Below, piece by piece: positions 1 through 45,312 of a DNA stretch of 45,312 bases. This DNA comes from Veterinaerplatzvirus T145P1. Within the stretch, counting starts at the first letter, position 1, and each line of letters opens with the position of its first letter. The notes under the pieces were generated by a model. It saw nothing but the letters and a program-made list of their open reading frames with translations, was not told the origin of the DNA and searched no databases. The position numbers and the translations under genes are program-made. The stretch lies in the sequence record OZ035786.1; one strand, given 5' to 3'.

Positions 1-29
1 ATAATCTGACCTCAACAAAGGAGGATTAA

Positions 30-536
30 ATGAGCAAAACAGCATTAAAGATGGGTGAGGGAAATTTCAAGGCGCTCTACAACAAGAAGTATGGCGATAT
101 TGCTATGGTGGCAATTAACCGCAAGTACACGCCTGAGGAAGTTTTCGATTTCGCCGTTAGGTACTTCTCATGGGCTGAAAGTACGGCAATCAAGGCCGCT
201 GAGACAGCATCATTTCAGGGCATGGTCACTGAACACCTCATACATAAACCTCGAGTATTCACATTAACCGGGCTGGCGCTCTTCATGGGTGTTAATATCA
301 ATAGGTTCGCTCGCTGGCGTACTGAGGCTGGATACTCTGACGTGATGGAATTCATTGATAACGTAATCTACGAGCAGAAATACCAGCTTGGCGTCGCAGG
401 CATCATCAACTCCACCATCGTTGGTAAAGAGCTTGGCATTGATAAGCCGCAGGAGATTACCATTAGCAACAACTCCACAGCTAACGACGTTGACAGCATG
501 AAGGAAGCGCTGGAATCTGTTATTGGTAAACTATAA
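30..536 (+). CDS. terminase small subunit (putative)
   Basis: 168-aa ORF immediately upstream of the large terminase, SD aaggagga 6 nt before ATG; call is positional, no diagnostic motif seen. Confidence 0.55.
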   Translation: MSKTALKMGEGNFKALYNKKYGDIAMVAINRKYTPEEVFDFAVRYFSWAESTAIKAAETASFQGMVTEHLIHKPRVFTLTGLALFMGVNINRFARWRTEAGYSDVMEFIDNVIYEQKYQLGVAGIINSTIVGKELGIDKPQEITISNNSTANDVDSMKEALESVIGKL

Positions 537-553
537 CAATAAGAGGGTATAAC

Positions 554-2119
554 ATGTCTTTAGTATGGGAAGAAATGACCATTCAGGAAAAGATGGCGGT
601 TAAGGCGATATCAGAACACAGCTTCGAGGGGTTTCTTCGCTGCTGGTTTTCAATAACGCAAGGCGAGCGATATATCCCTAACTGGCATCACAAATATCTA
701 TGCCGAATTATCGACGAGATTATTGCAGGTGAGCGCAAGGACACTATAATTAACATAGCGCCTGGTAGCGGGAAGACAGAGATCGCATCAATCCACTTCC
801 AGGCCTACTCGATGGTTAAGCTGAAGAAGGTGAGGAACCTTAACATCTCATTTGCTGACTCCCTGGTTAAGCGCAACTCTAAGCGCGTACGTGACCTTAT
901 CAAGTCTCAAGAATTTCAATCACTATGGCCTTGCAAGTTTGGCACATGCAAAGACGATGAACTTCAGGTTCTTGATGAGAGTGGCAGGGTTAGATTTGAG
1001 TCAATATCAAAGGCGGCTGGGGGTCAGATTACTGGTGCTCGAGGTGGTTATATAACAGAAACATATAGCGGAGCCGTTCTATTGGATGATTTTGACAAAC
1101 CCGCAGATATGCTTTCTCCGGTTTATCGAGCTAACAACCACGTAATGCTTAAGAACACAATTCGATCACGTCGCGCTAGCTCTGTAAAGGGAAAGGCAAC
1201 ACCAATTATCTCTATACAGCAGCGCCTGCACGTCAATGACTCAACCTGGTTCATGATGGAAGGCGGTATGGGCATCGAATTCGATTTAATTAAGATACCA
1301 GCGCTAGTTACCGATGATTACATCGATTCACTTCCTGACTGGATTAAAGATCAGTTTGCTGAGGACGTACTAAGCAGTGAATATATTGAGCGAGATGGAG
1401 TAAAGTACTACAGCTACTTTCCTAAAAAGGAATCCGTAAACGACCTGGTGGCAATGTGGGATAGTGACCCGTACACTTTCCTTAGCCAATATCAACAATG
1501 CCCAGTGGCTCTTGGCGGTAACCTGATTAACGTGGATTGGTTCCAGCGTCTTAGTGATACATTCAGGCCTCCAGCTAAGTACGATTACAGATTCATCACA
1601 TGCGATACTGCGATGACTACAAAGAGTTATAGTGACTTCTCCGTGCTTCAGTTATGGGGCTATAAGGATGCTAAGATTTACCTGATAGACCAGCGCAGGG
1701 GAAAATGGGAAGCACCAGAGTTGGAGGCTGAACTGCTGGACTTCGAGAAGAAATCAAGGGCAACCAGTCAGTCAGATGGTATCCTCAGAAGGATTATTAT
1801 CGAGAAGAAAGCGTCTGGTATCGGCCTGATTCAATCAGCTGGCAGGGTTATGCGAACACCGATAGAGCCATACGTACCGGATAACGACAAGCTGACTCGC
1901 GTAATGAGCGCATTGCCACAGATTAAGGCTGGTAATGTCGTTCTTCCAGAGTCTGCGCCGTGGCTAAACGGATTGCTTACTGAGGTTGCTGCTTTTACGG
2001 CAGATGATAGCCACAAACACGACGACCAGATTGACTGTCTAACTATGGCAATCAACCTGGTACTTAACATTGCGGACGACCCCAAAGCGCGACTAATGCG
2101 CATAGCGGGAATTAAATAG
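554..2119 (+). CDS. terL: terminase large subunit
   Basis: 521 aa; Walker A-like PGSGKTE near N-terminus, acidic nuclease-like C-terminal half (DDFDKP, DDQIDC); position after small subunit. Confidence 0.88.
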   Translation: MSLVWEEMTIQEKMAVKAISEHSFEGFLRCWFSITQGERYIPNWHHKYLCRIIDEIIAGERKDTIINIAPGSGKTEIASIHFQAYSMVKLKKVRNLNISFADSLVKRNSKRVRDLIKSQEFQSLWPCKFGTCKDDELQVLDESGRVRFESISKAAGGQITGARGGYITETYSGAVLLDDFDKPADMLSPVYRANNHVMLKNTIRSRRASSVKGKATPIISIQQRLHVNDSTWFMMEGGMGIEFDLIKIPALVTDDYIDSLPDWIKDQFAEDVLSSEYIERDGVKYYSYFPKKESVNDLVAMWDSDPYTFLSQYQQCPVALGGNLINVDWFQRLSDTFRPPAKYDYRFITCDTAMTTKSYSDFSVLQLWGYKDAKIYLIDQRRGKWEAPELEAELLDFEKKSRATSQSDGILRRIIIEKKASGIGLIQSAGRVMRTPIEPYVPDNDKLTRVMSALPQIKAGNVVLPESAPWLNGLLTEVAAFTADDSHKHDDQIDCLTMAINLVLNIADDPKARLMRIAGIK

Positions 2120-2159
2120 CACGAATTGCTAAACGCTAGAGCCACGGATGGCGTATAGT
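2116..2159 (+). promoter_or_regulatory. phage promoter family copy: TAGCA-N5-TGCTA palindrome, 22-bp spacer, TATAGT
   Basis: atagcacgaattgctaaa overlapping the terL stop codon, tatagtta 22 bp downstream; drives 2191..2565. Confidence 0.6.
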
Positions 2160-2190
2160 TACTTCACACCAACAAGAGGAGAAAAGGCAA

Positions 2191-2565
2191 ATGAAAAACA
2201 AATCAAAGGCTTTATATCTTGGAAACACTTATGACGAGTGTTGTGAATTCACGCCGGGAAGAGAGTACGATTGTTACGATCTTGGTGATGGATTTATTGG
2301 TCTTTGCGATGATAATGATACTGAACGTTGCATTAAAAACGGAACGTTCTACAAGTTTAAACTAATCAATGAGGATCATTTTGTAACTGAAACTGAGTGC
2401 GCATCCATGCAGCCTAGCGCCGATAAAAAACCCGAGTTTAGATATTACATCAATGGCGAAGTGGTTACTAAGGTAAAGTTCGACGATACGCTATTATGCG
2501 TCAAGGACTTTGAATCTAGTGGGGTTGATACATCATCAATCAAGTTCGAAGTAAAATTCGAGTAA
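2191..2565 (+). CDS. hypothetical Cys-rich protein (moron-like insert between terminase and portal)
   Basis: 124-aa ORF with SD agaggag, own upstream promoter copy and own downstream terminator; 8 Cys, no signal peptide. Confidence 0.6.
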   Translation: MKNKSKALYLGNTYDECCEFTPGREYDCYDLGDGFIGLCDDNDTERCIKNGTFYKFKLINEDHFVTETECASMQPSADKKPEFRYYINGEVVTKVKFDDTLLCVKDFESSGVDTSSIKFEVKFE

Positions 2566-2586
2566 TCAAAAACCGTGTGATAAACT

Positions 2587-2609
2587 AGCCCCCACATGGG
2601 GCTTTTTTT
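2587..2609 (+). terminator. rho-independent terminator
   Basis: agcccc-caca-tggggct hairpin followed by T7 run. Confidence 0.7.
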
Positions 2610-2623
2610 ATTGGAGAAATGCA

Positions 2624-3874
2624 ATGGTAAAGACAGACAGCTACGCCAATATCTTTCTCGGCGGCAGTGATGGTAGTGAGATTTACGGGAGCTTACAGAA
2701 TCAGGAGCCTACAATCCTGGCTTCTCTTTATGCGAATAATGCGCTGGTACGTAGAATTATCGACACAATCCCTGAGACAGCATTAGCGGCAGGATTCCAC
2801 ATTGATGGTATTGATGATGAGCCAGCATTTTGGTCGCGATGGGATGACCTGGAAATGACGCAGAATATTAACGACGCCTGGGCGTGGGCGAGATTATTCG
2901 GTGGCGCCGCTATTGTGGCTATCGTTAAGGACAATAGGGCACTAACAAGTGCGGTCAGAGAAGGTGCTGAGCTTGAAACAGTTCGCGTTTACGACCGCAC
3001 GCAAGTAAAAGTACAAACTCGCGAGGAGAATCCCCGTAACGCACGTTTTGGTAAGCCACTAACCTATCGCATCACCACAAATGAGAGCGATATGTTCTAT
3101 GATGTGCACTACAGCCGAATTCACATCATTGACGGAGAGCGAATTCCTAACGTAATGCGTCGGCAAAATGATGGCTGGGGCCGTAGCGTTCTATCCAGTG
3201 ACATTCTTGACTCAATTAAGGATTACACCAACTGTGAACGACTTGCTACGCAATTACTGAAGCGCAAGCAGCAGGCGGTGTGGAAGGCGAAAGGTCTGGC
3301 TGAGTTATGTGATGATAGCGAAGGATTTGGTGCAGCTCGATTGAGACTTGCACAGGTTGACAACAATAGCGGCGTAGGCCAGGCGATTGGTATCGATGCG
3401 GAATCTGAAGAATACAGCATTCTCAACTCCGATATTGGCGGGATCGATGCGTTCCTGGATAAGAAGTTCGATAGAATCGTTGCCCTGAGCGGTATCCATG
3501 AAATCATCCTGAAAAACAAGAACGTTGGTGGTGTGTCATCAAGCCAGAATACAGCCCTTGAGACATTCCATAAGCTAGTTGACCGCAAACGCAACTCTGA
3601 GTTGCTTCCTATTCTTGGGTTCTTAATCCCGTTCATCGTAAATGTAGAAGAGTGGTCAGTTGAGTTTTATCCTTTAGCTCAGGAATCAAGCAAGGATAAG
3701 GCTGAGATTCTGGAGAAGAACGTAAACAGCATTGCATCACTAATTGCATCTGGCGCTATGAATGCTAACGAGGCGCGTGATACACTACGAGCCATCGCAC
3801 CAGAGATTAAGATTGGTGATGGTGATATTGAAGCTCAACAACAAGAAAAATCAGAGGAGGTTGTGATTGCTTAA
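2624..3874 (+). CDS. portal protein (putative)
   Basis: 416-aa ORF directly after terminase genes, acidic C-terminus; size and position typical of siphophage portal. Confidence 0.7.
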   Translation: MVKTDSYANIFLGGSDGSEIYGSLQNQEPTILASLYANNALVRRIIDTIPETALAAGFHIDGIDDEPAFWSRWDDLEMTQNINDAWAWARLFGGAAIVAIVKDNRALTSAVREGAELETVRVYDRTQVKVQTREENPRNARFGKPLTYRITTNESDMFYDVHYSRIHIIDGERIPNVMRRQNDGWGRSVLSSDILDSIKDYTNCERLATQLLKRKQQAVWKAKGLAELCDDSEGFGAARLRLAQVDNNSGVGQAIGIDAESEEYSILNSDIGGIDAFLDKKFDRIVALSGIHEIILKNKNVGGVSSSQNTALETFHKLVDRKRNSELLPILGFLIPFIVNVEEWSVEFYPLAQESSKDKAEILEKNVNSIASLIASGAMNANEARDTLRAIAPEIKIGDGDIEAQQQEKSEEVVIA

Positions 3875-3939
3875 ATTAATTGGTTACGGTGGGGGTTAAT
3901 GAATGATGAATTTGATGGCTTTTAGTGAGGAGAATTGGG

Positions 3940-5028
3940 ATGTCTAAAATCCGATATGACAACGCAAAGTTTAAGGCAACAATCGACGAGAATGGATTCT
4001 TAGTAGATACGCCAGTTGTCGCACGTCTCGGCGTGCAAGTCTACTACATGGAGGACGGCCGCACTGTTCGGGAGTTTCGCCCAGCCGAGGAGGTTTTCAA
4101 AGATGAATCTCTAGCGAGCTACCAGGGCAAGCCAATGACCATGGACCATGTTTTCGTTAACTCAGAGAATGCTAAAGAGGTGGTGGTAGGATCGGTTGCT
4201 GGAAAGGCGGAGCCATTAGGCAGCTCTGTAGTTGCTCCAATTGTTATTTACGATAGTGCCGCCATCAAGGAAGCCATGGCAGGTAATGCAAAGGAGTTAT
4301 CCGTTGGATACTCATCAGTTATTGATTACACCCCCGGCTGGGGCGACCCTGTTACTGGCGAGTACTTCCTCAAGTCTGAAAGTGAGCTATTCGACGTACC
4401 AGAAGGATGGCAGGAGTTCGACGCAATTCAGCGTGACATTAAAGTGAACCATCTGGCAATGGTGTATCGCGGTCGCGCAGGCATTGCCAAATTGAATATG
4501 GACGGTGAGCAGGAAAACCCGTATACTACTGACGTTGATATCAATAAAGAGGATAAACAGGAAATGACAGTTAAAATTAAACTCGACGGCGCGCAGGAAT
4601 TTGAGGTCGCCCCGGAAATCGCCTCTCACATCGAAGCACTGAACGCAAAGGCTGACACCGCAATCGCAGAGCGCGATTCTCTGAAAGCTAAAGTAGATGC
4701 AATGCCAGCTGAAATCGAAGCTGCCGTTGCTAAAGCGAAAGCTGATGCTGATGCCCTAGCCGCTCTGGTTGCTGTTGCTGCTGAGGCTGGTGTTAAGGCT
4801 GACGGTCTGGATGCTAAAGGCATTAAAGTTGCTTACGTTAAAGAAGTCTCCGGTCTTGATGTTAGTGAGAAGTCTGACGCATACATCGACGCGGCATTCG
4901 ACATTGCCAAAGAATCTGATAAAATGGCTGAAGTACGTAAAGCAACTACTGCTTCCGACAAATCTGACAGCGCCGATGAGCCTAAGAAATTAGACCCACG
5001 TGCTCGTTTAGCTAAAATTAAGAAATAA
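3940..5028 (+). CDS. capsid morphogenesis protein (scaffold-like, possible prohead protease-scaffold)
   Basis: Track ORF starts at GTG 3925; in-frame ATG 3940 has SD gaggag 7 nt upstream. C-terminal third is Ala/Lys/Glu-rich coiled-coil-like, typical of scaffolds. Confidence 0.55.
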   Translation: MSKIRYDNAKFKATIDENGFLVDTPVVARLGVQVYYMEDGRTVREFRPAEEVFKDESLASYQGKPMTMDHVFVNSENAKEVVVGSVAGKAEPLGSSVVAPIVIYDSAAIKEAMAGNAKELSVGYSSVIDYTPGWGDPVTGEYFLKSESELFDVPEGWQEFDAIQRDIKVNHLAMVYRGRAGIAKLNMDGEQENPYTTDVDINKEDKQEMTVKIKLDGAQEFEVAPEIASHIEALNAKADTAIAERDSLKAKVDAMPAEIEAAVAKAKADADALAALVAVAAEAGVKADGLDAKGIKVAYVKEVSGLDVSEKSDAYIDAAFDIAKESDKMAEVRKATTASDKSDSADEPKKLDPRARLAKIKK

Positions 5029-5040
5029 GGAGTTATAAAC

Positions 5041-5562
5041 ATGGCAATTCGTTCCGTAGCACTGGCTGGTATGGTTTCTGATACTTCTCTGTACAACATC
5101 GACGGCGCTTGCGTAGTTGGCGGCGCAGCAGCCATTCCGGTTGGCACTTTTGTTGGCGTTACATCAGCTCAGCCTGTAGATGGTCACAAAGTTGTTGGGC
5201 TTCCTGCTGTGACTGGCACACCAGTTAAACCTTACGGTGTTGTTGTTAAATCTCATTATGAGACTCCAGATGGCACCGCTCGCGTAAATGAAGCGGTTAA
5301 CGTGATGACACACGGTCGAATCTGGGTTCGTACAACTCTAGCGGCTGCGCCAGTTTTTGGTAGTAAGGTTTACGTAAACGCGAGTGGCGTTGTTGCTGCT
5401 AAGGCTGCTACCACTACCTGGGAAACTGGTTTTACATTTGCTGGTGGCTATGTGTCGGCTTACGCTGGCGGCGCTGACCCAATTAAGCAAGGTGAAAGCG
5501 TTGATGGTGCAATGGTTGAGGTTCAGTTGATTCAATCAGCAGACTCAACTGTCGCCGCTTAA
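5041..5562 (+). CDS. capsid-associated structural protein (putative decoration or minor head protein)
   Basis: 173-aa Gly/Ala/Val-rich ORF between scaffold-like gene and major capsid gene, SD aaggag. Confidence 0.4.
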   Translation: MAIRSVALAGMVSDTSLYNIDGACVVGGAAAIPVGTFVGVTSAQPVDGHKVVGLPAVTGTPVKPYGVVVKSHYETPDGTARVNEAVNVMTHGRIWVRTTLAAAPVFGSKVYVNASGVVAAKAATTTWETGFTFAGGYVSAYAGGADPIKQGESVDGAMVEVQLIQSADSTVAA

Positions 5563-5578
5563 TAATTAAGATATATAA

Positions 5579-5601
5579 AGCCTCCTTCGGGAGGTTTTTT
5601 T
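5579..5601 (+). terminator. rho-independent terminator
   Basis: gcctcc-ttcg-ggaggt hairpin followed by T7. Confidence 0.75.
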
Positions 5602-5607
5602 ATACCA

Positions 5608-5635
5608 TTGCGTGGGCTAAAAACTCGTGTATAAT
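5608..5635 (+). promoter_or_regulatory. sigma70-like promoter upstream of major capsid gene
   Basis: TTGCGT, 16-bp spacer, TATAAT (preceded by TG). Confidence 0.5.
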
Positions 5636-5673
5636 GAACCCGTAGACACCTAACTGAAAAGGAACAATAAAGA

Positions 5674-6618
5674 ATGGCCATTAAATTTGATGCAGAACAA
5701 GCAAAAATCACCGCTCACCTCGAGCAAATGGGCGTAGAGAAAGCAGATGCCGCTGGTATCTGGACTGTTAAGCAACTGACCGCCAATCTGGCACGAGCTT
5801 ACGAAAAAGAATATGCAGACAACTCCGTTGTTAATATCTTCCCTGTGACCAATGAAATCCCTGGTCATGCGAAATATTTCGAATATCCAGAATTTGACGG
5901 CGCTGGCATTGCTCAGATTATCGCCGATTACTCTGACGACTTGCCGCTGGTTGATGCGTTTATGACCGAGAAACAGGGTAAAGTGTTCCGCTTTGGTAAC
6001 GCGTTCCTGATCTCCACTGACGAAATCAAAGCAGGTGCGGCAACTGGTCAGCCACTGTCGGCTCGCAAACAGGCTCTGGCATTCGAAGCGCATGATAACC
6101 TGCTGGATAAACTGGTATGGTCAGGCTCTACACCACACGGAATTCCTAGCGTGTTCAATCATCCGAACATCAACAACGTTGTTTCTGGTGGTGCGTGGAG
6201 CTCTGCAGCTGCCGCCATGACTGATATTACCGCACTTATTGATGCAATCGAGACTGCGACTAATGGCACTCACACCGCAACTGATATCTTGCTGCCTGCC
6301 TCCGCTCGCCGCCTGATGCAAGAACTGGTGCCGAATACATCTATCAGCTACGCCCAGCTGTTCGCTACCAATAACTCTGGTATCACTCTGCGTTATCTTC
6401 AGTTCCTGGATAACTACGACGGAGCAGGCGGTAAAGCAGCATTGGCGTTTGAAAAGAATCCTCTCAACCTTTCGATTGAGATCCCGGAAGCGACCAATGT
6501 ACTTCCCGGACAGCCTAAGGATTTGCACATCCGCTACCCTGTTACCTCCAAAGCAACAGGATTGATTTTATATCGCCCTCTGACGGTGGCCGTAATGAAA
6601 GGTATCACCTTCGCGTGA
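5674..6618 (+). CDS. major capsid protein
   Basis: 314-aa ORF with strong SD aaaaggaa, own promoter and flanking terminators (high-expression unit); size and position fit an HK97-fold capsid protein. Confidence 0.7.
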   Translation: MAIKFDAEQAKITAHLEQMGVEKADAAGIWTVKQLTANLARAYEKEYADNSVVNIFPVTNEIPGHAKYFEYPEFDGAGIAQIIADYSDDLPLVDAFMTEKQGKVFRFGNAFLISTDEIKAGAATGQPLSARKQALAFEAHDNLLDKLVWSGSTPHGIPSVFNHPNINNVVSGGAWSSAAAAMTDITALIDAIETATNGTHTATDILLPASARRLMQELVPNTSISYAQLFATNNSGITLRYLQFLDNYDGAGGKAALAFEKNPLNLSIEIPEATNVLPGQPKDLHIRYPVTSKATGLILYRPLTVAVMKGITFA

Positions 6619-6624
6619 TAAATC

Positions 6625-6646
6625 GCCCTCTTCGGAGGGCTTTTTT
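6625..6646 (+). terminator. rho-independent terminator
   Basis: gccctc-ttcg-gagggc hairpin followed by T6. Confidence 0.75.
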
Positions 6647-6709
6647 ACGTCTGTACCAAATGGATTTGTTGGGTTATAATCACTCAATCAGATAACAAAG
6701 GAGACAAAA

Positions 6710-6955
6710 ATGATTCGTTTAGAACACACTGGCGCTTGCCTTATCGTTTACAGGGGTGAGAAATATTTGCCTGGTGACACTTTCGAGGTTGATGCAATTT
6801 GCGACGGACTCAAGCGTTTAATCGCAGAGGGTAAACTCACCATTGAGGGTGACGCCAAAGCAACCAAACAAATCGCGCAAGAAGTTGTTAGCAAGAAAAA
6901 GCGCAGAGAACCGAAAACCATCTCCGAGGCTGAGACTGGTAACGAGTACAAATAA
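6710..6955 (+). CDS. hypothetical protein (small gene bracketed by two terminators)
   Basis: 81-aa ORF, SD aaggaga, basic C-terminal tail. Confidence 0.5.
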   Translation: MIRLEHTGACLIVYRGEKYLPGDTFEVDAICDGLKRLIAEGKLTIEGDAKATKQIAQEVVSKKKRREPKTISEAETGNEYK

Positions 6956-6961
6956 TAAACA

Positions 6962-6983
6962 GGGCGCTTCGGCGTCCTTTATT
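6962..6983 (+). terminator. rho-independent terminator (imperfect)
   Basis: gggcgc-ttcg-gcgtcc hairpin with one G-U pair, then tttatt. Confidence 0.5.
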
Positions 6984-6996
6984 GTATGGAGCTAAT

Positions 6997-7398
6997 ATGA
7001 ATGATGCAATTTTGGCGTTTATGCGCTCGCTTGTACCTGCTCTCAAAGCGGCGGATGACGAATCAATTAATGTATGGATTGATTTGGCACGTCTATACGT
7101 ATGCGAAAGCAAGTTTGGAGCAGACAAAGACAAGGCTGTCGGCCTTTATGCATTGCACCTGATGCTTGCTGATGGCGCGTTTAAAGGCGAGAACGAAGGT
7201 CTGGAAACATACAGTCGTAGAATGGCAAGTTACGCACTGAGCGGTGAATTCTCTATCACATATGATACCCAATCAGCAGCATCTGGTGATTTATCATCTT
7301 CTCAATTCGGTAGGATGTATAAGGCGCTTCTTCGCAAGAAAGGCGGTGGATTTGGATTAATTACTTCCGCTACTGGCGGTGGGTGCGGTTGCCGATGA
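6997..7398 (+). CDS. head-tail connector/adaptor protein (putative)
   Basis: Track ORF starts at TTG 6982; ATG 6997 has SD ggag. Position between capsid and tail genes. Confidence 0.45.
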   Translation: MNDAILAFMRSLVPALKAADDESINVWIDLARLYVCESKFGADKDKAVGLYALHLMLADGAFKGENEGLETYSRRMASYALSGEFSITYDTQSAASGDLSSSQFGRMYKALLRKKGGGFGLITSATGGGCGCR

Positions 7399-7766
7399 AC
7401 TACAGCGAAATAGAATCAATCACTCGCGAAGGAATTAACTTCTTTAGTGATGCCAATGGCGTTTACGAGATGAGTACTGGCGCTGGATATGTTGAAATCG
7501 TTAACGGCGTTGAGGTTGAGTTTCCTTCGCAAACATTCCAGCTAAAGGGTTTGGTTCGAGAAATCAAGACTCGCGATATAGATGGTGAGTTTATCCATTT
7601 TGGCGATAAGCGCGGAATCTTCACAGCTCAGGTGGAAATTAAGCAGGGTTATCAGATTAAAGTTGATGGTGAGACTTTTGTTGTTGTTGATCCGCGACCA
7701 GTTAAACCAACTGGTACAGTGGTTGGTTACAGACCGATTCTTCGTAGGGTGGCTACTTATGGCTAG
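7395..7766 (+). CDS. head closure / head-tail joining protein (putative)
   Basis: ATG overlaps upstream stop (ATGA); 123-aa ORF in the connector gene run. Confidence 0.45.
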   Translation: MNYSEIESITREGINFFSDANGVYEMSTGAGYVEIVNGVEVEFPSQTFQLKGLVREIKTRDIDGEFIHFGDKRGIFTAQVEIKQGYQIKVDGETFVVVDPRPVKPTGTVVGYRPILRRVATYG

Positions 7767-8196
7767 AAATATTGGAAGCGTCGCTACGTTTGAGAAATCT
7801 ATTACTGACTGGATTGACAGAGCAGATAAGGGATTTGAAATTGTGGTCGCTAATACGGTCACTAAAACAGCCAACGCAATTGTGGACCTTTCCCCTGTCG
7901 ACACTGGTAGATTCAAGGCTAACTGGCAAATTACCGCAAACTCACCAGCCCAGCAGTCTCTGAATGAGTACGATCAGACTGGCGGGCAGACAAAAACATA
8001 TCTCGCCAGACAAGCCAGAGCAGTAGCCAATTCAAAAGCCACTAGTGTTATTTATATTACTAACCGACTTGATTACGCAGCCGACCTTGAGTATGGAGCT
8101 TCAAATCAGGCTCCGTCTGGTGTTTTGGGCGTGGTGCAAGCGAGGCTTGGCAGGTATTTTCAAGAAGCAGTGGAGGAGGCTCGTCGTGCAATATGA
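7759..8196 (+). CDS. neck / tail completion protein (putative)
   Basis: In-frame ATG at residue 60 of track ORF 7582..8196 overlaps upstream stop (ATGGCTAG); upstream part of the track ORF lies inside the preceding gene. Confidence 0.45.
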   Translation: MARNIGSVATFEKSITDWIDRADKGFEIVVANTVTKTANAIVDLSPVDTGRFKANWQITANSPAQQSLNEYDQTGGQTKTYLARQARAVANSKATSVIYITNRLDYAADLEYGASNQAPSGVLGVVQARLGRYFQEAVEEARRAI

Positions 8197-8587
8197 ATTA
8201 TCATTAGCAGCAAGGAAATTCGTCAACGATTTGTTGGTAAATGAATTTCCGGTCAGATATCCAGTTGCGTGGGAGAATGCTGCATTCACCCCTCCTGCGG
8301 ATGGATCAATCTGGCTTAAGTACGACTACACGGAAGTTGATACTGTAACCTACGGATTAAGCAGGAAGTGCAAATACTACGTAGGCATGGTGCAGATTTC
8401 TGTTTTCTTCAGCCCTGGCACTGGAATTGATAGACCCAGACAAATCGCTAATCAATTGGCAGAATCTATCGTTGATGGTACAATGCTTGACAGCGGGACC
8501 ATTTATGAGTCTGGAGTTGTTAACCCGGTTATCAAATCCAAATCTGGGTGGTTTATCCCGGTTCGTTTTTATGTTCGTCTAGACTAA
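8186..8587 (+). CDS. tail terminator-like protein (putative)
   Basis: GTG start 6 nt after SD ggaggagg and just before upstream stop; the track ATG at 8045 would overlap the previous gene by about 150 nt. Confidence 0.4.
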   Translation: MQYELSLAARKFVNDLLVNEFPVRYPVAWENAAFTPPADGSIWLKYDYTEVDTVTYGLSRKCKYYVGMVQISVFFSPGTGIDRPRQIANQLAESIVDGTMLDSGTIYESGVVNPVIKSKSGWFIPVRFYVRLD

Positions 8588-8602
8588 CAAAAGGAAAAAT
8601 AA

Positions 8603-9259
8603 ATGGCTCATCTCAGCAATGGCACGCAGGTCTTCGTAGAAGGCTCTCGCGGAGCTGCAATTGACGTAACTGCAATTTCTAACGCAGTTACCCCTGTTTT
8701 AACTGTATCTGACGCCTCTGACTTGGTCGTTGGTGATTACTTGCTTTTCACCTCTTCTGCCTCAACTCTTCTGGCTGACAAGCAGGTTCGCGTAACTGCA
8801 ATCACTGATACGTCAGTAACCGTTGAAGGTATTGATACCTCCAGCACCACTAAGTTCCCTGCTGGTCTAACTGGTGAAGTTGTTAAAATTACTTCATGGT
8901 TCGAGGTTCCTTGTGTTCAGGACGTATCTACTGACGGCGGCGAACAGCAGTTCGTTAACTTCCAGTGCTTGTCAGATGACCGCGAACAGAAGATTCCGAC
9001 TTATAAATCTGCCGTAACAAACACCTTCACCTTTGCTCACGAGTACACTAACCCGGTTTATCCGGTTCTGCGTAACTACGACGAGTCTGGCCAGGTTGTT
9101 GCGATTCGTCTGTTCGTACCTCGCGCTCAGGAAATGCGTTTACAGTCCGGCACTATCGCTTTCAACGACACCCCTACCATTGGTGTTAACGAAATCGAAA
9201 CGGTATCCATCGCAGTATCCATTCGTGGGCGCCTATCCTCTGTGGCAGCAGAAGTTTAA
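8603..9259 (+). CDS. major tail protein (tube)
   Basis: 218-aa Thr/Ser/Val-rich ORF, SD aaggaaaa, followed by strong terminator; position before the chaperone/tape-measure genes. Confidence 0.7.
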   Translation: MAHLSNGTQVFVEGSRGAAIDVTAISNAVTPVLTVSDASDLVVGDYLLFTSSASTLLADKQVRVTAITDTSVTVEGIDTSSTTKFPAGLTGEVVKITSWFEVPCVQDVSTDGGEQQFVNFQCLSDDREQKIPTYKSAVTNTFTFAHEYTNPVYPVLRNYDESGQVVAIRLFVPRAQEMRLQSGTIAFNDTPTIGVNEIETVSIAVSIRGRLSSVAAEV

Positions 9260-9267
9260 AGCACAAA

Positions 9268-9287
9268 CCCTCTTCGGAGGGTTTTTT
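9268..9287 (+). terminator. rho-independent terminator
   Basis: ccctc-ttcg-gaggg hairpin followed by T6. Confidence 0.8.
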
Positions 9288-9292
9288 ATTGC

Positions 9293-9336
9293 ATAGCACT
9301 TTTTGCTAAAGCGGTTATTCAACTTTGCTGTATAGT
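9293..9336 (+). promoter_or_regulatory. phage promoter family copy
   Basis: atagcactttttgctaaa, 22 bp, tatagtta, then cctcatcgaaacgaaa leader. Confidence 0.6.
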
Positions 9337-9369
9337 TACCTCATCGAAACGAAATGAGAGATTAAAGAA

Positions 9370-9618
9370 ATGAATAACGTTAAAAACATCATCAAGCTCG
9401 CTGCGGTTCTGTTTGCTTTTTATGCGGTAGTTCAGATTGTAAACCCAACAGGTGAGGCTGATGCCAATAGCAAGGCAAACAAATATACTGTTGAATTTGC
9501 TAAGGCTGAGCGAGCATGTCAGGAGCTTGTAGGTGGCAAAGTTGACCAAATCATGAAATACGGCAAAGAGGTTTGTAAGGGCTCGGCTGCTAAGATTGCA
9601 AAAGAAAACACTAAGTAA
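9370..9618 (+). CDS. small secreted or membrane protein (moron-like, inside tail module)
   Basis: 82-aa ORF; N-terminal hydrophobic segment IIKLAAVLFAFYAVVQIV; two Cys; own promoter. Confidence 0.5.
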   Translation: MNNVKNIIKLAAVLFAFYAVVQIVNPTGEADANSKANKYTVEFAKAERACQELVGGKVDQIMKYGKEVCKGSAAKIAKENTK

Positions 9619-9656
9619 TAGAATACATACTCACAAACAATAAGAGGATTAACAAA

Positions 9657-9971
9657 ATGGCAAAGTTCAAACTTTCACTGGCAGCACTCCCAGACTTTAA
9701 GCTACCAGTAAAATTTAAGCTGGCTAACGACCAGGATGTAGAGGTTATCTTTACAGTCAAGCATAAGAAAACATCTGAGTTGCAGGAGCTGCTTAGCAAG
9801 GAAGACTTGAGCACAAAAGAGCTTATTATGGCAATTGCTTCTGATTGGGATCTGGAAGAAGAATACAACGAAGATAACGTTAATGAGTTCTCAGACCTTT
9901 TCCCGGCCTCAACTGTTGCACTGACAACTGCTTACATGCAAGCGCTTGCTGGTCAGCGAGTAAAAAACTAA
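9657..9971 (+). CDS. tail assembly chaperone (lambda G-like)
   Basis: 104-aa acidic ORF immediately upstream of tape measure; ends in slippery AAAAAAC. Confidence 0.7.
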   Translation: MAKFKLSLAALPDFKLPVKFKLANDQDVEVIFTVKHKKTSELQELLSKEDLSTKELIMAIASDWDLEEEYNEDNVNEFSDLFPASTVALTTAYMQALAGQRVKN

Positions 9972-10291
9972 AACGAGCGGTGTATCTACAGTACCAGTCA
10001 GAGCCAACTGATGCCGAACTGGAAGCTATTGGGATGCGCCGCTCTGATTACGAAGATGAAGAGCCTGAGGTTTTACACTTCGACGACAACATGATGAAGG
10101 CGTGGGACATTTATTGTTCAATGGCTACGCAGTGGAGAGTAGGAGCCAATGGAGCTACAGGGTTAGATTACAACGTGCTAAATTTCCTCTTTAGAGTGTA
10201 TAATGTTTCTGAAGAAGAATTGGTACTCAGCGATTTACGCATCCTTGAAGCTAAGGCTCTTGAGATGATGGATAACCTGAGAAAAAAATAA
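9657..10291 (+). CDS. tail assembly chaperone frameshift product (GT-like), -1 shift at 9962..9968
   Basis: The -1 frame is open from the slippery site into track ORF 9980..10291 (L-K-R-A then the ORF); classic G/GT arrangement. Confidence 0.6.
9962..9968 (+). other. -1 programmed ribosomal frameshift slippery heptamer A_AAA_AAC
   Basis: X_XXY_YYZ heptamer 1 nt before the G stop codon. Confidence 0.6.
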
Positions 10292-10313
10292 CCCGCTTCG
10301 GCGGGTTTTCTAT
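10292..10313 (+). terminator. rho-independent terminator (probably partial)
   Basis: cccgc-ttcg-gcggg hairpin then ttttctatt. Confidence 0.6.
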
Positions 10314-10326
10314 TATGGAGGCTTAG

Positions 10327-13308
10327 ATGGCAACAAATGAATTAGCCGGAATCACACTAGCCGTAGATGTCTCGCAAGTAGACAGGGGAACGCAATCCCT
10401 GCAAAAGTTCAGACAGGCAAACCAGCAAGCCGCTTCCGGTATTAGTGAATTCGTCAACGCTGAGCAGGTTGCTAAAAACCAGGCGAGAGATACGGCTCGT
10501 GCACTTTCTGAGCAGCAAGCGTCACTAGCTAAATTGCAAACAGCTATCGACCCAACTGCTGCAAAGTTCCGCAAGCTGCAAGAGGCAGCGGTGGGTCTTG
10601 ATAAGGCATTCGCTGCTGGCGTAGTTCCTGACGAGGAATTTTTCCGCTTAGGTGAGGCGCTAGAAACTCAAAACGCAAAACTTGCTCGTTCACGTGCGGC
10701 GCTAACTGAAGAGGGTAGGGCGGCAGCGCAGGCTGCAAAGGATAAGGCAAAAGCAAAGGCTGAAGCGGATAGATTCATTGCATCACTTGAGCGTCAGGCT
10801 CAAGCGGCAACATTGACGCGTGAGGAGTACTTAAAGTTACAAGCGGCCCAGCTTGGCGTTAGTTCTCAGGCAGCACCCATCATTGACAGAATCGCCGACG
10901 CATCACAGAAGGCAAACACCCAGTTAATTGCTCAGAGTAAGGCTTTTCAGAAATCAGGATTAAGCGCCGGGCAATACAAGAATGCCATATCTCAACTACC
11001 AGCGCAGATTACTGATATTGGCACGTCGCTTGCTGGTGGCATTCCGATTTGGCTTATTGCAATTCAGCAAGGTGGGCAGATCAAGGATGCATTTGGCGGC
11101 ATTGGTAACACCTTTAGATTCGCACTTGCAGCCTTAAACCCATTCAATGTAGCTGTTGGTGTTTTGGGTGGGGTACTTGTAGCTCTTGGTGTTGGTGCGG
11201 CTCAGGCTGAAAGTGAATTCAGAGCATTAAACTCTGCCATTGCATTTTCCAACAACTCTACAATCGCATCAATCTCGCAGGTTAGAGAGTTGGTTAGCTC
11301 TGTTTCTGATGCAACAGGTGCCACCAGAGGGCTTGTGACTAGCATCGCAACAAGCCTTATTGAGCAAGGGAACCTTACGCTGACGCAGATTGACAAGATT
11401 ACTAAATCGACCGCAAGATGGGCGCAGTTGACAGGCAAGGATGCGAAGGAAATTACTGGTTACTATAACCAGATTGCGAGCGACCCAATACAGGGATTGG
11501 TTGATTTGGATAAGCGCTTTAACTTCCTCACTCAGGGGCAGTTGACGACAATCGAAAACCTGAGAAAGACAAAGGGAGAGGTCGAGGCCGTTACCGCCGC
11601 AATTGACATTTTCAGCAAGTCGCAGGAAGCAAACCTTAACGACATAGCAGCGCAGTTAACTCCACTTGAGTTAGCCTGGAATGACTTTAGAAAGTACATC
11701 TCTGACATTTGGGATGCAATTAGCCGCAGAACGGTTGGGTCGCTAAACCTGTTTGTTGACGTAATTGCCGGAACAATTGAGCAGATCAGGGTCTTCATTA
11801 ACCAGGGTGACGTACTGATTGGTGAATTCGTAATTAGCGCAACGCAAGCGCTGCAAAACATTCCTGGTCTTGATGGTGTTGGTGATGATGTCATAAAGAG
11901 CCAGCAGAAGATTATCGATGCAGCCAAGAAGCAAAACCTTGAGCTAGAAAAGTCTATCAAGGAGCGCGATGCCAGAATAAGAGAAGGAGAACTTGGTTAC
12001 GTTACTCGCAGAGAAAATCAGAATACCAATGAGCAGTCAGGCACGGATGAGGAGTTTGCAAAAAGGAAGAAGGCGCTTCAGGATGAACTTGATGCGATCA
12101 AGAAGAACAGGAAAGAAGAAAATGGCAGGGTTAAAGAGCAAAGAGACCTTACAATTGGTTACGAATCTGGCGTACTGGCACTTCAGGCTCAACTCAAGGT
12201 TCTTCAGGAAAATAGGGATATTGGCGCAGTAATAAGTAATGAGCGCAAGCAGTATCTTCAGGATGAAGCCAAATTCAGGATTCTTGAGCAGAGGCAGCTT
12301 GATGGTTCAATCACCAAAGAGCAGTCAAGACTTCTTCTTGAGAAGGATAAAGTCCTCGAATTGGCAAGGCAGAAGGCTGAACTTGGAGATCAGATTGTTT
12401 TGCAGGAGCGAGCCAATAAGTTAGCTGAAGATAACCGCAAGAAGATTCTTCAGATTAACAACGAAGCAAAAAACATTGATTTGGGGGCTGGTCTATCTTC
12501 TCGTGAACAACAGAGAGCCAAAGAGATTCAGGCTCTTCAGTCCAATCAGGTTAATGCTGGTGGCGCAATTGATGACGTGGATTTTCAGCAGCTTCTCGAG
12601 GCAAGACGTAACTTTTATGCTCAGGAAGATGCGCTACGTGAAAACTGGCTTGCTGGTGTGAACCAATCCTTTGCTAATTGGGCTGAGAGCGCGACGGATG
12701 CATTCTCAATTGCTGGAAGTTTAACCACCACAGTATTTGAAGGCATTACTGACCAGATTACTGACCTTGTAACAACTGGTGAAACTAACTTCAGAGAGTT
12801 CACTGTTAACATCCTTAAACAGATTGCTAAGATTGCGGCTCAGCTTCTTATTGTTAAGGCTATCGAGTCTAGTTTAAGTAGCTTTGGTGGTACTGGTGGC
12901 GCGATTGGCTCTATCGCATCTGCGATTGGTGGTGGATTCGCTAACGGTGGTTATACTGGTAATGGAGGGAAATACCAACCAGCAGGAACCGTACACCGTG
13001 GTGAGTTTGTATTCACAAAAGAAGCAACTAGTCGAATCGGTGTTAAGAACCTTTACGCTCTAATGAAAGGTTACGCAAACGGTGGTGTCGTTGGTGGTCC
13101 CTCTGGCTATGCAAATGGTGGCTTGGTTTCTGGAGGCACAGATGTTAATGTTAGTGGAATTACGGTTAACGTTAATAGTGGAATTGGAAGTGACCCAGAG
13201 CAGGCCAAGGCGCTGCAAAATGGCGTTAAGGCAATTGTAGCTGAAGAGATTTCTCAGTCTTTCCAGCAGGGTGGCAGAGCTTATCAGTACCTGCGCGGAT
13301 TTAACTAA
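10327..13308 (+). CDS. tail tape measure protein
   Basis: 993 aa, long Ala/Gln/Glu-rich coiled-coil N-terminal half, Gly-rich C-terminal region; SD ggagg. Confidence 0.9.
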   Translation: MATNELAGITLAVDVSQVDRGTQSLQKFRQANQQAASGISEFVNAEQVAKNQARDTARALSEQQASLAKLQTAIDPTAAKFRKLQEAAVGLDKAFAAGVVPDEEFFRLGEALETQNAKLARSRAALTEEGRAAAQAAKDKAKAKAEADRFIASLERQAQAATLTREEYLKLQAAQLGVSSQAAPIIDRIADASQKANTQLIAQSKAFQKSGLSAGQYKNAISQLPAQITDIGTSLAGGIPIWLIAIQQGGQIKDAFGGIGNTFRFALAALNPFNVAVGVLGGVLVALGVGAAQAESEFRALNSAIAFSNNSTIASISQVRELVSSVSDATGATRGLVTSIATSLIEQGNLTLTQIDKITKSTARWAQLTGKDAKEITGYYNQIASDPIQGLVDLDKRFNFLTQGQLTTIENLRKTKGEVEAVTAAIDIFSKSQEANLNDIAAQLTPLELAWNDFRKYISDIWDAISRRTVGSLNLFVDVIAGTIEQIRVFINQGDVLIGEFVISATQALQNIPGLDGVGDDVIKSQQKIIDAAKKQNLELEKSIKERDARIREGELGYVTRRENQNTNEQSGTDEEFAKRKKALQDELDAIKKNRKEENGRVKEQRDLTIGYESGVLALQAQLKVLQENRDIGAVISNERKQYLQDEAKFRILEQRQLDGSITKEQSRLLLEKDKVLELARQKAELGDQIVLQERANKLAEDNRKKILQINNEAKNIDLGAGLSSREQQRAKEIQALQSNQVNAGGAIDDVDFQQLLEARRNFYAQEDALRENWLAGVNQSFANWAESATDAFSIAGSLTTTVFEGITDQITDLVTTGETNFREFTVNILKQIAKIAAQLLIVKAIESSLSSFGGTGGAIGSIASAIGGGFANGGYTGNGGKYQPAGTVHRGEFVFTKEATSRIGVKNLYALMKGYANGGVVGGPSGYANGGLVSGGTDVNVSGITVNVNSGIGSDPEQAKALQNGVKAIVAEEISQSFQQGGRAYQYLRGFN

Positions 13309-13338
13309 TTAACGGGGCTTCGGCCCCTAAGGATTTTT

Positions 13339-13689
13339 ATGGCAATAGATAATTTTACATGGTGTACACAAATCCAGAATGGTGGAGCTGCATTTTCCAA
13401 TACAAACAATGTTCGTATTGTTAGCTTTGGCAATGGTTTTGAGCAAAGAGGAACAGGGGGCTACCGCAGTAATAAGCGCAGCTACCAGATGACCTATACA
13501 AACAAGGACTGGCGTGAGGTTATGGATTTCTGCTTCAATCACATCATCACACCATTCTTCTGGAAAACACCGCAAGGTGATACTTCTATGTTTGTTATTC
13601 AGCAGGATAGCATTTCAGTTACACCAATTAGTAGCGAAGTTCAGACTGTAAACATGCAATTCGTAGAAGTTTTTAGCTCAATGCGTTAA
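13339..13689 (+). CDS. minor tail protein (lambda M-like)
   Basis: 116 aa directly after tape measure; begins the M-L-K-I-J order. Confidence 0.7.
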   Translation: MAIDNFTWCTQIQNGGAAFSNTNNVRIVSFGNGFEQRGTGGYRSNKRSYQMTYTNKDWREVMDFCFNHIITPFFWKTPQGDTSMFVIQQDSISVTPISSEVQTVNMQFVEVFSSMR

Positions 13690-13694
13690 ACTAA

Positions 13695-13714
13695 GCCCCT
13701 ATATGGGGCTTTTT
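13695..13714 (+). terminator. rho-independent terminator (weak)
   Basis: gcccc-tatat-ggggc hairpin followed by T5. Confidence 0.5.
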
Positions 13715-13727
13715 GTTGGAGAAATAT

Positions 13728-14483
13728 ATGTTAAGTCCAAAGTTTGAAAATCAGTTGCAAAGCCTTTTCCCTGGTGAGATTGTGACACTAATCCAGGTTG
13801 ACGGCACGTCCTTCGGGGGTCTCGTTTATTCGTTCCACAATGAGAACATCTCATACACTCCAGAAGAAATCATGCTGGCTCAAATGAATGGCGAGCCACT
13901 ACCAGAGAAAACCATCACATTTCGTGGTGAAGAGTACGGGCCTAGACCATTTGGAATCTCTGGCATAAATATGACTTCTGACGGAAAGGCCAATAAGGTT
14001 ACATTAACGGTATCAAACGTTGACCAGCGTATTAGTGCGTTAATCCGAACATACAACGGACTTGTTAAAGCTAAGGTTACAATCTGGATTACTACGCGCG
14101 ATAACATCAATGAGGATGGAAGCATTGCTGACGGGGACTATCGCAGATTCGTTTACTTTATTGAGCGACCGAAGCAGGTTGACTACAAGACCGCATCGTT
14201 TGAGCTAAGCAGCCCGATGGATATGGATGGTATTTATATCCCCGCAAGACTTGTTCAGTCTGTTTGCTATTGGGCTTCTAGGGGTTGGTATCGCAGCGGT
14301 AATGGATGCGACTACGCTGGCAATCGTTATTTTGACAAAGACGACAACCCGGTAAGTGATCCGTCTCTAGATTTCTGCGCCGGAACAGTTAATAGCTGTA
14401 AGATTAGATTTGGAGAGAATAACCAGCTTTCATTTGGTGGATGCGCAGCAGCAAGCCTTCAAGCTAAAGCGAATCAGAGCTAA
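13728..14483 (+). CDS. minor tail protein (lambda L-like)
   Basis: Track start is TTG 13713; ATG 13728 has SD ggag. C-terminal Cys cluster (CYWASRGW, NGCDY, FCAGTVNSC) like the L Fe-S motif. Confidence 0.75.
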   Translation: MLSPKFENQLQSLFPGEIVTLIQVDGTSFGGLVYSFHNENISYTPEEIMLAQMNGEPLPEKTITFRGEEYGPRPFGISGINMTSDGKANKVTLTVSNVDQRISALIRTYNGLVKAKVTIWITTRDNINEDGSIADGDYRRFVYFIERPKQVDYKTASFELSSPMDMDGIYIPARLVQSVCYWASRGWYRSGNGCDYAGNRYFDKDDNPVSDPSLDFCAGTVNSCKIRFGENNQLSFGGCAAASLQAKANQS

Positions 14484-14492
14484 GGGGGAACA

Positions 14493-15251
14493 ATGTTAAC
14501 ACCAAAAGTTAAACTGGAAATCTTCCAGCACGCAAAGGAAGTTTACCCGCATGAGTGCTGTGGAGTTGTTACGCAGAAGGGTCGCGCTCAGAGGTATCAC
14601 AGAATCACCAATGTCAGCAAGGACCCGGAGAATGAGTTTATCCTTGATTCGAATGAGTATGCAGATGTTCTCTTTGAGTTGGCTCACAATGAATCTATTG
14701 TTTACGTAGTTCACTCTCATACGGGTGATGGCGCAACAACAAGGCCTAGCCCAGCGGATATTTGCAGCTGTAATGAATGCGAGGTTCCTTACGTTATTGT
14801 AAGCATCCCAGAGTTGGACATGAGAATCCTTGAGCCATCAACCATGCCTCTGATTGGTCGACCTTGGGGGCTTGGTAGCTTTGATTGCTGGGAGTTGGTA
14901 ATGGCGTTCCACAAGAAATACGGCGTCAAACTGAATGACTACCGAGTTAATTACCCGTGGTGGGAGAAGCGGTACAATGAAAATATCTATGACGACAACT
15001 GGATTAAGGAAGGATTTGAGTTGGTGAAAACTTCAGATATTACTGTTGGCTCAATGATTATGATGCAGGTCCAGAGTGAAGTAACAAACCACGCCGGAAT
15101 CTACATTGGCAACAACAGATTCATTCACCATCTTTATGGTAAAATGAGTTCCATTGATATCTATTCCGATTACTGGCGAGAGCGCACAGTGAGAATCGTT
15201 CGCCATAAGGATTTACCAGAGGATGTAATCTATGACCCAGAAACTGATTGA
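14493..15251 (+). CDS. tail assembly protein (lambda K-like; JAB/MPN plus NlpC/P60 peptidase motifs)
   Basis: HSHTGDG...SPAD JAMM-like motif and DCWELV...H NlpC/P60-like Cys-His; SD aaggggg. Confidence 0.8.
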   Translation: MLTPKVKLEIFQHAKEVYPHECCGVVTQKGRAQRYHRITNVSKDPENEFILDSNEYADVLFELAHNESIVYVVHSHTGDGATTRPSPADICSCNECEVPYVIVSIPELDMRILEPSTMPLIGRPWGLGSFDCWELVMAFHKKYGVKLNDYRVNYPWWEKRYNENIYDDNWIKEGFELVKTSDITVGSMIMMQVQSEVTNHAGIYIGNNRFIHHLYGKMSSIDIYSDYWRERTVRIVRHKDLPEDVIYDPETD

Positions 15252-15804
15252 TATTAAGTTAGGTCTGTCTCTAGGCCGCAAGTTTGGAAAGATTCACCAG
15301 ATGGCAGTGAATAGCGTGCCGGAGGCAATGAGAGCACTTTGCTCACAGATTCCTGCATTCAAGGAGTTCATGAATAGCCACGTTGGTCAAAATACAAGGT
15401 ACGCCGTGTTCGTTGATGGTAAAAATGTGAACGAGCATCGAATTTCTGATTTTAGTGCCGTTCAGGAGATACGAATCTTGCCAATTCCGCAGGGTCGCAA
15501 GTCAGGCGGCTTGTTTCAGACAATTTTAGGTGCAGCCCTTATCGTTGTTGGTATCTACACTGGCCAGGCTTATCTTGTTGGTGCAGGTATCTCTCTTGCT
15601 GCTGGCGGTGTTGCTCAGTTGCTTTCACCTCAAGCTACTGGGTTGAAAGACCAAAGTAACCAGACAAGTAACAGGGCATCTTACGCATTCGGCTCGGCTG
15701 TAAACACGGTAGCCGCTGGCTACCCGGTTTGCCTACCGTATGGCTATCGAACGGTTGGAGGTTCGGTGTTTAGCGCCGGCTCGTATAGTGAAGACATTGC
15801 TTAA
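15232..15804 (+). CDS. tail assembly protein (lambda I-like)
   Basis: 190 aa, overlaps K end; C-terminal hydrophobic Gly/Ala-rich stretch typical of I. Confidence 0.7.
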   Translation: MTQKLIDIKLGLSLGRKFGKIHQMAVNSVPEAMRALCSQIPAFKEFMNSHVGQNTRYAVFVDGKNVNEHRISDFSAVQEIRILPIPQGRKSGGLFQTILGAALIVVGIYTGQAYLVGAGISLAAGGVAQLLSPQATGLKDQSNQTSNRASYAFGSAVNTVAAGYPVCLPYGYRTVGGSVFSAGSYSEDIA

Positions 15805-15812
15805 ATACCATA

Positions 15813-15833
15813 CCCGCCTAGTGCGGGTTTTTT
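15813..15833 (+). terminator. rho-independent terminator (probably partial)
   Basis: cccgc-ctagt-gcggg hairpin followed by T6. Confidence 0.65.
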
Positions 15834-15845
15834 ATTTAGTGTAGA

Positions 15846-18800
15846 ATGGCACAAATGATCAAAACAAACATGAGGCTTTGTGATATGGCTGAAGATATTA
15901 AGATTTATGGTGCTAAGGGTGGTAGCCAGAAGCAGCACCAACCAGTGGAACAAGAAGACAACCTGATTTCATTAAACAAGGTCAAGGTATTACTTGCGGT
16001 TGCTGACGGCGAGGTTGACCCTAACTTCTCAATGAAAGATTTATACCTTGCTGACGTTCCGGTGCAAAACCAGGATGGTAGCTACAACTATGATGGTGTT
16101 CGCGCTGAGTTCCGTGCTGGCACGCAGTATCAGGACTATATCGCCGGGCTTGACGGTGCTAACTCAGAGATTCAGGCATCCAGAGAAATCAAGAACGATA
16201 CCCCGTACATCATTGCGGTTAACAATACTCAGCTTTCAGCAATTCGAGTTAAGCTATTTTGGCCTCGACTGGTTAAGCAAGAAAACAACGGAGACCTGAA
16301 CGGAACAACTTGCGAGTACGCAATTGACCTTTCTGTTAATGGTGGTGCTTACCAGGAATACACTCGCGGAGTTGCTAACGGCAAGACAACTACAGGTTAC
16401 GACCGAAGCATTCGCGTAAACCTTCCGGCAGAGTTTGATAGTGCGCTTGTTCGCATCCGTAAGATTACAGCTGACTCAACGAGCAGCACACTGGTTAACG
16501 GAATGCAGATTACAACCTATCAGGAAGTAATCGACGCCAAATTCCGCTACCCGCTTACGGCTCTGGTCTATGTTGAGTTTGGTTCTGACTTGTTCCCTAA
16601 CGGCATCCCGACAATCTCAATAAAGAAGCGTTGGAAGCTAATTCAGGTACCGACAAACTACGACCCGGAGACAAGGACTTACAGCGGGACATGGAATGGC
16701 TTATTCAAGATGGCATGGTCGAATAACCCGGCATGGGTTCTCTATGACCTGGTGACAAACCGACGCTATGGGCTTGACCAGCGAGAGTTGGGTGTAGAGA
16801 TTGATAAATGGGGCTTGTATGAAGCCGCGCAATTCTGTGACCAGATGGTTCCAGATGGTAAGGGTGGTTTAGAGCCGCGTTACCTTTGCGATATGGTTGT
16901 GCAAAACAAGGTTGAGGCCTACACGCTAATTCGTGATATCTGCTCAATCTTCCGTGGTCTGACTTTCTATGACGGTGAAAAGATTGGTATCGTGGTTGAT
17001 AAGCCTCGCAACCCATCTTACATCTTCACCAATGATAACGTTGTAAACGGATTGTTCAGTCGAACCTTTGCCAGTGATAAAAGCCTTTACACCACGGCAA
17101 ACGTCCAGTTTGATGATGTAGAGAACAACTATCAACAGGATGTTGAGCCGGTATTTGAATTAGAGGCAACTCGTCGTTTTGGATTTAACCCTGTAGATTT
17201 AACTGCGATTGGATGCACTCGCAGAAGTGAAGCAAACAGACGTGGCAGATGGCTCCTGAAAACAAACCTGAGAAGCGAAACTATCAGCTTCACTACTGGG
17301 TTGGAAGGTATGATTCCGATGATTGGCGAGGTAATTGCGGTCAATGACGCTGCATGGTCTAGCAACTATCAGTTAAACCTTTCCGGTCGTATTGAGTCAG
17401 TTCAGGGGTTGCAGGTTTTTACCCCTTTTAAAGTTGACGCAGCGCCTGGTGACAGAATTCTTCTGAACAAGCCAGACGGAAGTCCAGAGGCAAGAACTAT
17501 TGCCAGCGTTTCGGAGGATGGAAGAACAATCAACCTTAACACTGCTTTTAGTTTTGTAGCTCAACCTGACACTGTTTTCGCAATCGATAAGGATAATCTC
17601 GCGCTTCAACAGTATGTTGTGACCGGGATTCAAAAAGCAGATTCTGATGGCTCTGATTCATTCCAGTATACGATTACCGCAGTAGAGTATGACCCGAACA
17701 AGTATGATGAGATTGATTATGGTGTAAACATTGTTGACCGCCCAACATCAATTGTTGAGCCTGATAGATTGTCGCCACCTGAGAACTTAACAGTATCAAG
17801 CTACAGTAAGGTTGTTCAAGGGTTGTCAGTTGAGACGATGGTTATCGGATGGGATAAAGCTCCATACGCTAAAACATACAATGTTCAGTGGAGGAAAGAA
17901 AATGGCAACTGGATTAACGTACCCAGAACGGCAAGTACAGAGGTTGATATCGAAGGTATTTACGCAGGAATCTATGACGTTAGGGTTCGCAGCGTATCAG
18001 ATACTGAAAACGTGTCTGCCTGGTCTGGCATTGTAACCGTATCGCTAACTGGCAAGATTGGTCGCCCATCGGCACCTACTGTTATCACGGCATCAACAGA
18101 TGAGGTATTTGGCATCCGTGTTAAGTGGGGTTTCCCTGAGGGTTCTGGTGACACTGCTTACACTGAACTTCAGCAGGTCCCTGATAATGGTGACGGCACT
18201 TACAATCCTGATAACGCAAGTTTGCTGACGTTACTGCCTTATCCAGCCTATGAATACTGGCACACGCCAATTCAGCCGGGTAAGGTCATCTGGTATCGCG
18301 CAAGATTGATTGACAGAATCGGCAATACCTCTGATTGGTCTTATTTCGCTAGAGGTATGAGTACTGACGACGCCAACATCATCAACGATTATATCAAGGT
18401 TGATATTGAAGGCTCGGAGGGTTTTAAATACCTAGAGCAGAATGCGATTCAAAAGAACCAGGACATTCAGAATCAAGCCGAGGCAATCATCGAGAACGCG
18501 CTGGCTAATGATGGCGATGTTCGTCGCATGACTAAGGAGAACGGCAAGCGTAAGGCTGAATATGTTCAGGCTGTGAATCTCATAGCTGATGAAACTCAGG
18601 CGCGTGTAGAGGCTCTTACGCAGCTTAAAGCGCAGATTGATGATGAGGTTGTTTCATCGATTACAGAAGTTCAGACTGCATTAGCAACAGAGACAGAAGC
18701 AAGAACTACTGCGGATACGGCTCTATCAGCAAGACTTGGTGAAAACGAGGCTGCACTAAACCAGAAGCTGGACGCTTTTTCTAACGCCACATCGACTGGT

Positions 18801-19271
18801 GTACAGTATGGGATTAGTCTTGGCCTGAAATACAACGGACAGACTTATTCATCCGGCATGAGTATGGAGCTTGTTGGCACTGGTGGGAATGTTCGCAGTC
18901 AGTTCATCTTTGACGCAAACAGATTCGCAATCAGTAACGGCATTGGTTCTGGTTCCGGTCAGTGGCAACTCCCATTCGTTGTAGAGAATGGAAACGTAAT
19001 AATCCAAAGCGCAGTAATCGGCGATGGCTCAATTACTAACGCTAAGATTGGTAATATAATTTCATCAAATGATTATGTGGCAGGCTCTCAGGGATGGGCG
19101 ATACTGAAAAGTGGTGCGTCAGAGTTCAATAACACAACTGTAAGGGGCAATCTTTACGCTAACAATGGTAACTTTGCTTTTAACGGAACCAATAACACGG
19201 TTCAGATTAACAATAACGGAATCACTGTAAACTTACCGAACGGAGGAAGAGTGGTAGTTGGAGTGTGGTAA
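15846..19271 (+). CDS. central tail fibre / host specificity protein (lambda J-like)
   Basis: 1141 aa following M-L-K-I; in-frame alternative ATGs at 15870 and 15885 (the latter with a weak SD), so the true start is uncertain. Confidence 0.85.
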   Translation: MAQMIKTNMRLCDMAEDIKIYGAKGGSQKQHQPVEQEDNLISLNKVKVLLAVADGEVDPNFSMKDLYLADVPVQNQDGSYNYDGVRAEFRAGTQYQDYIAGLDGANSEIQASREIKNDTPYIIAVNNTQLSAIRVKLFWPRLVKQENNGDLNGTTCEYAIDLSVNGGAYQEYTRGVANGKTTTGYDRSIRVNLPAEFDSALVRIRKITADSTSSTLVNGMQITTYQEVIDAKFRYPLTALVYVEFGSDLFPNGIPTISIKKRWKLIQVPTNYDPETRTYSGTWNGLFKMAWSNNPAWVLYDLVTNRRYGLDQRELGVEIDKWGLYEAAQFCDQMVPDGKGGLEPRYLCDMVVQNKVEAYTLIRDICSIFRGLTFYDGEKIGIVVDKPRNPSYIFTNDNVVNGLFSRTFASDKSLYTTANVQFDDVENNYQQDVEPVFELEATRRFGFNPVDLTAIGCTRRSEANRRGRWLLKTNLRSETISFTTGLEGMIPMIGEVIAVNDAAWSSNYQLNLSGRIESVQGLQVFTPFKVDAAPGDRILLNKPDGSPEARTIASVSEDGRTINLNTAFSFVAQPDTVFAIDKDNLALQQYVVTGIQKADSDGSDSFQYTITAVEYDPNKYDEIDYGVNIVDRPTSIVEPDRLSPPENLTVSSYSKVVQGLSVETMVIGWDKAPYAKTYNVQWRKENGNWINVPRTASTEVDIEGIYAGIYDVRVRSVSDTENVSAWSGIVTVSLTGKIGRPSAPTVITASTDEVFGIRVKWGFPEGSGDTAYTELQQVPDNGDGTYNPDNASLLTLLPYPAYEYWHTPIQPGKVIWYRARLIDRIGNTSDWSYFARGMSTDDANIINDYIKVDIEGSEGFKYLEQNAIQKNQDIQNQAEAIIENALANDGDVRRMTKENGKRKAEYVQAVNLIADETQARVEALTQLKAQIDDEVVSSITEVQTALATETEARTTADTALSARLGENEAALNQKLDAFSNATSTGVQYGISLGLKYNGQTYSSGMSMELVGTGGNVRSQFIFDANRFAISNGIGSGSGQWQLPFVVENGNVIIQSAVIGDGSITNAKIGNIISSNDYVAGSQGWAILKSGASEFNNTTVRGNLYANNGNFAFNGTNNTVQINNNGITVNLPNGGRVVVGVW

Positions 19272-19275
19272 TAAA

Positions 19276-19302
19276 TAAAGCCCCTTAATTGGGGCTTTTC
19301 TT
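19276..19302. terminator. bidirectional rho-independent terminator
   Basis: agcccc-ttaatt-ggggct hairpin flanked by A-run and T-run between convergent genes. Confidence 0.75.
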
Positions 19303-20274
19303 TTAGTAGAAGTTTGGGATAAATGGAAGTGCCATTGATATGTTCGTGTCGAAAGGAAACTGAGCGCCTGTCTGAGTTGAGTAGTTACCTATTACAGATC
19401 CAGGAACAGCCCTAACGGAGCCTCCAGACATGCAAACACCCTTGTATCGTAAGTTGTTATACCCTCCGGTAACTCTAGTTGTAGCGCCGCACCTAAGCAG
19501 CGGGAAGAAACCACCATTTATTGACTGATATCCATTGCTTATTTGTATAAATCCACCAAGAACGAATGGGCGGCGAACACTTGAAAAAACAATCTGACCA
19601 GAACTATTTGACATTGTGAGTCCAGGCCCGGCCGGTGGTGGTTCATTCCTGAATATCACCAGCTGAACATGGGTACTTGCCGCAACATCATCTGTACCTC
19701 CGTAGGTTATATCCCTACACCATATTGTTGATCCATCTGATTCAAGTGATACGTTTGGATTATCCCACTTGCCGAATGGTATTCCGCTAACTGGTAGCGA
19801 TGCTGCACCGTTAACCTGTATGCCCCCAACCCAGGCCGCAGACATTAGCCGCGAGTTGCTTGATATAGCAAGGAAATCAGTTGAGTTCTCAACAAGTATT
19901 CCAGGACTTGATGAGGATGAAGCCGGTAGTATCTCAAAGCAATTACCAGCAAAGTCAATTATTCGACCATTAGCACCATTGAAGTTGCTGATAGTTATCC
20001 TGCCAGTTCCGTCATTTACCTTTTGAAACCCGTTCATGTAATAAACTTCGGGTATAACATCGTAAGCGTCAACGTGGACTGCCTTCGTTGGTAGGCAGAA
20101 AGCCGTAGAGCCAGGAAACATTGTCAATCCAAAATCCCACGAGATTGCCGGGGTTGAAAGTCCATTGGTATTTATTGATCCAGTCACAGCAGGTGCCCTT
20201 AATCCTGCCGTGATTTCCATCGCTGGTCTTCCGTCATTGAGGTCAATCAATATACCCTGCGGCATTATTTCCAC
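19303..20274 (-). CDS. putative receptor-binding protein (tail tip accessory, downstream of J, opposite strand)
   Basis: 323-aa Gly/Ser/Asn-rich ORF co-transcribed with a lipoprotein gene; arrangement resembles receptor-binding protein plus exclusion lipoprotein loci of T1/T5-type phages. Confidence 0.4.
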
Positions 20275-20510
20275 TCCTTACTGCCGTGATCTGCAACAGA
20301 ACCGCCGTAACCGCCGCCAGATTTGCTTTCAATGCCAGCGTAGCGAATATCAACCTCACCAGCCGGAACAACTACACCGCCTTTCCACTTAGCTACGCAC
20401 ACGCCGTTTGCTTGTGTTGCACACCACCCATCAGGTCGAGGACCAGAAGAACAACCTACTGTCATGATTACTGCCGCCGAGATGATTGCTGATTTGATGA
20501 AGTTAGTCAT
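20265..20510 (-). CDS. small lipoprotein, putative superinfection-exclusion protein (Cor/Llp-like)
   Basis: Start moved to Met17 of track ORF (SD aaggaa 8 nt upstream). Signal peptide with lipobox MTVGCSS; 81 aa; overlaps start of the downstream gene. Confidence 0.5.
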
Positions 20511-20549
20511 TTTGTATTCCTTATTAAGTTGTTTCGTTTTGATGTAGTA

Positions 20550-20594
20550 ATAATACAACCGTCAGTGCGGAATGTCTTTAGCTATTCGTGCTAT
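20550..20594 (-). promoter_or_regulatory. phage promoter family copy (minus strand)
   Basis: Reverse complement reads atagcacgaatagctaaag, 22 bp, tattat, then catcaaaacgaaac leader before the lipoprotein gene. Confidence 0.5.
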
Positions 20595-20690
20595 TGCATA
20601 CACGTAACCGATGTAACTCGATGTATACAATCTCATCCGCGGAAAATGATATACGCACTGTTACGCAAATTTACGCATTGGTTACATTAA

Positions 20691-20752
20691 AATATCTATA
20701 TATATCAACCTTTTACTCTTATTATTATTATATATATATTACTGTGTATATC
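20691..20752. repeat. AT-rich repeat block copy 1 (second copy near 39755)
   Basis: aatatctatatatatcaaccttttact-(TTA)n-tatatat-tactgtgtata; within a divergent intergenic region. Confidence 0.6.
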
Positions 20753-20851
20753 ATGTAACTACTTCTATAGAGTGTTCCGGTTATAATTTTAATATCATGT
20801 GGATTTATACAGTATTGCGCTGCAGCTATACCAATGCACCCTCAGCAATAA

Positions 20852-21250
20852 ATGATATACACGATATACACGATGGTTACATTGAGCTATAGCTGGGCCG
20901 AGATGCCAAAAAACGTAACTAGTGCCAATGCCTACACGGAATTACAAGGATTCACGCGTAAACTTAAATCAACGATTGGCAAAACCAATTGGACTGGTTA
21001 CGGTGCCGAATATATAGTTAACTCATCGAAAGCAAACAACCAGAGAGATACAGAAATGACCTACTACATTATCAAAGAGAAAAACAACGCACTGTTCGGT
21101 GATTGCTACTTTGGCGGCCCTGCTGGATATACCACAGATAAGAAAGAGGCTGACAGATTCGAGACTAAAGAAGAAGCCCGAGATGTGCTGACTGGTTACT
21201 TCACTGAAGAAGATTTGAAGTCTGTTAAAGTGGTTAAGGTTAAGGAATAA
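20852..21250 (+). CDS. hypothetical protein
   Basis: 132-aa ORF; first ATG lacks a clear SD and sits inside gatatacac repeats; in-frame ATGs at 20873 and 20903. Confidence 0.4.
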   Translation: MIYTIYTMVTLSYSWAEMPKNVTSANAYTELQGFTRKLKSTIGKTNWTGYGAEYIVNSSKANNQRDTEMTYYIIKEKNNALFGDCYFGGPAGYTTDKKEADRFETKEEARDVLTGYFTEEDLKSVKVVKVKE

Positions 21251-21253
21251 AAT

Positions 21254-21451
21254 ATGAAGGCTTTTATAGACATAAATAAGTCACCATACAACGACGAGAA
21301 AGATCCTGAGGTAAGATTAAGGGTAAAATTTAGCACAGGAAGGGAGATAAATATAACAACTACATGTTCTGATTTAGCGAAAGCACTTATGGGTTGTAGT
21401 GAAGTTCCTGTTACTGTTTCAACGAGAAATGTTGAGGTGAAAATAAAATGA
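21254..21451 (+). CDS. hypothetical protein
   Basis: 65-aa ORF with SD aaggaa, coupled to the downstream exonuclease gene. Confidence 0.5.
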   Translation: MKAFIDINKSPYNDEKDPEVRLRVKFSTGREINITTTCSDLAKALMGCSEVPVTVSTRNVEVKIK

Positions 21452-22413
21452 CTTTCAGGGTTTACACACGAGAGGAGCTAAGCAACGAGGATTACCACTC
21501 AGAGCAAGATCATATCTCCGGCAGCTCACTTGTCGAGATTATCCAAGGATCACCAGCTAAGTGGAAGTTCAAGCAACGCAATAGAGATAGCAAGGCGCTT
21601 AAGTTTGGTACCTTATCTCACTGCATGATTCTCGAACAAGATGTATTCGACAAGGAGTATTTGCGAGCAGTAGACCTTGACGCGATTGAAGGCTTAATTA
21701 CAAGCCGGGCAGGATTAGCAGCAGCACTTAAAAAAGTCGGTGTGGCTGGAACATCAGGGAAGGGCTATAGCGAGCTTGTAGAGATGATGTATCGTTCTGG
21801 CGAGGACTGGCCCATTAAGTGGCTAATTGATCAGCTGGAAAGCGCTCAAGCGCTTGTGGAGGGTAAGGAGCTAGTTAGCGCAGCAGACTATGACAAAGTT
21901 GTGGCTATGCGTGAGGTTCTTTGCAATATTCCGGCATACAATGCAATCGTGAATAGTGAGACGGCGCAGAAAGAGTTATCAATCTTCGGTGAGATTCTCG
22001 GCGTCGGCGTTAAGATTCGAATTGACCATGTTGATGTTGTTGATGGCGTCGTTCGGATCACGGATTATAAAACGACAGCCGACGCAAGCCCTGAAGGATT
22101 TGGTAAGTCTGCATTTAATCACGGATACCTTGCAAAAATGGCGCTTCAGCGCGATCTGTTTGTGAAAGCATTTAACGAGAAGCGCAAGGTTGTTGTAGGA
22201 TTGCTGGCGCAGGAGAAGGTGGAGCCATACCTACCAATGCTGTACACACTAACCGACGAACAGCTGCGAATTGGTCGCCTTCAGTATCTTGAGGCACTTG
22301 CAACTTACAAGAAGTGCAAGGAGCTTGATATTTGGCCTGGATATTCTAACGGCATTACAGAGCAAGAGCTATTGGTTCCTGATTGGGCCATTAAACAATA
22401 TAGAGAGATATAA
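21448..22413 (+). CDS. PD-(D/E)XK family exonuclease (recombination exonuclease)
   Basis: Motif IDHVDVVDGVVRITDYKT resembles the D...(D/E)xK nuclease core; sits with erf and ssb. Confidence 0.55.
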   Translation: MTFRVYTREELSNEDYHSEQDHISGSSLVEIIQGSPAKWKFKQRNRDSKALKFGTLSHCMILEQDVFDKEYLRAVDLDAIEGLITSRAGLAAALKKVGVAGTSGKGYSELVEMMYRSGEDWPIKWLIDQLESAQALVEGKELVSAADYDKVVAMREVLCNIPAYNAIVNSETAQKELSIFGEILGVGVKIRIDHVDVVDGVVRITDYKTTADASPEGFGKSAFNHGYLAKMALQRDLFVKAFNEKRKVVVGLLAQEKVEPYLPMLYTLTDEQLRIGRLQYLEALATYKKCKELDIWPGYSNGITEQELLVPDWAIKQYREI

Positions 22414-22414
22414 A

Positions 22415-22879
22415 ATGAACAAAGATTGCTGGCAGACTCCTTTAGACTTATTCAAACCGATAGATGATAAATACAAATTCAAGGTTGACGTGTGCGCAAG
22501 CCAAGAAAACGCGCTTTGTAAATATTACTGGACTGTAGATGATGACTGCTTGCAACAGGATTGGGGAGATGATGGTGGTTTCGTTTGGTGCAATCCACCA
22601 TATAGCAATCCATTACCATTTGTTGAAAAGTGCCAGCAATACGGCTATGCGGTCATGCTATTGAATCAGGATACGTCAACAAAATGGGCTAAGATAGTCT
22701 TTGAAAAAGCATCAAAGGTTATACTTTTATCAGACAGGGTTAGGTTTATAAATCCAGTAACAATGGAGGTTGGTAAGTCAAATCCTAAATGCCAGATGAT
22801 TGTAGTTTTCGACAGGCGTAGCAATTCTGGAGTTGATATACGTTGGTGTTCAATAAAAGAAATTCATAAGCAAATTTAA
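22415..22879 (+). CDS. dam: DNA N6-adenine methyltransferase (phage Dam-like)
   Basis: In-frame ATG at residue 49 of track ORF, right after upstream stop. NPPY catalytic motif (WCNPPYSN) and N-terminal CWQTP. Confidence 0.75.
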   Translation: MNKDCWQTPLDLFKPIDDKYKFKVDVCASQENALCKYYWTVDDDCLQQDWGDDGGFVWCNPPYSNPLPFVEKCQQYGYAVMLLNQDTSTKWAKIVFEKASKVILLSDRVRFINPVTMEVGKSNPKCQMIVVFDRRSNSGVDIRWCSIKEIHKQI

Positions 22880-22924
22880 ATAGCATGAATTGCTAAAGAC
22901 AAAACTAAAGGGTGTGGGTATGAT
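22880..22924 (+). promoter_or_regulatory. phage promoter family copy
   Basis: atagcatgaattgctaaag abutting dam stop, tatgat about 23 bp downstream. Confidence 0.55.
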
Positions 22925-22953
22925 TACCCAATCAACAACGAACGAGGTTAAAG

Positions 22954-23604
22954 ATGAAAATTTCAGAATCATGCAAGTCAATTTTAAACGCTCTACACAC
23001 CGCCAAATCGCTATTTGCGAAGGCTGAAAAATCAAAACAGAACTCACACCTCAAGAACAGATACAGCACCCTTGATGATGTTCTTGCCGCTGTAGAACCA
23101 GGCCTTGAAGAATGTGGTCTTGTAATGTTTCAGAGCGTAATTGATAGCGAAGCTACTGGACTGCTGAAGGTTGAAACGAAGTTGTTCCATGCAGAGTCAG
23201 GCGAGTGGGTTAGCTTCTTAATGATTGTCCCTATCAGCAAGAATGATGCTCAAGGTTACGGATCTGCGCTTACATATGCTCGACGCTACGGAATTACAGC
23301 AGCTTTAGGTCTTAGTCAGGCAGATGACGATGGTAATCTCGCAGCTAAAGGCGTTAAAGACTTTAAACGTGAGCTTGAGAAGTGTAATAGTCTTGATGAG
23401 CTACGTAACGTATGGAAAGAGGCTAAGCAATCACTAGACGCTGCGGGATGGAAGGTTTTTGAACCTCACATTATCGAGCGCAAGGCAGAGATTGAAGCAA
23501 ATGCAGCAACTGGCTTTAACCCTGCAACACCAAAGAAAGTTGCAGAAAAAAGTAGTACTGAAGAAAAGACTGAAGTAGAATCACAACAAATCGACACATT
23601 CTAA
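22954..23604 (+). CDS. erf: Erf-like single-strand annealing protein
   Basis: GSALTYARRYG motif characteristic of Erf-family recombinases; SD gaggt. Confidence 0.65.
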   Translation: MKISESCKSILNALHTAKSLFAKAEKSKQNSHLKNRYSTLDDVLAAVEPGLEECGLVMFQSVIDSEATGLLKVETKLFHAESGEWVSFLMIVPISKNDAQGYGSALTYARRYGITAALGLSQADDDGNLAAKGVKDFKRELEKCNSLDELRNVWKEAKQSLDAAGWKVFEPHIIERKAEIEANAATGFNPATPKKVAEKSSTEEKTEVESQQIDTF

Positions 23605-23645
23605 ATTTAACGGGGCTGCGGCCCCAACCAATAGAGAGATAAAAC

Positions 23646-24071
23646 ATGCACGTAATTACTGGTCAGATTCGACGCGCTCCATTCACTAAAGAAGGTCATA
23701 ATGCTAATGGTACCTGGAAAATGTTTGCGGTTGATTTGAGTGAGCGATACAAAGATAAAGATGGTCAGACTCAGTATAGTAACTATCGCGCAGTCTTCTT
23801 CGCGAAAGAGTCAATGTTAGATTGGTATAATGAAGCTTTTCAAGAGGGTAAAGTTGTTAGCGTTAGCGCAGAGACTCTTTCTGTTGATGTTAGAGATAAA
23901 GATGGCAAGACTTACGTTACTGTCAACATGAACAATCCTAGACTTGAGTTTAGTCAGCGCGGTGAAGGTGGCGTGCAGCAGCAACCTAGACAACAGCAAC
24001 AAGCACAACAGCAACAACAGAATCAACAGCCAAAACAGCAAAAGCAATTCGAAGATGATATTCCTTTCTAA
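23646..24071 (+). CDS. ssb: single-stranded DNA-binding protein
   Basis: OB-fold-like N-terminal region, Gln/Pro-rich linker and acidic C-terminal tail ending DDIPF. Confidence 0.8.
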   Translation: MHVITGQIRRAPFTKEGHNANGTWKMFAVDLSERYKDKDGQTQYSNYRAVFFAKESMLDWYNEAFQEGKVVSVSAETLSVDVRDKDGKTYVTVNMNNPRLEFSQRGEGGVQQQPRQQQQAQQQQQNQQPKQQKQFEDDIPF

Positions 24072-24074
24072 AGA

Positions 24075-24100
24075 TAAGGCCCCTTTTGGGGCCTTTTTTA
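24075..24100. terminator. bidirectional rho-independent terminator
   Basis: ggcccc-tttt-ggggcc hairpin between ssb (+) and tailspike (-) stops, T-run on both strands. Confidence 0.8.
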
Positions 24101-26683
24101 TTAACCTATTTTAGTGTAAGTCCATTGGTATGTTGCAGCTCCCTTGGCAGTTATCCCGACAGTTCTTCCACTTACATCCATTGAAGTGAAAGCGCCAGTT
24201 TTTGTAATTGTTATTGATGATGTGGAACCATCAAAAAGTACGTCAGCAATTACACTATAGTTAGGTCCAGCACCAGTAACCCAGGTCGAAACCTTGTATA
24301 AACCAGCGTTGTTTGGCAACTCAAAAAGACCAGTTGAAACATTCGCCTGAACAGCCATCGCGCCCTTTCCGGTGTACACACCGTCAGTTTTAAGACCTAA
24401 TGATGAATATGTTTGCTTATAGCCACCAATGATGGCACCACCCATAGGTTCAGTAAACCAGTTCACATTACCCTGACTAACAACAGATATCGCTGGAGAC
24501 CCCCCTTTAGCTGACTGAAACCTACCGCTTAAAATGTCAATTCTAGATGCTGAGTCCTGGGCGTAGATAGTTACAGGATACCCACCAGAACCAGTGTAAA
24601 CCAAGCCGTTATCATTAATGTCATCTTCAGACGAGTCAATGATTACATGGGAAGTTCCAGACGCCTTGATGAACGAAACAACACCGCTAGAACCAGCACC
24701 TGTTGTTCTAACTTCATTCTTCCATGATGTTAGGCCTGAAATTCTGCCATTTGAGTTATTAAACCTAATCAGGCAACAATCTTGCGATCCGTTGGTGTCA
24801 ATAATGTTACCTTCAACGTCCATCCCTAGTATGTTTACGCTATGGCTGTTGATGAAGTTAATCCCAGCACCACCGTAAGAACCAGATGTTGATGATATAT
24901 TACTGGCATCCATTGCGCAGTTAATCATTGTAACGCTCATTACCGAACCAAATTCATAAGGTGAAATGCAATCTGATGCGTAACAAGTCTCAAGCAATAT
25001 TGTCGTTCCTGTCGCCTTTATGAATCCAGTCCTGCAATTCCTGGCCCAAACATTCTGTAGCTTAGTCTGGTATGTTGCAGTGGTGTCCGTGTAGCAACCC
25101 CATGCTCCATGGACTGTGCAATCTTTGATACATGAATTTTCTAGCCCTGTTGCAGAACCAACATTAGAAACGAAGTTAAATGCTATCTTTTGATCATTCC
25201 CTGATGCTGAGGTAGGTGTAGTGCCTGGGTTATAAAAAATGTAAAGTCCCTCAATAAACACTTGATACATTCTTATGTTTTGCGCATCACCCTGAACCAG
25301 GGCGAATAGGTTTATGTTCCCATCAACTGAGATAAATGTTTGCGCCCTGTTAATTTGGTTTGTTCCCTCGCCAATAATTCTTGTACTGTTGCCAATCCTC
25401 ACCGTCCTGTTAATGAACATAAAACCTTTTGGTATGTATACAGTTTTACCGGTATTAACTGCCGCCTGAAGCGCAACTGCGTCAAGTGACTCGTTAAGGT
25501 TTGATGCAAATGGATAAACAAACCGCGCATCCTCAATTGTCGAGAATTTAGATGAAAGAGGAACTAAAGTACCATTGTTTGTAGCACCAAAATCCATGAC
25601 GTTAACAAAGTCACCAAGTTTACTATCCTTACTCCTTTCTACAAATGAGGCCAATGTAGATTTGTAATTCATCGAACTGAATTGTGATTGAGCCTCTGTC
25701 TTTGAATAAACATCTGATCTTGGGTAAACCTCTGATTTTGAATAAACATCAAGCAAACCCCTAGCTCTTTCAGCAGTAGCGCCGCCAACCGACTTCCCGC
25801 CTTCAACCATAATGTATTCGCGTAAGTAGAAGTTTCTTGATCCTTTAGCGCCCGTCATCCTGAGGTGAGTAGCCCTATATGATGAATCAGAATTCAATGC
25901 CGGATATATATCAATCTCATAAGAGCCTTGAGCTCCACTTGTGCCCCTAACACATATAAAAAGCGTAGCGTTGGCTGTAGTGTATGTCGCAGCTAGTGAT
26001 GCTGGAACGTTTGTCATGTTAGATACTACAACTCGATAATTACCACCACTTTTAAATTCAACTTGCTGCCAATCCAATGATGGCATAGCTATTGTCGATG
26101 TGCTTGCGATACCCTCATTGGCTAGAGTAACCAAAGTTGCAGCATCACCAGCGTTGGCAATGACATTAACTGTGTTGTTGTATGCCTCCTGCGCACTACT
26201 TGCGCTTGATTCAGCCTGAGCCTTGCTTGTAGCGGCAGCTTGCTGGCTGGCAGATGCAGCCGATTCGCTTGAAGCCGCATTTGTTTCGCTTGCCTTCGCC
26301 TCATCAACTAATCGTTGTAACTTATCGAAATCAAAATCACCAGATTCAGCCAACTCAACAAGTGACGCAACCTCAGTTTCACGTGACTGATAGTAACGAA
26401 GAGTTTCCGCAACATCCTGAGCTAGCCCCTGAACGGTAATTCCATCATGCGCAAGGATAGCGTAACCAGTTCCAGCAGGAACAGTTTCGGAGTTAGGGTT
26501 GTAAACATTAATCTGCGTATCGCTGATAATTTCTGAGATGGTGTAAATCTGTACTGGTTCAGTTTTAAATACAATGGTTGCACCTACGCGAATCAGTGTA
26601 AGAGGTGCTTTCCATGTTGTCCCGACGCCAGTCACCTCACCACTTGCTGCTAGAGAAGCTGTTCCTGAGTCATAAATTGCCAT
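24101..26683 (-). CDS. tailspike / lateral tail fibre with beta-helix (pectate-lyase-like) depolymerase domain
   Basis: Start moved to Met11 of track ORF (SD ggaga 9 nt upstream; track start is GTG). Ala/Ser/Gln-rich coiled-coil neck, then long Cys/Asn/Gly-rich repeat region typical of right-handed beta-helix tailspikes. Confidence 0.7.
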   Translation of the reverse strand: MAIYDSGTASLAASGEVTGVGTTWKAPLTLIRVGATIVFKTEPVQIYTISEIISDTQINVYNPNSETVPAGTGYAILAHDGITVQGLAQDVAETLRYYQSRETEVASLVELAESGDFDFDKLQRLVDEAKASETNAASSESAASASQQAAATSKAQAESSASSAQEAYNNTVNVIANAGDAATLVTLANEGIASTSTIAMPSLDWQQVEFKSGGNYRVVVSNMTNVPASLAATYTTANATLFICVRGTSGAQGSYEIDIYPALNSDSSYRATHLRMTGAKGSRNFYLREYIMVEGGKSVGGATAERARGLLDVYSKSEVYPRSDVYSKTEAQSQFSSMNYKSTLASFVERSKDSKLGDFVNVMDFGATNNGTLVPLSSKFSTIEDARFVYPFASNLNESLDAVALQAAVNTGKTVYIPKGFMFINRTVRIGNSTRIIGEGTNQINRAQTFISVDGNINLFALVQGDAQNIRMYQVFIEGLYIFYNPGTTPTSASGNDQKIAFNFVSNVGSATGLENSCIKDCTVHGAWGCYTDTTATYQTKLQNVWARNCRTGFIKATGTTILLETCYASDCISPYEFGSVMSVTMINCAMDASNISSTSGSYGGAGINFINSHSVNILGMDVEGNIIDTNGSQDCCLIRFNNSNGRISGLTSWKNEVRTTGAGSSGVVSFIKASGTSHVIIDSSEDDINDNGLVYTGSGGYPVTIYAQDSASRIDILSGRFQSAKGGSPAISVVSQGNVNWFTEPMGGAIIGGYKQTYSSLGLKTDGVYTGKGAMAVQANVSTGLFELPNNAGLYKVSTWVTGAGPNYSVIADVLFDGSTSSITITKTGAFTSMDVSGRTVGITAKGAATYQWTYTKIG

Positions 26684-26706
26684 TGTGTAGAGTCTCCATT
26701 TGTAAA

Positions 26707-26725
26707 ATAGCACGAATTGCTAAAG
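26707..26725. promoter_or_regulatory. orphan copy of the TAGCA-N5-TGCTA palindrome (no TATAGT box downstream)
   Basis: atagcacgaattgctaaag in + orientation between primase terminator and tailspike start, both on minus strand. Confidence 0.5.
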
Positions 26726-26747
26726 TGGATTGTAGCATCTTTGAGTC

Positions 26748-26770
26748 ATAAAAAAACCTCCCGAAGGAGG
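26748..26770 (-). terminator. rho-independent terminator (minus strand)
   Basis: cctcc-cgaa-ggagg hairpin with A8 run on + strand, i.e. U-run after the hairpin on the minus transcript. Confidence 0.7.
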
Positions 26771-27697
26771 TTAGTCTAGTAATTCGCTCGCCTTGTATAT
26801 TCGCTTTCTTATTCCTGATTTGAAGTGGTTATCATTATTTGGCATTACAACATCAAGATTGCGATCGTCAGCAACGGCGAGTAAATCAAAATCGCTGCGA
26901 GTACAAGCGATGCGTAACTTGTAGTTTCTAAGCGCGTAAGCAACCATTTCCATGTTGTAACTGGAGTGGCAAACAAGCACACAGCGGTTCCCAGTAGCAA
27001 TGTGAACGCGATAGCCATCAATGAAATTATCGACCAGATAAGCGTACTCATCATCCTTAAAGGAACCAATAACAGAAACAGACTGGCGAGAATAATCTTT
27101 TGCAGCATAACTAACATCTCCCTCCTCATTGATAAACATTACATTGCACATCTCTTCTGATATGCCGTCACTATAAGCCATAAAGCACGGAACTGCGTGG
27201 ATTAATTCACCTGATTTCGTCCTGCCAACATCAAAACCGAACTCGCTATAGATACCCTCGTATGTACTGAGAGGAGTTGATTCTACTCTTTCCGTCCTTT
27301 CCATTATCTCTAAGCATCTTTCGTGATCAATCTGAGCGCCCATTTTGTATGGTGATGTTCTTGAAGCTCTTTTGTTTGCTTTTGATATAACCTCTACTGG
27401 AACGAGATTCAGCCAATCACCAAGCGTATCTATTGTTTCACTATAACTCATTCCAGAACACTTCATTACCCAACCAACACCAGAATCATTTCCACACTGG
27501 TTGCATATTGCTGCGCCATTTCCCTTTTCTTGACCTAACTCATCAGTGAAGCGAAACCTATCCTTGCCAAAGCAGTAAGGGCACGGACCATGTTTCTTGC
27601 TGAGATTCTCCTTTGTCCATCCAAGATGCGATGAGTAGAACTCACTCCACATCCCTTTCATCTTGGCTATCACTTCGTTCTTATCATGGTGACTCAT
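26771..27697 (-). CDS. DNA primase (zinc-ribbon plus TOPRIM-like)
   Basis: Start moved to Met10 (SD ggaggt 4 nt upstream). CPYC...CNQC zinc-binding pair; acidic AVADDRNLD TOPRIM-like motif. Confidence 0.55.
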   Translation of the reverse strand: MSHHDKNEVIAKMKGMWSEFYSSHLGWTKENLSKKHGPCPYCFGKDRFRFTDELGQEKGNGAAICNQCGNDSGVGWVMKCSGMSYSETIDTLGDWLNLVPVEVISKANKRASRTSPYKMGAQIDHERCLEIMERTERVESTPLSTYEGIYSEFGFDVGRTKSGELIHAVPCFMAYSDGISEEMCNVMFINEEGDVSYAAKDYSRQSVSVIGSFKDDEYAYLVDNFIDGYRVHIATGNRCVLVCHSSYNMEMVAYALRNYKLRIACTRSDFDLLAVADDRNLDVVMPNNDNHFKSGIRKRIYKASELLD

Positions 27698-27752
27698 AAT
27701 TACCTCCATAAACAATAAAGGCACTATACATAATGCAAAGTGCCATTGTTTA

Positions 27753-28232
27753 TCAAATCGTGCTGTTTTGCTCTTTCTTCTTTTGGTTCTCTAATTTTAT
27801 CTTGCGCCATGAACGACACTCTGGCTTAGTGGCTAATTCAGCCTCAGTGACGACTCGCAGCATATGGCGCTTTTTGCACCGAAGTGTCAGCGGTTTCCCG
27901 TTGCCGTCGAATTGCAGGTCTGGTCGGCAGAATGTAGCGCGAAAACCTTCTCCATTTCGCTTATAGTAGTTGTGAGAAAGTTGAGCCCCACGCGCAGAAA
28001 TCATACCGCGCTTAAACCATTCTTCTACAGCCTGTGGTGTTACCTTTAACTGCTTTGCGATATTCGCCTTTGTGCCGAAGAAATCAAGAACTATCTCTAG
28101 CCGCGCGCGTAGCCCGGCTCTTACTTCATCTTTTAAAACATAGTAGCCTGAAGGTCGTTTACGTTGCTTTTTGTCTTCGGTGCGGATGGTTCCGTTATTG
28201 CCGTTAATTGTTCGCTTGTCGACTGTATTCAT
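27753..28232 (-). CDS. HTH DNA-binding protein (Cro/YdaS-like)
   Basis: Helix-turn-helix-like segment TKANIAKQLKVTPQAVEEWFKRG; basic termini; its SD overlaps a palindrome copy. Confidence 0.5.
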   Translation of the reverse strand: MNTVDKRTINGNNGTIRTEDKKQRKRPSGYYVLKDEVRAGLRARLEIVLDFFGTKANIAKQLKVTPQAVEEWFKRGMISARGAQLSHNYYKRNGEGFRATFCRPDLQFDGNGKPLTLRCKKRHMLRVVTEAELATKPECRSWRKIKLENQKKKEQNSTI

Positions 28233-28244
28233 TTCATTACCTCA

Positions 28245-28287
28245 ATAGCATTTTTTGTTAAAAGTCATCCTGATTTGATGGTATCAT
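28245..28287 (+). promoter_or_regulatory. phage promoter family variant upstream of helicase, overlapping the SD of the divergent HTH gene
   Basis: atagcattttttgttaaaa, then tatcat about 21 bp downstream. Confidence 0.45.
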
Positions 28288-28333
28288 TGTACTCAATTAA
28301 ACGCTACAAGACAATTTTTATAGGAATTTAGAT

Positions 28334-30328
28334 ATGTTGCCTATCGAGAAGCTGGTTGCAAATTTCGATAAAGAAAGAATCAAACAGATTCAGAAAGACT
28401 ATCAGTTTGGAGAGATAACCCCTTACGAATTCCAGTGCGTGACATTTGATGCAATCGGAAAGGCTATTGGCAAGTACGAGGCACCATTTATCGCAGACCT
28501 TTCAGTATCTGCGGGTAAGACAATCATTCTTGCCATGATTGGTAAGCGCATGGAGCAGCTTGGGCTTCCCTATATGGTTCTCTCTCGCCAGTCAGAGATT
28601 ATCAGCCAGAACTCAGAAGAGCTTCGTAATTTCGGCATACGTAATAGCGTCTATTGCGCTGGCCTTAACGTCAAATCAGTTTACTACCCAACTATAGTGG
28701 CCAGTGAGGGTACGGCAGCCAACGGCTTGTTTAAGGGGCTTGGTGACTATGTTCCGGCAGTTATCGCTATAGATGAGTGTCACATGGTCGATCACATGGA
28801 TATCGTGGAGGCTGAAGAGAATGAAGAAACATTTGAGCAAATGAGCACAAAGAAAGGCGATATGGTTTTTAAGGATGGCGTAAACACAGGATTGCTTGGT
28901 ACTGGTCGTGCGCAGTACACGCTAATTATCACCGAGATGAAACGTCGTTGTCGTGAGAAGTACGGGCGTGAGCTTCGTATATTCGGTCTTACTGGCAGCC
29001 CGTATCGTAACAACGATCATATCGTCGTTAGCAACCCAAACATCCGTGGATTCTGGCGCAAAACAGTGATTCAGGTGCCAACAAATTATCTGGTTGATTT
29101 GGGCTTCGTTGTTCCTACTGTTTATGGTGAAGTTGGTGACCTGGGTTATGACCTTAGTGAGTTTGCGCCAGACGGAAGCGATGGCGTTAAAGACTTCAGC
29201 AAGAAAGAAATGGATGCAATGGCTGCAAAGATTCACGACAACCAATCAATGACCCAAAAGATAATGGGTTTTGTTGTGAAAATACTCGAGACTCGTAACG
29301 CTGCATTGGTAACATGCGCTGGCAAACTCCATTGTGATGAGGCTGCTGCGGCACTACCAGATGGATACCCTTACGCCATCATCACAGACTCTACGGGAGA
29401 GAGGAAGCGCAGGGAGATTCTGGCTGATTGCCAGACAGGTAAGTACAAAATAATATTCCAGATTGGTTGTCTTACTACGGGCGTAAACCAGCCGCTGTGG
29501 GATACTAGCGTCATACTACGCAAGATTGGCAGCCTAACGCTTATGATTCAGCTTCTTGGTAGGGGGATGCGCAAACTTAAGAGATCTCATATTGATGCTG
29601 GTTTTCATAAAGAAGATCACCTTGTGCTGGATTTTGCTGGCGCACTTGATGATATGGCTGAGCTTTACTTTGACCCAATTATTGAAGAGATTCAGGCTGA
29701 GAAGTTTAAATCCTCAAGAAAAGGTGGCGATGAGGTTCGTCAGTGTCCGCAATGTGGATATGAAAATTCCCCATTCGCTCGTCGCTGTAGCAATAAGATT
29801 GATGGCGTTAGATGCGATCACTTCTTTCAGTTCACAATTTGCGAAGACATTACCGACGCGCAAACTAAATCGGTAATTAAAAAGGGTTGTGGCGCTCGCA
29901 ATGACATAGCAGCAAAGGTTTGCAGGGAATGCGGCGAGATGCTTAAAGACCCAAATGCTAACCTGACTGGCAAAATGTATCGTCGTGGTGATTACCTTCG
30001 TGTTTATGATTTTCAAGTTGGGTTAAGTAAGAATCAGACAGGCATTGTAGTTAAGTACAATATAATGGCTCATAACGGAGAGAGATTTAACGCTTGGGAG
30101 TTCTTTAATCCAGAATCAGACCATCGAGTTTGCAGTGTGCTCTGGAAGAACTTTTGCTTAGCTCATATTGAGAATCGCACGGAAGCGGCACGAATTGGCA
30201 GGCTTAAAAATGCCAGAATGATTATGACTAACGTAGATAAGTTCCGTGCGCCAGTTCAGGTTACGCATCGCCGGAATGCAAAAGGAAAGGACGTGATAGC
30301 GTTTAAGAATTTTGGAGAATTATTATGA
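28334..30328 (+). CDS. superfamily 2 DNA helicase with C-terminal zinc-ribbon motifs
   Basis: Walker A SVSAGKT, DExH box IAIDECH, motif VI-like LLGRGMRK; CPQCGYEN...CRECGEM pairs near C-terminus. Confidence 0.8.
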   Translation: MLPIEKLVANFDKERIKQIQKDYQFGEITPYEFQCVTFDAIGKAIGKYEAPFIADLSVSAGKTIILAMIGKRMEQLGLPYMVLSRQSEIISQNSEELRNFGIRNSVYCAGLNVKSVYYPTIVASEGTAANGLFKGLGDYVPAVIAIDECHMVDHMDIVEAEENEETFEQMSTKKGDMVFKDGVNTGLLGTGRAQYTLIITEMKRRCREKYGRELRIFGLTGSPYRNNDHIVVSNPNIRGFWRKTVIQVPTNYLVDLGFVVPTVYGEVGDLGYDLSEFAPDGSDGVKDFSKKEMDAMAAKIHDNQSMTQKIMGFVVKILETRNAALVTCAGKLHCDEAAAALPDGYPYAIITDSTGERKRREILADCQTGKYKIIFQIGCLTTGVNQPLWDTSVILRKIGSLTLMIQLLGRGMRKLKRSHIDAGFHKEDHLVLDFAGALDDMAELYFDPIIEEIQAEKFKSSRKGGDEVRQCPQCGYENSPFARRCSNKIDGVRCDHFFQFTICEDITDAQTKSVIKKGCGARNDIAAKVCRECGEMLKDPNANLTGKMYRRGDYLRVYDFQVGLSKNQTGIVVKYNIMAHNGERFNAWEFFNPESDHRVCSVLWKNFCLAHIENRTEAARIGRLKNARMIMTNVDKFRAPVQVTHRRNAKGKDVIAFKNFGELL

Positions 30329-30744
30329 AGATTACAGATAAAGAAGATTACATTGAGTTTTACCCGGGTCCGGTTAAGTCATGCCCTAAAGAGGATGACG
30401 AACAAATCTTTTGCTCTGATTGGGTTAAGTATAACTACCCAGATATGGTATTTTTCCATTGCGTGAATGAGGGAAAGAAAACCATTGGTCAAGCAAGAAA
30501 AGACCAGGCTAAGGGGCTTCTAAAAGGCGTATCAGACTGTATGTTTCTTATTCCTGAATCACTTCGAGGTAAGTATCCTTTCGGAGCTATAGAGCTAAAG
30601 AGGGCTGGCAAAACTCAAGCAAGTCCAGTCAGCGAAGAACAGAAAGCATTCCTGAAAAGTGTAATGGAATCAGGCGGTTTCTCGGCAGTCGCCTACGGAC
30701 GTGAGGGTTTTCTTGCAGCATTCAAAGAAATGATTTCAAAATAG
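30325..30744 (+). CDS. VRR-NUC domain nuclease (putative)
   Basis: ATG overlaps helicase stop (ATGA); GVSDCMFL...GAIELKRAGK resembles the D...E-x-K core of VRR-NUC. Confidence 0.5.
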   Translation: MKITDKEDYIEFYPGPVKSCPKEDDEQIFCSDWVKYNYPDMVFFHCVNEGKKTIGQARKDQAKGLLKGVSDCMFLIPESLRGKYPFGAIELKRAGKTQASPVSEEQKAFLKSVMESGGFSAVAYGREGFLAAFKEMISK

Positions 30745-30784
30745 CACGAATTGCTAAAGGCGATTTTAAAAGATGGGGTATAGT
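30741..30784 (+). promoter_or_regulatory. phage promoter family copy
   Basis: atagcacgaattgctaaa with TAG stop inside, 22 bp, tatagtta, ccatcgaaacgaaa leader. Confidence 0.6.
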
Positions 30785-30820
30785 TACTCCATCGAAACGA
30801 AACACAAAGAGAGAAATAAA

Positions 30821-31021
30821 ATGGCTACTATCTACACTGGAAAATTCTACGAATCACGCAAAACTGGTTACGAATATGAGTTGGTCATCACAGAAGATGG
30901 TTACATCCTCATTGATGTAATGGATGGAGATTACTCTTTCGAAGTTAGCCCTAGCTACAAAGATGATTTAGAAACTGTTAAAAACGAATTTGGCGAAAAA
31001 TTTGATGAGGTATCAGAATGA
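30821..31021 (+). CDS. hypothetical protein
   Basis: Start moved to Met17 of track ORF (SD aagagag); 66 aa; the track N-terminus would lie over the promoter. Confidence 0.5.
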   Translation: MATIYTGKFYESRKTGYEYELVITEDGYILIDVMDGDYSFEVSPSYKDDLETVKNEFGEKFDEVSE

Positions 31022-31176
31022 GAGAGGCAATTGTAAACTGGAAAACTGGGGAGGATTCAACGTTCTTCTTCAATACATTCTCACAATACATTGATAAGTT
31101 TGTTTTCGTAATTGATGGTGGGTGTGAGGTTGTTGTTCCAATTAAGTCGATTGATGGATTGGAGGTATCGGAATAA
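31018..31176 (+). CDS. hypothetical small protein
   Basis: 52-aa ORF below the track cut-off; ATGA overlap upstream and TAATG overlap downstream. Confidence 0.35.
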   Translation: MREAIVNWKTGEDSTFFFNTFSQYIDKFVFVIDGGCEVVVPIKSIDGLEVSE

Positions 31177-31397
31177 TGGCAATTTTTACATTTGAGAATC
31201 AATGGGAAGTATTTAAATTAATGGCAATGCAGGAGTTAAATAAAGCAGGATATCAACCAAACTCATACGATCTTGCTGAGTCATTGGACTATAGCTTTGA
31301 AGAAGATTACCTGAACACTGATATCGAAACATGGCGCGACCGTATGGTTGCTGATATCGAAGAAATGAAGAAAGATTGCCCGGAGGATTTCTTATGA
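31176..31397 (+). CDS. hypothetical protein
   Basis: 73-aa acidic ORF, translationally coupled. Confidence 0.5.
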   Translation: MAIFTFENQWEVFKLMAMQELNKAGYQPNSYDLAESLDYSFEEDYLNTDIETWRDRMVADIEEMKKDCPEDFL

Positions 31398-31594
31398 TTA
31401 ATAATAGACCGTTCGTTGTTACGTTTAAGCCAAGAAACAACACCCCACGGATGGATATTGATGAGTACCTTCTAAAGCGCGGGAATAGCTATTTTGTTCT
31501 TGAAATTTCCGCAGACTCAGATAGATACATCGTTAAAAACGATGCGGGTATTGTTGTTAGTGTTTCAAAATTAGATGTGGAGATTGTGAGATGA
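31394..31594 (+). CDS. hypothetical protein
   Basis: Track start is TTG 31376; ATG 31394 has SD ggagg and overlaps upstream stop (ATGA). Confidence 0.45.
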   Translation: MINNRPFVVTFKPRNNTPRMDIDEYLLKRGNSYFVLEISADSDRYIVKNDAGIVVSVSKLDVEIVR

Positions 31595-31785
31595 TTAATG
31601 CAACTTGTGTAAAAGCAAATGGTTTCTTTACTCTACTTGAAGATTACGAAATTATCTTTAATTCAGATGGCGCAATAACAGTATTGAGCGATAATGGATG
31701 CTATTGGTTCGTTAGTTATCAAGGTGACGGGTATTACGGGTGTAGAGATTCGAATGGAAAAGAAGTTAGCTTCTTAGTTGAATAG
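31591..31785 (+). CDS. hypothetical protein
   Basis: 64-aa ORF, ATGA overlap upstream, stop inside next promoter motif. Confidence 0.45.
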   Translation: MINATCVKANGFFTLLEDYEIIFNSDGAITVLSDNGCYWFVSYQGDGYYGCRDSNGKEVSFLVE

Positions 31786-31825
31786 CACTTTTTGTTAAAA
31801 CTCAAATCCACGTATGGATTATATT
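31782..31825 (+). promoter_or_regulatory. phage promoter family copy (variant)
   Basis: atagcactttttgttaaaa, 22 bp, tatatt. Confidence 0.5.
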
Positions 31826-31855
31826 AAGCACATCAACAACACATAGGATTAAGAG

Positions 31856-31981
31856 ATGAAAATTGTAGACAGAGAGATGTTTGAGATCGCACAGATATAC
31901 GCAAATGATGCTGTAAAAACTGGCTCTGATTATTGCTGGATGTGCGCTAAAGAATACCTGAAAATGGCCTACGGCTTATGA
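31856..31981 (+). CDS. hypothetical small protein
   Basis: 41-aa ORF (MKIVDREMFEIAQIY...), SD aagag, stop overlaps next ATG. Confidence 0.3.
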   Translation: MKIVDREMFEIAQIYANDAVKTGSDYCWMCAKEYLKMAYGL

Positions 31982-32226
31982 TAGTTGAAACTGGGCGAGC
32001 GGCAGTATGGGCGCATTGTGGAGAGGCTGGATTGCAAGATGACATTAAGCAGATATCCCGCTTCTTTGAAATAAAAGATATCAGTGTTGTCTTTAATGGT
32101 AAATTCTCATACATGGATGAGCGACCAAGAAAATACGTAAGAGTTAAGCCAGGTGTCAGGATTAATGTTAATGAATTCCTTAAATCTGAGGGATTCAAGT
32201 TTAAGATAACGAAGCCTAAGGATTAA
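31978..32226 (+). CDS. hypothetical protein
   Basis: 82-aa ORF from the track. Confidence 0.5.
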   Translation: MIVETGRAAVWAHCGEAGLQDDIKQISRFFEIKDISVVFNGKFSYMDERPRKYVRVKPGVRINVNEFLKSEGFKFKITKPKD

Positions 32227-32228
32227 GT

Positions 32229-32480
32229 ATGTTGGGTTTAGATTTTCAGCCAGAGCATTACGATTTAGTATATGGACAAAGTGGATCTAAGTTTAGAACG
32301 ATACCTATCGCTGACTGGTTCCCTCCTGACTATGTTGATGTGAATGCAAAAACTAAAGACGGCAAGTGGGTGCAGATTTACTACTCCCCAGCATGCGGAA
32401 ACCTTTGCATGACTGACCTTGATCAGAAATTAGCAATTAGTGCGGAAGTGATAGACTACTGGTTGAAAGAAGTTGAATGA
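32229..32480 (+). CDS. hypothetical protein
   Basis: 83-aa ORF, SD aagga. Confidence 0.5.
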   Translation: MLGLDFQPEHYDLVYGQSGSKFRTIPIADWFPPDYVDVNAKTKDGKWVQIYYSPACGNLCMTDLDQKLAISAEVIDYWLKEVE

Positions 32481-32563
32481 CGAGCCTAATACTAGTAGCA
32501 TCGTTACCACTGTTTAGCTTTACCATCTTATACTTTATCGTAATGAATTAAGGAACTTCTATA

Positions 32564-33694
32564 ATGGCAACAGCAAAAATCACCAACGAACAATTGCGCG
32601 AAGAGTTAGCAAACGGCATGACCAACAAGGCAATCGCAGAGAAGTACGGAATGAACATTCGCAACGTTGAATTGCGTCGCAGTAAATTAGCTAAACAAGG
32701 CGAAGGGCATGGTCGCGATGTAAGCAACTTAATCCCTCAGGGCTATGCAGTTAAAGGCGTCTCCAGCTTAATTGGTGCTGATGGCGAGATTAAGCAACAG
32801 TGGGTTAAATCAGATATCGACAAGGAGAAGCAAGAAGAGATGATGCTTCAGGCAATTCAGGCCCTAACTGATGAGTTGCCGCGTGAGAAAGCTAAAGCTT
32901 TAAGGGTTGGTTTATGGGAAGATACTTTAAGCCTTTACCCCGTGTTCGACCTCCACATTGGAGCAATGGCTCATCATGCTGAGTGTGGTGAGAACTATAG
33001 TACTGAAATCGCTGAGAGAGTTCTTAATGATTACTTTGATTACGCGGTTGCAAAGGCCCCCAACTCCAAGAAAGCTGTATTGCTGATTGGGGGTGACTTC
33101 CTTCACTCTGACGGAATGGAAGCGGTAACACCAACCAGTTGTCATGTTCTTGATCAAGATAGCCGTTATCACAAACTTGTTTACGTAGCAGTGCGATCGA
33201 CACGTCGAGCAATTAGCCGCATGCTTGATAAGCACGCCGAGGTTGAGGTTCAGATTATTCCAGGTAACCACGATCTCTCAGGTATGATTTGGCTTCGTGC
33301 TGCAATGGCAGCTTTCTATATGGATGAGCCTCGAGTTAATGTTGATGCGTCCCCCGCTGCGCTTCACGTAACGCAATTTGGGAAGACGCTGCTTGGTTAC
33401 TGCCATGGGCACGAACTCAAAAAGCCTGATACCCGACTATCAGCACTGGCTCGTGACCATCGCAAAGCATTTGGTGAATCAGAGTATGTTTACACCCATT
33501 CAGGCCACTATCACCATCAAACTATTACGGAAGGAAATCTGGGTATTGATGAATCACACGGCCAGCTTGGAGCGAAAGATGCGTACAGTGCTAACGGAGG
33601 TTATCGCTCTTACCGACAGGCTTCGGTGATAATTTATAGTCCTGAGTTTGGTGAGATTGGACGATTTACTTGCCGCCCGGAAATGTTTAGTTAA
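32564..33694 (+). CDS. HTH domain fused to calcineurin-like metallophosphoesterase
   Basis: N-terminal HTH-like TNKAIAEKYGMNIRNVELRRSKL; phosphoesterase motifs DLH, GGDFLH, GNHD, CHGHE, HSGHYHH in order. Confidence 0.6.
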   Translation: MATAKITNEQLREELANGMTNKAIAEKYGMNIRNVELRRSKLAKQGEGHGRDVSNLIPQGYAVKGVSSLIGADGEIKQQWVKSDIDKEKQEEMMLQAIQALTDELPREKAKALRVGLWEDTLSLYPVFDLHIGAMAHHAECGENYSTEIAERVLNDYFDYAVAKAPNSKKAVLLIGGDFLHSDGMEAVTPTSCHVLDQDSRYHKLVYVAVRSTRRAISRMLDKHAEVEVQIIPGNHDLSGMIWLRAAMAAFYMDEPRVNVDASPAALHVTQFGKTLLGYCHGHELKKPDTRLSALARDHRKAFGESEYVYTHSGHYHHQTITEGNLGIDESHGQLGAKDAYSANGGYRSYRQASVIIYSPEFGEIGRFTCRPEMFS

Positions 33695-33737
33695 TAGCAC
33701 TTTTTGCCTAACGCATGCCGTAGAAATGCGGCATAAT
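33694..33737 (+). promoter_or_regulatory. phage promoter family copy (variant with hairpin in spacer)
   Basis: atagcactttttgcctaa, 22-bp spacer containing atgccg/cggcat inverted repeat, cataat, cacatcgaaacgag leader. Confidence 0.5.
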
Positions 33738-33778
33738 TACCACATCGAAACGAGATGAACTAAACGAGGAAACACAAA

Positions 33779-33955
33779 ATGACTAAAATGATTTATTGCA
33801 CCAAAAACAACTCCAAAACGCTGCCATTTACAGTTAACCAGCCGTACAATGCAGAGTACCAGGGTGATGGATATTACAAGATTTACGGTGACGATATGAC
33901 GTGGATTTTAGCGCCGATTGAAGGTTCACTGGTTGAATTTATTATCGCTGACTAG
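33779..33955 (+). CDS. hypothetical small protein
   Basis: 58-aa ORF (MTKMIYCTKNNSK...), SD acgagg, followed by terminator. Confidence 0.4.
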   Translation: MTKMIYCTKNNSKTLPFTVNQPYNAEYQGDGYYKIYGDDMTWILAPIEGSLVEFIIAD

Positions 33956-33981
33956 CACAGAAAAAACATAGCGTTACGCAC

Positions 33982-34007
33982 GGGGGGCCTTTTGGCTCCC
34001 CTTTTTT
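33982..34007 (+). terminator. rho-independent terminator
   Basis: ggggggcc-tttt-ggctcccc hairpin followed by T6. Confidence 0.7.
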
Positions 34008-34086
34008 ATGCTTCTTTTCCGAGCATGGCTCCTGTATCATGTTTACACTAACTTAAACATTGACAAATAAATAAATGGAGGATCAC

Positions 34087-34302
34087 ATGAGGGAAGTAAT
34101 CAACGCCGCTACGGCGTCAACTGGAGGGGCAGCGGTAACTGGAGCGGCAACTGGTCAGATGACTATAGCAATAATCAGCCTTATCGCTTTAATCATTTTT
34201 GGTGCGTGGGGTGCTTACTGGAAGTTTAAGGATAGCCAGGCGATTCGGCGCGCTCTTGAATCAGGAGACTTAAAAACAGCAATCAAGATAAGGAGTAAGT
34301 AA
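34087..34302 (+). CDS. holin (putative)
   Basis: Start moved to Met5 (SD ggagga); one hydrophobic segment MTIAIISLIALIIFGAWGAYW and charged C-terminus; directly upstream of endolysin. Confidence 0.6.
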   Translation: MREVINAATASTGGAAVTGAATGQMTIAIISLIALIIFGAWGAYWKFKDSQAIRRALESGDLKTAIKIRSK

Positions 34303-34788
34303 ATGAAGCAGAAGCTGCTAATTAGCGCGGCTACGGCTGCGGCAATATACATCGCAGCGCCGCTTATTGAGCTTGTTGAGGGGGTTGAGAATAAGCCATA
34401 TATGGACATTGCTGGAATCCCTACTGTTTGCTCTGGCGTTACTGGCCCTGACGTAATTTGGGGTAAGACTTACAGCAACAGGGAGTGCCGTAACCTGCTG
34501 GAGAAGCACATCCAGATTCATGCTAAGTATGTTCAGGATGCAGTCACCTACCCAATTGCACCGCAGACAAGGGCAGCGTTAATCAGCTTTAGCTATAACG
34601 TTGGTGGTAATGCTATGAGGAAATCTACTGCCGTTAAGTTAATTAACCAGGGTAAGATTGAGCGGGGTTGCAAGGCTCTCGGGATGTGGACAAAGGCTAC
34701 CATTAATGGCAAAAAGGTTGTCGTTAATGGTTTGGTTAATCGCAGGAATGAGGAGATTAAGTTATGTTTAAGCGGATTGCAGCATTAG
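34303..34788 (+). CDS. endolysin, lysozyme with N-terminal signal-anchor-release (SAR) domain
   Basis: Glu-8aa-Asp-5aa-Thr catalytic spacing in EGVENKPYMDIAGIPT, conserved TVCSGVTG; hydrophobic Ala-rich N-terminus. Confidence 0.75.
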   Translation: MKQKLLISAATAAAIYIAAPLIELVEGVENKPYMDIAGIPTVCSGVTGPDVIWGKTYSNRECRNLLEKHIQIHAKYVQDAVTYPIAPQTRAALISFSYNVGGNAMRKSTAVKLINQGKIERGCKALGMWTKATINGKKVVVNGLVNRRNEEIKLCLSGLQH

Positions 34789-35153
34789 TAATGTGCGTAG
34801 CTTTATCTGGATGTTCGGCAACTGATGCACTGACTGGATTGATTGGAAGCAAGCCGGAAGTTACAGCTCAGGTCGGGGCTGAGAACAACAAGGTTGGCGT
34901 TGGGTTAACGAATAAGGTCGATTCCAGCAGCTCCAGTGAAGCCACGGTTAAAGATTCTAAAGTTGGGTCACTTGATAGCTCAAGCGGGAAAAAGACTGCT
35001 GACAACTCGATTAAGGCATCTACAATCACTGCCGAAAAGATTGAGATTACCAACAACGACTCATCCGCGCCTCCATGGATTGTAATGGGAGCTATGGGGT
35101 TGCTGTTTTTTGTTCCACTTACCGCAATCTTAAGACGCAAAAAAGCCTCCTAA
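34764..35153 (+). CDS. unimolecular spanin (lipoprotein signal plus C-terminal transmembrane helix)
   Basis: Lipobox ALSGCS at N-terminus, Ser-rich linker, C-terminal WIVMGAMGLLFFVPLTAIL then RRKK; overlaps endolysin end. Confidence 0.65.
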   Translation: MFKRIAALVMCVALSGCSATDALTGLIGSKPEVTAQVGAENNKVGVGLTNKVDSSSSSEATVKDSKVGSLDSSSGKKTADNSIKASTITAEKIEITNNDSSAPPWIVMGAMGLLFFVPLTAILRRKKAS

Positions 35154-35169
35154 TGGAGGCTATATTTTT
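35139..35169. terminator. bidirectional rho-independent terminator
   Basis: gcctcc-taat-ggaggc hairpin containing the spanin stop codon, A-run upstream and T-rich downstream. Confidence 0.7.
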
Positions 35170-35503
35170 AGCTAAATAACTCGTCGTCAGTCATTGTTCC
35201 TATATTCATCATCTCTTTTATGTACTTGCTTTGATACCCGTTAAGCGCCTCGAAGTTAAACTCAAATGGCCTCTTCAAGCTACCATTGCTAGCAAACTCA
35301 CCGCACTTACCATCAATGTATCCCATGCTAAGCATCTTCGCGCAGAACTCCTTTGAAGCCGCGCTGCAAAACTCCCTATGCGATAATCCTGCCGCCTTAC
35401 TGAATCTCTGAGAGTCCTTATGCTGGTAGATGAATCGCGCCAAATGCTGTCGCGTGAAAAAGCTGTAAGATTCGCAGAACCGGTACAAGTCAAGGATGAA
35501 CAT
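35168..35503 (-). CDS. hypothetical protein
   Basis: 111-aa ORF, SD caggag. Confidence 0.5.
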   Translation of the reverse strand: MFILDLYRFCESYSFFTRQHLARFIYQHKDSQRFSKAAGLSHREFCSAASKEFCAKMLSMGYIDGKCGEFASNGSLKRPFEFNFEALNGYQSKYIKEMMNIGTMTDDELFS

Positions 35504-35595
35504 AATTAACTCCTGAGCACTGCCAAAACAAATAGAAGCATCGAAATTGTTACAACAAAACCAAGTATTATCAGTAGTATCGATTCAATCATAAA

Positions 35596-37179
35596 TCACC
35601 CCAGCAATCTCGGATTAATGTAAACTTTATCACCAATCAGGCACGTATAGTTTTTCTCATCAAGCATTGGCAGTAAGTGATCTTTAATCTTCGTCATCAC
35701 TCCAGCCTGAGCCTCGAACGGCTTAACCTTTCGCGCCGCTTCATACAATGAGCGAATGCCAACAACACCCTTACCGTTTTTACCCTGCTTGATCAGGATA
35801 TCAATCAGCTTATTCATCTCGGCATTGTCGCCAGCGTGACCAGCCGCGTTGGCAGATGACAAATAAGTCTTGCTAAGCTCCTGGAACATTATTACAGCTT
35901 CTTGCATGGTATCAAGCTCAATCTCTCTGGATTTCTGTGGACTCCCACCGCTAGGGTTGAACCAGTTGCGCACTGTGTGAAGAACAGCAGCAATCCTGAT
36001 AGCCTGCTTATCGAATTTACCCAGCGCGCCGCGCAACATTGTGTGGGAATACTTACCGCCGTCCGCAAGGTGCGGCTCCATTTCCTGACGTGCCCGGTTT
36101 AGATATTTCATCGCTGAGTTGCTAACCGTCAACTTTACTTCTTGCTCATTCATGATTTCGTGAACCAGGCGGAAGTAGTTAGCCTTAAGCTCACCATCAA
36201 TTGGCTCGTAAGTTGAGTTGCCATTCTCATCGACGAATACACGCTCGCCAAGGAATGATTTTTCACGCACAAGTAGAAAACGTTCCGACACACCAATACC
36301 ACGAGCACCAGCATTCATGATTGCGTTTATTGTCTCATCTTGCGCAATTACAGAGATGCATCCCATAGCGACGAAGCTCATGTTGTTTTCTGCGTTCGCA
36401 CGCGCAATGGACACGTTACCAGCATCCCACGCCTTGAGTACGAGCTCGCTGTTCGTTTTCTTTGAGCCATCACCATAGGTCATACCTAGCAGAGAGTTCA
36501 CGCTCGTTGCTTCATCAGAGATAACCGCGAAGTTGCCCTGGCGGTTGTTTATTCGCGCAAGACCTTCAGGCGTCGTATCTGATACTGGAAATACGATATC
36601 GCACATCTTTTCCAGCTTCTCCTCTAAATCCTCTTTCTCCTCAAAGAGAGACGCCATCTCTGATGGTGACTTTTCCTGCTTCATCTCTTTGGATAATGCA
36701 GACAGCTTTGCCATAATCTTTTTACGCTCACGCTTTCGCACTTCATTAAGCCGCTCAGTCTCAGCAATCATTGGCGCAATAGAAAGCGAGTTAATTGCTG
36801 ATTTACCTGTGGATGGTGGCTGACTGGTTACTACGTATAGAGAGGTCGGTTGCTGGGTTCCGTGATACTCTACTGTAAAACGTCCCAGCATGGCGGCAGA
36901 AATACACCCCAGAAAGTGCATATAAGCTGAAGACTCTGGAAATTGAACAGAACGGGCAATATTGGCTGACAGCTTACCAACAACATCAATGTCATTACCG
37001 AGTGAGATTACGGGATACTTGTCATTAGCCGCATCAATCTCAACTGGCGCTTTCCAGAATGATTGAGACTGACGATATCCATTGGCATTAATAGCGACGC
37101 GCAGGGGTGGGAGGTTGTCTGCGGCAGCAATTGCCATAACCTGTTCAACAGATAGCTTATCTTCGTTGAAATCAAACAT
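35596..37179 (-). CDS. hypothetical protein with P-loop-like motif (possible replication-associated NTPase)
   Basis: 527 aa, SD ggagag; PPSTGKS Walker A-like motif; Lys/Glu-rich central linker. Confidence 0.5.
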   Translation of the reverse strand: MFDFNEDKLSVEQVMAIAAADNLPPLRVAINANGYRQSQSFWKAPVEIDAANDKYPVISLGNDIDVVGKLSANIARSVQFPESSAYMHFLGCISAAMLGRFTVEYHGTQQPTSLYVVTSQPPSTGKSAINSLSIAPMIAETERLNEVRKRERKKIMAKLSALSKEMKQEKSPSEMASLFEEKEDLEEKLEKMCDIVFPVSDTTPEGLARINNRQGNFAVISDEATSVNSLLGMTYGDGSKKTNSELVLKAWDAGNVSIARANAENNMSFVAMGCISVIAQDETINAIMNAGARGIGVSERFLLVREKSFLGERVFVDENGNSTYEPIDGELKANYFRLVHEIMNEQEVKLTVSNSAMKYLNRARQEMEPHLADGGKYSHTMLRGALGKFDKQAIRIAAVLHTVRNWFNPSGGSPQKSREIELDTMQEAVIMFQELSKTYLSSANAAGHAGDNAEMNKLIDILIKQGKNGKGVVGIRSLYEAARKVKPFEAQAGVMTKIKDHLLPMLDEKNYTCLIGDKVYINPRLLG

Positions 37180-37365
37180 TACTTCTCTCCGTGTTGTTTC
37201 TGAGCGGCCATTATAACAACGACCGCTTATAAAGCATTATCAATTTGTGCTATTAATTGTTCTTAATCCACTTTAGACACATCCACAATCCAGCCCCATA
37301 GAATGCAATCTTGAGAACTTCAGCTAAGACAAGGATAATAAAGTATCCACCACCAAGTAAATCAA

Positions 37366-37605
37366 TCATTTTTTAATCTCCATTTCCACAATTTCATAAC
37401 TTATGTAATTATTTATCATTCCAATAAGTGATTTTGGGTATGTCTTCATATGCTTCTTGGCGGAATCTTCATCAAGATGTGCTGATATGTTGTGAAAATT
37501 GTATTCATAATCCATGCCAATTAGTATGTATATCTTATCGTGAGCATTAATGAAGTTATTTGATTTTATTTCCCCAAGCGACCAGCCCTTTCCTTTTCTA
37601 ATCAT
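37366..37605 (-). CDS. hypothetical protein
   Basis: 79-aa ORF, start overlaps upstream stop (ATGA). Confidence 0.5.
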   Translation of the reverse strand: MIRKGKGWSLGEIKSNNFINAHDKIYILIGMDYEYNFHNISAHLDEDSAKKHMKTYPKSLIGMINNYISYEIVEMEIKK

Positions 37606-37955
37606 TTGTATTGAGCCTCAAATCTGTAGTCGCCGCAGATTGTAATAAATCCAACCTCATCATCCCTTAAAAGCTGCCAAGCATTACCCTCTTTATCGTA
37701 AATGCATCCAGCGCGCTGCCCAAGTCCAGCATGGAGATCTACTTGATATCGCTTACCTTCAGTAAAGTATTTTCGAATAGATGAGCGATGATTGACCTTT
37801 GTGCAATAAATTGTCTTTGTCTTAATATACTTTCCGCGCTCTTCCAGGTTAATCCATTTGCCATCTTTCTTGATTTGCTCTACACCATCTTTTACTCGGG
37901 CTTTGTAGAGTACGTTTTCGTTGCTGATCCAGTTTTTAGTAATCGTAGTAGTCAT
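37602..37955 (-). CDS. hypothetical protein
   Basis: 117-aa ORF directly downstream of a minus-strand promoter copy. Confidence 0.5.
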   Translation of the reverse strand: MTTTITKNWISNENVLYKARVKDGVEQIKKDGKWINLEERGKYIKTKTIYCTKVNHRSSIRKYFTEGKRYQVDLHAGLGQRAGCIYDKEGNAWQLLRDDEVGFITICGDYRFEAQYK

Positions 37956-37991
37956 TTTGTTTTCCTTTGTGTCTTTCGTTTCGATGGGATA

Positions 37992-38035
37992 ACTATACAG
38001 GAAAAGCCCCGAATGGCTTTAGCGATTAGTGCTAT
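37992..38035 (-). promoter_or_regulatory. phage promoter family copy (minus strand)
   Basis: Reverse complement reads atagcactaatcgctaaag, 22 bp, tatagtta, tcccatcgaaacgaaaga leader. Confidence 0.55.
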
Positions 38036-38270
38036 TTATTGCCTTTCGCCCAAGTGGTGTTATCGCTACCTTATACCAAGTTCCAATTTCTGGATTATTT
38101 ACATTATATGCCAGATCTACATAGCCTAGCCGAAATAGTTTTGGTATACACCTGGATGAATTGCCAGAATCTCGAATCCTTCCTCGACTAAAGTCATAAC
38201 TTATTTGATGAATTTCTCCATTTTGAATGCAGTGGAGGGTTTTTATTGCAGTTTCAGAAATTTTAATCAT
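38019..38270 (-). CDS. hypothetical protein
   Basis: 83-aa ORF from the track; 3' end overlaps the promoter copy. Confidence 0.5.
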   Translation of the reverse strand: MIKISETAIKTLHCIQNGEIHQISYDFSRGRIRDSGNSSRCIPKLFRLGYVDLAYNVNNPEIGTWYKVAITPLGRKAINSTNR

Positions 38271-38434
38271 TTATGTTCACCATTAATATTCTTTGCTTTT
38301 TCTATCGCCTTGAGCATAATCTCGTGACTTTCCAGTAAGTCCTCTCGGAACCAATCTCCACAAGGCCAGCCTTTTCCGCTATAGGCACTTATGACCTCGA
38401 GATCGAAATAATTTATCTCAGATGGTAATAGCAT
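38267..38434 (-). CDS. hypothetical small protein
   Basis: 55-aa ORF (MLLPSEINYFDLEV...) below the track cut-off, filling the gap between two track ORFs with overlapping stop/start codons. Confidence 0.35.
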   Translation of the reverse strand: MLLPSEINYFDLEVISAYSGKGWPCGDWFREDLLESHEIMLKAIEKAKNINGEHK

Positions 38435-38676
38435 CACTTCACCTCATCAAAAGTTGCAATCCCAGGAATAAACATCCCAACCTTCCAGCCTGCAATGGCA
38501 ATCCATCCAGAATCGTGCTTGTGCGGTCGCTCAGCGCCATTAATCACCCATTCGTTCGGGATTGTCTTGCCGTTAATGATTAGAGGCTCAGCGTCGTATA
38601 CAGAGCCTTTAACGAATGGTGTTAAGGCTTTCTTGTCAGTGCTATTGATAACGTTAGTGCAGATTATTTTAGTCAT
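38434..38676 (-). CDS. hypothetical protein
   Basis: 80-aa ORF from the track. Confidence 0.5.
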   Translation of the reverse strand: MTKIICTNVINSTDKKALTPFVKGSVYDAEPLIINGKTIPNEWVINGAERPHKHDSGWIAIAGWKVGMFIPGIATFDEVK

Positions 38677-38860
38677 TTACAACCTCGTACTCACCTTTAT
38701 AAACAGCGACCTCTTCATTCACATTGTTGACAATCACTGCTAAACAAAGAGCACCCAAATATTTTACCACTTCGTACTCGCAGCCAAGCGTCAGACCATA
38801 GTCCTCACATGAACGTCCACTGCAATCTAAATCTTCGAATTTAACTAACTTAATTTTCAT
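38669..38860 (-). CDS. hypothetical protein
   Basis: 63-aa ORF from the track. Confidence 0.5.
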   Translation of the reverse strand: MKIKLVKFEDLDCSGRSCEDYGLTLGCEYEVVKYLGALCLAVIVNNVNEEVAVYKGEYEVVND

Positions 38861-38870
38861 ATCTCAATCC

Positions 38871-39050
38871 TCAAATAAATGGCAAGCATTCGACGCAGCC
38901 AAGCCCATCACAGCACATGAATTCATCTTCTGACTGGAATTGCTTTGCTAAATCAATGTCTAGCCTTCCGCGCACCACAAGGTCGGTGTAATCTTCATTA
39001 AGCCCAATCAGTGCGCACTCGTTACGTAACTCATCTTTATTCTTTTTCAT
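38871..39050 (-). CDS. hypothetical small Cys-rich protein
   Basis: 59-aa ORF (MKKNKDELRNECAL...CCDGLGCVECLPFI) below the track cut-off. Confidence 0.35.
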   Translation of the reverse strand: MKKNKDELRNECALIGLNEDYTDLVVRGRLDIDLAKQFQSEDEFMCCDGLGCVECLPFI

Positions 39051-39214
39051 TTATCCTGGCCTTTTAAATTATAACGCTCTCTCAGAACTTCAACCCATTC
39101 TTGCGCGTCATTCTCTCTCATGAAGAAACTTAAATTTGGGTACTTGTGAAACCCTTTAAGTTCAACTATCCAATGACCACCTTCGTAACTATAACTAACT
39201 TTCTTCTCTGTCAT
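39047..39214 (-). CDS. hypothetical small protein
   Basis: 55-aa ORF (MTEKKVSYSYEGGHW...), stop overlaps the next ATG (ATGA); first gene after a long leader. Confidence 0.35.
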   Translation of the reverse strand: MTEKKVSYSYEGGHWIVELKGFHKYPNLSFFMRENDAQEWVEVLRERYNLKGQDK

Positions 39215-39425
39215 TTTGTTACCTTTTGAGTTTTTTTATTATCGACATCTCTTCAACGTACTCGCTACAACTCGGGATTTTACTCCCGGCCCGGCATCCT
39301 AACAAAAGGACCCGCTCGGCGCTTTGGTGGGTGAGGTAACGCTTCCTCACATTGCGCGGTAGTATTTACTCCTTTTGGTCTCTTTCGAGAGTGACTCAGA
39401 GTCTGCTACCGTGTCGATGAGATTA

Positions 39426-39470
39426 AGTATACGCATAGTTAGCCACACTGTCTTTAGCAAAAAGTGCTAT
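39426..39470 (-). promoter_or_regulatory. phage promoter family copy (minus strand) with roughly 200-nt leader
   Basis: Reverse complement reads atagcactttttgctaaag, about 22 bp, tatact, then ctcatcgacacgg. Confidence 0.5.
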
Positions 39471-39754
39471 TCGTTAGATTTATGTATTGTTGCAGATATT
39501 GCAATGATTCACTTGATTATTGCACATACAGCAATATTGCTTCCGATGCAATGATGTTTTTGATTGTTGCGAAAAGTGAAATTAAGTGGTGAGTGAGTGA
39601 ATGAAAGATGGATGGACTACCATACAAGTTGATTTTTACCAATCTATGGGAGCCTCACGGATATACGCGTATCCTCCGTATACTCAGTGTCGTCACAAAA
39701 GTTAGTGACCACTAACCTACGTTTTTACGCGATATATACACACGATATACAATA

Positions 39755-39830
39755 TAATATCTATATATATCAACCTTTTACTTTATTATTATTATTATTA
39801 TTATATATATGTATACTGTGTATACCGGTA
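39755..39830. repeat. AT-rich repeat block copy 2 (first copy near 20691)
   Basis: aatatctatatatatcaaccttttact-(TTA)n-tatatat-tactgtgtata with a longer TTA tract; the track ORF here is a poly-Leu artefact. Confidence 0.6.
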
Positions 39831-40030
39831 ATTGGTGAGATTATTGATATGTTCCGCGCAGATATTCTGACACCTGTCAGAAATGGATGGCATTGTAGGA
39901 ATAAAAGGCACATATATAGGGAATGGCTTCAAAAATCTGTACACATCGGATACGGCACATTTACAACCAGCAATGGAGGGGCCTCTGGAGGCAAAAAGCG
40001 TATCCATGATAAAATAGACGAAAATATACA

Positions 40031-40059
40031 TTGACCGACACGTAAATAGATGGCAATAT
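40031..40059 (+). promoter_or_regulatory. sigma70-like promoter
   Basis: TTGACC, 17-bp spacer, CAATAT, upstream of 40100 gene. Confidence 0.5.
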
Positions 40060-40099
40060 AGCAGTCACTGAAACGAAGTAAAACAAACGAGGTATCAAC

Positions 40100-40648
40100 A
40101 TGCAGAAAGTAACACTAGGTGAAGTTATCCGTGAGATGGTGCGCAACGCGATGGTGTCCGAGAGTGGTGAGTTTAAAGTTCCGGTTAGCCAGATATTCAA
40201 ACTGGTTCGAGGCAAGGAATACCCTGAAATGGTGTATGACGAAGAGACTAGTGAGATCCTCAACCTGGCAGATAGGGCGATGCCGGAACTAAAGAACTCA
40301 TACATCTATAACACAGTGTCGAGAATGACAGAGCTTCGCGATGCTAATAAGCGAGCGAGATATAAGTTCATCTGGATTGATGATGACGGAGAGCAAACAA
40401 GGCCCGGTAGCTTCGACGGTGATGGCGCTGATAAATACCTGGTCATATACATTGAGAACGGCGCGCACTGGACTGGGAGTCGCGAAAAGAAAAAGCAGGA
40501 AGCGGAGAAAGAGGCGGCTATCATTGAAAAGTTCAAGTCTAGACTGCTCAAGCTGTCACCAAGTGTTGCTGGCTTGGAAGGTGAAGAACTTAAGGGCGCT
40601 GTTACAATGATTAATGCTTATCAGGAAATGATTAAGGAGACTAAGTAG
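40100..40648 (+). CDS. hypothetical protein
   Basis: 182-aa ORF, SD gagg; Lys/Glu-rich C-terminus. Confidence 0.6.
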   Translation: MQKVTLGEVIREMVRNAMVSESGEFKVPVSQIFKLVRGKEYPEMVYDEETSEILNLADRAMPELKNSYIYNTVSRMTELRDANKRARYKFIWIDDDGEQTRPGSFDGDGADKYLVIYIENGAHWTGSREKKKQEAEKEAAIIEKFKSRLLKLSPSVAGLEGEELKGAVTMINAYQEMIKETK

Positions 40649-40738
40649 TAGACTACCATACCACTTGCGGTACAGCGAGGAAGAGGTTGAGGTGGCCATT
40701 GAGTTCTATAGGAAAGCTAAATCACTACTGAATGGTAA

Positions 40739-40782
40739 ATAGCACTTTTTGCCTAACGCGGTAATGCCATGGATGGCATAAT
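40739..40782 (+). promoter_or_regulatory. phage promoter family copy (variant with hairpin in spacer)
   Basis: atagcactttttgcctaa, spacer with atgcca/tggcat inverted repeat, cataat, cctcatcgaaacgag leader. Confidence 0.5.
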
Positions 40783-40820
40783 AGCCTCATCGAAACGAGA
40801 TACGTAAATGAGGATTTAAA

Positions 40821-41039
40821 ATGAGCAAGGTAATCACACTGCAATGCCTTAAGACAAATAACCCAGAGTTCTTAAAAGGTCACAAATATGTGGCAACCCT
40901 GGTGGATGGGAAAACATGGGCGGTTAAGGGTGGATTCCAGGATTACAAATTCCCACTTGAGCACATACCTGGCGGAAACCTTGGTTTTGTTAGTGACTGC
41001 CGCTCAGTTAAGTTTGTTTTTGAGGTTGTAATGAAATAG
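40821..41039 (+). CDS. hypothetical protein
   Basis: 72-aa ORF, stop inside next promoter motif. Confidence 0.5.
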   Translation: MSKVITLQCLKTNNPEFLKGHKYVATLVDGKTWAVKGGFQDYKFPLEHIPGGNLGFVSDCRSVKFVFEVVMK

Positions 41040-41079
41040 CAATAATTGCTAAATCTTCCGCAAGGCCATTTGATATAGT
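41036..41079 (+). promoter_or_regulatory. phage promoter family copy
   Basis: atagcaataattgctaaa, 22 bp, tatagt embedded in aaggcca/tggcctt inverted repeat. Confidence 0.55.
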
Positions 41080-41120
41080 GGCCTTGTTGAAGCAAAACAA
41101 CCAATCACGAGGTATAAATT

Positions 41121-41348
41121 ATGGCTATCAATAGTGTTCGAATCTCTGACGACTACAACGAGCAGGCTGAGGTTCTTGTTTACAAAGTCTTCAATATCGA
41201 TCGGGATACAATGAAGGTTAAGCTCGACCTCAATCCTGATAACGAATCATATCCGTCAACATACATGCTGTACACGCCAGACCAGGCTCGCCAGTTAGCA
41301 GCGTATCTGATGGAAGCGGCCCACCGAGCTGATAAGGGGGTTTTATGA
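41121..41348 (+). CDS. hypothetical protein (small paralog family member)
   Basis: 75 aa; shares IRI-D...QAEV and YTPDQARQLAAYL motifs with 41593..41802. Confidence 0.5.
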   Translation: MAINSVRISDDYNEQAEVLVYKVFNIDRDTMKVKLDLNPDNESYPSTYMLYTPDQARQLAAYLMEAAHRADKGVL

Positions 41349-41560
41349 TTACCGATCGCAAGCTCTTTAAAGACATGGAAGGCGATGACTGCTGGATTGA
41401 CACGATGACAAATTTCGGAGATGTCACTGTCGAGATTGTAATTGACGATGAATCTGGAACCTTTCCCGTGCAAGATGCGGATACCGTACGCGCAATGGGT
41501 GAGCACTTAATCAAGATGGCTGACTACATGGAGAGCCAGGGGAAATTAGCTGTAAATTAA
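41345..41560 (+). CDS. hypothetical protein
   Basis: 71-aa acidic ORF, ATGA overlap with upstream gene. Confidence 0.5.
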   Translation: MITDRKLFKDMEGDDCWIDTMTNFGDVTVEIVIDDESGTFPVQDADTVRAMGEHLIKMADYMESQGKLAVN

Positions 41561-41592
41561 TCAAGATTCGCATTATCAATAACAACGAGGAA

Positions 41593-41802
41593 ATGAAGAT
41601 GGAAAATATTCGTATTGAAGATGTTCACTTTGACCAAGCTGAGGTCGGAATCACAAAAAGCGCTCGCGGAGACGTTGTATATCTGGACTTTAATCCGGAT
41701 GACTACGGGGACGGCCAGATGCTGATGCACTACAGTCCTGATAAGGCGCGCAAATTGGCGGCAGCATTAATCCTGGCGGCGGAGGAGGTGGAGAAGCAAT
41801 GA
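41593..41802 (+). CDS. hypothetical protein (small paralog family member)
   Basis: 69 aa; aligns with 41121..41348 (MKMENIRIEDVHFDQAEV, YSPDKARKLAAAL). Confidence 0.5.
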   Translation: MKMENIRIEDVHFDQAEVGITKSARGDVVYLDFNPDDYGDGQMLMHYSPDKARKLAAALILAAEEVEKQ

Positions 41803-42059
41803 AACGTTTAATGAAATGCATGACTATTATTGCGGCAATGATTGCTCTTACTGGTTGCGAGAAGGCACCTGAGGTTCAGATTCAGTCAGGTGAATTCAAT
41901 GTGGAGCGCCTATTCACAGTGGATGGATGTACCGCCTACCGATTCCGAGATAGCGATAGAGCCATCTACTACACAAATTGCAATGGCAGTACGCAGAGTG
42001 AGTACAGGCACGGCAGGGCCATGAGACAAGAAACAGTTCAGACAGATCGCACTAATTGA
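41799..42059 (+). CDS. lipoprotein (early region)
   Basis: Signal peptide with lipobox IALTGCE; 86 aa with 4 further Cys. Confidence 0.5.
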   Translation: MKRLMKCMTIIAAMIALTGCEKAPEVQIQSGEFNVERLFTVDGCTAYRFRDSDRAIYYTNCNGSTQSEYRHGRAMRQETVQTDRTN

Positions 42060-42242
42060 TAAAAGGGGATCCATCCTGACTGGTATAATCCCCAGCATCA
42101 ACCACATGAATGGAAGTTAAGTGACGATATACGAACATAAATTCAGTAGCAGGGGTATTGATATGCTCCTGCGCTATGTAGACGAAAAATACGCAAATCT
42201 CATGCTTAAGACGCATGGCGGCACAATAACGAGGATTGAGAT

Positions 42243-42572
42243 ATGAGTAAATACGATCGCAAGATTATTGGCATTGATGGCACAGTAACAACAGTAGATG
42301 TTTATCGTGTTCTTGATGCGTTTGGCGTATCTGACCCAGCCACTCAGCATGCGGTAAAGAAGATGCTTTGCACTGGCCTGCGTGGACACAAGGATTACTT
42401 AACTGACCTTAATGACTCCATTGAGTCACTACAGAAGGCTAAAGAGATTTACTGGCAGAAGATGATTCATGAATCCGATAAAATCACTGATTCAATTTTA
42501 AATCCACCAAAAGAAGCGAGATTTAGTACTGCTAATGGTTCAGAATTCACTTTCGGAAAGGTTAGAGTCTAA
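42243..42572 (+). CDS. hypothetical protein
   Basis: 109-aa ORF; upstream TGgTATAAT extended -10 at about 42081. Confidence 0.5.
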   Translation: MSKYDRKIIGIDGTVTTVDVYRVLDAFGVSDPATQHAVKKMLCTGLRGHKDYLTDLNDSIESLQKAKEIYWQKMIHESDKITDSILNPPKEARFSTANGSEFTFGKVRV

Positions 42573-42616
42573 ATAGCACGAATTGCTAAACCCGCTCCTG
42601 CGGGTTTTGTTATAGT
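42573..42616 (+). promoter_or_regulatory. phage promoter family copy with terminator hairpin in the spacer
   Basis: atagcacgaattgctaaa, spacer contains cccgc-tcct-gcggg followed by ttttgtt, then tatagtta. Confidence 0.55.
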
Positions 42617-42644
42617 TAGTTCACACCAATCGAGAGGTAAGAAA

Positions 42645-42737
42645 ATGAAGCAATACACATCAAGCAATCACCATAACGGTCACATCATGCAGTTCTATCG
42701 CCACAATCTGAAGACTAAGGGAGTGTTTGGAAAATGA
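42645..42737 (+). CDS. hypothetical small protein
   Basis: 30-aa ORF ([18 protein letters not shown]...) with SD gagaggt; stop overlaps next ATG. Confidence 0.3.
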
Positions 42738-42952
42738 TTACAATTAACCTGTCAGAAAAGCAAGCAGCAGAACTCAAGTGCATGCTGTCAATCTTTGAGA
42801 AGACAAATGACCGAGCAATTGCAAAAGAGGTCACGACTCAAATCAACAACCAGCAGTTCGACGTCAGTGACTTCGAGTCGTCACGGCAGTACGAAGCATT
42901 AAGCGTCAACGCTGCATACCTGGCTAACTGGGATAAGGCAACGAAGAAATGA
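42734..42952 (+). CDS. hypothetical protein
   Basis: 72-aa ORF from the track. Confidence 0.5.
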
Positions 42953-43086
42953 TTTACATCCACACGTACTACACTGGTAAGTTTAATAGCGTCAAACATG
43001 TCCGTGTTCACGATAACTACGAGAGCGCAAAAGCTCAATGGTTGGTTCTTGGTGGTGACATTAATTCATACAGAGTTGCTGAGTAG
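42949..43086 (+). CDS. hypothetical small protein
   Basis: 45-aa ORF ([15 protein letters not shown]...), ATGA overlap upstream, TAG stop inside next promoter motif. Confidence 0.35.
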   Translation: MIYIHTYYTGKFNSVKHVRVHDNYESAKAQWLVLGGDINSYRVAE

Positions 43087-43126
43087 CACTAATTGCTAAA
43101 ACAGTATTGGGGTAATTTGTTATAGT
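43083..43126 (+). promoter_or_regulatory. phage promoter family copy
   Basis: gtagcactaattgctaaaa, 22 bp, tatagtta, ccccatcgaaacgagagagg leader. Confidence 0.55.
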
Positions 43127-43156
43127 TACCCCATCGAAACGAGAGAGGAATAAGAA

Positions 43157-43336
43157 ATGACATTTCAACAAAGTGAGCCAAAGCTCCAGGCTAATCACTT
43201 CGATGGTTATTCGACCTTTATCATTGCCCAGGCCTGCGGGATGCGTGACGAACCACAGGTTCACACAATTCACTTAACCGAAGAGCAGGCTCGAGAGATT
43301 GCTTACGAAATTCTTGAGCAATTGAACCGAATTTAA
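43157..43336 (+). CDS. hypothetical small protein (possible paralog family member)
   Basis: 59-aa ORF; C-terminal LTEEQAREIAYEIL resembles the motif of the 41121 and 41593 proteins. Confidence 0.4.
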   Translation: MTFQQSEPKLQANHFDGYSTFIIAQACGMRDEPQVHTIHLTEEQAREIAYEILEQLNRI

Positions 43337-43385
43337 CGCGACTAAAGCGCATTCTAACGAACGATAATTTAAGTAAGGTGATTCT

Positions 43386-43547
43386 ATGATTAAGATTGTT
43401 TATGTTGGCGAGAGTGATTATGTGGCGCTCATTCAGCGTGGTGATGTGTTCTTCGCTGAGCTAAGTGAGGATGGAAAATATTACATTGTAAAGAATAAGA
43501 ATGGCGAGGATATTTACCTATCAAAAGATGAGGTCATAGTTCACTGA
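43386..43547 (+). CDS. hypothetical small protein
   Basis: 53-aa ORF (MIKIVYVGESDYVALIQRGD...), SD aaggtg. Confidence 0.4.
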   Translation: MIKIVYVGESDYVALIQRGDVFFAELSEDGKYYIVKNKNGEDIYLSKDEVIVH

Positions 43548-43678
43548 TGGATAACTACGAATCACCAAGCCAGTGGGCCAAACGAATGCAGGACGAAGCC
43601 AAGACTGGTGAAGAGGCGATGGCTTACTACGAGCTAGCGCAAATTTGGATGAAGCGGGAGGGCAAGAGCAATGATTAA
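43547..43678 (+). CDS. hypothetical small protein
   Basis: 43-aa ORF (MDNYESPSQWAKRM...), start overlaps upstream stop (TGATG). Confidence 0.3.
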   Translation: MDNYESPSQWAKRMQDEAKTGEEAMAYYELAQIWMKREGKSND

Positions 43679-43823
43679 CACTTGCATTTATTTTTATGGC
43701 CATGAATTTATTGATGACTTAATGTACTTTCACGAAAAGTATGGCGACACATTCGAATGCGATGGTGACAATCTTGAGGTTCTAGCGACATTCAATAGGG
43801 GTGGCAAAAATGAGTTTCACTGA
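43671..43823 (+). CDS. hypothetical small protein
   Basis: 50-aa ORF (MINTCIYFYGHEFIDD...) overlapping neighbours by a few codons. Confidence 0.3.
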   Translation: MINTCIYFYGHEFIDDLMYFHEKYGDTFECDGDNLEVLATFNRGGKNEFH

Positions 43824-43953
43824 ATATGTTATCGCATGTGAACGACTGGTCTTTGATATGAAGACTTTTCACTGGTTCATAATTAAGGATTTAGTTAAGC
43901 CTTATAAGAAAGGTGTTATGCCAGAGCAGTTTGTTAAGTCGTTCTACAAATAG
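43810..43953 (+). CDS. hypothetical small protein
   Basis: 47-aa ORF (MSFTEYVIACERLVFDMKTFHW...), TAG stop inside next promoter motif. Confidence 0.3.
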   Translation: MSFTEYVIACERLVFDMKTFHWFIIKDLVKPYKKGVMPEQFVKSFYK

Positions 43954-43993
43954 CACGAATTGATAAACCAGATCGCCACGGATGGCATATAAT
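43950..43993 (+). promoter_or_regulatory. phage promoter family copy (variant)
   Basis: atagcacgaattgataaa, spacer with gcca/tggc inverted repeat, TATAAT. Confidence 0.55.
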
Positions 43994-44026
43994 CACCATA
44001 TCAATACAACGAGAGAGATAAAGCAA

Positions 44027-44224
44027 ATGAACAACAAATCAAATGAAGTTACAAAGGTTAAATCACATATCGCAGAAAATAATTATGATGAGTCTTTGGA
44101 TTTAGGTTTCAATTCAAGAAAAGTAGTTGTTAACGGAATCATGGGTTTTCATTCTCGCTGCGTTATGGCTAAACCAGTTATTGGCTTTGAGTCTCGATGC
44201 GTCTTTGTTGGTGGAGTCTTATAA
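44027..44224 (+). CDS. hypothetical protein
   Basis: Start moved to Met16 of track ORF, which otherwise begins inside the promoter; 65 aa. Confidence 0.5.
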   Translation: MNNKSNEVTKVKSHIAENNYDESLDLGFNSRKVVVNGIMGFHSRCVMAKPVIGFESRCVFVGGVL

Positions 44225-44463
44225 TGTTCGGATTATCAGAAGCACACTTCAACGCAGTTAAACGTCAGGCCGCAAAGTTGAACGAAGAGTACAGCAAGCT
44301 ATCGCCAAAGCAGCGTAAGGACGATAGGCATGTTGCGACGTTGATTTCTAAGATGTGGGAGCCAGTTTTTACAATCATTAGTCGAGATCGCTTTGTTTGG
44401 ACCAGTGGTTATCTTAAGGGTCGCGTCGGTCATGATGAGAATGGGAACAGCCTTTATGAGTGA
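44224..44463 (+). CDS. hypothetical protein
   Basis: Start moved to Met10 of track ORF, overlapping upstream stop (TAATG); 79 aa. Confidence 0.45.
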   Translation: MFGLSEAHFNAVKRQAAKLNEEYSKLSPKQRKDDRHVATLISKMWEPVFTIISRDRFVWTSGYLKGRVGHDENGNSLYE

Positions 44464-44520
44464 GTTAACAATCTGGTTTATCGCGGGACTGATTACTTGG
44501 GCTTACTTTATGGTGGCGGC

Positions 44521-44745
44521 ATGAGAACATTGAGGCAGATTTTATTCGGTTGCAAGAAGCATCACTACGTTTACTATCGTGATATTAAATGGTTCGAGGA
44601 GGCTCATTGCAAGGGTGGTTACAAGACGAAGTTGATATGTAAGAAATGCAGGCACGTGACCAACAGCAAGGTTGATATGATGATTTGCCGTAGCACTCTT
44701 GATTATATGCGTTACGGGCTCATAAAACCGCCAGTTAAGCCTTAA
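44521..44745 (+). CDS. hypothetical zinc-ribbon-like protein
   Basis: Start moved to Met9 (SD ggtgg); CKKHH...HCKGG...CKKCRH...CRS Cys/His pairs. Confidence 0.45.
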   Translation: MRTLRQILFGCKKHHYVYYRDIKWFEEAHCKGGYKTKLICKKCRHVTNSKVDMMICRSTLDYMRYGLIKPPVKP

Positions 44746-44759
44746 TTGTTAAAAATAGC

Positions 44760-44788
44760 TTGCATCACTGACCGGAATTATCTAATAT
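44760..44788 (+). promoter_or_regulatory. sigma70-like promoter upstream of tRNA region
   Basis: TTGCAT, 17-bp spacer, TAATAT. Confidence 0.55.
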
Positions 44789-44954
44789 TAACCACGTAGA
44801 CAAACGAGCCATCCAAGATGGAACGGCGCACGGAGCGCAACTACTAAGTCCGTTGCTCATTAAGTAGCGTATGCGGCATTAAGACCTAGCGCAAATAGGC
44901 AGATTAATCGGCTGTATCAGGCAGCCCCGGAGCCGTAACCGGGACTCATTCAAG

Positions 44955-45031
44955 GCTCGAGTGGCGAAAGTGGATATCGCAAGAGACTTCTAATCTCTAG
45001 ATTGCTGGTTCGAATCCAGCCTCGAGCGCCA
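44955..45031 (+). tRNA. tRNA-Arg (anticodon UCU), CCA encoded
   Basis: Hand-folded cloverleaf: acceptor gctcgag/ctcgagc, D-stem gcga/tcgc, anticodon stem agaga/tctct with loop cttctaa, T-arm gctgg-ttcgaat-ccagc, discriminator g, CCA. Confidence 0.75.
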
Positions 45032-45046
45032 ATCAAGGAGTTCATT

Positions 45047-45229
45047 ATGTGGGATGTGAAGTTGTCCATTCGCTTAATGGGCCGCTCGTGCAATAGCTGC
45101 ACCCAAGATTATGTCGCGTCAGTTGCCGCAATCAGCGCTGAGGATGCGGTAGCGAAAGTAAAGGAGATGTCAGGCGCTGACCCTGACACTCACAAATTCC
45201 TGGTAGCTTACGTTCGTGAGCGAAAGTAA
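45047..45229 (+). CDS. hypothetical protein
   Basis: Track ORF start at 45002 lies inside the tRNA; in-frame ATG 45047 has SD aaggag 7 nt upstream; 60 aa. Confidence 0.45.
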   Translation: MWDVKLSIRLMGRSCNSCTQDYVASVAAISAEDAVAKVKEMSGADPDTHKFLVAYVRERK

Positions 45230-45273
45230 AAAGTGTTATACCCTCGTTAAGTTTCGTTTCTCTCGTTGTTTTT

Positions 45274-45297
45274 AGCCCTCGCTTGAGGGCTTTTTTT
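45274..45297 (+). terminator. rho-independent terminator
   Basis: agccctc-gctt-gagggct hairpin followed by T7. Confidence 0.8.
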
Positions 45298-45312
45298 CGT
45301 CTGCAATATGGT

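Follow-up and report, generated by a model that had tools for sequence, protein, structure and literature searches.

T1 belongs to the seven classical T phages, and the T1-like phages are notorious for contaminating laboratories and fermentations. The DNA synthesis of T1 needs the elongation functions of the host and is not known to need its initiation functions. The satellite phage P4 has two cis-acting iteron regions, ori and crr, which are both bound by its alpha primase-helicase. Two origins, oriL and oriR, are likewise present in the Bacillus phage SPP1, a virulent pac-type siphovirus in which initiator boxes adjoin an AT-rich region. The origins of T4 (oriF and oriG) and the primary origin of T7 are of the promoter-plus-DUE type, in which a defined promoter is followed by the DUE and supplies the transcript that primes synthesis.

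In SaPI origins, an AT-rich region is flanked by oppositely directed iterons, and the self-loading Rep helicases that use these origins have a C-terminal winged helix (PMC9371898). DUF3987 proteins have been proposed to act as replicative helicases of SF6 that carry a wHTH at the C terminus (PMC4889955). For the T1-like phages, genome papers state that no replication origin could be found (PMC7718038, PMC11447400). Here, we analyze the 45,312-nt window of Veterinaerplatzvirus T145P1, which is the whole genome of an Rtp/T1-like coliphage (Drexlerviridae, Braunvirinae), and describe two AT-rich blocks that we tentatively read as paired iteron-flanked unwinding elements and candidate replication origins.

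Two copies of an AT-rich block in divergent control regions

A repeat search paired positions 20683-20757 with 39748-39822 on the same strand, 19,065 bp apart from start to start, and gapped local alignment widened this homology to 20661-20750 and 39725-39824. The two copies share an exact 27-nt core, AATATCTATATATATCAACCTTTTACT, at 20691-20717 and 39756-39782, an identity far beyond chance in 45 kb, and each core is followed by a (TTA)n(TA)n tract. One block is present in each of the two divergent intergenic regions, copy 2 having a minus-strand cluster on one side and a plus-strand cluster on the other. These results bear out the earlier note, which had described the block at copy 2 as the same as that at 20691, about 19 kb away in the same orientation and located between a minus-strand and a plus-strand early cluster. 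The two copies comprise the following parts.

20661..20752, plus strand: copy 1, whole module
20661-20687: copy 1, phased repeats TTACGC (20661), TTACGC (20671) and TTACAT (20682), laid out as in copy 2
20719-20738, plus strand: copy 1, tract (TTA)4(TA)4, 20 nt
20744-20752: copy 1, inverted 9-mer GTGTATATC
39725..39751, plus strand: copy 2, left repeats TTACGC (39725), TATACA (39735) and TATACA (39746), spaced by 10 and 11 bp
39756..39782, plus strand: copy 2, 27-nt core identical to 20691-20717, holding TATCAACCTTTTA (39768-39780) and a -35-like TTTACT
39783..39809, plus strand: copy 2, all-A/T tract (TTA)7(TA)3, 27 nt
39810..39826, minus strand: copy 2, right repeats TGTATAC-TG-TGTATACC, two of TATAC type, inverted relative to the left ones

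The 27-nt core is nearly invariant within Braunvirinae. The identity between the two copies is 0.85 in T145P1 versus 0.60-0.73 in cross-subfamily comparisons, a pattern that is indistinct in Jk06, and this lends only modest support to the possibility that the two copies evolve in concert. A plasmid or mobile element as the source of the block was rejected, as no match was found among 72,556 plasmids. The 10-bp palindrome ATACGCGTAT, which had been noticed to the left of copy 2, is present at 39663-39672, although relatives do not conserve it.

The blocks are the least stable duplex segments of the genome

When duplex segments of the genome are ranked by nearest-neighbour stability, the two blocks come out as the least stable pair, with z values of 4.5-5.6 as against about 3.1-3.5 for the next segments. 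The tract of copy 2 ranks first in instability at 30, 50, and 80 bp (z 4.9-5.6), and copy 1 is the second least stable segment genome-wide. The stability comparison covered seven whole Drexlerviridae genomes from three subfamilies, T145P1 among them, and in T1, Rtp, JeanPiccard, Msk, A110b, and Jk06 the two least stable segments were likewise found at the same two divergent regions. Moreover, TLS (Tempevirinae) carries an AT block at each homologous site. Overall, four subfamilies keep both copies, with site and orientation unchanged, and the view that they are two copies of one element holds family-wide, across the seven genomes and TLS. Because both copies are the sites where the strands separate most easily, they are best read as a candidate replication origin. 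A hairpin or cruciform was considered and dropped, as single-strand folds of the two blocks were no better than those of shuffles (z -0.6 and +0.9).

The tract keeps its length and is not a gene

The TTA tract of copy 2 had been described as the longer one, which is correct for the tract itself (27 versus 20 nt), whereas the distance between the flanks, measured from TTTACT to TGTATAY, is 27 nt in each copy of T145P1. The added TTA units of copy 2 stand where copy 1 has "C...TTACTG", and the flank distance is therefore the same in both. Of the 36 instances compared, 34 have a distance of 27-28 nt, with the two copies alike; the length variants differ by 1 nt and none by a 3- or 2-nt unit. The 27-nt tract length is also kept in nine of the 10 copy-2 instances of the window type, from relatives and metagenomes, and this near-fixed tract spacing stands beside right-flank sequences that are only 65-85% identical. 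The length of the tract is under constraint, and the tract is therefore not a free microsatellite. A contingency locus or hypervariable microsatellite was ruled out by the same length conservation without whole-unit slippage. The T1 blocks depart from the 27-28-nt spacing, measuring 31 and about 36 nt by hand, and this counts against reading the blocks as origins.

An ORF runs through the tract of copy 2.

39687..40034, plus strand: "track" ORF of 115 aa with a GTG start, spurious; the tract is read as LLLLLLL

This ORF exists only because the lineage of T145P1 has A4 and not A5 at 39903-39906. All nine relatives with a right flank of the window type carry one extra A at 39902-39906, and their poly-Leu frame stops after 61-77 aa in five of them (67 aa in three) and is absent in the other four. 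In addition, no Shine-Dalgarno sequence precedes the GTG, a Pfam search of the 115-aa product gave no family match, and the annotators of 2725-N35 and JeanPiccard left the region without annotation. An internal 61-aa ORF (ATG at 39849, with GGTGAG upstream) was rejected as well, being neither conserved in the nine relatives nor matched by a Pfam family. The earlier note had called the 115-aa ORF a repeat artefact, and with a frame broken in nine of nine relatives, no Shine-Dalgarno sequence, and no Pfam match, we agree: judged from its sequence, it is an artefact and not a gene.

The low complexity of the block and the mechanical presence of the ORF would suit a functionless duplicated microsatellite, or else a coding segment. 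However, neither could well account for the retention of two copies across four subfamilies without change of site or orientation, for a length that holds to within 1 nt in those 34 instances without unit slippage, or for the broken frame and missing family match of the ORF, and we consider either possibility very improbable.

Flanking repeats

Both tracts are flanked by short repeats. In both copies of T145P1 and Jk06, the left repeats are direct with a phasing of 10-11 bp, and the first right repeat is inverted. Copy 2 has three left direct and two right inverted repeats, while copy 1 has two or three left repeats and one clear inverted repeat beside the tract; all are degenerate. The GATATACAC-like repeats mentioned in the earlier note are real: 17 such 9-mers (at most one mismatch) were found genome-wide, nine of them in the two control regions versus 0.38 expected, and TATAC-type 9-mers are approximately 17- to 24-fold enriched there. 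Those at 39731, 39733, and 39744 overlap the left direct repeats of copy 2, and GTGTATACC at 39818, in minus orientation, is found among its right repeats.

The type of repeat varies by group: Braunvirinae and Rogunavirinae share TATAC, whereas TLS has GTGAACA and T1 has GTGTAAC/TTACGCC. Such subfamily-specific repeats are what would be expected of a phage-encoded binder and not of host sigma-70. Two observations on the repeats count against an origin. They are short (6-9 nt) and degenerate, and TATAC motifs also abut the -35 element of a proximal promoter (TATACATTGACC, 40025-40036) and occur in tandem at 20854-20871, positions that are typical of transcription-factor operators.

A further repeat cluster, of TGCAAT/TTGCA type, lies at 39488-39572, and copy 2 sits 200-280 bp to its right. 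Both the T1 record, by its left end (repeat_region 1-2800), and the Rtp record, by its start, align with this cluster, and the authors of the SU57 genome placed pac in the intergenic region of copy 2, which together would make the block part of a packaging (pac) recognition site. However, the left end of T1 aligns with the TGCAAT cluster and not with the AT block, and a second, equally conserved block lies 19 kb away without any such cluster. A role in packaging thus seems hardly credible.

Promoters near the blocks

The following promoters lie in the two control regions.

20990..21018, plus strand: proximal rightward promoter of the copy 1 region, upstream of ATG 21056: TGGACT-N17-TATAGT and a CATCGAAAG leader
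39449..39471, minus strand: leftward box (ATAGCAC...TTGnTAAA family) serving as promoter of the minus-strand early cluster
40031..40062, plus strand: proximal rightward promoter of the copy 2 region, TTGACC-N17-CAATAT overlapping the phage-typical TATAGC, then a CACTGAAACGAAG leader

The promoter at 40031..40062 serves the first plus-strand gene (40100..40648, DUF7174) and has the AT tract about 250 bp upstream of it; it is conserved in relatives, and its position matches TLS P01 and a TTGACA-type site of T1. The promoter at 20990..21018, 275 bp downstream of its tract, is conserved as well and precedes different first genes in A110b and JeanPiccard. The same layout of a block followed by a promoter is found in T1 (TTGACT-N16-TATAAT) and TLS (P01/P51). 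The ATAGCAC family has been reported in TLS as a 21-nt direct repeat (PMC11447400).

Each block is followed, 250-275 bp further on, by a canonical rightward promoter, and the block itself is therefore not the promoter of the operon. It could still be an extra upstream early sigma-70 promoter, with TTTACT as -35, a -10 within the TA run, and a start near TGTATAY, that would provide tandem early promoters or an RNA priming or activating replication, the repeats serving as operator or activator sites. Matches of 9/12 are present in both copies (TTTACT-N17-TATATT in copy 1, TTTACT-N16-TATTAT in copy 2) and point in the direction of the downstream operon, as the block does in every genome; TTTACT to TGTATAY spans roughly 34 bp, the distance from -35 to +1. 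Moreover, Jk06 offers TTTAGA/CTTAGA-N16-17-TATGTT/TATAGT when read by hand, and other consensus promoters are few in T145P1 and TLS, although a genome-wide consensus scan was of little use, as its matches of at least 10/12 fell almost all within genes. The sigma-70-like geometry of the blocks, aligned with the downstream operon, also counts against an origin. However, promoter-like matches in DNA this rich in A and T are not clearly above those of shuffles (8 versus 3.9 ± 2.1 and 6 versus 3.2 ± 1.5, both strands), and each operon is already served by a conserved canonical promoter with a phage-typical leader. Neither a conserved ORF nor a structured RNA is found downstream of the block, and the T1 blocks have no promoter geometry. 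In copy 2, either candidate promoter would tolerate 3-nt changes of the tract, so promoter geometry fails to explain the absent unit slippage. We therefore regard an upstream promoter as unlikely, if still a serious contender.

A structured noncoding RNA was rejected: the RNAalifold covariation term of -0.98 kcal/mol is not meaningful, and an Rfam search for RNA downstream of copy 2 returned nothing at gathering level (best E = 0.12). A literature search for Drexlerviridae transcriptomes found nothing useful.

IHF, DnaA, and regulatory sites

In both copies, TATCAACCTTTTA (at 20703 and 39768) matches the IHF core consensus WATCAANNNNTTR at every defined position, and its 5' flank is AT-rich. 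Genome-wide, four such cores were found versus 3.06 expected, which is not above chance. Two of the three substitutions among relatives fall in the NNNN positions, and copy 2 of Rtp has the core with one mismatch. Within 200 bp of the blocks, the IHF consensus is absent in T1, Jk06, and TLS and is confined to Braunvirinae. This absence, together with the lack of genome-wide enrichment, led us to downgrade IHF as a key factor.

The block might also be an architectural or regulatory element that is shared by the divergent promoter regions and is neither promoter nor origin, in which a bendable AT tract and sites for a phage regulator, plus IHF in Braunvirinae, would switch the early divergent promoters. 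Consistent with this, both blocks sit between divergent promoters, TATAC motifs also touch the proximal promoters, both copies hold the IHF core, and the phage encodes a Cro-like HTH protein (27753..28232), which has a P22_Cro match (E = 4e-6) that falls short of the curated cutoff and is a "transcriptional regulator" by PHROG. However, the IHF core is missing from three other subfamilies that retain the block, and nothing ties the HTH protein to these repeats, so that it could equally serve the ATAGCAC boxes. Moreover, a bend or an operator site needs neither extreme duplex instability nor an all-A/T composition over exactly 27 nt. A purely regulatory block is accordingly improbable in our judgment, although worth keeping in mind.

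A candidate helicase and a model for the block

Reading the blocks as candidate origins directs attention to the replication genes of the phage, of which one is a candidate trans-acting partner.

35596..37179, minus strand: DUF3987/MCM-like helicase, Pfam DUF3987 E = 5.6e-42

The AlphaFold model of this helicase (pLDDT 89.4) has an alpha-beta-alpha-alpha-beta-beta order at residues 451-521, a C-terminal winged-helix topology. A fold search gave Mcm2-7 and archaeal MCM as the top matches, and a sequence search against the PDB gave no match. The phage also encodes a zinc-ribbon primase (26771-27724) of the P4-alpha/T7 gp4 type. The helicase gene lies 2.5 kb and 15 kb from the two blocks; the adjacency of SaPI origins and their initiator gene is missing, which counts against an origin.

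We propose a conserved cis-acting DNA-unwinding module with the block at its core, in which a fixed-length A/T tract with left direct and right inverted repeats would lie between the leftward and the rightward promoter of each divergent early control region. Its function would most likely be that of an origin pair of the iteron-plus-AT-rich type, as used by self-loading helicase-initiators. First, a phage DNA-binding protein would occupy the repeats on both sides, the best candidate being the winged-helix domain of the DUF3987 helicase. Second, divergent early transcription would add negative supercoiling by the twin-domain principle. Third, the (TTA)n(TA)n tract would melt before its surroundings and the helicase would load, after which the P4-alpha-like primase and host Pol III may take over. 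In Braunvirinae, the perfect IHF core beside the tract may contribute a bend.

A more specific version of this model is speculative and, taken as a whole, quite improbable. It would have two co-oriented origins fired by the supercoiling of divergent transcription, each with a 27-28-nt tract clamped by opposed iterons for the winged helix of the MCM-like helicase; the 3-nt periodicity of the tract would be kept across Braunvirinae, Rogunavirinae, and TLS because the loaded ATPase follows a trinucleotide register on single-stranded DNA.

Comparison with known origins

Comparing the blocks with SaPI origins, both have an AT-rich center flanked by short (5-9 nt) repeats in opposed directions, and two or more of these stand on either side of the tract in copy 2, whereas copy 1 has one clear repeat on the right. 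Likewise, both elements encode a ring helicase with a C-terminal winged-helix topology, the Rep of SaPIbov1 type being SF6 and the DUF3987 protein SF6/MCM-like. However, the SaPI origin lies directly downstream of rep, whereas the T145P1 blocks lie at the distances given above, and T145P1 has two copies, more degenerate repeats, and one or two repeats on the right side.

Similarly, P4 has two separated cis regions with the same short repeats. The primase of T145P1 is of the same zinc-ribbon type as P4 alpha and T7 gp4, and the T1 record notes that its primase resembles P4-like alpha proteins. In addition, GTGAACA/TGTTCAC, the repeat that flanks the blocks in TLS, is similar to TGTTCACC, the type I iteron of P4. 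However, primase and helicase are separate genes in T145P1, the helicase is MCM-like and not SF3, and the copies are 19 kb apart as against 4.5 kb in P4. SPP1 is likewise a virulent headful-packaging siphovirus with two distant homologous origin elements, in which repeats lie beside an AT-rich unwinding region. Its initiator G38P and its DnaB-type helicase with a loader are nevertheless unrelated to the T145P1 proteins, and oriL lies inside the SPP1 initiator gene.

As in oriC, pSC101, and R6K gamma, the most meltable tract adjoins a perfect IHF core, although in Braunvirinae only. The flanking 9-mers match DnaA box R2 at eight of nine positions (aTATACACA versus TTATACACA), and T-rich TTATT motifs lie on the strand 5' of a TGTGnATAt box, which recalls the oriC DUE-R/R1 junction. 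However, the two regions hold no exact match to the DnaA box TTATNCACA, with 8/9 at best, and GATC occurs zero times in either; in addition, the IHF core is absent in the other subfamilies and the order of elements differs. An oriC-like origin with DnaA boxes was rejected on the partial boxes and the missing GATC cluster. The T4 and T7 origins belong to virulent coliphages too, with an AT-rich unwinding element tied to early or middle promoters and several origins per genome, whereas the T145P1 tract would lie inside a putative promoter and not downstream of a defined one.

Implications for T1-like phages

For annotation, our analysis means that neither the 115-aa ORF nor, in the 132-aa ORF of rtp46 type, the N-terminal half should be called as a gene. 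If a promoter or regulatory role proved true, the blocks would be a second class of phage-specific control element, with exactly two members, alongside the ATAGCAC repeats. As candidate origins, the blocks give the T1-like phages two precise sites, each under 100 bp and at the same positions in four subfamilies, together with a candidate initiator. Should the origin reading and its trinucleotide register hold, this would be a phage counterpart of the bacterial DnaA-trios.

The AT-rich block is duplicated in two divergent control regions

Megablast searches with both intergenic regions matched 'Veterinaerplatzvirus T145P1' genomes at 99.7–100% identity as well as a series of Rtp-like phages (Drexlerviridae, subfamily Braunvirinae). 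Together with a gene order that is that of Rtp and T1, these matches indicate that the 45.3-kb window is a complete T1-like coliphage genome. Its numbering begins with the small terminase gene, and a tRNA-Arg (anticodon TCT) lies at 44955–45031, as in other T1-like phages.

A repeat search of the window detected a pair at 20683–20757 (copy 1) and 39748–39822 (copy 2), on the same strand and separated by 19,065 bp, and gapped alignment lengthened the homology to 20661–20750 and 39725–39824. Both copies contain the identical 27-nt sequence AATATCTATATATATCAACCTTTTACT (20691–20717 and 39756–39782), followed by (TTA)4(TA)4 in copy 1 and (TTA)7(TA)3 in copy 2. The earlier note had described a second, same-strand copy with a longer TTA tract, accompanied by GATATACAC-like repeats and a 10-bp palindrome, ATACGCGTAT, and every one of these descriptive statements was borne out. 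The palindrome is at 39663–39672, and 9 of 17 genome matches to the GATATACAC-like 9-mers (at most one mismatch) fall inside the two intergenic regions, against an expected 0.38.

When duplex stability was calculated from nearest-neighbour stacking energies for segments of 30, 50, and 80 bp, the two blocks ranked first and second in instability across the window at all three lengths, with z values of 4.5–5.6 compared with 3.1–3.5 for the next segment. They are likewise the two least stable segments in T1, Rtp, JeanPiccard, Msk, A110b, and Jk06.

The block pair is conserved and its spacing is constrained

A pattern scan placed (TTA)n(TA)n at exactly two sites in each of seven of the eight Braunvirinae whole genomes compared, all distinct, always within the same two divergent regions and with the same orientation. 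The eighth, Msk, carries the block at both sites, where point changes in both tracts escaped the regular expression. Rtp copy 2 is more diverged and aligns without gaps to Rtp copy 1 over 123 nt. In addition, an AT block is present at both homologous sites in T1 (Tunavirinae), Jk06 (Rogunavirinae), and TLS (Tempevirinae); the (TTA)n(TA)n run is retained in Jk06 and TLS copy 1, and GTATATC(R)TGTAAC stands on the right-hand side in both T1 and the window. The motif GAGCTATAGCTGGGC is found after each of the two Rtp copies, suggesting an ancestral duplication of about 300 bp, more than the AT block alone. Downstream of copy 1, at 20885–20894, is the 10-bp palindrome AGCTATAGCT, with a counterpart at 413–422 of the Rtp comparison record (L004).

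Left of the copy-1 region the gene content varies: the window and Rtp have a cor-like lipoprotein, JeanPiccard has a Dcm methyltransferase, and several other relatives have unrelated sequence. Homology restarts exactly at the leftward promoter box (20559–20600 and relatives), suggesting that the control region acts as a mosaic boundary.

With additional instances taken from IMG/VR and metagenome contigs, the AACCTTTTACT-to-ACTGTGTATA gap was 24 (n = 18), 23 (n = 3), 25 (n = 1), or 20 nt (n = 1) in copy 1 and 32 (n = 9) or 33 nt (n = 1) in copy 2. TTTACT and the first TGTATAY serve as better anchors; they are 27–28 nt apart in 34 of 36 instances, equally for both copy types. As this gap is 27 nt in both window copies, the description of copy 2 as longer holds for the TTA tract and not for the spacer. 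Gaps measured by hand were 27 nt in both Jk06 copies, 28 nt in Rtp copy 2, 26 and 28 nt in TLS, and larger in T1 (31 and about 36 nt). No whole-repeat-unit length differences were found among the tract instances compared, the usual changes being gain or loss of a single T (TA ↔ TTA). A contingency microsatellite was rejected on this absence of unit-length variants and on the gap held in 34 of 36 instances. Since the right flanks diverge by 15–35% among the compared genomes while the gap stays steady, the spacing appears to be under selection; an unconstrained seven-unit trinucleotide repeat would presumably have drifted, and a neutral reading of the blocks is unlikely.

The copy-1 tract at 20719–20738 is polymorphic within the species, with 20 nt in the window and two T145P1 isolates and the family-typical 21 nt, one T more, in a third (OZ035767.1). 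If the block were a promoter, this polymorphism would shift the TTTACT-to-TATATT spacer from 18 to 17.

The 115-aa ORF is a lineage-specific fusion

The ORF at 39687..40034 (plus strand) starts with GTG and translates the copy-2 tract as seven leucines. No Shine-Dalgarno sequence precedes this GTG, and the product has no Pfam match. Its frame was compared in nine relatives, comprising five isolates and four metagenome contigs, whose right flank is of the window type. The A run at 39903–39906 is one A longer in all nine, and with the extra A the poly-Leu frame stops after 61–77 codons in five and is absent in four, while the frame downstream of the run is open in only some. The ORF is therefore a fusion of two non-conserved frames that is peculiar to this lineage, which agrees with the earlier suspicion that it is unlikely to be real; a coding reading of the block is likewise unlikely. 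Moreover, the surrounding 700 bp are unannotated in phages 2725-N35 and JeanPiccard. A shorter internal ORF (ATG 39849) failed the same comparison and was rejected.

Canonical promoters lie downstream of the blocks

The copy-1 region contains a canonical TGGACT-N17-TATAGT at 20990–21018, followed by a leader typical of window promoters, CATCGAAAG, and ATG 21056. Promoter and leader are conserved in A110b and JeanPiccard ahead of a different first gene, and the PHROG 5247 match is confined to residues 69–132 of the '132-aa' ORF, which together indicate that the non-coding region extends to 21055. This ORF (20852–21250, rtp46-type annotation) is probably over-extended: its upstream ATGs (20852, 20873) are not conserved, the conserved promoter and leader lie within its span (20990–21050), and its true start is most likely ATG 21056, giving 64 aa.

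In the copy-2 region, TTGACC-N17-CAATAT overlapping TATAGC (40031–40062) is followed by a similar leader and the DUF7174 gene, which begins at 40100. T1 has TTGACT-N16-TATAAT directly ahead of recE, and P01 and P51, among the only three confident sigma-70 promoters of the TLS authors, occupy positions equivalent to the window's rightward promoters. In the window, T1, and TLS, the AT block lies roughly 150–300 bp upstream of the rightward promoter. The order of each control region is thus a leftward ATAGCAC-type promoter, repeats, AT tract, inverted repeats, about 250 bp, and a rightward canonical promoter. Given these separate downstream promoters in all three phages, the block was rejected as the operon promoter.

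The main rival reading is rather doubtful: the block would be one more early promoter, upstream of the canonical one, and might be coupled to replication in the manner of T4 or T7. A consensus scan gives TTTACT-N17-TATATT in copy 1 and TTTACT-N16-TATTAT in copy 2, and TTTACT lies 34 bp from TGTATAY, which would suit a -35-to-+1 distance. However, the minus strand matches too, match numbers are not clearly above those of shuffles, and the sequence after the block showed neither a conserved ORF nor an Rfam family nor a covarying structure.

At least 15 promoter-like repeats of the family AAATAGCACnnnTTGCTAAA were also observed in the window:

Plus strand: 2113–2177, 9291–9354, 22877–22926, 26704–26734, 28237–28267, 30738–30802
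Plus strand: 31780–31843, 33692–33755, 40739–40800, 42570–42619, 43083–43144, 43947–43996
Minus strand: 20577–20604, 37961–38034, 39449–39471

Their TATAGT -10 box lies 22 nt past the TTG box, beyond the normal -35 distance, and is followed by a conserved leader, CATCGAAACGA. This odd spacing suggests activator dependence. The family corresponds to a direct repeat of 21 nt reported from TLS (PMC11447400).

Other elements flank copy 2. A TTGCA/TGCAAT repeat cluster (39488–39572), found only beside this copy, can be aligned both to the opening 60 nt of the T1 record, at the left end of its 2.8-kb terminal repeat, and to the beginning of the Rtp record. This cluster probably represents the pac region, and a reading of the AT blocks as pac is unlikely. 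The 37-nt aatgaaagatggatggactaccatacaagttgatttt (39600–39636) is 95–100% identical in the otherwise diverged AugustePiccard, BEK2, BEK3, ZL19, DTL, and Rtp, which have nothing else in common with the 500-bp query. To the right, about 60 nt of non-coding sequence (39856–39915) are highly conserved and include a perfect palindrome, TTCTGACACCTGTCAGAA (39865–39882), which shows no compensatory changes in relatives and is broken in SU57 and some metagenome contigs.

Flanking repeats and a candidate helicase

Three direct repeats, spaced by 10 and 11 bp, lie left of each tract, and a TATAC-type motif is inverted directly downstream:

20661, 20671, 20682: copy 1 left repeats TTACGC, TTACGC, TTACAT
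20744: copy 1 inverted right motif GTGTATATC
39725, 39735, 39746: copy 2 left repeats TTACGC, TATACA, TATACA
39810–39826: copy 2 inverted right motifs TGTATAC-TG-TGTATACC

Both Jk06 copies likewise have direct repeats to the left and inverted ones to the right. The repeat word differs by subfamily: Braunvirinae and Rogunavirinae have TATAC, TLS has GTGAACA, and T1 has GTGTAAC with TTACGCC. The words are about 17–18-fold enriched around both blocks over the whole-genome background in the window and T1. The change of word from one subfamily to another, set against an architecture that is conserved, suggests a DNA-binding protein encoded by the phage. The TLS repeats (GTGAACA/TGTTCAC; 140–150 and 408–430 of TLS record L040, 460–480 and 697–718 of TLS record L041) resemble the type I iteron of satellite phage P4, TGTTCACC. 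The T1 record describes the T1 primase as P4-alpha-like.

A candidate trans-acting factor is the predicted 527-aa DUF3987 protein (35596–37179, minus strand; E = 5.6e-42). Its AlphaFold model, built from a 34-sequence alignment (mean pLDDT 89.4), best matches Mcm2-7 and archaeal MCM subunits in the PDB (E down to 6e-6), and the last 75 residues are modeled as alpha-beta-alpha-alpha-beta-beta, the order of a winged helix. Kazlauskas et al. placed DUF3987 proteins in SF6 and regard them as relatives of MCM that probably act as replicative helicases and carry a C-terminal wHTH (PMC4889955). In staphylococcal islands, self-loading Rep helicases use a domain of this type to bind iterons, and the island origins have an AT-rich center with at least two iterons per side in opposite directions (PMC9371898). 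The window also encodes a Cro-like HTH protein and a primase of the primase-helicase type that has a zinc ribbon.

A pair of possible unwinding modules

The best-supported reading, which we advance tentatively, is that the blocks are a pair of origin-type unwinding modules. The tract, which has a fixed length and melts easily, would be clamped by proteins bound to the repeats, and negative supercoiling created between the two promoters by divergent transcription could aid its melting. A purely architectural or regulatory site is slightly less likely than the additional upstream promoter. The block contains a perfect IHF core match, which is not enriched genome-wide and has no equivalent outside Braunvirinae; this sequence match is a lead only. 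DnaA-box likeness of the block repeats reaches 8 of 9 positions at most, and neither control region contains a GATC site.

An oriC-like origin was looked for and not found in SU57 (PMC7718038), and no origin-like repeats were reported in the helicase gene or elsewhere in TLS (PMC11447400). In a literature search that covered sources other than the T1 and Rtp genome papers, the paired AT blocks were not described. Iteron-flanked AT-rich origins and AT-rich early control sites are well-known kinds of element. What appears to be new is the recognition of such an element in T1-like phages, together with its occurrence as a pair across the family and its strict spacing. All of these points are directly testable.
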